Virus record (IMG/VR): IMGVR_UViG_3300020158_000005
Location: 64,001-114,269 of that record
Source: a virus
Lineage: Duplodnaviria; Heunggongvirae; Uroviricota; Caudoviricetes
Strand: one strand, 5' to 3'
DNA length: 50,269 bases
Numbering within the stretch: position 1 is the first letter of the stretch; each line of letters starts with the position of its first letter. Made by a program: the position numbers and the translations under genes. Positions 1 to 50,269 of the stretch are shown here, piece by piece. The notes beneath the pieces were generated by a model. That model saw only the letters and a list, made by a program, of their open reading frames with translations. It was not told the DNA's origin and ran no database searches.

Positions 1-2
1 TA

Positions 3-419
3 GCTTCACTGTTCTCAGCTACTTTAGCCCTTGGATTTGTACAACCACCCGATGATGATGATAGAAGTAAAGCTGCCTTAAGAATAACTAAAAGAATAGT
101 TGACCAATTTGTACAAGAGCTTTCTTTCTTCTACAATCCTGTAGAAATACAGAATATGCTCTCAGGGGGTATGTTCCCTGCTCTGGGTATGCTTTCAGAT
201 ATGGAAAAATTTGTTACACATTCTACAAAAGAACTGTTTGGATATGATGTTTCTAATCCATATAGAACTCCTGAAGAAGTAAGAGATTCTGCCCACCCAA
301 TTAAAATGCTCTGGAGATTATTCCCTTCCTCTGCTTTAATGAAATTCACTACAATTATTGACCCAGAGACAGCTAAAGATTATGGTATAGAATTACCACA
401 ACAGACAGCACAGAGGTAA
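3..419 (+). CDS. C-terminal part of a large protein, probably virion-associated (5' end outside window)
   Basis: The frame of ORF 156-419 is open back to position 3 (ASLFSATLALGFVQPPDDDDRSKAALR...) and precedes the tail gene cluster. Confidence 0.6.
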   Translation, partial: ASLFSATLALGFVQPPDDDDRSKAALRITKRIVDQFVQELSFFYNPVEIQNMLSGGMFPALGMLSDMEKFVTHSTKELFGYDVSNPYRTPEEVRDSAHPIKMLWRLFPSSALMKFTTIIDPETAKDYGIELPQQTAQR

Positions 420-479
420 TAATTGCTATATTACATTTAACAATCAGATGTGTTACTTTTTTAGTAGCCTATCTAAACT

Positions 480-487
480 TATATTTG
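480..487 (+). promoter_or_regulatory. Bacteroidota-type -7 promoter element (TATATTTG), 4 nt upstream of ATG 492
   Basis: Matches TAnnTTTG; -33 element weak. Confidence 0.55.
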
Positions 488-491
488 CATT

Positions 492-3400
492 ATGTCCAAC
501 CCATCATGTTCAGTTATCCCTATTAATAACCCATGTCCTACATCACCTGATAGTAAGTGTGTGGTGTATACAGGTGCTATTTTACCAAACTTAGGGGTAA
601 ATACTAATGAAAGGTTACAATCTATATTACAAAAAATAGACGAGTTAGTAGGGATTAATTTTACTGCCACTCTAGCATCTCTGTACGATGTGCATCTTGT
701 AAACCCATTAAATGGTCAATTATTATCATATGATGGTACTTTACATAAATGGATAAACATCACTCCTGTATATCAGAAACCTTTATCACTTACTACTTTA
801 GGAAATAGTGGTAGTTCTTCTCTTATAGCTGACGTATTAAATGTTCCCACATATACACTTTCTGGGCTTGGTGGTGTACCTTTATCTCGTACTATCACTA
901 TAAATGGCACAACTTACGACTTAAGTGCTGATAGAGTGTTTGTTACAGGTAGTTTAACAAATTTCTCTGCAAACAATTTCTCTCCTTTATTTAATACATC
1001 TGTTTCCACATCTACTACCACTCCTGTTTTGAGCTTTACAGCTATACCACAGGTAGGTAATAAGATATATGCATCCCCAGATGGTGCTACAGGAATCCCT
1101 TTATTTAGAAGTTTAGTTCCTTTAGATATTCCTGCATTAAACTATGTTACTTCTGTAGGTGCTAGTGGTCCATTAGTTTCTTCAGGAGGATTAACACCAT
1201 CTATTAGCATTCCTAAAGCAACAACCACTATAAGTGGTTATTTATCTGCTACAGATTTTAATGTATTTAATAATAAAGAAGGGGCTATTGTAGTAGGTAA
1301 TATTAATCAATATTGGAGAGGAGATAAATCTTTCCAAAATCTTGATACATTAGCTGTAACAGAAAATATAAATCTGTATTATACAGATGCTCGTTCTAGG
1401 GCAGCTATTTCTGCAGGAGCAGGAATTTTGTATAATCCCACTACAGGAGTTATATCAGCTTCAGCTTCTTCTGTAACAATATCGGCAGGTGCAGGTATAT
1501 CTATAACAGGAACCTATCCCAATTTTACAATAGCTTCCACTATTACGCAATATACAGATGCACTTGCTAGATTAACTATAAGTAGTTCTATTACAGCTAT
1601 CACTTATAATAATCTCACAGGTGTATTTAGTCTTACAGCAGGATATGGTATACCAACTACTACAGAAATAGCAGCTTGGAATGCTCTTGTTACTATGACT
1701 TATCCTGCAGCAGGTATTGCTGTATCAACAGGAACAGGATGGGGAACATCTATAATAGATAATTCAGCTAATTGGAACACAGCATATTCTTGGGGTAATC
1801 ATGCACTAGCAGGATACTTTCTTGCAGCTAATTTTAATAGTTCTTTTGATACTAGATTAGCACTAAAGACTACTACAGATTTAGCTGAGGGTACTAATTT
1901 ATATTTTACAAATAGTAGAGCAATAAATTCTACTCTTACAGGATATATATCAGGGGCAGGAACTATCTCAGCTACAGATAGTATATTAAGTGCCATACAA
2001 AAATTGAATGGTAATATCACTGCATTAACAACAGGTGTCTCAAGTGTATTTGGTAGGACAGGAACTGTAGTAGCAGTTAGTGGAGATTATAATACAAGTC
2101 AGGTAACAGAGAATACAAATCTTTATTATACAGACGCAAGAGCAAGAGCTTCTATATCCCTAACAGTTACAGGTAATAATGGAGCAAGTAGCTATAGTAA
2201 TACTACAGGAATACTTAATATACCAACATATACCTTAAGTGGTTTATCAGGTCAACCATTAAATAACAACTTAACTTCTTTATCAGGACTATCCTATGCA
2301 TCCTTAGCTTTTGTTAAGATGTCTGCATCAGGAACATTTACTCTTGATACAAATACTTATCTTACAGGTAACCAAACAATTACTCTTTCAGGAGATGTAA
2401 CAGGTTCAGGTACTACAAGTATAGCAACTACAATTGGAGCAGGTAAGGTAACTAATACAATGTTAGTTAACTCCTCTTTCTACATAGGAACTACTCTTAT
2501 TCCACTTGGTAGAGCTAGTTTGGCACAATCCTTAACAGGTATTACATCTATAGATGGAAGTGCAGCTACTCTTACTACAGGAAGAACAATTTCAGGTACA
2601 GGAGAAGCTACATTTACAACAGGTGCTTTTGATGGTAGTGCAGCAGTATCAGGTAGTGTAACATTACTTAACTCTGCTGTTACAGGTAAAGTTCTTACAG
2701 GACTTAATCTTTCTTCAGGTGGTACAATTTTAGCTACAGATAGTATACTGGTAGCATTTGGAAGAGTACAAAATCAAATATCAGCTCTTGCAGGAGGTGT
2801 AACCTATCAAGGTGTATGGAATGCAAGTACTAATACTCCAACTATTACTTCTTCTGTAGGAACTAAAGGATACTATTATGTAGTATCTGTTACTGGGTCT
2901 ACTAATATAGATGGTATCAGTGATTGGAAATTAGGTGACTGGATTATTTTTAATGGTACTACTTGGGATAAAGTAGATAATACAGATGCAGTATCAAGTG
3001 TAAATGGATTTACAGGAGCAGTATCTCTTACTACAGCAAATATATCTGAGGTAACAAATCTTTATTATCTTGATAGTAGAGCTAGGGCAGCAATATCTTT
3101 AACTACTACAGGTAATTCAGGGGCTGCTACATATAATAACACCACAGGAGTCTTTAATATTCCTACATATACATTTGATGGTCTTTCTCCTATGACTACA
3201 GCAGGAGATATGATTTATGGTGGAGTAGCAGGAGCAGCAACTAGACTTGGAATTGGCGGAGCAAATACAGTACTTCATGGTGGTGCAAGTGCTCTTTCTT
3301 GGAGTGCAGTGGTAGAAGCAGATATATCCTTATCTAATAACGTAACTAATAACGTTACTACAACTAGACATGGATTTGTACCTATTCTACCTAATAATGC

Positions 3401-3929
3401 CACCCTATTCTTTAATGGTCAAGGTAATTTTACTACTCCTAGTGGACTTAGTATTAATAACTCTTACTCACAAACAGGATTCTCAGGAACTACAGTAACT
3501 GTAGTGCATAATTGGGGAGCATATCCTGTAGTACAAGTAGTGGATAGTACAGGTGCTGTAATAATCCCAATGAGTATTGTTAATAATACGCTAAATGATT
3601 TTACAGTAACATTTTCTAGTGCACATACAGGAACTGTAATAGCTTCTGTAGGTGGTCCACAACCACAAGCGGTATCTGTAGTAACTTCAAACTACTCTGT
3701 ATTGACTACAGATAGAATTGTTAAGGTGACAACAGTAGGTATTATAGTAACACTTCCTACAGCTGTAGGTAATACAGGTAGAGAGTTCTTAATTAACAAC
3801 ACTACAGCAGGAAACATTTTCTTAACAACAACTAGTTCACAAACTATTAATAATCAAATCACACAAACAATTCCTCCTTATTCAACACTAGATGTATATT
3901 CAGATGGTGCAGGATATTGGATTGTATAA
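492..3929 (+). CDS. Tail fibre-like protein with internal repeats (1145 aa)
   Basis: Thr/Gly/Ser-rich; four T-x-x-x-NLY(Y/F)xxxR repeats, repeated N(I/V)PTYT motifs, YQGVWNASTNTP...GDWIIFNG..WDKVDNT module typical of phage fibres. Confidence 0.8.
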   Translation: MSNPSCSVIPINNPCPTSPDSKCVVYTGAILPNLGVNTNERLQSILQKIDELVGINFTATLASLYDVHLVNPLNGQLLSYDGTLHKWINITPVYQKPLSLTTLGNSGSSSLIADVLNVPTYTLSGLGGVPLSRTITINGTTYDLSADRVFVTGSLTNFSANNFSPLFNTSVSTSTTTPVLSFTAIPQVGNKIYASPDGATGIPLFRSLVPLDIPALNYVTSVGASGPLVSSGGLTPSISIPKATTTISGYLSATDFNVFNNKEGAIVVGNINQYWRGDKSFQNLDTLAVTENINLYYTDARSRAAISAGAGILYNPTTGVISASASSVTISAGAGISITGTYPNFTIASTITQYTDALARLTISSSITAITYNNLTGVFSLTAGYGIPTTTEIAAWNALVTMTYPAAGIAVSTGTGWGTSIIDNSANWNTAYSWGNHALAGYFLAANFNSSFDTRLALKTTTDLAEGTNLYFTNSRAINSTLTGYISGAGTISATDSILSAIQKLNGNITALTTGVSSVFGRTGTVVAVSGDYNTSQVTENTNLYYTDARARASISLTVTGNNGASSYSNTTGILNIPTYTLSGLSGQPLNNNLTSLSGLSYASLAFVKMSASGTFTLDTNTYLTGNQTITLSGDVTGSGTTSIATTIGAGKVTNTMLVNSSFYIGTTLIPLGRASLAQSLTGITSIDGSAATLTTGRTISGTGEATFTTGAFDGSAAVSGSVTLLNSAVTGKVLTGLNLSSGGTILATDSILVAFGRVQNQISALAGGVTYQGVWNASTNTPTITSSVGTKGYYYVVSVTGSTNIDGISDWKLGDWIIFNGTTWDKVDNTDAVSSVNGFTGAVSLTTANISEVTNLYYLDSRARAAISLTTTGNSGAATYNNTTGVFNIPTYTFDGLSPMTTAGDMIYGGVAGAATRLGIGGANTVLHGGASALSWSAVVEADISLSNNVTNNVTTTRHGFVPILPNNATLFFNGQGNFTTPSGLSINNSYSQTGFSGTTVTVVHNWGAYPVVQVVDSTGAVIIPMSIVNNTLNDFTVTFSSAHTGTVIASVGGPQPQAVSVVTSNYSVLTTDRIVKVTTVGIIVTLPTAVGNTGREFLINNTTAGNIFLTTTSSQTINNQITQTIPPYSTLDVYSDGAGYWIV

Positions 3930-3941
3930 AAATAAACTATT

Positions 3942-6179
3942 ATGTCATATTTCACACAAGTTAGTTATTCAGATACAGGTTCTTTAGATGCGTTCTCAAG
4001 ATTAAGAACATCTAATCCTGAAACTTTATTTGCTGTTCAATCTCAATATGATACCAATCCTATAGAGATGGAAGGAGGATTTATAGGTACAGGAACTGCT
4101 GCTCCAACTTATAGCACTTCTACAAGAATGGTTGCATTGACAGCTACTGCTGGTACAGGAAGTGTATTTTATCAATCCTATCAATATAGTTCATATCAAC
4201 CAGGTAAAGCATTAAAACATGGAGAACCTGTTTTAACTGTTAATGGGTGGGTTAACATTGAAGATATAAAACTTGGAGATACTATCTTTGATGGACTAGG
4301 TAAAGAAACTAAAGTTATAGGTGTTTTTCCACAAGGAGAAAGAAAAATCTATAGAATCACTTTTGATGATGGTACTCATGTAGATTGTGATGGAGAACAT
4401 CTTTGGAAAACCATTGTAAGATGGGAAGGTAAAGCAGGTCAAGAAAGAGTATTAACTACTAATCAAATGTTAGACGAACATGGGGAAGTATCATCATCTT
4501 ATAACAGATGGAGAATACCTGCATCACCAGTACTTGAAATAACTGAAAAACCTGTTCCTATAGATGCTTATACATTAGGTGCTATTTTAGGAGATGGCAG
4601 TATAGATAAAAAATCTAGTTTTGTTCAATTTACTACAGCAGATTTAGAGATACTTTCTTATTTAAAGTGTGATATTAGTAAGTACGAGGCTAAGTATCAA
4701 TATGGGTTATTAGGTTTAGCAGAAAGTATTAGAACTTTAAAATTAGATAATACTAATTTTTTAACTAAATTTGTTCCTAACGAATATTTATATAACTCAA
4801 AAGAGATTAGATTAGCAATTTTACAGGGACTGATGGATACAGATGGTACTGTAGATAAAGTAGATGGCACTACTGAATACAACTCAGCCAGTAAACAATT
4901 AGCGGAAGATGTTGCATTTTTAGTTCGTTCATTAGGTGGGCAAGCAAAAATAAAAATAAAAGAAGCTAGTTATAAGAATGAAGATGGGGATAAGGTTAAA
5001 TGTTCTGACAGTTATAGAGTAAGAGTAATAATGCCTATTTGTCCATTTAAACTAGAGAGAAAATCATTCTATTGGAAGCCTAGAACTAGAATTTCTTTTG
5101 ATAGATATATTCATTCTATTAAAGAGCTTGGGGATTACCAAGCAACTTGTATAAGAGTAGAATCAGAAGACCATACATTCTTAACTAGAAATAATATAGT
5201 TACTCACAATAGTCAATTTATAGCTTTAACAGGTGTAGTAGGTACAGGTGTTGCAGGAGCTGTAGTTGATTATGGATATGGTGATAGTTTGAATGGTATA
5301 TTTTTAAGACAAAGTGGAACTACTATGCAAGTAGTACAAAGAAGTAATACTTCAGGAGCTGTAGTAGAAACAGTTATATCTCAATCTGCTTGGAATTTAG
5401 ATAAAATGGATGGTACAGGTAACTCAGGAATCACTTTTGATGTTACAAAAGCATTTATTCTTATAATGGATTTACAATTCCTTGGAATGGGTAGAGTAAG
5501 ATTTGGATTTGATATAAATGGAGTAGTATATTATTTTCATCAAATATTTAATGCTAACGTACTTGCTGTACCTTATATGCAACAAGCTACACTTCCTATC
5601 AGTGTTACCTTGACTACTACTGCTACTATAGCTACTAAAACATGTTATTTTAAATGTGCTACAGTACAGTCTGAAGGTGGTAGTTTACAAAACTTTGGGT
5701 ATAACTTTGCTACCCCTGAAGGAACTGTAACTGCAGGTAATGGAGCTAGAACATCTTTATTAGCTCTTAGACCATTAACAACATTTAATGGAATTCCTAA
5801 TAGGTCTCAAATTATTCTTGGAAATCTAGCAATAGCTGTTACAGGAACATCTCCTATATTCTGGGAATTATGTACAGGTGCTGTTTATACAGTAGCTCCT
5901 ACATTTGCTAGTGTAAATGCTGCTAACTCTTCTACACAATATGGTACAGGTGGAACATTTGGTAATTTAACAACAGGTCAGGTAATAGCTTCAGGATATG
6001 TAACAGGTTCAGGAGCAGGAGCAGCAGGAGTATCAAGTCCTACTATTTCACTACATAATCCAATTGCTCTTAATAGAGCAGGTGCTGTAACAGCTTTAGG
6101 TACACTTAGTTTACTTGTATCAGGAATAGGAGGTAATAGTGCAACTAGAGCATCATTTAACTTTGCAGAAATACGTTGA
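3942..6179 (+). CDS. Putative virion/tail protein containing an intein (745 aa precursor, ~411 aa spliced)
   Basis: Lies between two fibre genes; DAFSRLRTSNP N-terminal motif; intein removal joins YQPGK to SQFIAL; beta-rich T/G/A C-extein. Confidence 0.75.
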   Translation: MSYFTQVSYSDTGSLDAFSRLRTSNPETLFAVQSQYDTNPIEMEGGFIGTGTAAPTYSTSTRMVALTATAGTGSVFYQSYQYSSYQPGKALKHGEPVLTVNGWVNIEDIKLGDTIFDGLGKETKVIGVFPQGERKIYRITFDDGTHVDCDGEHLWKTIVRWEGKAGQERVLTTNQMLDEHGEVSSSYNRWRIPASPVLEITEKPVPIDAYTLGAILGDGSIDKKSSFVQFTTADLEILSYLKCDISKYEAKYQYGLLGLAESIRTLKLDNTNFLTKFVPNEYLYNSKEIRLAILQGLMDTDGTVDKVDGTTEYNSASKQLAEDVAFLVRSLGGQAKIKIKEASYKNEDGDKVKCSDSYRVRVIMPICPFKLERKSFYWKPRTRISFDRYIHSIKELGDYQATCIRVESEDHTFLTRNNIVTHNSQFIALTGVVGTGVAGAVVDYGYGDSLNGIFLRQSGTTMQVVQRSNTSGAVVETVISQSAWNLDKMDGTGNSGITFDVTKAFILIMDLQFLGMGRVRFGFDINGVVYYFHQIFNANVLAVPYMQQATLPISVTLTTTATIATKTCYFKCATVQSEGGSLQNFGYNFATPEGTVTAGNGARTSLLALRPLTTFNGIPNRSQIILGNLAIAVTGTSPIFWELCTGAVYTVAPTFASVNAANSSTQYGTGGTFGNLTTGQVIASGYVTGSGAGAAGVSSPTISLHNPIALNRAGAVTALGTLSLLVSGIGGNSATRASFNFAEIR
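4209..5210 (+). mobile_element. Class 3 intein (Ala1 start, WCT triplet) with LAGLIDADG endonuclease, 334 aa
   Basis: ALKHGEPVLT start; block B CDGEHLW; LGAILGDG and LQGLMDTDG motifs; block F TCIRV; ends VTHN followed by Ser. Confidence 0.92.
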
Positions 6180-6225
6180 GCCATTAAACTTTTTTATAAT
6201 ATAAAGTTTAAATTAATAATACACA

Positions 6226-8748
6226 ATGAAAATAGATAGTCCTAAAATAGAAAATCTCATAACAAATGGTTTTGTAAAGACTTCAGGAAGTGATGGAACA
6301 CTTTCTGTAGATACTACAGCGTATCAACCACTATTAACCCCTGCTGCTTTAACTAAAGTGGATGATACCAACGTAACTATTATATTGGGTGGGACTCCTG
6401 CAACTTCTTTATTACAAGCAGTATCTATCACACTTGGTTGGACAGGTACTCTTGCTGATGCTAGAATAGCTTCTGCTGCCACATGGAATGCAAAACAAGT
6501 AGCATATACAAATTTAACTACTATAGGCTCTTTAGCAAATGCTAATGGATTTTTAAGACAAAATGGTAGTGGAGTTTTTTCTTATGATACAAATACTTAT
6601 TACTTAGCATCAAATCCAAATAGTTATACAAGTAATTTAGGTACTGTCACTAGTGTTTCTATGACTGTACCCACTGGATTAACTATTTCAGGTAGTCCAA
6701 TAACTACGTCAGGTACATTAGCTCTTACTCTTACAACAGGATATTCTATTCCTACTACAGCAAGTCAGTCTAATTGGGATGCTGCTTATTCTGCTAGAAT
6801 AACTACTCTTACAGTAATAGGAAGTAGTGGTAGTGCTACATTAGTAGGTCAAACATTAAACATTCCTACTTATACGCTCGCTGGTTTAGGTGGGCAACCT
6901 TTAAATACAAACCTTACTTCTTTATCAGCCCTATCTTATACGTCAGCCTCATTCGTTAAAATGACGGCTGCAGGTACGTTTGCTTTAGATACTAATACTT
7001 ATCTTACTGCCAATCAGACTATTACTCTTTCAGGTGATGTTTCAGGTAGTGGAACAACTGCTATTACAACTACACTAGCTTCCATTATAACAGCAGGTGG
7101 ACCTACAGGAAGTTCTTCTGTAGTACCCGTAATAACATACGATGCTAAGGGTAGACTTACTGCTGTATCTACAGCCACCATAACACCTGCATCTATTGGA
7201 GCATCACCTTTAGCAGGTTCATCCTCCATAACAACAGTAGGTACTCTCTCTAGTGGGAGTATTCCTTATAGTTTATTGAGTGGTACTATTCCAACTTGGA
7301 ATCAGAATACAACTGGAACGGCTGCGAATGTAACCTTTAACAATGTTACAGGTGGTTCAAGTTATCCAGTATTATTGAATAGTACAAATTCAGTTGGCTA
7401 TAATGCAACTGTATTTGTAAACTTAGTTAATGGCTCTTTAAATGCAACTACTTTTATTGGAGCAGGAAATTCATTGACATCATTACCAACTAATACTGCT
7501 TTATATCCTACATTAAATCAAAATACAAGTGGAACTGCTGCAATTGCAACAACATTTGGAGGTTCTACTGCAAATTTTGGTACTGCTGTTACTCCTGTTA
7601 ATATTGTTGCCCAACAATCAGGCGGTTCATTGGGCGTAGTAGCAGTTGCAGGGCTTCAATCTTTTCTTGGACTTGGTTCTAACGCTTATACTTCTACTGC
7701 TTATTTGCCTTTAACTGGCGGAACTTTGACAGGGGGATTAACAGGAACAAGTGCGAGTTTTAGTTCTAGCGGTAATACATTCACAATTCAAAATAATGGA
7801 GGTGGAGATAATCTAATTCTAAATAAAGGTACTGGGTCGTCTATAATTCTTAATAAAACAAATACTACTGCTCAAAGTTGGGCTATTGCCGCCGACCCTA
7901 ATTTTAGAATTTCAGATGCAACTGCATCAACAAATCCTTTTACAATTACATTAGGAACAGGAGCAGCTACATTTAGTAGTAGTGTAACTGCTAAAACATT
8001 TTCAACATCCTCTGTTATCAATCCACCAAGTTCGGGCGTAACAACAGGAGTAAGTATAGGTTTTGATGCAAACCACGAATGGGGATGGATTCAATCAACA
8101 AGAAATAGTGCAAGTGAAATAAGAAATTTATTTATACAGCCTTTAGGTGGTAATACATCTTTTGGTGCAACTCAAACTATAACTTTTACAAGTGCAGGAG
8201 CAGCTACATTTAGTAGTAGTGTTCAAGCCACTTCAATGTCTATTGGTATTGCACCACAAACCGATAAACTATTTATTTATAATGAAAGTGGTACAAATAC
8301 AGGAGAAACTATTCAACAAGATGGAACAGGCGATATTTTTAGGGCAAATGGAAATAGTGGGGCTAATAGGTTTACAATTACTCAAGCAGGAGTAGTATCA
8401 ATATTAGCCACCACCGCTTCAACAAGCACAACAACAGGTGCATTAGTTGTAAGTGGGGGTGTGGGGGTTGGAGGTAATGTATATGCAACAGGCTTCTACA
8501 ACTCTTCTGATGCTATATTAAAAAATGTTTTATCTAGAGATGGAGATGTAGTATATTTTAATTGGAAGGATAAGAGAGATAATCTACTACATATAGGATA
8601 TATTGCACAGGAGATGCTTAGTGTATATCCAAATCAAGTAAGTGGTGTGGAAGGTTCTTACAGTGTTAATTACACTGAGATATTAGTAGATAAAGTAAGA
8701 AGATTAGAAAATAAAGTTTTAGAACTTGAAAAATTATTGAATATATGA
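6226..8748 (+). CDS. Tail fibre/spike protein with C-terminal peptidase S74 intramolecular chaperone (840 aa)
   Basis: T/G/S-rich body; C-terminus SDAILK...FNWK...GYIAQEM...YP..V...SVNY..I followed by a coiled coil. Confidence 0.85.
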   Translation: MKIDSPKIENLITNGFVKTSGSDGTLSVDTTAYQPLLTPAALTKVDDTNVTIILGGTPATSLLQAVSITLGWTGTLADARIASAATWNAKQVAYTNLTTIGSLANANGFLRQNGSGVFSYDTNTYYLASNPNSYTSNLGTVTSVSMTVPTGLTISGSPITTSGTLALTLTTGYSIPTTASQSNWDAAYSARITTLTVIGSSGSATLVGQTLNIPTYTLAGLGGQPLNTNLTSLSALSYTSASFVKMTAAGTFALDTNTYLTANQTITLSGDVSGSGTTAITTTLASIITAGGPTGSSSVVPVITYDAKGRLTAVSTATITPASIGASPLAGSSSITTVGTLSSGSIPYSLLSGTIPTWNQNTTGTAANVTFNNVTGGSSYPVLLNSTNSVGYNATVFVNLVNGSLNATTFIGAGNSLTSLPTNTALYPTLNQNTSGTAAIATTFGGSTANFGTAVTPVNIVAQQSGGSLGVVAVAGLQSFLGLGSNAYTSTAYLPLTGGTLTGGLTGTSASFSSSGNTFTIQNNGGGDNLILNKGTGSSIILNKTNTTAQSWAIAADPNFRISDATASTNPFTITLGTGAATFSSSVTAKTFSTSSVINPPSSGVTTGVSIGFDANHEWGWIQSTRNSASEIRNLFIQPLGGNTSFGATQTITFTSAGAATFSSSVQATSMSIGIAPQTDKLFIYNESGTNTGETIQQDGTGDIFRANGNSGANRFTITQAGVVSILATTASTSTTTGALVVSGGVGVGGNVYATGFYNSSDAILKNVLSRDGDVVYFNWKDKRDNLLHIGYIAQEMLSVYPNQVSGVEGSYSVNYTEILVDKVRRLENKVLELEKLLNI

Positions 8749-9524
8749 GTTGGGCAGGACTAGCACAAAATCAAGCAGTGTCTTGGAGAGACTTACAAGA
8801 TGCAATAACAAATGGTTATTTTGCAGCAGGAGGTACAGGTATATCTGTAAATGACCAGTGTATTTATAAAAGCCTAGCTACAATACCTAACTATGTAGCT
8901 ATTAATACAGCATGGAGTACTTATGCTTCTAGAGCTACTAATGATTTATTACTAAAACGTGATTTCTGTCCTTATTATAGTTATACTATTTATGTATCTT
9001 TATATCACACTACTTTTACAGGTTATACAAGTTCAGCTCTTGCTTGTGCCCACGCAGGAACTACTATAACAATATATAGTCCTTCTAGTAGTATTACAGC
9101 AGGAGCTAAATTATATTATTTTGATGCTACATCTAATGGGTTTTTTCCATTTGGATTAAATAATACTAATGATTGGTTTTATGATTTAGCAGGTGATAAA
9201 GCTGTTCAAATGGGAACATCTTTTACCAATACTGTAGCAGGAACAACAGCTTGTATAACTTATACTACTTGGTTGAAAAATGGAGGTATAAGTTATGCTA
9301 GTACATCTGCTGCTTGTGCTGCTGGTACTGGTGGACCTACCTTATATAGTAGTATATCAGGAATGGTAACAAGTGTAACTACCTTTTATACTAATACCGC
9401 ATTAACTACACCATTTAATGGGGGTGGTTTGATTTGGAGTGTTAGCCTTGGTCCTACATACACAAGTAAATATGCAGCAACAATTAATAGTAGTGGTGTA
9501 GTAACTTCTTATACAACTTGTTAA
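8745..9524 (+). CDS. Putative tail-associated protein with two related beta-rich modules
   Basis: Overlaps the fibre stop codon; repeated Y-x-(S/T)-S-A-x-A-C-A and T(I/L)YS motifs. Confidence 0.65.
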   Translation: MSWAGLAQNQAVSWRDLQDAITNGYFAAGGTGISVNDQCIYKSLATIPNYVAINTAWSTYASRATNDLLLKRDFCPYYSYTIYVSLYHTTFTGYTSSALACAHAGTTITIYSPSSSITAGAKLYYFDATSNGFFPFGLNNTNDWFYDLAGDKAVQMGTSFTNTVAGTTACITYTTWLKNGGISYASTSAACAAGTGGPTLYSSISGMVTSVTTFYTNTALTTPFNGGGLIWSVSLGPTYTSKYAATINSSGVVTSYTTC

Positions 9525-9874
9525 TGAAAGCAATAATTAAAATAGGAGAATGGAAGTTATTTGGTGCTAGGACAGTAGGTCTAACATTATATCCATACAT
9601 CTTCTTAAGAAAATCCTACTTTGATAGAATGCCTAAAATTGTACTTGATAATACAATTAGACATGAAACAATTCATATAAAACAACAAGCTGAATTATTA
9701 GTACTACCATTTTATATATGGTATGTGGTAGAATATGTAATTAAATTTTTTAAATACGGAGCATACGCTTATGAAAACCTTTCTTTTGAAAGAGAAGCTT
9801 ACCAAAATGAAAAAGATGAAAATTACCTATCTACTAGAAAACCTTGGTCTTTTATTAAATATTTAACTAAATAA
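9524..9874 (+). CDS. HExxH putative Zn-metallopeptidase-like membrane protein
   Basis: RHETIH motif, hydrophobic LLVLPFYIWY segment, SFEREAY; ATG overlaps upstream TAA (TAATG). Confidence 0.65.
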   Translation: MKAIIKIGEWKLFGARTVGLTLYPYIFLRKSYFDRMPKIVLDNTIRHETIHIKQQAELLVLPFYIWYVVEYVIKFFKYGAYAYENLSFEREAYQNEKDENYLSTRKPWSFIKYLTK

Positions 9875-9876
9875 AA

Positions 9877-10236
9877 ATGAAAAAAGTCTTATTAATTTTA
9901 GCTTTAAGCTTTGCAGCTTGTGAGCCTCTACCTAGTCCAGTGAACAAAATTATTGTGGTTCCAACACAACCAACAAACTCAGATGCTAAATATACAGCAA
10001 TGGGTACATTAAGTCTTTACACTACAGCAGAAGAAGCTTTTGCAAACCGTGTTTCAGGTGGTGCATACCATTTTATATATGGTGTAGTAAATGTACAAGA
10101 TAAAGTGTATACATCAGTATCTACTACCACTCCATTTAATGGACAAGGTAAATGGATATGTGTATCATTCGATGGGGGACATGTTTGGAAGTCAATTCAA
10201 GTGGATAATTATGGTGAAGTGTTACAGGTTCGTTAA
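9877..10236 (+). CDS. Lipoprotein carrying a domain related to the C-terminal module of the 8745-9524 protein
   Basis: MKKVLLILALSFAA-C lipobox; TTPFNGxG motif shared with 8745-9524. Confidence 0.7.
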   Translation: MKKVLLILALSFAACEPLPSPVNKIIVVPTQPTNSDAKYTAMGTLSLYTTAEEAFANRVSGGAYHFIYGVVNVQDKVYTSVSTTTPFNGQGKWICVSFDGGHVWKSIQVDNYGEVLQVR

Positions 10237-10296
10237 AATTTAAATAAAAAATGTTAAAGTTTCTAGTATATATACCAATTATTGTATATTGTTTAT

Positions 10297-10304
10297 TATA
10301 TTTG
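10297..10304 (+). promoter_or_regulatory. -7 promoter element TATATTTG
   Basis: TAnnTTTG in AT-rich intergenic DNA upstream of 10337. Confidence 0.5.
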
Positions 10305-10336
10305 TACTTTATTATTAAAACTTTAAAAAATAAAAA

Positions 10337-10612
10337 ATGAATTTTAAAATTGCAGATTTCAAAGTAGTGAACAAAGTAGCTAATACTCTATCTATAGATG
10401 TAAATAGCACAGTATTTGATGGTAAAGTAAGTGGAAATATTTCTTTATTAAATGTAGTAGATACATCTATTGATGGTATTCCTACTCCTATGCATATGTT
10501 ATATGGTTCAATTTACTCTGAACAATTTACTTTAGAAGTAACTCCGACAGATGATATTCCTTCTTTAGTGAAAAAAGCAGCAGCTCAACAATTAGGTGTA
10601 ACATATTTATAA
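10337..10612 (+). CDS. Hypothetical protein
   Basis: 91-aa ORF with A-rich leader. Confidence 0.65.
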   Translation: MNFKIADFKVVNKVANTLSIDVNSTVFDGKVSGNISLLNVVDTSIDGIPTPMHMLYGSIYSEQFTLEVTPTDDIPSLVKKAAAQQLGVTYL

Positions 10613-10616
10613 TTTT

Positions 10617-11234
10617 ATGAATGTATTAAAGAATCTACCCTATTTGATAATAGTGGTATTATTTGGAGTGGTAATGCTCCAAAGATGTGGTAAAACTCCA
10701 GAAGTAGCTAAACCTAAAATTGATACGGTAGTACGTATAGATACATTATATATACATGACACTGTTCCAGGTAAACCTATTTTAGTTTATTCTAAACCTG
10801 AAATTAAATGGAGAGATAGTATTCAATATATAGCTGATACAAGTTATGAAGGACTTTTAGCTCAATATGATGCTTTAGGGGATAAATATTTTTCTAGGAA
10901 TGTATATAAAACTCCTTTTAAGTTAGGTGTTTATGGGGATGCAACTGTAATAGATACTATTGTAGCAAATAAAATAATGGGTAATAATATATCATATAAT
11001 ATAAAAATACCAATTGTTACTAATACTATCACTATAAAAGAACCTTATAAACCTAAAAATCAGGTGTATTTTGGGGGTGGAATCAATGGTAATCAGTCGA
11101 GTTTAATTAATTCTGTGGAAATGGGATTCCTTTATAAGAATAAAAAAGACCAAATATTTGGTATAAAAGCCCAACAGTCATTTACATACGGACTTTCTTT
11201 CGGTGTAAATAGCTATTGGAAAATCAAATTCTAA
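10617..11234 (+). CDS. Membrane-anchored/lipoprotein, possible spanin-like lysis protein
   Basis: N-terminal hydrophobic segment ending LQRC, DT-x repeats, C-terminal amphipathic beta strands ending in Phe. Confidence 0.5.
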   Translation: MNVLKNLPYLIIVVLFGVVMLQRCGKTPEVAKPKIDTVVRIDTLYIHDTVPGKPILVYSKPEIKWRDSIQYIADTSYEGLLAQYDALGDKYFSRNVYKTPFKLGVYGDATVIDTIVANKIMGNNISYNIKIPIVTNTITIKEPYKPKNQVYFGGGINGNQSSLINSVEMGFLYKNKKDQIFGIKAQQSFTYGLSFGVNSYWKIKF

Positions 11235-11238
11235 TAAT

Positions 11239-11475
11239 ATGTTCCAAGAATTATCAAAAAGATGGAATGCAGAATCTCCTGCTTTCTTTAACAAAATTAA
11301 AAATTTCTGTATAGCTACAGGAGGAAGTGCATCAGCTATATTAGCTGCAGCGTCTGTACCAAACATTGTTGTACCAGCTATAGTGATTAAAATAGCTAGT
11401 TATATTGTAATTGCCTCTGCTGCAGCAGGAATAACAGCAAAAACCACTGTAAAAAACACAGAAGATTTAAAATAA
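11239..11475 (+). CDS. Small two-TM membrane protein, holin/antiholin-like
   Basis: 78 aa with two hydrophobic segments, in the lysis-like cluster. Confidence 0.55.
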   Translation: MFQELSKRWNAESPAFFNKIKNFCIATGGSASAILAAASVPNIVVPAIVIKIASYIVIASAAAGITAKTTVKNTEDLK

Positions 11476-11476
11476 A

Positions 11477-11508
11477 TTTGGTAAATTAAAATAGTTAATC
11501 TATATTTG
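11477..11508 (+). promoter_or_regulatory. Bacteroidota sigma70-type promoter TTTG-N20-TATATTTG
   Basis: Exact -33/-7 consensus and spacing upstream of 11528. Confidence 0.8.
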
Positions 11509-11527
11509 CCTAATAAATAAATATTTT

Positions 11528-11920
11528 ATGAGTACGTACAAAGATTTTAATGCGTTAGCTAAAAAGCTACAGGATGTAATTGGTAGTCAAGAGACTAAAG
11601 TACAAAAGAAAATTGTAAAGATTTTTGAAAAAATTAAACTAACTTTGGAAGCCTTTCAAGCTGCTGCTGACGAACTCCGTTTGGACAACGCATCAACAGA
11701 TGAAAAAGGTATTCTACTTTTAGACGACAAAGGTGGTTATAAGTTCTCTAAAGAAGGTTTGAAAACGCTTACTAAGCAAATTCAAGAATTAGAGAATAAA
11801 GAAGTTGACTTTAAACCACTTAATGTGGTAAACCCCCAAGGTTTGGAAACTTTTACCTTCTTAAAAGATTTTACCGTAGGTATTACTTTTGAAGAAGATG
11901 AAGAAGACGAAGAGCTTTAG
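11528..11920 (+). CDS. Hypothetical protein (helical, acidic tail)
   Basis: 130-aa ORF with own promoter and downstream hairpin. Confidence 0.7.
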   Translation: MSTYKDFNALAKKLQDVIGSQETKVQKKIVKIFEKIKLTLEAFQAAADELRLDNASTDEKGILLLDDKGGYKFSKEGLKTLTKQIQELENKEVDFKPLNVVNPQGLETFTFLKDFTVGITFEEDEEDEEL

Positions 11921-11940
11921 GATTAAATTATTAACTATAT

Positions 11941-11978
11941 AATATACCCTTTTCTGCCTAATGGTGGAAGGGTATATT
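11941..11978 (+). terminator. Putative intrinsic terminator
   Basis: AATATACCC...GGGTATATT stem extended by G-U pairs, followed by a T-rich tract. Confidence 0.5.
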
Positions 11979-11979
11979 A

Positions 11980-12618
11980 TTGTTTAATCCCACCACTGTT
12001 GAAATGAATTCAGATGTACAATCAGCTATAATAGCCGCAGCAGCCGTCTTACTAGCAAAACCAATTGAAAGTTTCTTTGAAAAAAGAAAACAAAAAAAAG
12101 AAGCACTTAAGGTATTAAATGAAAAATCTGACCTATCTGATGAAGATTATTACGACAAAATAGGAGAAGTATTGGGGGTTATACAAAAAGAAACACAAGC
12201 TCACCGAGTGTTTTATTTAGCAGCCCAAAATGGTGAAAAAACTTTAGATAACTATAGTATTAAAAAACTCTCTATAGTAGCAGAAGTTAATGCAGAAGGA
12301 GTGGATGAAATTATCCATCAAATGCAAAATGTTCCTGTTGTAACTTTTAAGAGAAAGATAAATCTATTAAAGTTAGCTCCTAGTGGTTATTCAGTGAGTA
12401 ATGAATCAGAACTCATAGATAGACTCAGTAGGATAAATGTTTCTTATGGTATGAATACCATGCTATCGTTTAAAGTGATGAACATTAAACATGGAGAACA
12501 TTGGACAGGGATATTATGTATAGGTTTTGAGGAGTGTGATAGACATTTAGCAGAAACTGAAATTGCTTGGTGTTCTGTACAAGCCGCAAGAGTAGAAACA
12601 ATCATATCTAAAATATAA
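11980..12618 (+). CDS. Holin-like protein: single N-terminal TM plus soluble GAF-like domain
   Basis: SAIIAAAAVLLA TM then basic residues; RVFYL...NG and WTGILCIGF strands resemble a GAF-type fold; true start may be the second Met. Confidence 0.5.
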   Translation: MFNPTTVEMNSDVQSAIIAAAAVLLAKPIESFFEKRKQKKEALKVLNEKSDLSDEDYYDKIGEVLGVIQKETQAHRVFYLAAQNGEKTLDNYSIKKLSIVAEVNAEGVDEIIHQMQNVPVVTFKRKINLLKLAPSGYSVSNESELIDRLSRINVSYGMNTMLSFKVMNIKHGEHWTGILCIGFEECDRHLAETEIAWCSVQAARVETIISKI

Positions 12619-12622
12619 AATT

Positions 12623-12775
12623 ATGTCAATACCAGCACAACCAATAGGTTTATCAGTAGAAGGAAAACTTCTGTACGAAATCCTTAAAAAACTGGACGCT
12701 ATCCTTACAGGAAGTATTAAAGTAAATGTTACTAACCCTGACACTGCTCCAGCAAACGTTAAAGTTATACCTTAA
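12623..12775 (+). CDS. Small hypothetical protein (50 aa, absent from ORF track)
   Basis: MSIPAQPIGLSVEGKLLYEILKKLDAILTGSIKVNVTNPDTAPANVKVIP; fills the intergenic gap with an A-rich leader. Confidence 0.65.
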   Translation: MSIPAQPIGLSVEGKLLYEILKKLDAILTGSIKVNVTNPDTAPANVKVIP

Positions 12776-12796
12776 TCAAATTAAAATAAAATAAAA

Positions 12797-13174
12797 ATGA
12801 CTCAGAACAAGAATCTTAAAGCCTATGCTCGCTACGACTCTCAAAACAGAATTGTATCTTCTAGTGTAGTGTTACGTACTAAAAAACCTTCAGGTAACTT
12901 TCAAGAAGTTAAAGGTTATTTGTGTTGCAATAAAATTTTTAGTGTTAGTGCTACTCCTACAGGTACTTTTACTACTACAACAACTATTACAGTAACTTGT
13001 GGTGGTACAGATTTACTATTAAGTGTGGTAAGTGACTTAGATTTAACTCCTGCTGAAATTGTAACTGCTTTATTACCTTACACTGCAGTGGGAACATTTT
13101 CTACAGATAATACATCTGTAACATTAACAGGTCCTATTTGCGATAATGCAACTCTTGCTATCGTAAAGGCATAA
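12797..13174 (+). CDS. Hypothetical phage protein
   Basis: LKAYARYD...IV.SSVVLR.KKP...CC N-terminal pattern I recognise from Bacteroidota phage late regions. Confidence 0.65.
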   Translation: MTQNKNLKAYARYDSQNRIVSSSVVLRTKKPSGNFQEVKGYLCCNKIFSVSATPTGTFTTTTTITVTCGGTDLLLSVVSDLDLTPAEIVTALLPYTAVGTFSTDNTSVTLTGPICDNATLAIVKA

Positions 13175-13184
13175 AAAATAACCT

Positions 13185-13589
13185 ATGGCAGATTTATTCG
13201 GCGGAATGAAATCTGGACTTACCCCAGAAATCGTAAAGGGAAAATTATTCTCTTTTCATAATACAGCACATTCTTTACATTTAGATACAAAAAGCTTTGA
13301 AGAACATGGAGCTTTAGGTAGTTTATATGAAGGATTAGCTGATTTTAAAGATGATATTCCCGAAAAATTAATGGGGTATATGGGAGGAAAAAGAATGGGA
13401 CAATGTAAATTAGACCCTCTTCCAGTATATTCTCCTACAGCATCCAGTGTATTATGCAGAGAAATTCTTGATTTCGCTAAGGAATTAAGTGACTATGCAA
13501 AGAAAAACTCTTATTTAGACATTGATAATATGTCGGCAGACCTTAGTGGACTAGCTGCAAAAACAATTTATCGTCTTAGCCTATCCTAA
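13185..13589 (+). CDS. Ferritin/Dps-like four-helix protein (DUF5856-like)
   Basis: H..AH..HL.TKSF.EH.AL..LY..L....D...EK.MG pattern. Confidence 0.65.
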   Translation: MADLFGGMKSGLTPEIVKGKLFSFHNTAHSLHLDTKSFEEHGALGSLYEGLADFKDDIPEKLMGYMGGKRMGQCKLDPLPVYSPTASSVLCREILDFAKELSDYAKKNSYLDIDNMSADLSGLAAKTIYRLSLS

Positions 13590-13879
13590 TGTGCACGATT
13601 ATTTTAAAAGGTACAGCAGCAGATGTTCTATTAGAGAACGAGAAAACATACATTAACTATTTGAGTGGTATATTAGATAGTTGTGACGAACTCGCTACAA
13701 CAGAAATAACTAGAAACCCCTCTACATATAGTTTTAGAATCGTGTGTTCAGCTCCTAAGTATTCTCAAATAGTGCTATCCCAACTACTTGATTTTCATAA
13801 TTTGCTTAATATAAAGCTTGACCTTTCTAAGTCAATTAGAAATGCAGGAACAATAAATTTTGAAATTACACTAAACTAG
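13589..13879 (+). CDS. Hypothetical protein
   Basis: 96-aa ORF, TAATG coupling. Confidence 0.65.
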   Translation: MCTIILKGTAADVLLENEKTYINYLSGILDSCDELATTEITRNPSTYSFRIVCSAPKYSQIVLSQLLDFHNLLNIKLDLSKSIRNAGTINFEITLN

Positions 13880-13889
13880 CGTATATTTG
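13859..13889 (+). promoter_or_regulatory. Promoter TTTG-N19-TATATTTG
   Basis: Exact consensus upstream of 13905. Confidence 0.75.
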
Positions 13890-13904
13890 TAAAAATATAT
13901 TACA

Positions 13905-14138
13905 ATGGCAAATGAACAGAAATATCAGTGGGAACCTGATGCAAAATTTGAACTTACAGGATTAGAATACAATCTTATCCTTGCAGCTACACAAGAATTC
14001 TTAAATTCTGCTGCGTCACAGCGTGTGCTTTTAATGCAACAAGCTAATATTATTCTAGAAAATAAGCTAAAAGAAGGAGTCGACAAAGGGATTGTACAAA
14101 CAATTGGAAGTTCTGAGACTAATTTGATTAACGAGTAA
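13905..14138 (+). CDS. Hypothetical protein
   Basis: 77-aa ORF, last gene of the + strand block. Confidence 0.7.
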   Translation: MANEQKYQWEPDAKFELTGLEYNLILAATQEFLNSAASQRVLLMQQANIILENKLKEGVDKGIVQTIGSSETNLINE

Positions 14139-14141
14139 ATG

Positions 14142-14169
14142 AAAAGGAGGGGTTAGTTCCCCTCCTTTT
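14142..14169. terminator. Bidirectional intrinsic terminator between convergent modules
   Basis: AAAAGGAGGGG-ttagtt-CCCCTCCTTTT perfect inverted repeat with A/T tracts on both sides. Confidence 0.9.
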
Positions 14170-14173
14170 TAAT

Positions 14174-14458
14174 TTATAAAACTCCCCAATCATTGGCTTG
14201 CATATCTGTTTGACTTGCTAACCATCCTGTAACATAAGTTTTATCTGCTGCCCACATATCAATGTGAGGGACAATTTTAAACTCTGTACAGCCCTCAGAT
14301 TCTAAGAATTCTTTAGTAAAATGTGTACCATCTCTTAGTTTATCTAGTGGTACTGAATATCCGCCTGCTTGCACAAGAAACATATTTTTACCATTCCAAC
14401 CACTTCTAGATACTTTTTTACCTTCTTTTAACGCTTGTATAGCTTCTCCAAAATTCAT
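14174..14458 (-). CDS. tad2: DUF2829/Tad2-like immune-signal sponge protein
   Basis: MNFGEAIQALKEGKKVSRSGWNGKNMFL...PHIDM...GWLASQTDMQANDW is the DUF2829 signature. Confidence 0.8.
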   Translation of the reverse strand: MNFGEAIQALKEGKKVSRSGWNGKNMFLVQAGGYSVPLDKLRDGTHFTKEFLESEGCTEFKIVPHIDMWAADKTYVTGWLASQTDMQANDWGVL

Positions 14459-14459
14459 A

Positions 14460-14825
14460 TTATATTTGTTCAGATAAGCTGTCCCCCTGTTTTATGTTAC
14501 TTCTTTTATCCATTTCCCTTGCGAAATCTATCCACTCTTGATATTTATCTGGTATTATACCATTATGTCTATTCGAGTGACAATCCCCACACACAAGAAG
14601 AATATTCCAAGTTTTAAAAGCTATATCTTTACGATGAGCTTTTTCTATTAAATGGTCCCAATAGATGGTTTTATTTTCCCCTACAAGGGGTGTGTCGCAT
14701 ATAAGACACCTTCTATTTTTAGGTTCTATCCTATCCCATAAACTTTGGAACCATTCGTGTAACTCTCTTGTGAATTCTTTTTTAGCTTGTAACCTCACCC
14801 CTGAGCTTTTTCTTTTTGTAAGCAT
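14460..14825 (-). CDS. HNH-family nuclease
   Basis: CLIC...WDHLI...NILLVCGDCHSNRH. Confidence 0.75.
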   Translation of the reverse strand: MLTKRKSSGVRLQAKKEFTRELHEWFQSLWDRIEPKNRRCLICDTPLVGENKTIYWDHLIEKAHRKDIAFKTWNILLVCGDCHSNRHNGIIPDKYQEWIDFAREMDKRSNIKQGDSLSEQI

Positions 14826-15153
14826 AATAGTACATTGTTGTTCGGTCTCGTTGTAAGATATTACTAGCTAGTTCTAAACTAAAATTGTGTCTAAATACAT
14901 ATGTAGAGTAGTCTACTAGCACTTTTCTCTCGTTAGATTTTAATTTACTGATTCTTTTAGTTCTGTCCATAATATCATCTACAGTGAGGTTGTATTTCTG
15001 ACAAAACTCCGCTAATTTAGCTCGTAATGTTTCCTCCTGGTTTATAGGTCTATTATGGGACATAAGCTCAAAATCTACAACTAATTTCTCTTGGAAAAGA
15101 TTTTCGTATTCTCTTTGAAACTCTTTTATTTTAGTTAGTCTTGTTATATCCAT
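14782..15153 (-). CDS. HTH protein resembling DnaA domain IV
   Basis: LASNILQRDRTTMYY resembles the DnaA G(G)RDHTTVxH signature. Confidence 0.45.
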   Translation of the reverse strand: MDITRLTKIKEFQREYENLFQEKLVVDFELMSHNRPINQEETLRAKLAEFCQKYNLTVDDIMDRTKRISKLKSNERKVLVDYSTYVFRHNFSLELASNILQRDRTTMYYYAYKKKKLRGEVTS

Positions 15154-15469
15154 ACGATTTCTTTTTAAAATATACTGTTTTACATAATGGTATAGCTGGT
15201 ATAATTACAAGATATATGTCTAAATCTCGTTTAAATTCTAGTTTTATTATCACCTTGAACAAATATCTACCATCTTCACTTAACAATCCTTTCACAATAT
15301 TCTGTTCTGTAATTCTAATAGAACGTGGATAGACTAATAAACTACCATTCATTCTTTCTTTTATTCTTTCTAAAGCATGCTTGCTGTAGTCTAATTCAAA
15401 GAAATCAGTACGATATTGGTATTTATTAGCTACTATCTCTTCTTTAAACACTTCTCGTATCTTTCCCAT
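15131..15469 (-). CDS. Hypothetical protein, possible RelE/DUF4258-like RNase fold
   Basis: YSKHALERIKER motif followed by beta strands; likely start MGKIRE at 15469. Confidence 0.45.
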   Translation of the reverse strand: MGKIREVFKEEIVANKYQYRTDFFELDYSKHALERIKERMNGSLLVYPRSIRITEQNIVKGLLSEDGRYLFKVIIKLEFKRDLDIYLVIIPAIPLCKTVYFKKKSYGYNKTN

Positions 15470-15470
15470 A

Positions 15471-15701
15471 CTATTTCTCCTTATTATACGCTTTAAACCC
15501 AGCTTTTGCATTATATAAGTCTACAAGAAAGTTGATTTTATTCTTCCATTCTTGGAGGGCGACTTTTTTGCGTCCGTCAGGTTTTTCTTCGTATAGTTTT
15601 TCTAATTCATCTCTTATATCTGCAGCATTAATATACTGTTTCTTATAGAGATTAATTTCATCTTCCCCTACTTCAAGGATAATGCTAGATTTCTTCTTCA
15701 T
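15471..15701 (-). CDS. Hypothetical protein
   Basis: 76-aa ORF in the operon. Confidence 0.6.
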   Translation of the reverse strand: MKKKSSIILEVGEDEINLYKKQYINAADIRDELEKLYEEKPDGRKKVALQEWKNKINFLVDLYNAKAGFKAYNKEK

Positions 15702-15834
15702 CTAAATTCCTCCTTTGTTTTTCCATTATAGCTGATAGAGTAGTAGCGTCATTGCTACTAAAATCTATATTCATAGAGATGAATTCATCTAAATGGTCAT
15801 TGTTAAGCGTGGATAAATAATTTTCTAAACTCAT
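15685..15834 (-). CDS. Small hypothetical protein (49 aa, absent from ORF track)
   Basis: MSLENYLSTLNNDHLDEFISMNIDFSSNDATTLSAIMEKQRRNLDEEEI fills the gap. Confidence 0.5.
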   Translation of the reverse strand: MSLENYLSTLNNDHLDEFISMNIDFSSNDATTLSAIMEKQRRNLDEEEI

Positions 15835-15866
15835 ATTATAAATTAAAAGAAAGATTTATTTCTTTC

Positions 15867-16295
15867 TTAAGTTCCAGTACTGCCGAATCCGCCAGTACCT
15901 CTTTCTGTAGAAGAAAGCTCGTCAACTAATATTAAATCCACATGAGGGAATGGGATAAACATAATTTGACCGATTCTGTCTCCAAATTGATAAATAGGTG
16001 GTAACTTAGATATTTCTTTATATCTAAATTTTACTGTATCTCTAAAATCTGAATCAATTATCCCTACAGAATTGCCTAGGATTAAATCCATTTTTGTATT
16101 ACTACTACGAGGGAATAATAGCCCCACAAAACCCATAGGTATTTCAAATGCAATTCCTGTATCATATTCCCAATAATTACCTTTTTCATTAAATACTGGT
16201 TCAGACATAGCAGTTAAATCCATACATGCAGCACCTTCACTAGCATAGAATGGTGTAGGGACTAAATCAAATGCTTTTTTATATTTAATAGTCAT
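15867..16295 (-). CDS. dut: Trimeric dUTPase
   Basis: AACMDL, PRSS, NSVGIIDSDFR, RIGQI and RGTGGFGSTG motifs. Confidence 0.95.
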   Translation of the reverse strand: MTIKYKKAFDLVPTPFYASEGAACMDLTAMSEPVFNEKGNYWEYDTGIAFEIPMGFVGLLFPRSSNTKMDLILGNSVGIIDSDFRDTVKFRYKEISKLPPIYQFGDRIGQIMFIPFPHVDLILVDELSSTERGTGGFGSTGT

Positions 16296-17424
16296 CAGCT
16301 TCTTTTGTTTTAGGTGATAATACTTCTTGTAAGTAATCTGTAGTAGCTAATTCCGCTTCTTGTAAATCAGACATATCTACAATTTCAATAGGTTCTTTAA
16401 TAGCAGCTAACACTTTATTTTCAATTTCTTTTAGTAACTCAGTGTTATCTAGTAAGAAAGCTTCTAATTGTCCTTGCCCTACTCCTAATTTACTACCTTC
16501 AAAAGAATACGTATTACCTGTCTTACCAATAATACCCTTTTCAATAGCTAATTCCATCACTTCCTTATAACGTTGAATTCCTTTTCCAAACTCTACATAA
16601 TATTCAAACTCTTTCCAAGGAATACACACTTTAGATTTAGTGATTTTACCTTTCACATAAATACCATAAACACCATCAGTATCCTTATCAATACTCTTAG
16701 TAATTTCTATTTTAAGAGCTTGTAAGTATTTCATAGCCTCACCTGCAGGTTCAATATATGGATTACCATATCCTCCTGGATTCATTCTATACTGATTTAA
16801 ATAAACGAAAGCTGACTTAGAAACACTCAAAGCAGCATTAATTGCTCTATAAGCCTTAGCCATAAGAGCAGCAATCCTACCTATTTGTACTCCTGCCATA
16901 CCTGATGTAATTTCAGCCATAGGAATAAGAGCAGCAACACTATCCATTACAACAATACCATAAAAATTACTCTTTAATAATTTACAAGTAATTTCAATCC
17001 ATTCTTCACCTGATACAATGTCTCTGTCTTTTACACCATTAGCTTTAAGCAAAGATTCTCGGTCTACTAAATCCAATAAGTCAAGATTTACCCCTAAACT
17101 CTTAGCATACTCTAAATCTAATGTACCTTCTACATCACAAAATGCACAACGATTACCTTTCTTTTGGTCTTCTGCTATAATATGTAGAGCCAATGTAGTT
17201 TTACTACTACTTTCCTTACCTAAAATACAAGTGGTTTTTCCTCCTTTAGGAATTCCCAACCCACCTGTAGCTAAATCCAATGTTAAACTACCTGTACTAC
17301 ACCATTCAGCGACCTCTTCCATTTGTTTAGAAGATGCCGCTACAATAGTACCTTTTCCAAATAGTTCTTCTAGTTGTTTTAGTCTTTCGTCAACGTTAAT
17401 TTCTGATTTCTTGCTTTTTGCCAT
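16285..17424 (-). CDS. recA: RecA-like recombinase
   Basis: STGSLTLDLATG.GIP.G, GKESSSKTT Walker A, DSVAAL, NQYR, GEAMKY, KSKV..P, GVGQG. Confidence 0.93.
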   Translation of the reverse strand: MAKSKKSEINVDERLKQLEELFGKGTIVAASSKQMEEVAEWCSTGSLTLDLATGGLGIPKGGKTTCILGKESSSKTTLALHIIAEDQKKGNRCAFCDVEGTLDLEYAKSLGVNLDLLDLVDRESLLKANGVKDRDIVSGEEWIEITCKLLKSNFYGIVVMDSVAALIPMAEITSGMAGVQIGRIAALMAKAYRAINAALSVSKSAFVYLNQYRMNPGGYGNPYIEPAGEAMKYLQALKIEITKSIDKDTDGVYGIYVKGKITKSKVCIPWKEFEYYVEFGKGIQRYKEVMELAIEKGIIGKTGNTYSFEGSKLGVGQGQLEAFLLDNTELLKEIENKVLAAIKEPIEIVDMSDLQEAELATTDYLQEVLSPKTKEADDY

Positions 17425-17467
17425 AGTTATTTATTTATGTAAATTTAAGAAATTTATCTCAAATTTC

Positions 17468-17713
17468 CTAGTTAATAACGACACAATTTATGTCTTCTTT
17501 CTTAATTTTTGACTCTTCTGTACCATCCCAATATCCTTCTATATCCATCGAATACACATGAATATCTTCTACTTTAGCAGGAGTGGGTTCATTATGTACT
17601 TTATAATAACTATTACCTTCATCATCCATACTGTATATACAAGGAAGATTACCAAATTCAGGATTTTCTATTAGCATTTCTGTAATGCATTCATGTAATT
17701 TTCTTAATGTCAT
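17468..17713 (-). CDS. Hypothetical protein
   Basis: 81-aa ORF, DDEGNSY motif. Confidence 0.65.
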   Translation of the reverse strand: MTLRKLHECITEMLIENPEFGNLPCIYSMDDEGNSYYKVHNEPTPAKVEDIHVYSMDIEGYWDGTEESKIKKEDINCVVIN

Positions 17714-17913
17714 ATTAATTCTATTTCATCTTTTACTTTAGTCCAATATTGGAATCCTCTATCAGCCCCCATATCACTTAATATATTCTTTACTACTTCT
17801 AAAGCAGCTCTTTTACTATATTCTATTACTATAGAAGGAGGATACCTCCCATATTTAAACATATTGTAAAAGAAGTCATATAATTCTTTAGCTTTTTGTT
17901 TAGCACTTATCAT
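17710..17913 (-). CDS. Small protein of the 'PKEKAKEL' paralogue family (divergent copy)
   Basis: AKQKAKEL...KRAALEVVKNIL...YWTKVKDEIELI. Confidence 0.65.
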   Translation of the reverse strand: MISAKQKAKELYDFFYNMFKYGRYPPSIVIEYSKRAALEVVKNILSDMGADRGFQYWTKVKDEIELI

Positions 17914-18230
17914 ATATCACTTTTTAATTCCCACTCAGATTTCCAAGTGGATTCTTTTGTATCAAAATCTGTCCATCCCCATGTAAATTTAGCTATTTTA
18001 ACGTCTCCACTGCAATACTCATTTACCCATAACCATTGTTCCCAATATTCATCGGTTCCTTTTACGCAATATATTCCAAAAAATAGCCATTCAAATATGA
18101 AAGTAGGGGGTTTTTCGCATCTAGGGCTACCCCACTTATCTTTCCACAATAATCCATGTTTCACTACATCAGGTATCCATACCCACTTGTAATTTTTATA
18201 CCACGTTATAGTCCATTTAGCTTTTTTCAT
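17910..18230 (-). CDS. Trp-rich hypothetical protein
   Basis: 106-aa ORF overlapping the next start. Confidence 0.6.
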   Translation of the reverse strand: MKKAKWTITWYKNYKWVWIPDVVKHGLLWKDKWGSPRCEKPPTFIFEWLFFGIYCVKGTDEYWEQWLWVNEYCSGDVKIAKFTWGWTDFDTKESTWKSEWELKSDI

Positions 18231-18243
18231 AACATAAAATTAA

Positions 18244-18265
18244 AAACCCCCAATTAAGGGGGTTT
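18244..18265 (-). terminator. Intrinsic terminator after RNR
   Basis: AAACCCCC-aattaa-GGGGGTTT, followed by a T tract on the minus strand. Confidence 0.85.
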
Positions 18266-18268
18266 AGT

Positions 18269-21200
18269 TTATAATCTATCCTGAATTGAACAAGAATTTC
18301 CACTGCAGGCAATGGAAGCATAATCGCTAACATCTTTATATTCAGGCTTAGTAAGAATCTTTGAAAGGTCTACTTCTTTAAATTGTTTATCAATGGTTTC
18401 CCATTTATGCAGAATATGCACATCTTTTAAACAATATACCATATTATCTATGTTATTCTTAAAATAGTTCTTAGCAAATTTCTTAGCTCTATCAATCCAA
18501 TATTTCTTCAATAACACTTGTTCTCTTGTTCCTGCAATAGGTTCCGTTTTGTCCTTTACAGATTTACAAGCTTGCCAAAGATTACCATTAAAATAATGTA
18601 ACCCATCTACAATAAGTCCCGAAGCAAATAAAGCTCCTGTACCATATTTAGCAATAATTTCTTCTAATGTAACTAGTTCTGTTAGGGGGGCTTGATTCCA
18701 CTCTCTACTACCAAAGTCACTTAAGAAAGAAATAGCTGTAAAAGCATCTTTATTATCCCAAATATAGTCAGCACATTTTTCCTTATCTCCTTCTCCTAAC
18801 ACTACTGTACAGGATACATTATGATTAATACCTCTATATCCACATAATTCAGGAACAGTTCCTGGCATTACCCAGTTTTCTTGTACTAATTTAATGTATT
18901 CTAGATGTTTTACACCCAGTACATCTTTCTTTAATAAGGCATCTTTATTATTCGCTACAGGAACATATACAACATAATCAGTTTTACTGTCACTATGTAC
19001 ACTTTCCTCTATCATATAAGGTCTATTTTCGGCTAACCACTTAGCTACGGTGTTTTCTTTGTTAATTTGCATCACTCTAAAATAGTTTCTAGCTTCTTCA
19101 GCAGAAATACCACCTACAGTCATAGCAATAACACTAGAATTACCTCCAGGTTTAACACAAGTAGTACGAGCAGCTTGATTGATTCCTATCATATCAGCTA
19201 CTATTTTGTTCGTATTCACTACTAATGCAGCACCTTCTCTTAGCCATTCTGGGTTAAATAGCTTAGGATTATTCATCCAACCTATTACAGAAATTCCTAA
19301 TAAAGCTTCTTTCTCAAAGATTTTTTCACTCACCTCTCCTAAATAAGGGAAAGACGTATAACCTGCTTGACAAGTTCCTAATATAGCAGAATGAACACAA
19401 GCTTTCAAAAATAACTCTTTTGTAGTACATTTTTCAGCTACAATTTCATTTAAATTACATTGCTTAGTTAAAACATTATTAAATACTCCTTGGTGTAATT
19501 CTGTTTCTTCAAAACAATATGAGTTATGTAAACCTGGGAGTAACTCTATAGTATCTATAATTTGTACTTTTCCTTTTTTAGTTGGTTCTTCTTTTGATAA
19601 CTCTCCTTTTGAACACCATAGCTCGGAACAGTCTGAAATTTGTAAATACCATATATCTTTATTTCTAATAGCATAGTTAGTTTTTACTCCTTTTTCTTGC
19701 ATTAAATTAACAGAAGAATCTATCCCTATTTTTGTTAGCAACAACTGGCAATCTCTAATTTTACTTTCTTCCCCATAAATTCTCAGCTTGCCATTATAAG
19801 TAATTGTACCGTCAGTATCTACCCACCCAGCAATAAAATTAATAATACTCTGTTTATTCCAAGTAAACACTTTAGATGGTAAACCTTCTTCATATTTTAA
19901 AGAAACCGAAAAATCTCTATCTAATTTATCAAAAGTTACATTATAATAATCTCCTGATTTTGTGGTGTTTAACACTTCACTTTTTTTACCACATATAAAA
20001 GGGAAGTCTAAATGAAAATTAGATTTATAAACAGAGGCAAAAGGTAGTCTTGATTTACCATTTTGATAATTTCTACACGTACCGTCACCTAATAGAAAAC
20101 CATAATCGTAAGCATATTCTTCTAAGACACCATCAGTATATATAATATTAGATTTAGGTACTGAAACTTTATATTTTTCAGTATTATTCAATAATTCAGA
20201 TAGTTTTAACTCTCTGTAGTTTTCTTCAAATCTATTTTTAACCAAAAACTTATGATTTTCTGTACAATCAAGATAGGACCCATCTGAAAAACCCACTCTA
20301 TATAGATTTCTATTAACACCTGTTAATACAGGCTTAACTTTTGACCATTTAACCCCATTCCAAATCTCTATTTCTTCCTTATTTTCCGCAACTTCTCCAA
20401 TAACTCTAATTCCATCTCTAGTTATAAGTTTTGTGTTATATTCAACACATCCCTGTACTCCAAATAAATCTTCATTAACCTTTGTAAACTCTTGAATATC
20501 ATCATAATGTATTTTACTTAAATCCCCATCATAAAGAATAGGTAGTTTACTAATTTCAAAACAAGGATTGAACATATCAAACCAAGAGTTAGCAAATACG
20601 AATCCAATATCATTTTGTCCACCATTTAGATTTACAAGATAATCAAACTGTTCTTTTGTTACTAAATTACGTATTAATATAACGCTATTATTGGTTCTTT
20701 CTCTTTGTTTGTTTTCAGAATACCAATTCCCTGTTTTAGCTAATATCATTTCCTCGTCATTAGGGTCTACGATGAAATCCAAAGCAGCTCTTCTCACGCC
20801 ACCACTAAGTACAGCATTAGACAAATGGCAAATAACATCTCCAACTACAATAGGTCTTAATTCATTTCCTTCTGTAATCATCCAATTATCTAACACTTGC
20901 TCTATTTTTTCAAGAGCATTTTTAAGGGGTTCATAACCAGGGGCTTTAAATCCCCCAGAGATAAATGTACCTTTTTCACGTATACCGCTACCATCGAACT
21001 TAATCTTATACCCTGTATATTCAGGAAAAGGGGCTTTATCTACAAAATAAGAAGACATTAATACACCTGCTGCATCTGCCCATCCTTCAATACTATCTTC
21101 AATTACAAATGTTTTTGTACCTAATAATCTAGGCTGAATCTTTGAAATATTCTTAACAAAAGGAATTAATAAACCTACACCTACTCCACAACCATTTAAA

Positions 21201-21523
21201 GCTAGATAGAACACTTCTTGAAAAACTCTGTTTCTTGAAGCATGCGTAGAAGTACAATTGTACATCCTAAGATTACTCCTTTCTATTTGTTTATATCTAT
21301 ACTGTAAATTCCTTTGTGAAGCTAAAATAAGCATATCACCTAAAGAGTCTTCTACTTCGTTTAGTAATACATTTAATTCTTCATTTTGATACTTTATTCT
21401 ATGCCCATTAATAATGTCCTTAGAAGCATCTTTCCATGTTTCATACCTACCTTCATCCATCCATTTAAAATAATCTGAATGTAATTTTAGGTCAGATAGA
21501 AACTTTTTTCCTTTGTTTGTCAT
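18269..21523 (-). CDS. nrdJ: Class II (B12-dependent, RTPR/monomeric-type) ribonucleotide reductase with intein
   Basis: YNCT, DSIEGWAD, SGGVRRAA, NPCFEI, (QG)CNLNEI, TTCVKPGG and C-terminal ACSGNSC; no nrdB in window. Confidence 0.88.
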   Translation of the reverse strand: MTNKGKKFLSDLKLHSDYFKWMDEGRYETWKDASKDIINGHRIKYQNEELNVLLNEVEDSLGDMLILASQRNLQYRYKQIERSNLRMYNCTSTHASRNRVFQEVFYLALNGCGVGVGLLIPFVKNISKIQPRLLGTKTFVIEDSIEGWADAAGVLMSSYFVDKAPFPEYTGYKIKFDGSGIREKGTFISGGFKAPGYEPLKNALEKIEQVLDNWMITEGNELRPIVVGDVICHLSNAVLSGGVRRAALDFIVDPNDEEMILAKTGNWYSENKQRERTNNSVILIRNLVTKEQFDYLVNLNGGQNDIGFVFANSWFDMFNPCFEISKLPILYDGDLSKIHYDDIQEFTKVNEDLFGVQGCVEYNTKLITRDGIRVIGEVAENKEEIEIWNGVKWSKVKPVLTGVNRNLYRVGFSDGSYLDCTENHKFLVKNRFEENYRELKLSELLNNTEKYKVSVPKSNIIYTDGVLEEYAYDYGFLLGDGTCRNYQNGKSRLPFASVYKSNFHLDFPFICGKKSEVLNTTKSGDYYNVTFDKLDRDFSVSLKYEEGLPSKVFTWNKQSIINFIAGWVDTDGTITYNGKLRIYGEESKIRDCQLLLTKIGIDSSVNLMQEKGVKTNYAIRNKDIWYLQISDCSELWCSKGELSKEEPTKKGKVQIIDTIELLPGLHNSYCFEETELHQGVFNNVLTKQCNLNEIVAEKCTTKELFLKACVHSAILGTCQAGYTSFPYLGEVSEKIFEKEALLGISVIGWMNNPKLFNPEWLREGAALVVNTNKIVADMIGINQAARTTCVKPGGNSSVIAMTVGGISAEEARNYFRVMQINKENTVAKWLAENRPYMIEESVHSDSKTDYVVYVPVANNKDALLKKDVLGVKHLEYIKLVQENWVMPGTVPELCGYRGINHNVSCTVVLGEGDKEKCADYIWDNKDAFTAISFLSDFGSREWNQAPLTELVTLEEIIAKYGTGALFASGLIVDGLHYFNGNLWQACKSVKDKTEPIAGTREQVLLKKYWIDRAKKFAKNYFKNNIDNMVYCLKDVHILHKWETIDKQFKEVDLSKILTKPEYKDVSDYASIACSGNSCSIQDRL
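19460..20449 (-). mobile_element. Intein with LAGLIDADG domain and C-terminal Gln, 330 aa
   Basis: Starts CVEYNTKLIT, block B CTENHKF, GFLLGDG and AGWVDTDG motifs, ends NNVLTKQ followed by Cys. Confidence 0.92.
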
Positions 21524-21550
21524 TTAATTTTGTTTGATTGTTAAAAAATA

Positions 21551-21582
21551 GAGGGTCGCAAATATAAGAATTCACGACCCTC
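21551..21582 (-). terminator. Terminator-like hairpin with a -7 promoter element in its loop
   Basis: GAGGGTCG-16 nt-CGACCCTC followed by TATTTTTT on the minus strand; loop contains TATATTTG. Confidence 0.65.
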
Positions 21583-21608
21583 CTACCAATAGTTTTTAAA
21601 CTTATTAT

Positions 21609-21788
21609 TTAATCTTTCTTGTTTAAGAATCTATAATAAGTTAATTCTGCTTCTATCTCCATAGCAAAATTTTTTAACAAATTCTCCACATCTCGTATCA
21701 ATATCATACCACAATCTTCACATTGTCCCTCTTTAAAAGGGAGTTCTTTCTCCTTTATTTTAGTAAGATATTTAGTTAACGTTGTCAT
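21609..21788 (-). CDS. Small CxxC protein (59 aa, absent from ORF track)
   Basis: MTTLTKYLTKIKEKELPFKEGQCEDCGMILIRDVENLLKNFAMEIEAELTYYRFLNKKD; start overlaps upstream stop. Confidence 0.6.
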   Translation of the reverse strand: MTTLTKYLTKIKEKELPFKEGQCEDCGMILIRDVENLLKNFAMEIEAELTYYRFLNKKD

Positions 21789-22597
21789 ATTAATTCTTTT
21801 AAACTATGAATCCTCTTATAGCCAACATCATAACGTTCATTATGCGGAGTGTCATATAGGAAACAACATATTCCTGCAGCATTAAGAGCTTTAAAATTAT
21901 CAAAACTATCATCTACAAAAATATCAATTCCAGCTTGTTTAGCTACATCCACTTTAGATTGTCCCACACCTACACAAAATACAGGTTTTGTAGGAAAACC
22001 ATTATCATCCAACCATTTAGTAGTAGTTACTACTGTACATGGTCGACTAGTAATGTAACAAGCAGGTTCAAATGGAATATCTTCTGCACTAATTAAAGGT
22101 TTTAATCCTGCATAAAAACTTTCCAAAATTCCTTTTTCCTTCATATCAACAAATCTCTGCACAATCTCCCTATCGAAGAACCATGATGTAGGGGCATCTT
22201 TAATATCGTAAAGCTCTCTCCAACCTCCTAACCAGTCACATAACACTTCATCAATATCTAATCCAATTTTAGGTCTTTGTAAATATCCATGAGCTCTGTC
22301 GTCTCCTTGAGGATAGATTTTGTAATAGGCTGTAAGAAAATGTGCATTACAAGCTAAATGAGCAGCATGCAATTCTCCTGTTTCTCCATCATAATCTTCC
22401 CCTTTTTTAATAGCAGCTAAATGTCTTTCTAATGATGAAATAACATTGCTCCATTTCATACCTAATTCCCAGTTTCTTTCAGCATACTTTTGAGCCCCTT
22501 TAGTAAGTATTTTTACCATTTCTTCATGTGCATAAGGATGCACTAAATCATAACGTAATTTTCCTTCGTTAAAACGAAGTCCTCCTCCTTGTTCCAT
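21785..22597 (-). CDS. Fusion of dATP/dGTP diphosphohydrolase (DUF5664-like) and HAD 5'-nucleotidase-like domain
   Basis: N-term GLRFNEGKLRYDL...GAQKY..RNW..GM....SSL.RH...D.ETG..H.AH..CN..FL; C-term IGLDIDEVL...YITSRP...IFVDDS. Confidence 0.8.
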   Translation of the reverse strand: MEQGGGLRFNEGKLRYDLVHPYAHEEMVKILTKGAQKYAERNWELGMKWSNVISSLERHLAAIKKGEDYDGETGELHAAHLACNAHFLTAYYKIYPQGDDRAHGYLQRPKIGLDIDEVLCDWLGGWRELYDIKDAPTSWFFDREIVQRFVDMKEKGILESFYAGLKPLISAEDIPFEPACYITSRPCTVVTTTKWLDDNGFPTKPVFCVGVGQSKVDVAKQAGIDIFVDDSFDNFKALNAAGICCFLYDTPHNERYDVGYKRIHSLKELI

Positions 22598-22600
22598 TTA

Positions 22601-22939
22601 TTAATTATTTAAGAATTCAAAACCTACTTCTATAGCTGATTTTGTAAGGACTTTTCTATTACTTATTTCATTAATAGTTAAATTAACATATTGCTTTTGG
22701 CTATCAAGAAAATCTAATACAGCATATTGATTAGCTGCTAAAATCACCATAGCATATTGACTTGCCATTTCATCGGTAATTTCAGGTACTACAATATCCG
22801 TTTTATCTGCTATTTCTGCCATCATAGTGGTTTGCATGTCTACAAGCTCACCTTTAGCCCATTGTTCCATTAATCCCTTGGTTTTGGGATATTTAGCTAA
22901 TAGGTCTGTTGCCCATTGCATTTCATCTTTCATATTCAT
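22601..22939 (-). CDS. Hypothetical protein
   Basis: 112-aa ORF in the operon. Confidence 0.65.
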   Translation of the reverse strand: MNMKDEMQWATDLLAKYPKTKGLMEQWAKGELVDMQTTMMAEIADKTDIVVPEITDEMASQYAMVILAANQYAVLDFLDSQKQYVNLTINEISNRKVLTKSAIEVGFEFLNN

Positions 22940-22941
22940 AT

Positions 22942-23660
22942 TTATAAATTTATAATGTTACCATTGTTAATAACCCCTTTATCGAATCTTCCATCTTCTA
23001 CTAACGAACCATTACTAAAAATAGTGTCTAATCCAGATAATGTCATAGTTCCTTGATTAATACAGTCTTTAAAGCGATGAATATGCCCAAAGCACACTAA
23101 CTTATGTGTGCTATTCATACAATGTTTTAAAAGACTTCTATCCCCACATTGCTCAAAATCATTATTTCTATTCTGAGTTAGGTCAAGTATACCTAATGGA
23201 GGACCATGACTGATAAGAATATCAGTAGTAGGTTCAACCATTTCCCATATTTCGTTCATCTTAGCTCTATTCTTATTAAATGCCCATCCTTCACCAAAAG
23301 AGGGTGTAATTGGAGTACCAAAGATACGAAATCCTTCTATTTCAGTGTAATCATTTTCTAGATAAGTTATTCCAACACTATGAAAATCAGAAGGAGTTAC
23401 TCTTCTTCTTTCGATAGCTAGGTCATGATTCCCAGCCGTAGCTAGCTTATGCTTTATTGGTAGAGAACCCATCCATTCTATAAAATCCCTACATTCTTTT
23501 TCACTTTGAATTAAATCCCTAGGATTTGACATATCTCCTGAGAATATAACCATATCCACTTCAGGAACTTTAAGTTGTTTGTGGAAAGTATGCGTCACGT
23601 ATCCGAGATATGCCATATGGTTAATGACTTATCTCGGATATTATTTTTTAAATTTATCAT
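22942..23660 (-). CDS. Calcineurin-like metallophosphoesterase; the N-terminal 21 codons (23660-23598) are out of frame with the body (23592-22942)
   Basis: Body has SGD, AGNHD, ISHGPP and FGHIH motifs; motif I (ISDT-H) is split by a 5-nt insert containing TGA. Confidence 0.8.
23600..23640 (-). promoter_or_regulatory. 11-bp perfect hairpin ending at the candidate take-off codon
   Basis: TATCCGAGATA-19 nt-TATCTCGGATA. Confidence 0.7.
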
Positions 23661-24519
23661 AAATTATATTTTTAAGTTCTAAATTAAAACATTCAGTATG
23701 TCCCTCAAATTTACTAATAGGCTTATATTTTAATGTTTTAAATCCTTTTAAATAATACTGTTCTATATTAGATATTTCTGTAGAATTACTTTCATATTCT
23801 AACAATATATTATATTTATAATTTTTTACACCATGATATCTTTTTTTAATATTTACACGGGTAATTCCTATTTTTATAAATCTCTCAGTCTCATTAAAAA
23901 ATTCTAACATATAAAATATACATTGTTTGTTTTTTGATTTCTCTATCCAATGTGTTCTACTAAAACTTGAATTATCTTTTTTACATATAGGACATCCTCT
24001 ACCTAATAAATGACTTTCAATAAGAGAGTTAAATATACCATGTTTTTCACAAAATACATCTATTTTCTTTTTACTATTTGTATAATCAAAAACAGGGTAT
24101 GAATATTTATTATTATGTTTTTTATTAGCTTTAAAACAAAATAAGTCATAAGGTTTAGTACATGATACTATAGATACAGGATGACCTTGTAACAAATCAT
24201 AACATTGAGGTTCATATTGAAATCCATTATTATCTTGAACTAATAGTTTACTTTTCATACCCTTATAATTAATAAGAGTAAGGTTAGGAAAAATAGTATG
24301 TATCTTTCCTTGAATATATTTATATTTATCAACAATACTATAACAATTTGTTTTGTGCTTAAAAACTCTTCCAGGCATACGTTTAAACTCATTACCCTCT
24401 TTATCTTTAAATATAAGAGGAGTAGATAAGTTTTTAAAATAAACTATTTCATAGTCAGGATATAACTCTTCAAATTGTTTAAAGAATAATAAAGTCCTAT
24501 CTTTAAAGGAAATACTCAT
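23641..24519 (-). mobile_element. Free-standing homing endonuclease-like gene (repeats plus CxxC zinc motif plus C-terminal GIY-YIG/T5orf172-like domain)
   Basis: CEKHGIF...HLLGRGCPIC; FYMLEF...FIKIGITR..IKKRY...GHTECF. Confidence 0.75.
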
Positions 24520-24695
24520 TCTTTTATTTTTACTTTTGCTTCATATCCACATATAGGACAGAAATTAACTTGGTTTCCATACTCTTCATTATCAACAAAA
24601 AGTTTTCCATCTTCATCTTCTGTACAAGACGTAATAGCTTTACCCCAAAGAGTAATATCTGCTTTTTTAGATAGTACACATTTATGTATTTCCAT
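24516..24695 (-). CDS. Small Zn-ribbon protein (59 aa, absent from ORF track)
   Basis: MEIHKC...SC...NFCPICG; stop overlaps the HEG ATG. Confidence 0.65.
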   Translation of the reverse strand: MEIHKCVLSKKADITLWGKAITSCTEDEDGKLFVDNEEYGNQVNFCPICGYEAKVKIKE

Positions 24696-24700
24696 CTTTT

Positions 24701-25258
24701 TTAGTTTAAAGATTCTTCAAATTTATTATTTAAACGAAAACATTCCCTTTCTACATTATACAACCCCCAACATTCCTGTTCTGGGGTGAATATAGTATTA
24801 AATTCTTTTTCCCAAAAAGTTTTCAAATATTTATGTTTATTAAATACTAACCATTGCAAAGAAAGTAATTCTTTCCCATTATCTTTAATGGATTTCATAA
24901 ATAAATTCTTAAATTTACTACTCACTTTACTATACTTACCTTCCAAAATAATTTTATAATCCTCATCAAACTCTGCAGGTAATCTATAAACAAGAATTAT
25001 TTCTCCTGTAGGATAGTCAAATTCGTCCAATATTATAGAACCCCTCTCTTCTTCGGTCATTATAAATGCATTAAACCAATTCATGTTCTGTGGACGAAAT
25101 AACACCTGTAAACTATTTTCATAAGTGATGTCTTCTTCCGCATTAAACAAATAAGTGTTAACATACCTATTTTGTGTACATAAGTAAGGAGAAATATTCA
25201 GGATTGGTTTTAGAAATAAGGCAGAAACATTGGCTGTTTTTAAGCTTTCATCTATCAT
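24701..25258 (-). CDS. Conserved-looking hypothetical phage protein
   Basis: 185 aa; FLKPIL, NTYL and EGKYSK.S..FK pattern. Confidence 0.7.
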   Translation of the reverse strand: MIDESLKTANVSALFLKPILNISPYLCTQNRYVNTYLFNAEEDITYENSLQVLFRPQNMNWFNAFIMTEEERGSIILDEFDYPTGEIILVYRLPAEFDEDYKIILEGKYSKVSSKFKNLFMKSIKDNGKELLSLQWLVFNKHKYLKTFWEKEFNTIFTPEQECWGLYNVERECFRLNNKFEESLN

Positions 25259-25259
25259 T

Positions 25260-25451
25260 TTATTTATATTTAGTAGTGGCTTCCTTTACTTTTTGCAATA
25301 ACTGTTTACTCTTAAATATGTGATTACTTCCATAAGATTCGTCAGGGAAATGTTCTAAAGCTAATTGGCACTCTAATAATAAAAAGATGAGATGGCTTTT
25401 TTCAGCTAGCATACTTGCTACTTGTTTGTCTGTAAATGTTACTTCAGTCAT
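25260..25451 (-). CDS. Hypothetical protein
   Basis: 63-aa ORF in the operon. Confidence 0.55.
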   Translation of the reverse strand: MTEVTFTDKQVASMLAEKSHLIFLLLECQLALEHFPDESYGSNHIFKSKQLLQKVKEATTKYK

Positions 25452-26568
25452 CGTATCTTAAATTTAATTTAACCATCTGGTTGTTATCAAAATTTTCTTT
25501 ACTAATATCAAAGATGTTATTCTCCATAGCCCAATTGACTTCCTCAAATAAACCTCTTACACCAGCATATTTTCTACCATTAATACTAAAACCATCTAAA
25601 GCTCTTAAAAAGTCTTGCTCTGTAGTTTCAAATATAAGAGGTTTAAGATTATCTGATGAAGTGTCTATAACGATAAAATTAAAAGGTAGTAAAGCATAAT
25701 CTCCTATACCTTGTTTATCCATCCATTGTAAAATACCTAAAGAATAGAAACATTGCTGTACATAATATCCATATTTCAAATAAGAATAAGCAAATCCTTC
25801 ACTATCGTATACAGCTTTTGTATCATATGGTTGTACTGTCTTAGTTCTATGGTCTACGTCAAGCTTATCTACCTCTTGTTTACATTCAATCTTATTACCA
25901 AATAATGTTTCATATTCCCATTCTATAACAAGATGGTTATAAACATTAAATCCGTAGTCTTCTGTATATTTAAATAAGGGTCCTACTTTTTCGTCATTTA
26001 ACACTTTTTCGGCAATCTGTTTAGCTTTTTCTAGTAGTCTAGTGTCTATCACCATCTTACCTACAGCTTCCATCTTAGATTTGAAATATTCCTCTTCCTT
26101 ACTACCTACAAAAATATCTACTACCTTACTTACTTCCTTACCTTTAAATTTACCTAATCCTTGTACATAATCAAATGCTTCGGAAAATCTAGCTAAGAAT
26201 GTAGAGGTAATTTCTCCATCTATTGTATCTCTCATAGTGAAATCATACAACTTATCAGATAAATCAAACATTTGTCCATCTCCTCTTACACCTTCATATA
26301 AATAGAATTGTTCATCTAGACGTTGTTCAAATTCCTGGAAATCTGCATTACATTCTAGCATAATAAAATCCACAATACTACCTAACATTAAACTGTAAGT
26401 AAGCTTTTCTTCTCTTTTTTCTCCTAAAATAAACTCCTTATAGAATTGTCTTGGATTCTTATCATACGTTTTTAAGGCTGATTGGTTTATCTTAACGATT
26501 TTTCTATAATCGGTTTTGGGTTGTTCATAACGAACAGTGTCATCTTGTTTTAATTGTCCTTTTATCAT
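25444..26568 (-). CDS. PD-(D/E)XK exonuclease (RecB/Cas4/ExoVIII-like)
   Basis: INQSALK, LGSIVD, KQEVDKL.VDH...PYDTK, YGY.VQ..FY. Confidence 0.75.
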   Translation of the reverse strand: MIKGQLKQDDTVRYEQPKTDYRKIVKINQSALKTYDKNPRQFYKEFILGEKREEKLTYSLMLGSIVDFIMLECNADFQEFEQRLDEQFYLYEGVRGDGQMFDLSDKLYDFTMRDTIDGEITSTFLARFSEAFDYVQGLGKFKGKEVSKVVDIFVGSKEEEYFKSKMEAVGKMVIDTRLLEKAKQIAEKVLNDEKVGPLFKYTEDYGFNVYNHLVIEWEYETLFGNKIECKQEVDKLDVDHRTKTVQPYDTKAVYDSEGFAYSYLKYGYYVQQCFYSLGILQWMDKQGIGDYALLPFNFIVIDTSSDNLKPLIFETTEQDFLRALDGFSINGRKYAGVRGLFEEVNWAMENNIFDISKENFDNNQMVKLNLRYDD

Positions 26569-26864
26569 AGTTTTCTTAATATTTTAATTCTATTAGCAAT
26601 ATACCAAATTCCACCTTGACTTAAAGGTCTTTCTACTGCATCGTATTCTTCTATTTCCACTTCATACCATACTCTACCTGTTTTAGTTAAATGTGGGGCA
26701 TCAGGAGCATGGGTACAATGCCATCCATATCTTTCTTTAAAGCCTTTTGTAGGATGATTTTCTGCTGTAAGCCAAACATTTGTACGATAGCGAGCTCTTT
26801 TATTGATAAATAAAGAGGCAATTTTACCATCCTTCATTTCTCTAAATAACTTATATGCTATCAT
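26565..26864 (-). CDS. Hypothetical protein
   Basis: 99 aa; AYKLFR...SLFINK, RPGW-like RYGWH..PDAPHL. Confidence 0.65.
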   Translation of the reverse strand: MIAYKLFREMKDGKIASLFINKRARYRTNVWLTAENHPTKGFKERYGWHCTHAPDAPHLTKTGRVWYEVEIEEYDAVERPLSQGGIWYIANRIKILRKL

Positions 26865-27223
26865 AGTAAATAATTTATTGTTACTTTAGTACCTCTTCTA
26901 GTTAATTTAAATAATTTTTCTGATTTAACATCTAAAATAATGCAATTATCATTAAAAACTTGCTCTTTCTTTTTTATACGCTTAAAAATATGGTCGCAGT
27001 AGTTTACAAATTCTCTTTGTGTCATATTAGGTTTCATACCTATTAACATAGCACTAGGTGGTAATACTTCTCCTTTGTAAAAAGCTTTAGCTGTTTTTTT
27101 ACTAAATTGGTCTTTTTTACTACAAGGAATAATAGTAGCAGTACCCCTGTCATCATAAAATATGGCTAATCTTCTACCTTTATTGTCATAAAATGCATAG
27201 GTAGCAAACTCATTTATTGTCAT
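26861..27223 (-). CDS. Hypothetical protein
   Basis: 120 aa; CSKKDQFSKK motif. Confidence 0.65.
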   Translation of the reverse strand: MTINEFATYAFYDNKGRRLAIFYDDRGTATIIPCSKKDQFSKKTAKAFYKGEVLPPSAMLIGMKPNMTQREFVNYCDHIFKRIKKKEQVFNDNCIILDVKSEKLFKLTRRGTKVTINYLL

Positions 27224-27356
27224 ATAATCTGTTTAACACTTTATCAAAAATATCAAATACTTCCTTACCAATTTTCTTTCTTAAAGGTAGTACATTTATT
27301 GTAGTGGCATCAAAATAAGCTTTTAAAGCTTCCACTTCTTCATTACTTAATGTCAT
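27210..27356 (-). CDS. Small hypothetical protein (48 aa, absent from ORF track)
   Basis: MTLSNEEVEALKAYFDATTINVLPLRKKIGKEVFDIFDKVLNRLYDNK. Confidence 0.5.
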   Translation of the reverse strand: MTLSNEEVEALKAYFDATTINVLPLRKKIGKEVFDIFDKVLNRLYDNK

Positions 27357-27529
27357 AGACTAATATTTTTATCAATTTTATTAAGGCAATATTGCTTTAA
27401 TTGTTCCCCTAAAGTAATAAGTCCTACACCTATAATACCATTAATCTCCACTATATTATCAATTACATCAGCTAGCGTGAACTTTTCCTCTAGAATCAGC
27501 TTCTTTAGCTCTTCTTTTTCCAGTTTCAT
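27353..27529 (-). CDS. Small hypothetical protein (58 aa, absent from ORF track)
   Basis: MKLEKEELKKLILEEKFTLADVIDNIVEINGIIGVGLITLGEQLKQYCLNKIDKNISL; overlaps the 3' end of the HNH gene. Confidence 0.5.
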   Translation of the reverse strand: MKLEKEELKKLILEEKFTLADVIDNIVEINGIIGVGLITLGEQLKQYCLNKIDKNISL

Positions 27530-27968
27530 TTTTATCTATTTTACTTTTATTGTCATGGCAATTGTCACACAACACTTGTAATCCATTTTCTTCACAAAAT
27601 AATCTTTCTACAAACCCTGGTAGGTCTGCAAAACTATTTAAACTCCCTGCTGGGATAATGTGGTCTACAGAAACTTGCTTATCAGGGAAATAGTTTTTAC
27701 AAATATTACACTGAAATTCAACACGTTGTCTTTTGTTTGGACCTACATACACTCGTTTGGCTTTATTCTTACAAGATTGTATAGGTTTCCATACAATAGT
27801 GCGTCTTCTTAAGCTACTACGAATAAAACTGAAGAAAGCAGAGGTAGACATTGTTCCGTTATTATACGGTTTGTCTACCAATGACTTCCTTACAGCCTTC
27901 TTTCCCTTAGGTTTTACTCCTGAGACATCACTTATTTCTTGTTTGTTTTTTGGTCTTTTCTTCCTCAT
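27468..27968 (-). CDS. HNH endonuclease
   Basis: FQCNIC...VSVDHIIP...RLFCE..GLQVLCDNCHDNK. Confidence 0.85.
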   Translation of the reverse strand: MRKKRPKNKQEISDVSGVKPKGKKAVRKSLVDKPYNNGTMSTSAFFSFIRSSLRRRTIVWKPIQSCKNKAKRVYVGPNKRQRVEFQCNICKNYFPDKQVSVDHIIPAGSLNSFADLPGFVERLFCEENGLQVLCDNCHDNKSKIDKNETGKRRAKEADSRGKVHAS

Positions 27969-27977
27969 ATTTCATTT

Positions 27978-29837
27978 TTAGTGACATTCATAATAATTAT
28001 TACCAATATCTGCACTACAACCAATAACAACATTTAATTTAAGTCGTTCATTTGTTAATCGCATTGCTTCCTGTACTAGTAATTTGGTACTTTCTATTTT
28101 ATCCAAAGGTACATTAAATAACACTTCATCATGATATTGTAAGCCAATTTTTATTCCTAATTTACGTAAATAAGTTACCCAAATATCGAATACATATACG
28201 GCTGTACCCTGATTTAATGTAGAAAATTTATCTTTTTCATTTCTTAGAGAATACCAATATCCATTTACGGGATTTTGTTGCCATTGCTGTCTATTAACAG
28301 TTTTAACATTTAAACTATCTTCCACTTGTAAAATAGCTTTATTTCTCTTCCAAAATACATCTAATAGTTTCTTTGCAAAAGATTCTTTAAATCCTCCATT
28401 TCTAGCTAATGTTTTAACTCCTACTTTATAAGTAGCGGAGAAATTAACCACTTTTGCTTTTTGTCTTGCTTCTTTGTGATTTTCTCTTCCTTCTTTGTGA
28501 GCTATCACTTGTTCTTCTGTAAGAAGTCCTGCTTTTACTGCAATATCTAAATGTGGGTCAAATCCAGGAACATCCATCTCCCTAACATAATCAGGGTCAT
28601 ATTTAAATATGTAATGTCTTTTTGTATTATCTTCAATTCCCGATAGGTCACATCCAAATAATACACATCCTTCATCTGCAATAATACTACTCCTTACTTC
28701 TTTACCATATTTCTTGCTGAAGCCAGGTAGATTAACCACTACAGCATGCTGTAATCGCAAGGTGTTCGTTAATCCTGCACATGAAGCATATAGTCGTCCC
28801 ATCACTTGGTCCTTTAGAAAGGCTTTAAAAATGCCAATACGGTGGGATATTACAGTGAGTCCTTCTAACACTTCTAATTTAGGTTCCTTCTGGAATAGTT
28901 TCTTTACACTAGGACAAACTTCTCCACCACCTTCTTTACTAGCGATTTGAGGAATTTGTTTAGTTGTTCCATTTTCTTTATTCCTTACATGTTTAATATG
29001 TTCAGGAACCCATCCCAGAGAATACAACCAATTCTTAATCTGAGCACTAGAATTACTATTTGGGTCCTCCCATCCTAACACTTTTTCTAGTGTTTTCTCT
29101 TTTACTACTTCTTTACCTTGTTCTTTTAAAGCAGAAAAGAATAAATCTCCCTTAGTAAATGTATTTCCACTATCATCTTCTATAGCGTTTTTATAGACAT
29201 TTTCTTTTTTAACGGCTACTTTAGGCATTACAGACTCAAGTTGTTCTACTTTAGTTTCTTTATCATCTTCTAGATGTTTTAGTGTACTCTCTACATGAGG
29301 TACATCTAATCTTAAACCAATTTCTTCTTGTTCTCTAACGCAATCCATTTTAAAAGAAACATACCTACAAAATCTTAACACTAATTCCATAGTGCCATAG
29401 ATTTCCATTAAATAATCAAATTGCTGTTTAGCTAATTTTGTATTTATTTTAACATCCTCTTCACATCTATGGACATACACTTCTACAGAAGCATTTTCCC
29501 AATCTTCCACTTTAGGTTTAGGTACACCAAAATCTTCTCCCCATCCTTCCAATCCATGTGATATTCTATCGGGGTACAAATACCATGAAATAGGTAGAGT
29601 ATCAATTAAAGGTATTTCTCCATCAAACCCAAGGATTTTCCTGATAACTGGTAGGTCATAGCGAATTATGTTATGACCAATTAAAATCATTTCTTGTTTC
29701 AGAAAGTCTAATATATCTCCATACTTTGTAAGACTTCCACTTGTTCCATCATCAAGACAATGGTAGCTTAGACAGTGGATTTTACTCACACTGTCTAAGA
29801 GTCCATCACTTTCTATGTCAAAAATTATCATTTTCAT
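27978..29837 (-). CDS. polA: Family A DNA polymerase (T7-like, 3'-5' exonuclease plus polymerase)
   Basis: DIESD exo I, HNIIRYD exo II, RCEEDV exo III, motif A CDLSGIE, motif B RQKAKVVNF...Y, motif C YHDE. Confidence 0.92.
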   Translation of the reverse strand: MKMIIFDIESDGLLDSVSKIHCLSYHCLDDGTSGSLTKYGDILDFLKQEMILIGHNIIRYDLPVIRKILGFDGEIPLIDTLPISWYLYPDRISHGLEGWGEDFGVPKPKVEDWENASVEVYVHRCEEDVKINTKLAKQQFDYLMEIYGTMELVLRFCRYVSFKMDCVREQEEIGLRLDVPHVESTLKHLEDDKETKVEQLESVMPKVAVKKENVYKNAIEDDSGNTFTKGDLFFSALKEQGKEVVKEKTLEKVLGWEDPNSNSSAQIKNWLYSLGWVPEHIKHVRNKENGTTKQIPQIASKEGGGEVCPSVKKLFQKEPKLEVLEGLTVISHRIGIFKAFLKDQVMGRLYASCAGLTNTLRLQHAVVVNLPGFSKKYGKEVRSSIIADEGCVLFGCDLSGIEDNTKRHYIFKYDPDYVREMDVPGFDPHLDIAVKAGLLTEEQVIAHKEGRENHKEARQKAKVVNFSATYKVGVKTLARNGGFKESFAKKLLDVFWKRNKAILQVEDSLNVKTVNRQQWQQNPVNGYWYSLRNEKDKFSTLNQGTAVYVFDIWVTYLRKLGIKIGLQYHDEVLFNVPLDKIESTKLLVQEAMRLTNERLKLNVVIGCSADIGNNYYECH

Positions 29838-29842
29838 AGATA

Positions 29843-29850
29843 CAAATTTA
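29843..29850 (-). promoter_or_regulatory. -7 promoter element TAAATTTG, 5 nt upstream of the polymerase ATG
   Basis: TAnnTTTG match. Confidence 0.55.
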
Positions 29851-29922
29851 CGTATTTTCTCTATCTCTTAATTCATTTAGAGCTTGATTAAACATTTCCA
29901 TTCCTGCTATAGTAGTGTACAT
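29848..29922 (-). CDS. Possible micro-ORF (24 aa)
   Basis: MYTTIAGMEMFNQALNELRDRENT with a TAACT-ATG start context like other genes here. Confidence 0.3.
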   Translation of the reverse strand: MYTTIAGMEMFNQALNELRDRENT

Positions 29923-29934
29923 AGTTACATTTCT

Positions 29935-31140
29935 TCATGCAACTCCATCCCTTAGGTCTTCTGCGGTCCTCCGTCTCGTTTCAAAATCCTGCACTATTTC
30001 TGCATCAGAATAATCTGCCTCATAATCATCTTCCTCATATTCATCATCTTCTTCTGTTTGAAGAGCTTCTGAAACAAATGAAGGGTCTTCAAATTTAGCT
30101 TTAAATTGGGAAATAATTTGAGAAATTTCTTTCTTTCTGCCTATAATAGATTTTTCTTTAAGTTCATTTCCTCCTATATAACAATAATCCTTCATAAATT
30201 CAAAAGGAACATAATATATTTGAGCTTTTGTAGCTAGAAGATGTGGTTCCACATATTTCTTATACATTGTTCTAAAAGCTTTGTGAGGATAAGAAGTACC
30301 TTGTAAATCTTTATCTACTAGAAATATCACTTTAGTCATATCTATAGTGCCATGTAATAATATATGTAGTTTTTGATACATATAATTTTCTGGTAATACT
30401 ATAGGAAGTACAACAGGTAATATTTCAGCAGATGTATTTCTAAATAAAGAATAACTACCCATACTAGCAGAGAAAGTACGCATATTTATTGTAGTTAATC
30501 CTTCTTTGAAAACATTTTCTGTTATATTATCATAACGATGTATCCAACCACTATTTTCTAATAAAAGTGGATTTTCCTGTCCAAGATATGCATTTACATA
30601 TGTATCTACAGAACCTTTTATAGAATCATGCCCACTACCATCTGTAATTAAGTTATAAATAAAATAACTTAATGGATTTTCTTTATCCTTTAAAGTAGCT
30701 TTAAACATATCTACATGTTCTCCTGTTAAAGACCTTCCTTGTCTACTATCTATATATTTTTCATTTATATAGTGGTATCTTTTATTAAAAAGTTGGGGAG
30801 CCACAGATAAATAAACTAAGGGAATAAACTCAGAAAAAGGACACATAAAATACCTACTAGCACTACTTAGTCCTCTTGAGTTAGTACCTAATTTAAAAAT
30901 ACTTGCAGGAGCTTCAGCTCCATTATCTTTTCCTTCCCAAAAAGGAGGAATGATTTTAGGTTTTACAGTACGTTTCCTTTTTACAGGTGCTGTTGTAGAT
31001 ATAGTAATAGAAGGATTATCAGTAGTTTCTGCAGGAATTTCTTGCATTCTTGCTGCATAGTCCCATGCGGCATCTATAGTCATAGTTTCTCCAATACTAG
31101 CTTGTGGCAACGATTCCGTTCTCACTTGTAATTGTCTCAT
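29935..31140 (-). CDS. Hypothetical protein at the end of the Ubl cassette (acidic C-terminus)
   Basis: 401-aa ORF overlapping the E1 stop; start uncertain. Confidence 0.7.
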   Translation of the reverse strand: MRQLQVRTESLPQASIGETMTIDAAWDYAARMQEIPAETTDNPSITISTTAPVKRKRTVKPKIIPPFWEGKDNGAEAPASIFKLGTNSRGLSSASRYFMCPFSEFIPLVYLSVAPQLFNKRYHYINEKYIDSRQGRSLTGEHVDMFKATLKDKENPLSYFIYNLITDGSGHDSIKGSVDTYVNAYLGQENPLLLENSGWIHRYDNITENVFKEGLTTINMRTFSASMGSYSLFRNTSAEILPVVLPIVLPENYMYQKLHILLHGTIDMTKVIFLVDKDLQGTSYPHKAFRTMYKKYVEPHLLATKAQIYYVPFEFMKDYCYIGGNELKEKSIIGRKKEISQIISQFKAKFEDPSFVSEALQTEEDDEYEEDDYEADYSDAEIVQDFETRRRTAEDLRDGVA

Positions 31141-31870
31141 TTTGATTTAATTTAATTTGTTCTACAGATTCAGTTTTATAATCTAAGAATGGTCCAAAGA
31201 ACCTTTGATGGAATGGAACTTCTTTAAATTCAGCACCCATTTTCTTGTTTGCCAACCAGTTACAGAAGGTAGCTGTAATAAAAGTTGCAATACCCATAGC
31301 TACAAAAGTAGTTTGTTTCATGGTACAATCAAGTTCTTCTATCTCACTATCATCAAATAACCAATTTTTATATTCTTCAATTTGTTCAGGATGGTCCCCT
31401 TGAACAACAAACACTTCACATAATTCTCCTGCCATTCTACCGTCTATAAATAAACAATCTTCATATTCAGCAGGGTCTTTAGCAAGTGTATGATTCTCCC
31501 ATTCTAAGAAAATTTCTTTACGGGCTTTCATATTATCTAAACCAGTAATACAAATATCCATCATACCAAAGTCAAGAGAATACATTTCTTTTATAGGAGT
31601 AAGATTATTAACGCAACCAAATTGATTACAAATTTCTGCTACAGCACTCACTTTACTCTTACCAATATCAGATTGTCTATACATTTGACCACCTTGTACA
31701 TTAGTTTCATCTACATTATCTCCATCAATAATATAAATTTCATGCATAATTCTACTTAAAGATAGGCAAGTCCAGCTTCCAATACCGCCAGCTCCTATCA
31801 TCATTATTTCTTTTTGCTGGTCAGCCCAATCAAATCCCGACCATCTTTTACCTTGAATTAATTTGTTCAT
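31097..31870 (-). CDS. ThiF/E1-like ubiquitin-like activating enzyme
   Basis: IGAGGIGS, IIDGDNVDETN..GQ.Y...DIGKSKV, TGLDNMKAR, FIDGR, candidate catalytic Cys in DCTMKQT. Confidence 0.9.
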   Translation of the reverse strand: MNKLIQGKRWSGFDWADQQKEIMMIGAGGIGSWTCLSLSRIMHEIYIIDGDNVDETNVQGGQMYRQSDIGKSKVSAVAEICNQFGCVNNLTPIKEMYSLDFGMMDICITGLDNMKARKEIFLEWENHTLAKDPAEYEDCLFIDGRMAGELCEVFVVQGDHPEQIEEYKNWLFDDSEIEELDCTMKQTTFVAMGIATFITATFCNWLANKKMGAEFKEVPFHQRFFGPFLDYKTESVEQIKLNQNETITSENGIVATS

Positions 31871-31883
31871 TTTTTAATATTTT

Positions 31884-31916
31884 AAAAAGGGATGTATATT
31901 TCAACACCCCTTTTTT
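31884..31916 (-). terminator. Intrinsic terminator between JAB and E1 genes
   Basis: AAAAAGGGATGT...ACACCCCTTTTT hairpin. Confidence 0.75.
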
Positions 31917-31921
31917 GTTAA

Positions 31922-32884
31922 TTAATCTACCATCACATGTCCTAATACAGTAGGTCCGTCACTTACAGCTTCTTCAGTTTCAGCTAATATCATATAAGTC
32001 AGTTCTTCCACAATTCCTTTGATAAGTCTATTGTAAGTGAAAGATTTTAAATGTTTCTCTAAAAGTTCTAACACTTGAATATAATCCCAAATACTTGCTT
32101 GTGGATACATAATTCCAAAATGCTCTTCAAAAGCTATGGAAAACTCAGCTAGATAGCTATCTAATTGTTTCTTAGTTTTAAGAAGATTATTCTTTTTAAT
32201 TAAGTTCTCTACAGGAGAATCTGGAGTCATTAAGTAGTTTTCTTCCACAAAAGAATTCAAAACACCATAAGCATCTTCTTTAGACATTAACAATGTCAAA
32301 GTGCTTTCTTGGGGTTTATATTTCTCATCTACATATTTTCTCCACTCTTCATCAGTCATATCCATGATGTCTTTATCTCTTTTTTGAGATTTAGTACCAT
32401 ATCCATAGTAGTCATCATCATTCAATCCTAATTCTCCTTGTTCCCATTTAGAATTCGTACTATCTTTGCCAGTATAGCTACTACCCATGCTCCCATATTT
32501 TCCACCATATCCACCATATACTCCATTATAAAATCCAGGATAGACAGGTTTAGCATCATCAATAGCTTTCTTAACAGCAGTGTAGCGAGCAGCAAAAGCT
32601 TCTTCTACAGGAACTACTGCATTTTCAAATTGTATTTTACAATCCATCACTACTAATACATCCTTAGATTTTTCTCCACCTAATACAAGGGGCTCAAATC
32701 CATCTAAATTATTGGCAAATTCCAGAGTAGTATCTGGTTTACCATTTCTTGTAGCTTTAAATGCTACTTTAGCTACGTATTCTCCTTTGAAATTTACTAT
32801 AAGCATAAGCAAATAGTTACTCAATACACCCCTATCTTCTAATTGTGACCAATCGGTTCCACTAAAGAAAGCACTCATAGAATG
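31922..32884 (-). CDS. JAB/MPN+ metalloprotease, exon 2 (320 aa)
   Basis: Begins HSMSAFFSGTD, completing the JAMM motif HxH-x7-S-x2-D. Confidence 0.88.
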   Translation of the reverse strand, partial: HSMSAFFSGTDWSQLEDRGVLSNYLLMLIVNFKGEYVAKVAFKATRNGKPDTTLEFANNLDGFEPLVLGGEKSKDVLVVMDCKIQFENAVVPVEEAFAARYTAVKKAIDDAKPVYPGFYNGVYGGYGGKYGSMGSSYTGKDSTNSKWEQGELGLNDDDYYGYGTKSQKRDKDIMDMTDEEWRKYVDEKYKPQESTLTLLMSKEDAYGVLNSFVEENYLMTPDSPVENLIKKNNLLKTKKQLDSYLAEFSIAFEEHFGIMYPQASIWDYIQVLELLEKHLKSFTYNRLIKGIVEELTYMILAETEEAVSDGPTVLGHVMVD

Positions 32885-32928
32885 CAGTTACGTTATTGGG
32901 AATTTTTTAATTATTTCCCACTTTATTT

Positions 32929-32959
32929 TTTGTTATTTAAAATTAATTATTTATATTTG
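32929..32959 (+). promoter_or_regulatory. Promoter TTTG-N19-TATATTTG for the antisense intron ORF
   Basis: Exact Bacteroidota consensus 20 nt upstream of ATG 32980. Confidence 0.8.
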
Positions 32960-32979
32960 CTCTCACCATAAAATAAATT

Positions 32980-33621
32980 ATGAAGAGACCTTTTCAAGGA
33001 AATATTAGATATTTCCAAAATTGTGATACCCCTATTAAAGCTTATTTTCTTGGTTTTATAGCTGCAGATGGTTGTCTATTAAGTAATGGAAAAAATTCCA
33101 TTTCTCTTTCAATAACATTATCTGAAGTAGATAGAAATCTTTTAAACAAGTTAAAAGAAGAAATAGGTTGTGAACATAGAATTTATAATATAAGAGGTAA
33201 AATGACACATAATAAAGACAAAGAAAAATATCATTGTCGTTTTCAATTGTGTAATAAACTACTTATTTCAGATTTAATGAGTTATGGATTCACAGAACGT
33301 AAATCTATAACTATGCCTAATATACTACAAAATATACCTAAAGAATTTAGAGATTCTTTTATTTTGGGATATTTTGATGGAGATGGTAGTATTTCTTACA
33401 ATATAGCAAGTAAACAACATGTTATCTCTTTTCGAGGAACAGAAGAATTTCTACAAAGTTTTGTAGAAACACTTCAGTTTGAAAAGTATAGGTTAATTAA
33501 AGATAAACAAAAGAATTGCTTTACTCTAACTGCTTGGCGTAAATCTGATATTCAAAAATTCAAACAAATATATAATAATAAAGAATTTTATTTAACTAGA
33601 AAATTTATTAAATTTCCTTAA
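32980..33621 (+). CDS. Intron-borne LAGLIDADG homing endonuclease, antisense to the intron
   Basis: YFLGFIAADG and FILGYFDGDG motifs; lies downstream of the S element (P9 region). Confidence 0.9.
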   Translation: MKRPFQGNIRYFQNCDTPIKAYFLGFIAADGCLLSNGKNSISLSITLSEVDRNLLNKLKEEIGCEHRIYNIRGKMTHNKDKEKYHCRFQLCNKLLISDLMSYGFTERKSITMPNILQNIPKEFRDSFILGYFDGDGSISYNIASKQHVISFRGTEEFLQSFVETLQFEKYRLIKDKQKNCFTLTAWRKSDIQKFKQIYNNKEFYLTRKFIKFP

Positions 33622-33836
33622 AAATCAATAAAGACCAGACTATATCATCTTCCTATTTCACTATAGGAAGTCGGGTTCTCGTGTTAGCTTCATCACCGTT
33701 CTGGTGGTATGCTATTAGTCGTTGCACCTTCATTCTATTCCTAGAAAGCTCGGCTCAGGATTGGAGCTTTTTAACTCTTTCCCTGAATTCTCCCAATTGT
33801 TAATATACATTACTGTATAAGAGCACCATTATGTCA

Positions 33837-34199
33837 ATGCGTGTGAATATGATGATTCTTTTGAGTTCCGTCCATTAATCCAGGATAAGCTTCATAAAGC
33901 TCAATAATATCGGCAGATTTAAATCCACCCTTATCTACTTCATATCCTGTAAATCCAGAAGTTCCAATATCTACTAAATAAATATCTTCACAGATGATAG
34001 TCCATTCATCTAAATCATTAATTGTTTTAATTTCGGAAGTGATAAGTTCACCACTCCATTCAATAGCTCCACACTGTTTGTGTAGATAATCAATTTGTTT
34101 TTTTAATTTCTCTGTAATAATCACTGTAGGTTTATTACTTAATTCTAGTCTATCCAAACACTGCTTGGTAACGTAGGGTTTTTGCACTTTGGTATCCAT
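33837..34199 (-). CDS. JAB/MPN+ metalloprotease, exon 1 (121 aa)
   Basis: EWSG catalytic Glu; ends HIHTH at the 5' splice site. Confidence 0.88.
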
Positions 34200-35304
34200 A
34201 ATCTAAATTAAATTTGTTAAGTTCTTCTTTTAATAATTGGTTATAATAATTTATCACATCTCCTGAAAGAGGAATAGAAGTTTTATCTTCTATTTCATCC
34301 ACGCTTTCATCATAAATTTTTGCTCCTATTTTTTCTCCTTTAAAATTAAGAGATAGTCTTTTTACATTTTCTTGTCTCCTTTTTAATAATTCTTTTATTC
34401 TATCTCTTGTAATTCCTAAATCCCTCACCTTACTATTTTCTTTATAGAATTCTAAAAGAGTAGGATGGTGAGCAATCACTTTTATTCCTTCATTATATTG
34501 GAATACTTCTTCAGGAATATTTGGTAATAGTCTATAAAATTCTACATTTGCTTGAGCAGAATCACTACTTAAGCCATACCCTATACCTGCCATTTTTATA
34601 TATGGACCGCCTTCTAAGCTCTCCCATATTAAATAATTCTCTAAACTAAAGAATAATAAATACCAACCTTCTGGAGTAGGTTCTATTAATAGGCTATTTA
34701 TTATCAGCCCAAATTCACTGCTACCGAGGCAAAATCCTCTATATTCACATAAACAACCACTTGGTAAATGAGAATGTCCATAATTAGAAGCGTATTCTTT
34801 TAAATGTAAAGTGGTTCTAGTTCCATAAAAGTTTATACTCACTTTATGTACATCTTCAACAGTACGTGGATGAATACAAAATTTAACATATAAATCTTTA
34901 ATTACATGAGAGTCCTCTCTGGAATTAGTGATGGTGAATTCAGGGAAATGTATAATAATGTCAAAAGATAAACTACCTGTTTTAACACAACCTACTCTTT
35001 CTGCCCCAAATACTTCATTAGCTATATCCTGAATACTATGTGCATCCAGAGAATATTTACCCCATAATTCCTTTGCTTCAGCTATTCTTATTTTTTCTTT
35101 TTCTTCATCGATAAATCTGTCAATATCAGAAACTTTAAAAGACCATTGTTGAGTTCTTACATCTGTAAAAACCACATCATCCCTTGAAATTTTTTCTATG
35201 GTCATAATTTGACCTAAAAACATATCCATTTGACCCCCATCAGCCCATTCTGGTGGTCTATTACTTGTTAATATTACTTGGTCCCCTTCTCTAAATTCTA
35301 ACAT
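34150..35304 (-). CDS. Prokaryotic E2/UBC-like conjugating protein with N-terminal SH3-like domain
   Basis: IHFPEF.ITNS, YGHSHL...FCLG (parallels the E2 HPN...CL core), WESLEGGPY; positioned between the Ubl and JAB genes. Confidence 0.65.
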   Translation of the reverse strand: MLEFREGDQVILTSNRPPEWADGGQMDMFLGQIMTIEKISRDDVVFTDVRTQQWSFKVSDIDRFIDEEKEKIRIAEAKELWGKYSLDAHSIQDIANEVFGAERVGCVKTGSLSFDIIIHFPEFTITNSREDSHVIKDLYVKFCIHPRTVEDVHKVSINFYGTRTTLHLKEYASNYGHSHLPSGCLCEYRGFCLGSSEFGLIINSLLIEPTPEGWYLLFFSLENYLIWESLEGGPYIKMAGIGYGLSSDSAQANVEFYRLLPNIPEEVFQYNEGIKVIAHHPTLLEFYKENSKVRDLGITRDRIKELLKRRQENVKRLSLNFKGEKIGAKIYDESVDEIEDKTSIPLSGDVINYYNQLLKEELNKFNLDYGYQSAKTLRYQAVFG

Positions 35305-35320
35305 ATATAAAATTTTTTAA

Positions 35321-35342
35321 AAAGGGGGATTTCTCCCCCTTT
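35321..35342 (-). terminator. Intrinsic terminator after Ubl-A
   Basis: AAAGGGGGA-GAAA loop (minus strand)-TCCCCCTT followed by a T run. Confidence 0.85.
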
Positions 35343-35346
35343 ATGA

Positions 35347-35820
35347 TTAACTACGCAATTTCTTAGCTTCAGCCAAAGCTGCTGCTAATTCTTCATCCAC
35401 TACAGGAGCTACTACCTCTGCAACAGCTATTGTAGCTCTAGGTGCTGTGAAGAAACTTTCTACACTGCTTGTTAGAGCTGCTTTTAAAGCTGCAGTCTCC
35501 TGAGCACTTGCTATACGAGCAGTTGCTTTAATTGTTGCTGCAATAGCAGTACCTACAGCATTAGCATCACTATCAGTGATACCTGCCTTATTCTTAGTAG
35601 CAATGATGAACACATTGAAATCTTCTGTAGGAAGAATGCTATCATCTCCTCTAAGAGTGATGTTACCTGGTTTTACAACCACTTCCACTCCATCACCACC
35701 ATTGTAAATACCTGCGAAAGCACTATTTGCTTTCAAATCTCCGAAGGTTACACCTGCGAAATCATTAATTCTTACTGCTGCATTTGTTTTAGCACTTGCT
35801 ACGATTACTTTTCTAGACAT
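35347..35820 (-). CDS. Ubiquitin-like (beta-grasp) precursor A: 80-aa Ubl ending KNKAG plus helical extension
   Basis: RKVIV...TFGDLK...VVVKPG..TL.GDD..LP..DF.VF...TKNKAG pattern; context next to E2/JAB/E1. Confidence 0.72.
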   Translation of the reverse strand: MSRKVIVASAKTNAAVRINDFAGVTFGDLKANSAFAGIYNGGDGVEVVVKPGNITLRGDDSILPTEDFNVFIIATKNKAGITDSDANAVGTAIAATIKATARIASAQETAALKAALTSSVESFFTAPRATIAVAEVVAPVVDEELAAALAEAKKLRS

Positions 35821-35844
35821 TTTATTTATTTTTTATTGTAAATG

Positions 35845-35873
35845 AAAAAAGGGAGCCAATATAGCTCCCTTTT
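35845..35873 (-). terminator. Intrinsic terminator after Ubl-B
   Basis: AAAAAAGGGAGC-caatata-GCTCCCTTTT. Confidence 0.85.
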
Positions 35874-35891
35874 GTTAAAATTTGTTAAATA

Positions 35892-36338
35892 TTATAAACT
35901 CTTAGCTTCAGCTAGAGCTGCTCCCAATTCAATGCAATCTGCATTTCCACCACAATTATCTACTACAGGAATAGATTTTTTGTAACTCTCAATAAAACCA
36001 ATCAAAGCATCTCTAAGAGATGTTAAATTAGCTCCTACAATTTCATCAATTACTTCATTAATTGCTTCTTCAACTTCATAAGCAACATCAGAGCTATCCA
36101 ATCCTGCTTTGTTCTTTGTAGCTACTAAGAACACGTTAAAATCACCTACTGGCAATACACTATCATCACCACGTAAAGTTACGTTTCCTGGTTTAACGAT
36201 AGCTTCTACACCATCACCATTGCCATAAATCCCTGCAAAAATAGGGTCGGCTTTCAAATCACCGAAAGTTGTTCCACTGAATTCAGTACGTGCTGCTGCA
36301 TTAGTTTTTGCACTGGCAATAATTACTTTTCTAGACAT
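35892..36338 (-). CDS. Ubiquitin-like precursor B: 79-aa Ubl ending KNKAG plus helical extension
   Basis: Clear paralogue of 35347-35820 over the first ~80 aa and the C-terminal AALAEAK. Confidence 0.72.
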   Translation of the reverse strand: MSRKVIIASAKTNAAARTEFSGTTFGDLKADPIFAGIYGNGDGVEAIVKPGNVTLRGDDSVLPVGDFNVFLVATKNKAGLDSSDVAYEVEEAINEVIDEIVGANLTSLRDALIGFIESYKKSIPVVDNCGGNADCIELGAALAEAKSL

Positions 36339-36433
36339 AAAATTTTTTTTAATTGTTTAAATTTTCTTTTTTTTCGGATGTTTCCTAATTTCCATTCTGT
36401 TGTTAATGTCCTACCTATCCTTTAAATACTCCC

Positions 36434-36465
36434 TAAGATACATTAATTTTTTCAAACTAACAAAT
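36434..36465 (-). promoter_or_regulatory. Candidate promoter for the Ubl cassette, TTTG-N20-TATCTTAG
   Basis: One mismatch to TAnnTTTG, correct spacing. Confidence 0.4.
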
Positions 36466-36483
36466 TTTCTTTCAACTTTTTTA

Positions 36484-37242
36484 TTAGAAAGGCAACTCTT
36501 TTAGGAGTTCATTAAGGGTGTTTTCAAACCACCAAATAGTGAATTCTCCGCCATTATTCATTTCTAATAATTGATTAATCTCTGTAAACACTCCTTTTGT
36601 ATCCCATGTTGTTTTAGACCTAGCTACATAGCTAGGATGGTCTAACACAAATATAGGATTTGTAAGAGGATAAACATATTTCTGTAAATACGAAGCTTCC
36701 TTCCCAAGAAACAAAATAGGGACTCCAGGAAAATTCTTTGTAATTACTTCTGCTAAAAAATACTCATAAAACTTTTCCCATACATTAGTATGGCTTCCAA
36801 TTTGACCTTGTATAATAGTAAGGGATTTATTTAATAATAGAACACCTTGGGCTGCTAAATAATGCAAATCATTGGTATAATGTGCATCACATTCAAATTC
36901 CTCTGCAATCCCATCAAAAAACGCTTTTAAGCTAGGTTGTAGCACTCCGTCATTACTATTTGAACAATCCAATGCTATTCCTGTTGCCTGACTACTACCA
37001 TCCTTATATACCCCTGGATAAGGGTCCTGTCCTATTACAATAAGACGTAGATTAGAATAGTTAGTTTCTTTAAAAGCTTTAAATGTATTTTCGCTTGTAG
37101 GAAGTATTTTAGCTCCTTTCATGCTATCATTCTTCAATCGTTTATAGATATTGAAAGCATTTTCTCCCTCAAAAAAATCTTGCATATACCTAGCCCAATC
37201 TCCAAATTTAGGCTCAAAAGATTCCCAATTTAGTTTATTCAT
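36484..37242 (-). CDS. ung: Uracil-DNA glycosylase (family 1)
   Basis: IGQDPYP, QPSL, AQGVLLLN, GSH, FLGK and HPS motifs. Confidence 0.92.
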   Translation of the reverse strand: MNKLNWESFEPKFGDWARYMQDFFEGENAFNIYKRLKNDSMKGAKILPTSENTFKAFKETNYSNLRLIVIGQDPYPGVYKDGSSQATGIALDCSNSNDGVLQPSLKAFFDGIAEEFECDAHYTNDLHYLAAQGVLLLNKSLTIIQGQIGSHTNVWEKFYEYFLAEVITKNFPGVPILFLGKEASYLQKYVYPLTNPIFVLDHPSYVARSKTTWDTKGVFTEINQLLEMNNGGEFTIWWFENTLNELLKELPF

Positions 37243-38210
37243 AAAATTCCTTTACTTTTTAAATGTTCTTCTAGTAGTTTAATATTATACTTTGCAAATT
37301 CTGCAGGGTCATTCACTCCGAATTCTAAATACTCATCAGGAGTGTTATAATGTTTATAGTTATGTTTTTCTGTAGCTATCTTTGATTGTTGTTTTCCTTG
37401 CTCATCGCTACCAAAACACACATAAATATTATCAGATATACTGTTCAGCATATCTACATTACTGTCAAATATTCTAGCATTTTCAGATTGAGTGGACACT
37501 GAACAGAGTCCAAAATTCTTCAACACTAAACTATCCTTCACTGACTTACACACCATTAAATTGTTACAACGATGTAGTCCTTTGGAATACCATAGATAAT
37601 TTCCTGGAACGTTATTTCTCCATTTATCTTTCTTCTCTACACCAATTCTTAATATCTTACATTTATCTACATCAGGAGCATAATAAGCAAACGTGAGTTC
37701 ATCAGGTTTTAACATCACCTTCTTATGGTCTATAGCTAATGCCTTGACCCTATAAACGTCATTCCTTTTGAGGAAATCAGTAGATAAATGATATGAATTC
37801 CAATAAGCTGCATGCTTACTATCATATTTTCCTTCTGTAAATGCAATATGAATCTCTTTAGTTTCATATTTAGACACTTTTTGAATTGAAATAATATTGT
37901 TATTTTCTAAACCTAGTGTTGCTATTATATGGTCCATAGCTTCTTTAAAGATAAATCCATATTTCTTCTGTACGAATTGTAAGGCACTACCAGACTCTCC
38001 TGTAGAAAAATCTTTATAAAGAAAGACTTCTCCCTTGAAAAATATTACAAATGAAGGAGACTTATCTTTTCTTAATGGACTATTAAAAGGCTTACTTAGT
38101 GGAAAACTCCCTATCTCATATTTGAAAATATCTAATCCATTATGTGTAAGGGCTAACACTTCGTCCCAAGTAATCAATTTATGTTCCTTTTTCTGTACTC
38201 CTTTTATCAT
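37239..38210 (-). CDS. DNA primase (N-terminal SPLR..DK.PSF domain plus TOPRIM-like domain)
   Basis: FNSPLRKDKSPSF, LYKDFSTGESG...FV, KSVKD, QSEN, FGSDEQG, NDPAE. Confidence 0.75.
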   Translation of the reverse strand: MIKGVQKKEHKLITWDEVLALTHNGLDIFKYEIGSFPLSKPFNSPLRKDKSPSFVIFFKGEVFLYKDFSTGESGSALQFVQKKYGFIFKEAMDHIIATLGLENNNIISIQKVSKYETKEIHIAFTEGKYDSKHAAYWNSYHLSTDFLKRNDVYRVKALAIDHKKVMLKPDELTFAYYAPDVDKCKILRIGVEKKDKWRNNVPGNYLWYSKGLHRCNNLMVCKSVKDSLVLKNFGLCSVSTQSENARIFDSNVDMLNSISDNIYVCFGSDEQGKQQSKIATEKHNYKHYNTPDEYLEFGVNDPAEFAKYNIKLLEEHLKSKGIL

Positions 38211-38225
38211 AGTGTAAAATTAAAA

Positions 38226-38251
38226 AAAGCTTGGTATTTCTACCAAGCTTT
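38226..38251 (-). terminator. Intrinsic terminator
   Basis: AAAGCTTGGTA-GAAA loop (minus strand)-TACCAAGCTTT followed by a T run. Confidence 0.85.
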
Positions 38252-38272
38252 CTAAAAAATAAAAAATGAACA

Positions 38273-39160
38273 CTAATAATCATCCCCAGCCGTACTAATT
38301 TCAGCTTTTGTAGCTGTTGTAGCACTAATATCTGCTGTAGGTTCATATGGAACAAGTTTACCTAATGTATAAGTAGCTTTAAATCCATACTCTCCATCTA
38401 AACCTTCTTTAAATTTCTTAAACGTTTTAGCTTGGTAATCATTACTGAAACTTCCGCTAATAGCACCTTTATAGAATTCCTTACCTAAGAAAGCTTTAGA
38501 CCAAATAGATTGATATTGCTTTACTTCTGTTTCTCCTGCATCATTGGTTTTCTCTACATTACGTACACCAAATAAAGCAACAAAAGAAGTAGCATAATCA
38601 CTATCCACTAACTCTCTAAACTCCTTATAATTACCTCTAAATAAACGTTTTGTGTCAATTGTTACTTCGGTTCCAGGTTGGTTCCAGTCAAGTCTTCCTT
38701 GCCAAGTACGTAAAAATACAGCTAATTCTTCTTCCCCTACTAGAGCCTTTCTCCAAGTTTTAGGTCCTAACAGTTTATTAGTTTTTCTTTCTGTAAAGTT
38801 AGTAAACCATTCAGGGAATGTACCTTCATCATTAGACCAACTAGTGCTACAAGTGCTATTAATTACTTGATGTTTAGTTTCGTCCTTATTCAATCTCACT
38901 TTGTCTATAAGAGAAATATTGTGGTATGCTATACTACCGTCTTGCTTTTCTAGTACAAAACATAAACGCACTCTTGCGTCTCCATCTTTTGTCTCTCCTA
39001 CATAGTCAATTTCATCAGCTTCTTTTTCTCTGTCGGTGATGTCTAAAATACTGTCAAGTTCTTTCCTCGTTGGGTTGACAGCTATCACTTTAACTAATTC
39101 AAAACCTGTAAATAACTCTTGTACGAAAGTACTCTCTTTTCTTTCTTGTCCTTTTATCAT
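38273..39160 (-). CDS. Putative single-stranded DNA-binding protein
   Basis: Replication-module position, beta-rich, ends with acidic DDY, followed by a terminator. Confidence 0.5.
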   Translation of the reverse strand: MIKGQERKESTFVQELFTGFELVKVIAVNPTRKELDSILDITDREKEADEIDYVGETKDGDARVRLCFVLEKQDGSIAYHNISLIDKVRLNKDETKHQVINSTCSTSWSNDEGTFPEWFTNFTERKTNKLLGPKTWRKALVGEEELAVFLRTWQGRLDWNQPGTEVTIDTKRLFRGNYKEFRELVDSDYATSFVALFGVRNVEKTNDAGETEVKQYQSIWSKAFLGKEFYKGAISGSFSNDYQAKTFKKFKEGLDGEYGFKATYTLGKLVPYEPTADISATTATKAEISTAGDDY

Positions 39161-39183
39161 ATTGCTTATTTTAATGTATTGTA

Positions 39184-39852
39184 TTACCCTTCGTAATACT
39201 CTTTTAATTTTTCACTTACTATAGATAGTTTATTCTCTATCTTAATGTCTTCAAACATTCCTCTAGGACTCTTTGCAGGAATTTTACCCATTCTATTTGT
39301 AATGAAATTATAAGAAGTTTTATCCCCTTTACTCTCTACAGACGTGTATAACACCACTGTAAATAATCCTTCCATAACAATTTGTGTGTCAATAGCTTTC
39401 CCTGAAGTTTTAATTTTATAGGAAACAATATCTTCCCCATCTTTCACTTCTTCAGAGTGTGTAAAATAGTAAATATTCAAATCCGAACGTAATTTCTTAC
39501 ATTCCTGTATCATATTTAACATATCCTTAGCCATTAAGCTAAACTTAGTAAATCCTACTTCTGTAGCCTTATTAATAAGGTTAAAAGACATTAGATAATT
39601 AGCATCTTCAATAATCACATCTGTAATATGAAGAGCTTTTTCAGAAATAATCTTTAATTTATTTAGAACATCTATAGGATTGGATGGTTCAAAATAATTC
39701 TTGTTATCTGTATTATACAGTTTCTTACTACCTTTAAATGGAAGTTCTTTTCCGCTTACATTGATGATGTACGTAGTTTTACTGTCTAATGATTCAATAG
39801 ACGAAGATTTACCTGTTCCTGATTCTCCTACAATAGCTGCTAAATTAGCCAT
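39184..39852 (-). CDS. AAA_24/Sak4-like P-loop ATPase
   Basis: IVGESGTGKSSS, INV.GK.LPF, VIIEDANY, HSE, GLFTVVL. Confidence 0.8.
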   Translation of the reverse strand: MANLAAIVGESGTGKSSSIESLDSKTTYIINVSGKELPFKGSKKLYNTDNKNYFEPSNPIDVLNKLKIISEKALHITDVIIEDANYLMSFNLINKATEVGFTKFSLMAKDMLNMIQECKKLRSDLNIYYFTHSEEVKDGEDIVSYKIKTSGKAIDTQIVMEGLFTVVLYTSVESKGDKTSYNFITNRMGKIPAKSPRGMFEDIKIENKLSIVSEKLKEYYEG

Positions 39853-39855
39853 AAT

Positions 39856-40107
39856 TTATAAATTTTTATAATATTTAAGATACATTAATTGCTGTCTTAT
39901 TCCAAATTCTCTTGTTGCTACATTAGGAGTGAGAATACTATAGCCATTGTACCAAGCTTCTGATAATCTCGCCATTTTATCGACATCAAATATTCTGCTT
40001 CTTCCCTGTATAATTCCTTTATCATCTGCAAAGGAACGTATTACAGCAGTAAGTTCTTCAATTTTCTCACAAGCATTCACTGCTTGATATTTTTCTAATT
40101 CTGTCAT
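39856..40107 (-). CDS. Hypothetical protein
   Basis: 83 aa; TREFGIRQQ motif. Confidence 0.65.
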   Translation of the reverse strand: MTELEKYQAVNACEKIEELTAVIRSFADDKGIIQGRSRIFDVDKMARLSEAWYNGYSILTPNVATREFGIRQQLMYLKYYKNL

Positions 40108-40126
40108 AAATATTCGTATTTATACG

Positions 40127-40158
40127 TAAATATACGTAATTTAGTTGATATTTCCAAA
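40127..40158 (-). promoter_or_regulatory. Promoter TTTG-N20-TATATTTA
   Basis: One mismatch to consensus, correct spacing, upstream of 40107. Confidence 0.6.
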
Positions 40159-40293
40159 TTCTACATTAGATAAATCTTCCCATTTCCATAATTGATTTAC
40201 GTTTTTACTCACTAAAGGAAACCCACAAAATAGTGTTTTATTAGAGTATTCTACTATAGGTAGAGTATTCTTTTGTTTTCTACGTTTTGCCAT
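40141..40293 (-). CDS. Small hypothetical protein (50 aa, absent from ORF track)
   Basis: MAKRRKQKNTLPIVEYSNKTLFCGFPLVSKNVNQLWKWEDLSNVEFGNIN. Confidence 0.5.
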   Translation of the reverse strand: MAKRRKQKNTLPIVEYSNKTLFCGFPLVSKNVNQLWKWEDLSNVEFGNIN

Positions 40294-40506
40294 TTAATTT
40301 TCTGTTATAATTGTTGTGGCAGAAATAGTTCTACCGTAATTTATACACATAGCTACAAGAGTTTCCAATCCAAATAAATGGTTGTCTATTAAAGCTTGTT
40401 TTAAACCCATTGTATCCTCTAAATCATAACCAGCTTCAACCCATTCTACATAGTTTGCTTGTAAACTATACTTAAGTACTTCTATTGTTTTGAATCTGTC
40501 TTCCAT
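40294..40506 (-). CDS. Hypothetical protein
   Basis: 70-aa ORF. Confidence 0.55.
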   Translation of the reverse strand: MEDRFKTIEVLKYSLQANYVEWVEAGYDLEDTMGLKQALIDNHLFGLETLVAMCINYGRTISATTIITEN

Positions 40507-41584
40507 TATAAAAATAGTTGATTTTTGTACTGTCTAACATAGACAGGCTTTCCTTTAATTTTTTTAGTTCTGCAGGTTCGTTAAGACATAAAATATGTAA
40601 ATCCGCTATTTTATCCTTATAATCTAGCTTAATAGCTCTGTTTAATATCTGGGAGGTCTCTTCTGCGTTATAAGTGAAATTAGTAAGAATAACACTATCC
40701 AGGTTTGGGTAAGTCACTCCCACTTTTCCAATAGCAGCTAAAGCAAGTTGATTTATTGTACCTTCTTTAAAGGCAGTGAATACACCTTCTTCTTTACTTT
40801 TACTATGATAGGAAGGAATTCCTAAACTATCTGCAGCTTTACTTAATCCCGTAAATACTAACACACGTTTGTCTTTAAGCTTTTCTAATAACCGAAGGGT
40901 ATATTCTTTCTTAGCTATAGAAGAGAGTGATAATCTATTTCTAGCAAGGGCTAAATACATAAAATTATCCCCATCTTGTTTTAATTTTTCTATTACCCAT
41001 GTATAAGCATCATAACGCTGTTTTTCTGTCTTTCTTTTTCCTTTCTTATCTTCTGTATAGATTTTAGTATCTAAATCCACTAAATGTACATTAATTAAAT
41101 AGTTGGCTAATATACCATCATCTATTCCTTCTAATGTAGTGTATTTAGCTATGCAAGGATAACCCCAATCTTTCTTGGTTTCTTCACTTACAGTACCAGA
41201 TAATAAAAGTGCAATACAGGAAGCATCTATAATATTTCTACAATATTCCCTTTCTAAGGGAGAAGCCGCATGAAATTCATCTATAATAAAGAAATCAAAA
41301 GCACTATCTCTAAAATGTTTAAGAGAGCTAAAATTGACAAATAAAACATTTTCCATGTCATACCCCCATAGATTCATTTCATCTATCCAGGTTTGTTGTA
41401 ATTTATTATCAGGATAAGCTATAAATATTTTAGGATTGTAATGATAGGTTTTTAACAAATCTATTACCACTTTACATTTACCAAATCTCATAGCTAAATC
41501 TATATAACCTATAGAAACATGATTAGAAAAAAAGTCTTTTATTTGTTTTACTACCTTAGCTTGTAATTCGTCTTGTGTACTCAT
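40472..41584 (-). CDS. Superfamily 2 helicase-like protein
   Basis: MRFGKC Walker A-like, IIDEFH, LSGT, GVTYPNL, QILNR. Confidence 0.8.
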   Translation of the reverse strand: MSTQDELQAKVVKQIKDFFSNHVSIGYIDLAMRFGKCKVVIDLLKTYHYNPKIFIAYPDNKLQQTWIDEMNLWGYDMENVLFVNFSSLKHFRDSAFDFFIIDEFHAASPLEREYCRNIIDASCIALLLSGTVSEETKKDWGYPCIAKYTTLEGIDDGILANYLINVHLVDLDTKIYTEDKKGKRKTEKQRYDAYTWVIEKLKQDGDNFMYLALARNRLSLSSIAKKEYTLRLLEKLKDKRVLVFTGLSKAADSLGIPSYHSKSKEEGVFTAFKEGTINQLALAAIGKVGVTYPNLDSVILTNFTYNAEETSQILNRAIKLDYKDKIADLHILCLNEPAELKKLKESLSMLDSTKINYFYNGRQIQNNRST

Positions 41585-41829
41585 AATCCAAATTTTTGAT
41601 TGAAATGGTCATACACCTTAGTCATTACTCTAGCTAAATCTACTGTACTTACCCCATTTTTTGTAGGAATAGCTTTACCATGATAGTTAGCTAAAAATAC
41701 AGGGAATTGTTGAGAGAATTCTTCTAATGAAAGAAGAACTCCCTTAGACATATCCTTATAATATTCATAAGCTAGAGAGAGTGGAAATTCTTGTCCTCCC
41801 CTTATTTTAATATATTCTTCTTTTGTCAT
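41581..41829 (-). CDS. Hypothetical protein
   Basis: 82-aa ORF. Confidence 0.65.
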   Translation of the reverse strand: MTKEEYIKIRGGQEFPLSLAYEYYKDMSKGVLLSLEEFSQQFPVFLANYHGKAIPTKNGVSTVDLARVMTKVYDHFNQKFGL

Positions 41830-42218
41830 AATAATTTCCTTTTTTCATATTCTTCAAAAAATCCTAATTTCATTCCTTTCTCTATCAATTCTCTTAATAG
41901 TTTAAAATCTTTCATATTAAAACTATCAATATTGATTAATTCAGCAAATTCTTTAGAGTCTAATATTTCATTTGTATCTATCCAAGGAACTAACACTTTA
42001 TTTAATAGTGTCTCTATAATATAATCTTCATTATCCCAGATTTCTAAATATTCTTCCAGACTTACCATACCTTTTTCTTTAATAAAACTTAAAGAAGGCA
42101 TGTAGTAAATATCCTTATAAGGGTCATATCCTACACTAAGGTTAAAAGATATATCACTTCCTTGTGCTGTAAGAGTAAAATCTCCGTAAATCGGGTTAAC
42201 ACTTATAATCTCTTGCAT
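41826..42218 (-). CDS. Hypothetical protein
   Basis: 130-aa ORF. Confidence 0.6.
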   Translation of the reverse strand: MQEIISVNPIYGDFTLTAQGSDISFNLSVGYDPYKDIYYMPSLSFIKEKGMVSLEEYLEIWDNEDYIIETLLNKVLVPWIDTNEILDSKEFAELINIDSFNMKDFKLLRELIEKGMKLGFFEEYEKRKLL

Positions 42219-42535
42219 TATATTTTATTTTTAATTGTTTCTTTAATAAGTTCTTTTTCGTTAATTTCTGTACCATCTAAATTAGAAAATCTTTTAATAT
42301 CAAAGGTAGGTTCCATCATAGTTTCCCCTAAAATAGGGTTTTGAACAGGCACTTTTGGGTTTTTTAATTCTTCCAATAGTACACCTATTTTATTCCCATC
42401 TCCAGGTTTTGTGGCATGATTTATCACTTGTCTTATATTATAGATTTTATCCTGTTTAGGACTTTGTACACCGTATTGGGTATAAAAAGCTACTGTTTCT
42501 GGGGGAAATTTACCATTTATACATATTACTTCCAT
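42218..42535 (-). CDS. Hypothetical protein
   Basis: 105 aa; VICIN...IY.IR...GVLLEE..NP...EP.F...RF. Confidence 0.65.
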   Translation of the reverse strand: MEVICINGKFPPETVAFYTQYGVQSPKQDKIYNIRQVINHATKPGDGNKIGVLLEELKNPKVPVQNPILGETMMEPTFDIKRFSNLDGTEINEKELIKETIKNKI

Positions 42536-42536
42536 G

Positions 42537-43481
42537 TTATAAAGTTAATTTTCTTGCAAATTTAGAAGGCATAAACTTGTCAAAGTCAAATAAAGGGAAT
42601 CCTGTTTCAATATCAGTATATCTATTAGACTTTCTATCAAATCTCACTGCTAATCTTTGTGGAATACCCACTAATTTTTGTTTTTTAATCTTCTGAGAAG
42701 CAAATTGTACTTCTGTATCCATTTTATCCGAAGCATACTTAGGTCTCCAAACAGACAAAACATTGTCAAATCCATCAGACCAACTACCACCACCCTTCAC
42801 TCTATACATAGAGGGTTCAGGATATTGTTTCACTGTACCTACTTCCATTTGAGGAGTAAGTTGGTGCATAACTAAATGGAACGATGTATTTGTTTCCCTA
42901 CAGAAGTCAATAGCCAAACTACCAATATAGCCAGCGTATATATCATCCCTTTCGGAAAATCCTTTAGGGCGAGCAAATTTAACAATAGGGTCAATAATAC
43001 ATCCATATACATCTCCTTGTTCGTCTTCACATACTTGTCTAAAAGCTTCTAATACACCTTTAATTGTGTTATTTGGGGGTTTTATATAGACAAATATGAA
43101 CAAATCTTTAATAAGTTCATAAGCATGTCTATATAAATCTTCTGAAATAACACCTGGATAGTCCTTATCTGTAGTACGACCTGTTAAGGTATGTATCATA
43201 TCGTCAAAGAATTCATGAGCAGGAAAATCTTCTGGGGAAGAGAAAACGAATTTCTTATCTGTCTCAAGAGCTTTCTTGATAGATAATTGCTTAATAAACA
43301 GACTCTTACCTTCATTTGCATATCCTGTCCAAATATTAGCTTCTTGGGTACGCCAAGTCCAACATTTATCAATATCTGCATTATAAGTGGTAGTACCTTT
43401 TATCTTACCATTTAATAGCCCCTGAGTCATCTCTTCAATACAATCTTCAGGTTTATAAATTAATACTTTTTCTTCATCCAT
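42537..43481 (-). CDS. dnaB: DnaB-like replicative helicase (ATPase domain only)
   Basis: WTGYANEGKS Walker A, IIDP, LVMHQ, GGGSW.D..DNVL.VWRP, KIKKQK. Confidence 0.8.
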   Translation of the reverse strand: MDEEKVLIYKPEDCIEEMTQGLLNGKIKGTTTYNADIDKCWTWRTQEANIWTGYANEGKSLFIKQLSIKKALETDKKFVFSSPEDFPAHEFFDDMIHTLTGRTTDKDYPGVISEDLYRHAYELIKDLFIFVYIKPPNNTIKGVLEAFRQVCEDEQGDVYGCIIDPIVKFARPKGFSERDDIYAGYIGSLAIDFCRETNTSFHLVMHQLTPQMEVGTVKQYPEPSMYRVKGGGSWSDGFDNVLSVWRPKYASDKMDTEVQFASQKIKKQKLVGIPQRLAVRFDRKSNRYTDIETGFPLFDFDKFMPSKFARKLTL

Positions 43482-43485
43482 ATCC

Positions 43486-43806
43486 TTATTTTAAATATCC
43501 TTCATGTAATAAAAATTCATACACTTTAATAAATTCTTCTTTTGTTTTAAGGTCAGATATAAAATTAATATCATATTTTAATACTCTATTAGACCTAACA
43601 GAATTAATATACTCTTTATATAATTTATATCTTGATTCAGGATGTTCTATTTTATAATTTATGTGATGTATCACCCTATTTATAGCATGATATTGTAAAC
43701 TATCTCCCTGTCCCCTTCCTAAAAAATAAGCAAATGTAAAGCGATTTGAATAAGCTATTGCTATCAAATCTCCTTTTTGTAAAATTGGTCCATAATCTAA
43801 TTCCAT
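43486..43806 (-). CDS. Hypothetical protein
   Basis: 106-aa ORF. Confidence 0.65.
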   Translation of the reverse strand: MELDYGPILQKGDLIAIAYSNRFTFAYFLGRGQGDSLQYHAINRVIHHINYKIEHPESRYKLYKEYINSVRSNRVLKYDINFISDLKTKEEFIKVYEFLLHEGYLK

Positions 43807-43818
43807 AATAATAAATTT

Positions 43819-44448
43819 TTATCCAAATAAATCTTTAGTTTCCAGAGGAACTAAACTTTCTTCTTTCTCGTCTGCTTCATCGAAATTCTCTAAAGCTGTA
43901 GCTAATGCACTACCTCTTTCCTTATGTAGGATGAAATATTGTACTAACATTGTGTACACTTCTTTCTTACTACATTCATCTACAAACTTACATAACACTT
44001 TAGTGATTCTATCTTCATTCCAGAGTTCTGGGTACACCTGATTGAATCTTTTTAAATACACTTCTAAGTCTTTTACACCACATAAGAAATAGTATTTACT
44101 ACTCTTTATACGCATAATAGCTTGTCTTTTCTTTGTATTTTTCTCTAATATGTCCTGTAATTTAGTATGTAGAATAGTGGGAAAGTTGGGAGTAGCTACT
44201 TCTTTTCTTAATTTCAACTCTGTAGATGGGGTAGATAAATTATTTAACATATCTATTCCATCTACAGTAAGCTGCATTTTGTCCGTAATTAGTCCTTTTC
44301 TTGTAAGTAATTGAATTAATGCTCCTATTTTAGGGATTAAAGCAATTTCTTCATCCATTTCAGCTCCTGCAATAAGTTGTAATATATATATCGCATCTAA
44401 GCTGATTCTCCGTTCTGTTAGTCCTATAAATTTTTCTAATGTCACCAT
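43819..44448 (-). CDS. Hypothetical protein, possibly winged-HTH/replication-related
   Basis: 209 aa upstream of the helicase; LIQLLTRKGLI resembles a wHTH wing. Confidence 0.55.
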   Translation of the reverse strand: MVTLEKFIGLTERRISLDAIYILQLIAGAEMDEEIALIPKIGALIQLLTRKGLITDKMQLTVDGIDMLNNLSTPSTELKLRKEVATPNFPTILHTKLQDILEKNTKKRQAIMRIKSSKYYFLCGVKDLEVYLKRFNQVYPELWNEDRITKVLCKFVDECSKKEVYTMLVQYFILHKERGSALATALENFDEADEKEESLVPLETKDLFG

Positions 44449-44615
44449 ATATTTTCTTTATGTGGAAATATAATTGTATAAGTTCTTCCTTTTTTCCAAT
44501 TGTACCATAAAAGCCAATCTCCTGTTTCTGTATTTTTATCTATTACAAATTCAAATTTCCATTGTACTACCCATAAAATTACTACAATTATGAGTAAAAA
44601 TCTATAAATTGTCAT
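44442..44615 (-). CDS. Small membrane protein (57 aa, absent from ORF track)
   Basis: MTIYRFLLIIVVILWVVQWKFEFVIDKNTETGDWLLWYNWKKGRTYTIIFPHKENIW. Confidence 0.55.
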   Translation of the reverse strand: MTIYRFLLIIVVILWVVQWKFEFVIDKNTETGDWLLWYNWKKGRTYTIIFPHKENIW

Positions 44616-44619
44616 AAAT

Positions 44620-44739
44620 TTAATGTTTTTTATAGTGATGAAAATCCTTTCTAAAATCCCAAATCATTAATACTACTGCTATAGCAGCTACAATAAGAGA
44701 AATATAGAAAGGATGTTCTTTTATTAAATTATTCATCAT
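44620..44739 (-). CDS. Small single-TM protein (likely start MMNNL)
   Basis: FYISLIVAAIAVVLMIW hydrophobic segment. Confidence 0.5.
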   Translation of the reverse strand: MMNNLIKEHPFYISLIVAAIAVVLMIWDFRKDFHHYKKH

Positions 44740-44866
44740 CTCCTCCATTTTCATAACAACGTTCACACATACCATTATGGCTGGTTCCTCCTCCTGTAGA
44801 AGCGATTTCTCGTCCACAATATTTGCACCACACTTGTTTAAATAAGTTAATTAATTTTGATATCAT
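44729..44866 (-). CDS. Small Zn-finger protein (45 aa, absent from ORF track)
   Basis: MISKLINLFKQVWCKYCGREIASTGGGTSHNGMCERCYENGGDDE. Confidence 0.6.
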   Translation of the reverse strand: MISKLINLFKQVWCKYCGREIASTGGGTSHNGMCERCYENGGDDE

Positions 44867-44882
44867 TGTTATAATTTTTGTA

Positions 44883-45134
44883 TTATTTATTTACTCTTAA
44901 TCCATACATTAAATCAAACCAAGAAAATTGTAATTTAGCTTTATCTTTGTTTAATTTTAATGTTTTTTTAATTAACTCTATAGCATACTCTTTAAAACTA
45001 TCATATTGTTCTGGAGTAAGAGTGTTATTACTAAACCATTTTTCATCTTTTTTAACCTCTTTTATTGTTTTTCCTGCCATAGTAAGTTCGTATTCAATAA
45101 GATGGTCGTATAGATTATCCTTATTTATCTTCAT
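44883..45134 (-). CDS. Hypothetical protein
   Basis: 83 aa; FSWFDLMYGL. Confidence 0.65.
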   Translation of the reverse strand: MKINKDNLYDHLIEYELTMAGKTIKEVKKDEKWFSNNTLTPEQYDSFKEYAIELIKKTLKLNKDKAKLQFSWFDLMYGLRVNK

Positions 45135-45372
45135 ATTGTTCTAATTTATAATTACTATTCTGTGTTGTAAACATTGTCACATCATTATTTTCTAAAGAAA
45201 AAGATTTAATAATAGTAGTTTGCCAATATTTAAAAGGGGAATAATATAAAATACAACCTCTTCCTATTTCAGGTGTGTCATATATTAAATTACCGTCTTC
45301 TTTATACTCTATCCATTTTACTCTATCTCCAAAATTAATCAATCCATCATTTAATCTTGTTAATTTAAACAT
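45121..45372 (-). CDS. Hypothetical protein
   Basis: 83 aa; F.TQNS.YKL. Confidence 0.65.
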   Translation of the reverse strand: MFKLTRLNDGLINFGDRVKWIEYKEDGNLIYDTPEIGRGCILYYSPFKYWQTTIIKSFSLENNDVTMFTTQNSNYKLEQYEDK

Positions 45373-45379
45373 ATAAATT

Positions 45380-45712
45380 TTATTTTATATTTGTTAAAGG
45401 ATAAGAGTTGATAATAGATGATGCAGAAATAACTACTGTATCACTACCACATTCATATTCATCTAATAAGTCTTTATGGTCTGTATATTCTTCACTATTA
45501 ATAACTAGAAGTTTAGCTGAATCTTTAGCAGCTTCTAATGCAGCTTGTACATGTAGTTTAGCAAACTCTATCATTGCTTCTTTACAATCTGAGAAGTTGA
45601 TAACTACTTCTCCTTCTGTATCAGAATGAGCTACAAACCATGTAGCAAATCCTCTATCATTTATGTGTTCTTGTGCTGTAGGTAAATGTCCATCCTTTGT
45701 ATGTTTTTCCAT
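45380..45712 (-). CDS. Hypothetical protein ('PTAEE...MIEFAKLHVQAAL' type) whose start lies inside the upstream HEG
   Basis: PTAQE, MIEFAKLHVQAALEAA, SIINSYPLTNIK. Confidence 0.65.
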   Translation of the reverse strand: MEKHTKDGHLPTAQEHINDRGFATWFVAHSDTEGEVVINFSDCKEAMIEFAKLHVQAALEAAKDSAKLLVINSEEYTDHKDLLDEYECGSDTVVISASSIINSYPLTNIK

Positions 45713-46136
45713 TATATCTTCTTTTTAAAAATGCAATTATGTTTGATTTATGTAAATTTAAACCTTCAGCAGCCAGTCTTATTGAGTCAAAAGATAATAC
45801 TTGTTCTTCTTTTGTACATATAATCGGCTTACATACTTTTTTAGTTCGTTGTTTATCTTTCATATCCTTGGTAAAGGACTTACCAAAGAAATTATTTTTA
45901 TCCCCTATTTGTGATAGAGATATTTTTTCACTTCTTTCTTTGGTAAAGTCATATTTAACATGACAAGAACGACATAATTCTGTAAAACACGTTATGTCTT
46001 TACTATACTCACAACCTTGTAATAAAGCCCAATCATATACTTTTGCTGTAGTTGTACCGCAGTGTGAGCATATATTCTTTTTTGGGTAGTTTTCTCTTAG
46101 CCATTTATGCAAGGCACTATATTCTTTTTTATTCAT
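45657..46136 (-). mobile_element. Free-standing HNH-type homing endonuclease-like gene with NUMOD-type DNA-binding repeats
   Basis: LHKWLR...CSHC...YDWA...LCRSCHVKYD; NNFFGKSFT; SIRLAAEGLNLHKSNI..FLK; true start MNKKEY at 46136. Confidence 0.7.
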
Positions 46137-46140
46137 AATA

Positions 46141-46172
46141 CAAAAATACAATAACTACTTAATATTATCAAA
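46141..46172 (-). promoter_or_regulatory. Promoter TTTG-N20-TATTTTTG, 4 nt upstream of the HEG ATG
   Basis: Exact consensus and spacing. Confidence 0.75.
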
Positions 46173-46195
46173 TTCTGCTGTAGGTATATTCATAA

Positions 46196-46567
46196 CTATT
46201 GTTTTACTATTTCAATTAATTTATTAAGACAAGCTAGTTCTGCTTCTTCGTAAGTACCAACTTTAGGGTCTTTGTTAAACTCTTCCATTGTTCTTTGTTG
46301 CACATATTCTTTACCTGACAAAGACATATCATAGACATGACAATCAAATTGTTTTACATTTGGTCTAAATCCAATGAATCCTCTCAAATTATACTTCTCT
46401 CTAAACCATCTGAATGCTTGTTGGTATAATGGAGTATCTACAAATGCATCTGAATCTGGATGATACGCAAAAGTTTTATCTTTATAGTAACAGCCTAAAC
46501 AAGATTCATTAAACCCCAATTCTTTAAGAGATAAAGCTTGTTCATATGGTATAAACTCTTTATTCAT
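46196..46567 (-). CDS. Hypothetical protein
   Basis: MNKEFIPYEQAL.LKELGF...PLYQQAFRWFREKY...TYEEAELACL.KLIEI. Confidence 0.7.
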   Translation of the reverse strand: MNKEFIPYEQALSLKELGFNESCLGCYYKDKTFAYHPDSDAFVDTPLYQQAFRWFREKYNLRGFIGFRPNVKQFDCHVYDMSLSGKEYVQQRTMEEFNKDPKVGTYEEAELACLNKLIEIVKQ

Positions 46568-46569
46568 AA

Positions 46570-46773
46570 CTATTTAATTAAGATTTCGTGTAAATAAACT
46601 TCTGCTTCACTGCCTTCACCGTACTGAATAAGTATAGGTGTGTGTTCATCAAAGTCCTCAAGTATAGGTTCTATATAAGATATGGTATAATCATTACCTT
46701 CTATAGGGTCTGGGTCATTCCATACTAATGGAGTTCCTTTTTCAATTGCTCTTTTTAATGATAATATGTGCAT
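46570..46773 (-). CDS. Hypothetical protein
   Basis: 67-aa ORF. Confidence 0.6.
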   Translation of the reverse strand: MHILSLKRAIEKGTPLVWNDPDPIEGNDYTISYIEPILEDFDEHTPILIQYGEGSEAEVYLHEILIK

Positions 46774-46776
46774 ACA

Positions 46777-47028
46777 TTATTTATTTGAATTGTTATAAAT
46801 TTCTTCATTACCGAAAGCACTATCCATCTCATAGTATATCTCAGCAGTAGACTCTCCATTATTATCTTCAACATCCATGATATCTATTACTCCTTCTATC
46901 TCACCCCCATGGTATATGCCCGTCTTTGGATAGTTAGCATAATCTAATTCAAATAAATCTCCTGACTTTACATCAGCTTCCGCATCCACATACAACCATC
47001 CTTCTTTATATTTAATTGGTGTTAACAT
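46777..47028 (-). CDS. Hypothetical protein
   Basis: 83-aa ORF. Confidence 0.55.
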   Translation of the reverse strand: MLTPIKYKEGWLYVDAEADVKSGDLFELDYANYPKTGIYHGGEIEGVIDIMDVEDNNGESTAEIYYEMDSAFGNEEIYNNSNK

Positions 47029-47103
47029 AATTAGTTTTTTATTAATTCCACCATACTAAGTTGGTATTTTCATAATTATTTACTTCATCATCTTTATTCA
47101 TAA

Positions 47104-47322
47104 CTATCGTTTTACAAAGTGAATAGTATCTCCTATGTTATATAGCCCTGAAGGTGCTACAAATTCTTTGTCAACAAACCCCTTATCTGTAGAAAATCTA
47201 GCGGTATAAGTGGTTACTCCATTTGTAACACCATCTATCTTAGCTACAACATCTCCATCTGTAATAGGTCTGTCGCAACTAGCTAATAATAGTACAGCTA
47301 GTATTGTTATTAATTTTTTCAT
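47104..47322 (-). CDS. Small lipoprotein
   Basis: MKKLITILAVLLLAS-C lipobox. Confidence 0.65.
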   Translation of the reverse strand: MKKLITILAVLLLASCDRPITDGDVVAKIDGVTNGVTTYTARFSTDKGFVDKEFVAPSGLYNIGDTIHFVKR

Positions 47323-47342
47323 ATTAAACTGTTTTAGGTGGG

Positions 47343-47558
47343 TTAAAGTGATTCTCCATAGTCATGCCAACCTCTCCAGTATTCGGCATCATATTCCTCT
47401 TGTGTATATATCTTAGGTTCTTCTTTTTGGAGTTGTTCTGCTTTTTCTACAATTAATTCTAGTAGTTTATCGACACTTATAAGTTCTGTTTTCAAAGCAC
47501 TTTTAAGGTCTTCTCTAGTGTTATTAATGTATTCTATTAACTTATCTAGGTTACTCAT
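47343..47558 (-). CDS. Hypothetical protein
   Basis: 71-aa ORF. Confidence 0.6.
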   Translation of the reverse strand: MSNLDKLIEYINNTREDLKSALKTELISVDKLLELIVEKAEQLQKEEPKIYTQEEYDAEYWRGWHDYGESL

Positions 47559-47568
47559 TGTTTAAGGT

Positions 47569-47799
47569 TTAAAGGTTTTCTATTTCTGTTTTAACTTCTT
47601 GCCAATAATTTATTGCCGCATTATCATCCATCATCTCGACATGGGTTAGCATTTCATCTACTGCTATTAATGCACATTGTTTAGCTGCATTGTACTGATT
47701 GTAATATAAATGTTCTTTATCTTTTTCTGCCTCTTTTGATGCAGGTAATGGTTGATACATTTTAATTACTAATTCTTCTGCTTTTTCTTTAGGTATCAT
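47569..47799 (-). CDS. 'PKEKAKEL' family small protein
   Basis: PKEKAEEL...AKQCALIAVDEML...YWQEVKTEIENL. Confidence 0.7.
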   Translation of the reverse strand: MIPKEKAEELVIKMYQPLPASKEAEKDKEHLYYNQYNAAKQCALIAVDEMLTHVEMMDDNAAINYWQEVKTEIENL

Positions 47800-47821
47800 A
47801 ACTCTTTTGTTTTTTATTTGG

Positions 47822-48052
47822 TTAGCGTCTTGAAATTGTTAGGTAATCTGCATAGGCTTTTGATTGTTTCCCATCTACCCAATAGATAGCTTCTGACTTA
47901 GATAGCATTTTCACACTATCACACGTAAATGATGAAGTTGTTGCACCCCATCCATTAACATTATGTAAATAAATTGTAGTTTCTTTTACATGAGGGCTAT
48001 CCTCATTGCAAGAAAATAGGCAAATCGTTAAAATGATAAATAGGTATTTCAT
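47822..48052 (-). CDS. Small lipoprotein
   Basis: MKYLFIILTICLFS-C lipobox. Confidence 0.6.
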   Translation of the reverse strand: MKYLFIILTICLFSCNEDSPHVKETTIYLHNVNGWGATTSSFTCDSVKMLSKSEAIYWVDGKQSKAYADYLTISRR

Positions 48053-48855
48053 TATTGTTTTGTTTTTAGTTCTTGGATTTTGTTTAGTAAGTCATCGCAT
48101 CTTAAAATTCCATAAACCCTTTGATTCTTATCTATTTCTTTCACCCAAATTTCTAAATCATCTAGTGATTGATTGGATTTATAGGAGTTTTGTTTAAGTA
48201 GCCCTATAACTTTATGTATATTCTCAAACTTAATTAGCATTCCTTCTGATGTATCTGTACTTAAAGGATAAAGTATTTCTTCAACAGTTAACACTTTCTT
48301 CTCTATGGATGGGGAAGGTTGTTCTTTAGCATCTGTTATAGTCCATCCTCTTTCTACTTCTTCTGTCTTTGGTTGTTCTAGTTTAGGGAAATCACCATTA
48401 CAAATTCCACATTGACTTATAAGTACATCAGGGTGATTAGGACATGGGTTTAATCCTTCTTTGAGTTCTTCTGTCTTTGGTTTAAGGGATTGGAGAATAT
48501 CTTTTACATTATCATCAGTAATAAAGGTTCTACCTTCAAAATGATTTCTAGCCCCACTATACCATGAAGAAGCAATAAGTTTTTCTACTTCTTCCTCTGA
48601 ATACATCCTTGATTCTGATTTAGGAATACGTTGTGTTATCATTTCTAAAAGAGTCTTTAACTGTTCTTCATCCAAGTGCCTTAACGCATTACTTAGGATG
48701 GTTAACACAGGCTCATTCTTAAATGATTCAGGTAACGCCTTATTTATCCATTCACCTTCACTTTCTGATTGAAGGGCTTCGGTGGCTATCTTATTAGCTG
48801 TTGATTGGTCTAATGTTACTTCAACTATCTTTTTTAATGCTTCTTTATGATTCAT
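48052..48855 (-). CDS. Hypothetical mosaic protein
   Basis: 267 aa; YSEEEVEKL module, CPNH..C..C. Confidence 0.6.
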   Translation of the reverse strand: MNHKEALKKIVEVTLDQSTANKIATEALQSESEGEWINKALPESFKNEPVLTILSNALRHLDEEQLKTLLEMITQRIPKSESRMYSEEEVEKLIASSWYSGARNHFEGRTFITDDNVKDILQSLKPKTEELKEGLNPCPNHPDVLISQCGICNGDFPKLEQPKTEEVERGWTITDAKEQPSPSIEKKVLTVEEILYPLSTDTSEGMLIKFENIHKVIGLLKQNSYKSNQSLDDLEIWVKEIDKNQRVYGILRCDDLLNKIQELKTKQ

Positions 48856-49028
48856 GGTTTTTGTTTTAATCGTTTATACCAATTATTTCCTAAACATCTC
48901 ATTTTTACTCCCCCAAAGCTTAATATAACTTCATTATGCTTATAATTAGAGGGAAAAGCCATTTTTATGTGTACACATTCTTTTCTGTGGAACAATAAAT
49001 TCCAATTTCTATCTATATATGCTATCAT
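48852..49028 (-). CDS. Small hypothetical protein (58 aa, absent from ORF track)
   Basis: MIAYIDRNWNLLFHRKECVHIKMAFPSNYKHNEVILSFGGVKMRCLGNNWYKRLKQKP; overlaps both neighbours by 4 nt. Confidence 0.55.
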   Translation of the reverse strand: MIAYIDRNWNLLFHRKECVHIKMAFPSNYKHNEVILSFGGVKMRCLGNNWYKRLKQKP

Positions 49029-49243
49029 AGCTTTTCGATTTCTTGTTTAACTTGTTTCCACCAATTTATTTGAGTGATTGGTTCTTGATTTTCATCCCAA
49101 TTCATTGGCTGTAAAGGACGTGATTTAATAATTTCATCTACAGCTATTAAGGCACATTGTTTAGCCATATCATGGTCAATAACTGAGCATATTGTATTAT
49201 GGTATTTATATACTAACTCTTTAGCTTTTTCTTTAGGATTCAT
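49025..49243 (-). CDS. 'PKEKAKEL' family small protein
   Basis: PKEKAKEL...AKQCALIAVDEII...WWKQVKQEIEKL. Confidence 0.7.
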   Translation of the reverse strand: MNPKEKAKELVYKYHNTICSVIDHDMAKQCALIAVDEIIKSRPLQPMNWDENQEPITQINWWKQVKQEIEKL

Positions 49244-49259
49244 AATAATAAATTTTTAG

Positions 49260-49332
49260 ATTCCCCAGTAGGACTCGAACCTACAACCTCTTGAATACAA
49301 TTCAAGGCTCTACCAATTAGAGCTATGGGGAA
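49260..49332 (-). tRNA. Atypical tRNA, best read as Thr(UGU); no encoded CCA
   Basis: Acceptor TTCCCCA/TGGGGAA, D-arm GCTC..TGGTA..GAGC, anticodon stem CTTGA/TCAAG with loop ATTGTAT, T-arm GTAGG-TTCGAGT-CCTAC. Confidence 0.7.
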
Positions 49333-49339
49333 AACGATT

Positions 49340-49708
49340 TTAAGCTTGTTCTACTTCTGCTGTCAGAGCTTCTAATTCAGATTCCAAGAATGCAATTTTT
49401 GCATTATGTATTTCTAAATCTTGTTCAGCTTTTGTTACAGCATTTTTAGCATCTAACAATGCACGTACATAAGCATCTCTATTAGTAATAGGTTGTCCAT
49501 TATTAATACGTGCTTCAGCTTGACGTTCTTGTGCTTCTGTCACTGCATCTTCTTTAGCAATAACATCCCCTTTAAGAGAATTTACTTGTGTGCGAATTGC
49601 ACTGTCTGCTTGTCTGAATGCTTTTTCAGCTTTAGCTGTTGCATCATCACCTTGGATTTTAGCCACAAAACTCTTTACGAAACTCTTAACTAATTGACTA
49701 TTGTTCAT
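49340..49708 (-). CDS. Coiled-coil hypothetical protein
   Basis: 122 aa, Ala-rich helical. Confidence 0.7.
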   Translation of the reverse strand: MNNSQLVKSFVKSFVAKIQGDDATAKAEKAFRQADSAIRTQVNSLKGDVIAKEDAVTEAQERQAEARINNGQPITNRDAYVRALLDAKNAVTKAEQDLEIHNAKIAFLESELEALTAEVEQA

Positions 49709-50269
49709 GTTTTTGATTTTTAATTTTTAAAATTGGTTTGTTTTTACTTTCTTTTTGAATACGACTTCTTAAAGTTTGTTCTTTTAAATTATAAAATTTT
49801 GCAGCTTCTCTAATACTAGAGAACTCTTGTTTTGTTTCTATATCTATTACAGCTTTTGCATTAGGAGCAACTTTACCATACATATGATTCTTCTTACCTT
49901 TTTGATTTTCAGAAAATTCTGGTTTTTTAATACCCCAAAAAGGATGTTTCTCTCCAGTTATTTGGGGGTACTTCTTACCTTTATTCCATGAAGTATGCCC
50001 TTTTTGTGAATTGGACATTTTTTCTAATGTTTCTTTAGAACACGTACCTGTTTTTCCTTTATTCCAAGATTTACCATACTTTCTTCCTGTAAATGCTTTA
50101 GACATATTTTCTCTAGTTTGTGTAGAAAATACTCCTTTTTTAGAATTTGTTTTAGTTAAAATACAATTTAATCCTTTTTCAGTTACTTCATAAAATTCTT
50201 GCCAGTATCTTTCTCTATCATTTAATAGTTCAATAGAACATTCTTCTACTATTTCAAATATATGGTTAG
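49698..50269 (-). mobile_element. GIY-YIG homing endonuclease with NUMOD3/NUMOD1 repeats (5' end outside window)
   Basis: Frame open to the window end: FEIVEEC...LNDRERYWQ.FY...GLN; SEETR-like repeats, WNKGK, NHMYGK, FSSIREAAK. Confidence 0.8.

Follow-up and report, generated by a model that had tools for sequence, protein, structure and literature searches.

To our knowledge, natural programmed translational bypassing, established or proposed, is limited to T4 gene 60 and its homologues, the byps of yeast mitochondria and, probably, the terminase gene of phage Hau3. In T4, the mobA/gene 60 insert shields the DNA from the element's own nuclease (bioRxiv 10.1101/2022.08.31.505936). The closest published short case is the 10-nt bypass in the terminase of the Streptomyces phage Hau3, for which the junction peptide was detected by mass spectrometry in E. 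coli (PMC10732093). A review of the field states that no in-frame stop-hop is known from nature and that the existence of shorter gene 60 counterparts has long been presumed (PMC5009743). Work on frameshifting adds that refolding hairpins placed directly against a shift site promote +1 (forward) movement at CUU-UGA by 70S ribosomes and attenuate shifting in the -1 direction (PMC6321510, PMC3639245).

Here we describe a phage gene that is likely, in our assessment, to use a programmed 5-nt translational bypass (a stop-hop) inside motif I (D-x-H) of an MPPED2-like metallophosphoesterase. The gene lies in a window of 50,269 nt, the whole stretch of DNA that was analysed (positions 64,001 to 114,269 of the IMG/VR virus record IMGVR_UViG_3300020158_000005). 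Relative to known bypassing, what appears to be new is a 5-nt gap combined with a stop codon and a 5' hairpin, and the comparative support for it, drawn from related sequences, is strong. A full-text literature search for bypassing together with phosphoesterases found nothing.

The site has much in common with T4 gene 60/mobA (Huang 1988; bioRxiv 10.1101/2022.08.31.505936). In both, a conserved phage enzyme has the gap within an active-site motif that binds metal, the take-off codon is directly followed by a stop, Asp is the penultimate residue, the tRNA used at take-off can also read the landing triplet (relatives show wobble variants), and the gene has acquired a new N-terminal extension. 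Both are also associated with a free-standing gene for an endonuclease, which in some cases has been lost or swapped for one of another family, and both are distributed sporadically. The differences are nevertheless substantial. The gap is 50 nt long in gene 60 and 5 nt long here, and the phosphoesterase site has no scanning phase. The 5' stem-loop of gene 60 is not conserved between clades, whereas the phosphoesterase 5' hairpin is strong and covarying, and the phosphoesterase extension, unlike that of T4, is conserved as RNA in two reading frames. The host gene (a phosphoesterase) and the endonucleases (T5orf172 and Endo VII) are unrelated to those of T4. Because the gap, which consists of a stop codon and two bases, holds neither a gap stem-loop nor a mini-Shine–Dalgarno (SD) sequence as in gene 60, the site, judged by its sequence, is not homologous to the gene 60 cassette.

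The other systems each share part of the arrangement. Like the Hau3 terminase, the phosphoesterase would be a phage gene read by a short bypass, with a 5' stem-loop proposed as its stimulator, but Hau3 has 10-nt inserts, a rare (hungry) sense codon, UUA, rather than a stop, and a proposed SD interaction, and it has been read as a regulatory sensor, with few occurrences and without an endonuclease cassette (PMC10732093). As in the synthetic stop-hops and +5/+6 hops of E. coli, peptidyl-tRNA would leave a pre-stop codon and re-pair with a matching codon a few bases on; as the citing review presents them, those hops were low-level and artificial, whereas the phosphoesterase arrangement appears natural, conserved and needed for the enzyme (Weiss et al. 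1987, cited in PMC5009743). As with the refolding hairpins, the hairpin of the site is stable and has its 3' end directly against the shift site, where the codon is followed by UGA, but those hairpins were engineered or viral attenuators acting on 1-nt shifts, whereas a natural gene and a proposed shift of 5 nt are involved here (PMC3639245, PMC6321510). The byp elements of Magnusiomyces capitatus mitochondria are likewise mobile bypassed inserts with matched or near-matched codons and no SD sequence. They differ in their length of 27-55 nt, their internal stem-loop and their mitochondrial location and, in the accounts that cite them, in having no link to endonucleases (cited in PMC5009743 and bioRxiv 10.1101/2022.08.31.505936).

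The site and its immediate surroundings in the window comprise the following features:

23598..23660, minus strand: ORF1, with its ATG at 23660-23658, a 14-codon N-terminal extension, I-W-H-I-S-D and the proposed take-off Thr codon, ACG, at 23600-23598.
23595..23597, minus strand: stop codon TGA directly after the take-off codon (TAA or TGA at the sites of all relatives).
23593..23597, minus strand: proposed 5-nt coding gap, TGACG; the landing ACG at 23595-23593 shares its A with the stop codon.
22942..23592, minus strand: ORF2, from the proposed resume codon CAT (the His of D-x-H, 23592-23590) through the metallophosphoesterase body (PF00149, MPPED2 family) to the stop codon at 22944-22942.
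23600..23640, minus strand: predicted two-tier RNA hairpin, with an outer stem (23640-23630/23610-23600) and an inner stem (23628-23624/23616-23612); its 3' half consists of the W-H-I-S-D codons.
23641..24519, minus strand: endonuclease-like ORF of 292 aa, of T5orf172/DUF723 type by Pfam and PHROG matches, a putative free-standing homing endonuclease.

When we re-read the sequence, the minus strand, the 21-codon frame, the UGA and the gap were all as the initial annotation had given them: from the ATG at 23660 the strand reads ATA AAT ... ATA TGG CAT ATC TCG GAT ACG TGA CG CAT ACT TTC CAC. The upstream frame of 21 codons encodes MINLKNNIRDKSLTIWHISDT and then reaches UGA. A 224-aa ORF in the other frame (22942..23616) has the N terminus MAYLGYVTHTFHK (MAYLGYVTH). 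It matches the Pfam Metallophos profile from position 22 only (39.9 bits) and so is missing motif I, in line with the earlier remark that this alternative start at 23616 is without the Asp ligand. When ACG is read, TGACG skipped and translation resumed at CAT, the hopped product (P0121, 237 aa) matches the same profile (PF00149) from position 2 to position 190 with 46.4 bits, and its ISDTHTFH aligns across the junction with the ISDTHSRT of MPPED2, a solved metallophosphoesterase. Both results agree with the original suggestion that a hop would rebuild motif I of the phosphoesterase. The hopped product is collinear across the junction with the canonical homologues that begin MKIWHISDTHTFH, and the ordered series of motifs D-x-H, GD, GNH[DE], H and GHxH is complete only with the hop, which supplies D-T-H at the junction. 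The peptide spanning the hop junction would be ...IWHISDTHTFHK / SLTIWHISDTHTFHK.

We give next to no weight to faulty assembly or sequencing of the window contig as the source of the insert. Contigs of four runs from four studies, one run being possibly the window's own source, carry the five bases without an indel at the site. One of the contigs, 5 kb long and approximately 6% diverged, shows 50 substitutions and no gaps and keeps the insert. About 20 diverged relatives, from other samples and assembled with other assemblers, have the same 5-nt insert.

These relatives came to light at the protein level as well as in DNA; in what follows, L-numbers (L001, L005 and so on) are labels of homologous loci on phage and metagenome contigs. 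A protein search returned thousands of homologues of approximately 225 aa, most of which start with MKIWHISDTHTFH. A minority, 52-64% identical to the window protein, instead start with MAYLGHLTH, MAHLGHLTH, LAYLGYVTH or MAFWGYVTH, and these variant starts are out-of-frame readings of W-H-[IF]-[SG]-D, as in the window. The pattern scans of IMG/VR and metagenome contigs left the take-off codon and the two bases before the His free. In all we count 21 different frameshifted sites, of which two are nearly identical; they lie on contigs of phages and metagenomes from many samples, and the enzyme bodies of these relatives are approximately 50-75% identical. Every site has W-H-[I/F/V]-[S/G]-D followed by Thr, a stop codon, two bases and CAY (His). 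The take-off codon is ACG at 13 sites and ACT at 8, and the stop codon is TAA at 11 and TGA at the remaining 10. None of the 21 sites takes off from ACA, the Thr codon that canonical genes use most often at the matching position (27 of 58; p = 3e-5, phylogeny not corrected for). The landing triplet, which starts with the last base (A) of the stop codon and takes in the next two bases, is ACT at 14 sites, ACG at 2, ACA at 2, ATA at 2 and ATT at 1; it is therefore ACN at 18 of the 21 sites, AUN at 3 and A-Y-N at all of them. [quoted passage not shown] By base-pairing rules, a Thr anticodon (3'-UGN-5') can pair with any A-Y-N landing triplet, with AUN paired through a G-U at the middle base.

The length of the gap does not vary: in the phosphoesterase family, no gap length other than 5 nt turned up in a scan that admitted TAG/TGG and spacings of 0-15 nt behind the stop. 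We saw the design on phage and metagenome contigs only. A pattern scan of prokaryote genomes representing 185,579 species gave no phosphoesterase site and only chance hits, for example in a glyA-like frame, and a DNA search of GenBank phages gave no relative of the site. At the protein level, the best 30 of 89 GenBank phage records are Flavobacterium phages that match from residue 8 only, as uninterrupted genes do.

The gene might be rescued in another way, by a +2 or -1 frameshift or by termination and reinitiation, the latter yielding a 21-aa peptide and a separate body that would assemble non-covalently. We regard this as unlikely. A +2 shift would produce D-T-(T/I)-H and a -1 shift D-T-(V/L)-(T/I)-H; neither involves P-site re-pairing, and both break the D-x-H spacing of the canonical homologues and MPPED2. 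For the -1 shift this had been anticipated from the window alone, where the product has D-x-x-x-H in place of the D-x-H of canonical homologues. The D-T-H spacing, which is found in every canonical homologue and in MPPED2, is obtained only by a 5-nt hop. On the side of this alternative, GTG or TTG overlaps the stop codon in the window and in L001 (GTGA, TTGA) in the manner of coupled genes, and split enzymes encoded beside homing endonucleases do exist, for example the products of split Topo2L and NrdA (bioRxiv 10.1101/2022.08.31.505936). The overlapping restart codon is not conserved, however, and is replaced by TTA or GTA in L004, L005 and others, while upstream ATG, TTG and CTG codons are distributed as they are in canonical genes. 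The internal start position is ATG, TTG or CTG according to the codon before the Trp, again as in canonical genes, and because the internal ATG varies in this same way, it is not under selection as a start. Frameshifting and reinitiation alike leave the constant A-Y-N triplet 5 nt on unexplained.

The second conserved element of the proposed 5-nt bypass is a hairpin in the upstream frame. The initial annotation had described an 11-bp hairpin with the alternative AUG in its loop. The 11-bp stem is real, but the structure is larger than was described, with an additional inner stem of 5 bp, and the alternative AUG (23616-23614) is part of that inner stem. The complete window hairpin (11-bp outer and 5-bp inner stem) has a predicted energy of -20.8 kcal/mol (z = -5.15), and none of 200 shuffled sequences was as stable. 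We folded the 68 nt ending at the take-off codon for 19 frameshifted sites and 58 canonical starts, each site alone. The energies were -20.9 +/- 2.2 kcal/mol for frameshifted sites and -4.7 +/- 2.6 kcal/mol for canonical starts, without overlap (Mann-Whitney p = 4e-11), and the mean z of the frameshifted sites against shuffled upstream sequence was -5.8. All the frameshifted sites have the hairpin and the canonical ones do not, and counted from the take-off codon its stem always ends at base -1 or 0.

The 5' arm of the hairpin is encoded by an N-terminal extension of 10-15 codons, mostly MNNLK..., which is found in all frameshifted genes, whereas most canonical genes are without it and start MKIWH. 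The core of the extension, TCCGAGA or a variant of it, is the complement of the I-S-D codons. Its nucleotides are conserved but are read in two frames, as I-S-P-R or as I-R-D, which argues that selection acts on the RNA and not on the peptide. Changes in the 3' arm are accompanied by compensatory changes in the 5' arm: GAT/GAC goes with A/G, TCG to TCA with C to T, and ATCTCG to TTTGGG with CGAGAT to CCAAAA. A covariance model built from 7 sites recovered each of the 21 frameshifted loci, gave no match in 5 canonical controls and had a single match in the window. In the structural alignment, which is fitted to this model, pairing holds in 94.9% of cells, and both partners vary in 7 of 10 pairs; none of 500 shuffles equalled the real alignment, and slid controls paired at 11-53%. 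We used the covariance-model alignment for these counts because a MAFFT alignment of the hairpin placed the 5' arms in two registers and was unfit for counting pairs. The presence of G-U pairs on the sense strand points to a structure of RNA rather than DNA. One canonical gene, L061, has the MNNLK extension without the insert, and it gave no match to the covariance model.

A conserved hairpin that ends beside the insert would also suit removal of the 5 nt from the RNA, by editing or by hairpin-guided cleavage and ligation, which would leave a continuous mature mRNA. We consider this very improbable, as such a process would need neither a stop codon at the first three of the five bases nor a Thr-compatible triplet at the last three. 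We know of no 5-nt RNA excision in bacteria or phages.

For translational bypassing we propose the following sequence of events. Ribosomes would start at the ATG at 23660 and read 21 codons up to the Thr codon ACG, which would bring UGA, slow to decode, into the A site. The peptidyl-tRNA-Thr would then detach, the mRNA would shift by 5 nt, the tRNA would pair anew with the ACG that comes next (an A-Y-N triplet in relatives), and CAT would be the first codon decoded after the hop, giving a product with ...IWHISD-T-HTFH... and thus a complete enzyme. [quoted passage not shown] At take-off, the inner stem would lie outside the ribosome, and the outer 3' arm (bases -10 to -1) would still be in the mRNA channel. 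The G+C-rich outer stem would zip up as the I-S-D codons leave the mRNA exit, one base pair being gained for each base of forward slide, and we infer that in this way the upstream hairpin would favour forward movement. A stimulating role of the hairpin is accordingly part of the model, as its 3' arm would be inside the ribosome at take-off. The likeness to gene 60 that had been seen in the adjacent RNA structure does not extend this far: the hairpin is a 5' element that would already be unwound at take-off, not a stem-loop within the gap.

Two further candidate factors were considered. The only tRNA of the phage, in a genome of 114 kb, is tRNA-Thr(UGU), but relatives that are approximately 93-95% complete have no tRNA or only tRNA-Glu, so it is not a general requirement. 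A nascent-peptide signal could lie in the extension that every frameshifted gene has, but the two reading frames of the conserved core (ISPR/IRD) point to selection on the RNA and lend such a signal no support.

Directly upstream of the interrupted gene, the 292-aa ORF of the window matches Pfam T5orf172 (E=6e-4), PHROG 681 'endonuclease' (E=5e-29) and PHROG 559 'HNH endonuclease' (E=6.5e-16), and its last 20 nt overlap the new phosphoesterase start. The link between the site and a mobile, endonuclease-carrying module was absent from the initial annotation. Genes of two endonuclease families occupy this position, abutting or overlapping the new start:

Upstream T5orf172/DUF723 endonuclease family: the window, L154, L159, L113 and L212.
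Upstream Endo VII family: L001, L123 and L139.

The window endonuclease has homologues at the same position in L154 and L159 (45-50% identity) and in L113 (28-30%), and L212 has the same C-terminal motif as the T5orf172-type gene. Overall, a putative endonuclease gene lies directly upstream in 8 of the 18 frameshifted loci with upstream sequence, compared with a nuclease-like gene in 2 of 54 canonical loci; in a Fisher test made before L212 was added (7/17 versus 2/54), p was 4e-4, with loci that are not independent of one another. At loci without the endonuclease, the last T5orf172 codons (...YEQFKK*) remain and overlap the new ATG, and L086 has a degenerate C-terminal fragment of the endonuclease. 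Such leftovers suggest insertion first and loss of the endonuclease later.

In the enzyme tree, frameshifted genes turn up here and there among the canonical ones, with at least 4 changes of state on well-supported branches and 10 by parsimony; the frameshifted L035, for example, is sister to the canonical L072. Identity of the extension and identity of the body are uncorrelated (rho = -0.06, 210 pairs), and in some pairs the extension is 94-100% identical while the body is 60-68% identical. The extension, hairpin arm and insert thus behave, as far as these comparisons reach, as one mobile module that often travels with a homing endonuclease gene. Judging from T4, the role of the insert is probably to protect the conserved motif-I sequence (TGGCAYATYTCNGAYACNCAYAC in its canonical form) from the endonuclease, and the hop would preserve the enzyme.

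This mobility would also go with an inactivating event, in which an endonuclease cassette broke the gene on arrival, there is no productive bypass, and the shared features were simply carried along by a selfish element that has spread recently. We judge this explanation improbable. It is in keeping with the scattering of the module over the enzyme tree and with two copies that are visibly decaying: L091 has one extra base 4 codons past the landing site, and L160 has an internal deletion of approximately 400 nt. Loss of the gene can thus occur, and some sites may be non-working. Most of the evidence on the downstream frame, however, runs the other way. There are 15 distinct full-length ORF2 copies that are intact in A+T-rich DNA at approximately 50-75% identity, with all catalytic, metal-ligand motifs kept, and GD, GNHD, HGPP and GHIH are invariant among 10 frameshifted homologues. 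Values of dN/dS between frameshifted genes are 0.08-0.29, which indicates that the downstream frame is under purifying selection. Part of the divergence of ORF2 may predate each acquisition, because the module recombines. Two further observations concern strains and lineages in which the insert is present throughout. Between the window and the strain that is approximately 6% diverged, both of which carry the insert, third codon positions in the downstream frame account for 31 of the 40 differences listed (by arithmetic from coordinates), and the window, L005 and L001 form an all-frameshifted clade with long branches (SH-aLRT 98). The hairpin, moreover, has followed coding changes in its 3' arm (I-S to F-G, TCG to TCA) by compensatory changes, and the stop codon and Thr-compatible landing triplet are found at all sites. 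None of these features, from the intact ORF2 onwards, would be needed in a dead gene. A comparison with relatives had been put forward as a check, asking whether they keep both insert and hairpin with ORF2 under purifying selection. Its outcome supports the reading of the site as a programmed 5-nt hop, since approximately 20 diverged relatives retain the insert, stop codon, Thr take-off codon, Thr-compatible landing triplet and hairpin along with intact ORF2 copies under selection.

Taken as a whole, the comparative data lead us to favour, with somewhat less assurance than the bypass itself, a natural, conserved, hairpin-driven 5-nt stop-hop that would be the shortest programmed bypass described and that would travel with homing endonucleases as a mobile module. 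If this is true, selfish endonuclease cassettes could quite generally rely on very short hops to break up their target DNA within active-site codons while sparing the host enzyme, and the link between homing endonucleases and recoding would be extended beyond topoisomerase genes. A 5' hairpin that zips up would then be enough by itself, without an SD sequence or a structure in the gap, to move the ribosome by a defined number of bases. The system would be a minimal one, consisting of one stop codon, two bases and one hairpin. Its approximately 20 natural variants already differ in take-off and landing codon, in stop codon, in the sequence of the stem and in the length of the loop, and are suited to reporter assays, mass spectrometry and cryo-EM. 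For annotation, gene callers list such genes as N-terminally truncated proteins (MAYLG...).

Several relatives depart from the standard arrangement of the hop site, the proposed 5-nt bypass within motif I of the MPPED2-like metallophosphoesterase gene. One contig locus, L091 (the same as L167), carries an altered copy:

L091 1034-1090, minus strand: hop-site copy with the complete site ACG TAA CT CAT

The hop site is complete in this copy, but one extra base lies four codons past the landing position. This +1 base returns the remainder of the enzyme to the upstream frame, downstream of an in-frame TAA. The L091 copy may be undergoing decay; alternatively, the additional base may stem from a sequencing error or point to a second recoding event.

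An N-terminal extension of the type that in hop-bearing genes encodes the 5′ arm of the hairpin was found in a relative with an uninterrupted gene:

L061 1466-1540, plus strand: uninterrupted gene with an MNNLK-type N-terminal extension

This extension retains a remnant of the 5′ arm, and the insert and the hairpin are both absent. The L061 gene may have arisen by recombination, or by reversion with loss of the insert.

ATA is the landing triplet, the bases that would be re-paired 5 nt past take-off, at two sites, L152 and L160, whose extensions are identical. We compared the L160 gene with its counterpart in L152:

L160 281-1034, plus strand: hop-site gene

Approximately 400 nt are missing internally from the L160 enzyme gene; the L152 counterpart is intact. 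Sites with an AUN landing triplet may be weaker, or heading for loss.

Two loci have unannotated open reading frames (ORFs) immediately upstream of the hop-bearing start:

L092 4555-5049: unannotated ORF
L120 3049-3564: unannotated ORF

These ORFs encode a single protein family of approximately 165-172 amino acids, with 48% identity between the two loci. Pfam searches returned no match for either protein, and a PHROG search of the L092 protein also returned none. Alongside T5orf172/DUF723 and Endo VII, already seen in this position, the family might represent a third, unrecognised group of endonucleases.

The phage genome of approximately 114 kb (about 98% complete) contains one tRNA gene:

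window 49259-49332, minus strand: tRNA-Thr(UGU)

This gene is absent from most hop-carrying relatives, so any link between it and the hop is either peculiar to the window's phage or a coincidence.

Downstream of the phosphoesterase, we identified two further ORFs:

window 21785-22597, minus strand: 270-amino-acid ORF
window 18269-21523, minus strand: 1,084-amino-acid ORF

The first, two genes downstream of the phosphoesterase and within a nucleotide-metabolism cluster, is a fusion of an N-terminal dATP/dGTP diphosphohydrolase domain (PF18909, E = 1.4e-29) with an NT5C-like 5′-nucleotidase domain. The second lies directly downstream of this cluster.

Follow-up and report, generated by a model that had tools for sequence, protein, structure and literature searches.

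A group I intron with an antisense LAGLIDADG endonuclease gene in the JAMM motif of a phage JAB protease gene

The gene for a JAB/JAMM protease in this phage genome is found in two pieces, which raises the question of what separates them and whether a whole protease can still be made. In the window, the 50,269-nt stretch of DNA that was analysed, a 121-codon minus-strand ORF (34199-33837) ends with both zinc-ligand His codons followed by a stop, and a second frame carrying the remaining JAMM motif restarts at nucleotide 32884. The 952-nt insert that splits the codons of this zinc-binding motif (minus strand, 33836-32885) has a length not divisible by 3, includes 23-27 stops in each sense frame and ends with a G. 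The upstream exon 1 (33837-34199) encodes the conserved Glu and both zinc-ligand His residues and ends in CAU, the U of this His codon at 33837 being its last base; the 320-codon exon 2 (31922-32884) encodes the JAMM Ser and Asp.

The insert and its ribozyme core

Joining the exons generates 441 codons without a stop and the complete HxHx7SxxD motif. Among junctions shifted by up to 30 nt, three restore the frame and HxHx7SxxD, and only one of them also has a U before the insert and a G at its end. The earlier note, which had proposed a group I intron in the JAMM motif, thus had both the coordinates and the predicted junction exactly right. The insert matched the Rfam group I model RF00028 with 61.7 bits (cut-off, 50; E 6.4e-15), the check that the note had suggested, and an intron-less allele is shorter by exactly its length. 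We consider it confirmed by sequence as a group I intron, with terminal G at 32885, that is predicted to self-splice.

Whole-window Rfam scans missed this intron as a consequence of their speed filters, and therefore other introns in the window could escape such scans. A profile specific to this intron family, run against the 114-kb genome, found no intron besides the one in JAB, and a second Rfam match (genome positions 58298-58471, 20 bits), located antisense within a long ORF, was rejected as chance. A tRNA gene was found at 49260-49332 (minus strand, Rfam 51.4 bits), and internal segments of the ORFs at 3942-6179 and 18269-21523 match intein-bearing PHROGs (a structural protein and ribonucleotide reductase, respectively) and are likely inteins.

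The core elements and guide pairings that the earlier note had described as readable, P1, P10, P3, P4, P6, P7 and P8, are all present. The internal guide sequence (33823-33830, minus strand) covaries in 17 loci and consists of a P1 strand (33826-33823) and a P10 strand (33830-33827). In P1 the exon sequence GCAU pairs with GUGC at 33826-33823, G33826 forming the splice-site U-G pair with the U at the end of exon 1, and the 4-bp P10 is formed with nucleotides 32884-32881. The ribozyme core, P3 to P8, occupies 33637-33796 (minus strand), with the P7 strands at 33720-33716 and 33642-33638. An extra stem, subgroup IA-like by eye, is visible between P7 and P3, the intron has an insertion of about 38 nt relative to the Rfam model, and sequence and fold define a terminal P9-region hairpin (32898-32919, minus strand) that precedes the 3' splice site.

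Across 16 sequences the pairing of P3, P4, P6 and P7 is 100% and that of P8 is 80%. Pairing over the core helices reached 92.6%, compared to 32-51% in slid controls, and two-sided changes were counted in 50 cells, compared to 16.9 in shuffles; these controls ignore relatedness, and as the 17 loci share descent the counts are inflated. Compensatory changes were found in P1, P3 and P4. The U-G and three Watson-Crick pairs of P1 are present in 17 of 17 loci, the fourth pair being G-C in eight, C-G in eight and A-U in one (it is U-A in the cultured phage Fpv1), while P10 consists of only 0-3 bp in 7 of the 17 by an ungapped test. Free-energy folding of the core was uninformative (z -1.4).

Intron-less alleles, for which the earlier note had recommended a search, were found in a contig of run X3, in the cultured phage FpV4, and among the homologs of the protein. 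In the X3 contig the 962 letters between 32881 and 33844 are replaced by 10, a difference of minus 952, with at least 255 matching letters on each side of the junction; it represents a DNA allele roughly 99% identical to that of the window. A search with exon 2 identified 67 homologs, of which 52 have an uninterrupted motif and align without gaps at the junction of the spliced protein (best identity, 56%); exon 1 alone as query retrieved no viral relatives. A short JAB record, P0016 (L010), was considered as an intron allele and rejected, since the gene is intact and only its start was miscalled.

Beside the insertion point the X3 allele and the window differ in 4 of the 10 junction bases and in two more bases within 54 nt, that is 6 differences in 61 nt as opposed to 2 in 679 nt (p 6e-6). 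All six are synonymous, the residues remaining the same, and the two outer ones are shared by a second intron-less relative (run X1). This patch (32831-32884 with 33837-33843, minus strand), a candidate co-conversion tract, may equally have been brought in with the intron or result from recoding that protects the empty allele.

The antisense endonuclease gene

A gene for a 213-amino-acid, double-motif LAGLIDADG homing endonuclease (32980-33621, plus strand) takes up about two thirds of the intron; it is antisense to the intron and lies in the P9 region, its stop 16 nt beyond P7. The product matches PF14528 in two stretches (42 bits; cut-off, 22.5), residues Asp30 and Asp135 are invariant, and the motifs are intact in 17 of 17 loci. 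Comparison with the relative at locus L005 gave a dN of 0.11 and a dS of 0.98 (dN/dS about 0.11). These values fit purifying selection on an enzyme that would cleave DNA and support homing. On the intron strand of the delimited loci there is no open mirror frame, the longest being 15-51 amino acids.

A match to a Bacteroidota sigma-A-type promoter (32929-32959, plus strand), with a -33 box, a 19-nt spacer and a -7 box, is located 20 nt ahead of the endonuclease start and may be active. The motif used includes the -33 box and the spacing of Bacteroidota promoters. Seven full matches were found in the window (1.47 expected), of which three others precede co-oriented small ORFs (11477-11508, 13859-13889 and 46141-46172); a match at 34520-34550 (plus strand) is antisense inside the E2-like gene and points toward the region upstream of JAB exon 1, on the wrong strand. 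The -7 box, whose consensus is that of the Bacteroidota housekeeping promoter (PMC9723704), is found within 55 nt of the endonuclease start in 13 of 17 loci, as opposed to 1.5 +/- 1.1 in shuffles, and is absent in four. A sigma-70 promoter scan gave matches at chance level. The start codon has an A at -3, and in Bacteroidetes this base is a positive determinant (PMC6847099). An internal promoter of its own would make the endonuclease independent of the precursor RNA. Across loci 160-217 nt separate the endonuclease stop from the 5' splice site, and a transcript that continued past the stop would therefore overlap P7-P8; a single, weak terminator-like match was found, at 33752-33768, within the core.

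This antisense layout can not be considered the first in a phage, since the capsid intron of mycobacteriophage LittleE is a precedent. The splicing of that intron was demonstrated by RT-PCR (Pope et al. 2013, PMC3706429), and it resembles the one described here in the U before and the G at the end of the intron, the opposite-strand LAGLIDADG-like gene (gp14) and a host gene unrelated to replication. It differs in that the host is a capsid gene and gp14 is a 177-amino-acid I-CreI-like protein, compared to the 213-amino-acid double-motif protein found here; the available part of its description mentions neither a multi-site family nor an internal promoter. The introns of T4 td, nrdB and nrdD, of the SPO1 and Bastillevirinae polymerase genes and of Twort share the core, the P1 rule, an endonuclease in a peripheral loop and insertion in codons of critical residues (PMC3984707, PMC11878797). 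Their endonucleases, in contrast, are mostly GIY-YIG or HNH, and neither article mentions an antisense endonuclease. The nuclear rDNA introns Dsq.L2066 and Dir.S956-2 of Didymium also include an antisense endonuclease gene in the P9 region with its own opposite-strand promoter, but their host is a eukaryotic rRNA, the enzymes are of the His-Cys box type and transcription is by RNA polymerase II (PMC9548176).

Insertion sites and mobility of the intron family

In the contigs of the closest endonuclease relatives 22 loci could be delimited, 17 of them distinct (at least 17 distinct phage loci). In all 22 the removal of the intron restores the motif, the terminal base is G and a His CAU codon precedes the intron. 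Two insertion sites 6 nt apart are used in the 17 loci: site A, after the first catalytic His, in 10, and site B, after the second, which is that of the window, in seven. Among the best 18 viral-contig relatives of the endonuclease, 13 split a JAB gene of the window's type, three a second JAB family and one an E2-like gene, and one is free-standing. The antisense layout is the same in the contigs of the closest endonucleases, and it marks this clade, since more distant relatives that lie in introns, such as that of Bacillus phage 0305phi8-36, are sense-oriented.

The window's endonuclease groups with those of the site-A loci L003 and L005 (support 100/99; 84% and 76% identity, respectively). 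The window's JAB, on the other hand, nests among 17 intron-less JABs (SH-aLRT 95) and that of L003 falls elsewhere, in a quick tree with long branches. The marked branches of the endonuclease tree imply at least four switches between sites A and B. The intron is 82% identical to that of L005 and the flanking exons are only 63-70% identical. The homing at the JAB site proposed in the earlier note is indicated by the discordant trees and the substitution patches beside the insertion point.

The same family is found in cultured Flavobacterium phages. The genome of Fpv1 (KU599877, L120) includes the whole Ubl, E2-like, JAB and ThiF cassette, annotated as hypothetical proteins (L120 positions 1570-6602); two of these, on either side of an antisense 249-amino-acid ORF, are the halves of JAB, whereas in FpV4 JAB is whole. 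The intron is present in Fpv1, Fpv2, Fpv20 and FpV21 and lacking in FpV4, and all five phages infect one strain of the host, Flavobacterium psychrophilum 950106-1/1. The Fpv1 intron (KU599877, 67331-66311) has 1021 nt and a 6-bp P1, is inserted after a His codon 6 nt upstream of site A, which defines a third site, and scores 43.4 bits with Rfam, below the cut-off; the family profile matches it with 3e-38. After removal of the intron, 24 differences from FpV4 remain in 7597 bases, and 15 of these fall in the first 42 nt past the intron, at +3 to +42 (15 in 45 nt as opposed to 9 in 7552 nt, p 4e-29; the flanks compared are 99.8% identical). Such an exon patch is the clear trace of an intron that was acquired from a distant donor. 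The endonuclease is present in 22 Flavobacterium phage records.

Other genes and other elements are involved as well. In L037 (3853-2720, minus strand) an intron of the same family, with its antisense endonuclease, interrupts the E2-like gene at its YxHSH motif, and JAB is intact downstream. A second, distant JAB family, part of a different cassette, has the same antisense intron after the second His in L027 (about 2160-975) and in L032 and L033 (3903-2763); in the L027 JAB an 8-residue spacer precedes the Ser. The JAB motif has also been invaded independently, as shown by an ORF-less 321-nt group I intron unrelated to the window's family, 12 nt downstream of site B, in L011 (5683-6003, plus strand; Rfam 80.9 bits), whose P1 looks weak and mostly G-U. 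The E1/ThiF gene is also split shortly past its Gly-rich loop in L009 (4780-2844) and in L038 and L039 (about 1950-22, minus strand), the gap including a sense LAGLIDADG ORF in the first and an intron-core match in the other two. Further LAGLIDADG or GIY-YIG ORFs beside Ubl or E1 genes (L008, 9117-9929; L011, 2094-2798; L118, 1881-2708) point to the cassette as a hotspot of homing elements. The crAss-like phage introns (Yutin et al. 2021, PMC7886860) are likewise LAGLIDADG-bearing and found in Bacteroidota phages, but they are located in capsid, PolB, primase and ATPase genes, and neither JAB nor ThiF nor ubiquitin is mentioned in that article.

The Ubl cassette and the role of the intron

The split gene is part of a minus-strand cassette with the order Ubl, Ubl, E2-like, JAB, E1, flanked by genes for uracil glycosylase and family A polymerase. 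Ubl precursor 1 (35347-35820) includes a beta-grasp domain up to a conserved Gly80, followed by a 77-amino-acid extension, and precursor 2 (35892-36338) is 73% identical to it across the Ubl part; a terminator-like hairpin follows each Ubl gene (35325-35339 and 35847-35873, minus strand). The Ubl model (pLDDT 84) has ubiquitin, ISG15 and DIX as top matches (TM 0.5-0.6, E 0.003-0.01), and Gly80, with an extension after it, is invariant. The candidate E2-like protein (34150-35304) has an invariant Cys192 and the YxHSH motif, although searches of Pfam, PDB, PADLOC and the Atlas gave no support for its family or fold. The E1/ThiF-family protein (31097-31870) matches ThiF with 61 bits and has the Gly-rich loop and Cys182.

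As for JAB, residues Glu45, His117, His119, Ser127 and Asp130 do not vary among 26 homologs with a mean identity of 43%, 24 of which show weak, sub-cut-off matches to Pfam Prok-JAB. The model of the homolog P0003 (56% identical) matches the MPN domains of Rpn11, Rpn8 and Npl4 (E about 1e-6), which supports the assignment of the host gene to the JAB/MPN metalloproteases. Among named phages, JAB relatives occur in those of Flavobacterium and Bacteroides, one of them being the crassvirus DAC15 (L124), and the window sequence itself is present in lake-water runs.

The cassette resembles the BilABCD and Bub operons (PMC10557695, PMC11601603) in having a Ubl with a conserved Gly and an extension, a JAB peptidase, an E1 and a candidate E2; it differs in being phage-borne and in its extensions of about 70 amino acids, compared to up to 9. 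The PADLOC Bil models did not match the Ubls, JAB or the E2-like protein and matched E1 weakly (BilD), and Atlas searches with the Ubl and E2-like proteins returned no usable match. In Bil systems BilC removes the Ubl extension (PMC10557695). If the phage JAB trims after Gly80 as BilC does, it is a reasonable inference by analogy that Ubl maturation in this phage would need splicing. From the presence of the intron the earlier note had deduced a conserved, widespread site and a functional Ubl system. The site is both, but the second deduction is overstated, as the intron indicates a conserved DNA site, not a working conjugation pathway; the occurrence of the same intron family in the E2-like gene also counts against it. 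The intron is thus suggestive and not proof of function, with which the JAB and Ubl folds and conserved residues agree, the E2 being a candidate only; the case for a functional cassette rests on its independent sequence conservation and not on the intron. The expectation that phage introns reside mostly in DNA-metabolism, terminase or lysin genes holds in that most hosts are nucleotide and DNA metabolism genes (PMC12350094), but a JAB host is less exceptional than implied since capsid, tail and psbA genes are known hosts as well (PMC3706429).

All these features point to a selfish mobile group I intron, a reading, including its predicted splicing, antisense expression and homing, to which we give a probability of about 0.88. 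JAB would be transcribed leftwards along with the Ubl, E2-like and E1 genes, the intron RNA would fold and its guide would pair with the terminal CAU of exon 1, and splicing initiated by guanosine would link both His ligands to the JAMM Ser and Asp in a 441-amino-acid protease, which in turn would trim the Ubl precursors after Gly80. The endonuclease would be made from a separate rightward transcript by the host RNA polymerase, from the putative promoter within the intron's 3' end. During mixed infection it would cut intron-less JAB alleles near the His motif, and repair would copy the intron together with some flanking exon bases, of which footprints are observed. Since the fixed GUG of the guide reads any CAU and His codons recur every 6 nt, the lineage has settled anew at a nearby His codon on several occasions; the simplest routes for such a switch would be reverse splicing or mis-registered repair, with one to three changes of the guide afterwards.

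An extended form of this reading, in which the lineage is a His-CAU specialist that steps 6 nt along HxH and into the neighbouring gene while its guide is re-tuned and its antisense transcript gates JAB splicing and the timing of the Ubl, appears unlikely. It is still less probable that the intron has been domesticated as a switch, the antisense transcript into the core, or the splicing rate, timing JAB production and Ubl maturation. The antisense layout fixed throughout the clade, the predicted read-through across P7-P8 with its sole weak terminator-like match inside the core, and the location of 17 of the best 18 viral-contig relatives in Ubl-cassette genes would suit such a role. Most JAB alleles, however, including the 99% identical one and that of FpV4, lack the intron; patchy presence, site switches and purifying selection on the endonuclease fit a parasite; and the antisense orientation also occurs in the efficiently splicing capsid intron (PMC3706429).

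There is very little room for an expression of the halves as separate proteins, translated from unspliced RNA and then assembled, with splicing dispensable. A stop directly after exon 1, an in-frame ATG in exon 2 at 32878, with the loss of two residues, and the listing of the halves as separate database families (PHROG 21448 and 16107) are in its favor, but a start at the first Met past the 3' splice site would leave out zinc-ligand His codons in Fpv1 and the 10 site-A loci, the guide covaries with the exon, and the exon-2 ATG lies within a hairpin and has no A at -3 (PMC6847099); the loss of the His codons excludes such assembly for site A and Fpv1, and it is unlikely in the window's allele. 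Least probable of all is a decayed insertion that inactivated a dispensable JAB gene, since both exons are open with all catalytic residues kept, the differences near the site from an intron-less allele are all synonymous, the core helices are fully paired and cultured phages share the same architecture.

With a mobile intron at this locus, the known targets of phage group I introns come to include a gene for protein modification. In a literature search, with most subscription papers outside it, neither introns in JAB genes nor Ubl cassettes of phages were found as the subject of a paper, and in GenBank and PHROGs the halves of split JABs stand as separate hypothetical proteins. With 82%-identical relatives 6 nt apart and guides that have been re-tuned, the family offers a natural set of cases in which to follow the move of introns to new sites, and the Fpv1 and FpV4 pair, which shares a host, makes splicing, antisense expression, homing and the link between JAB and the Ubl testable. 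The JAMM codons of this undescribed phage Ubl cassette are so well conserved that a homing element can be maintained on them in Bacteroidota phages that are distant from one another.
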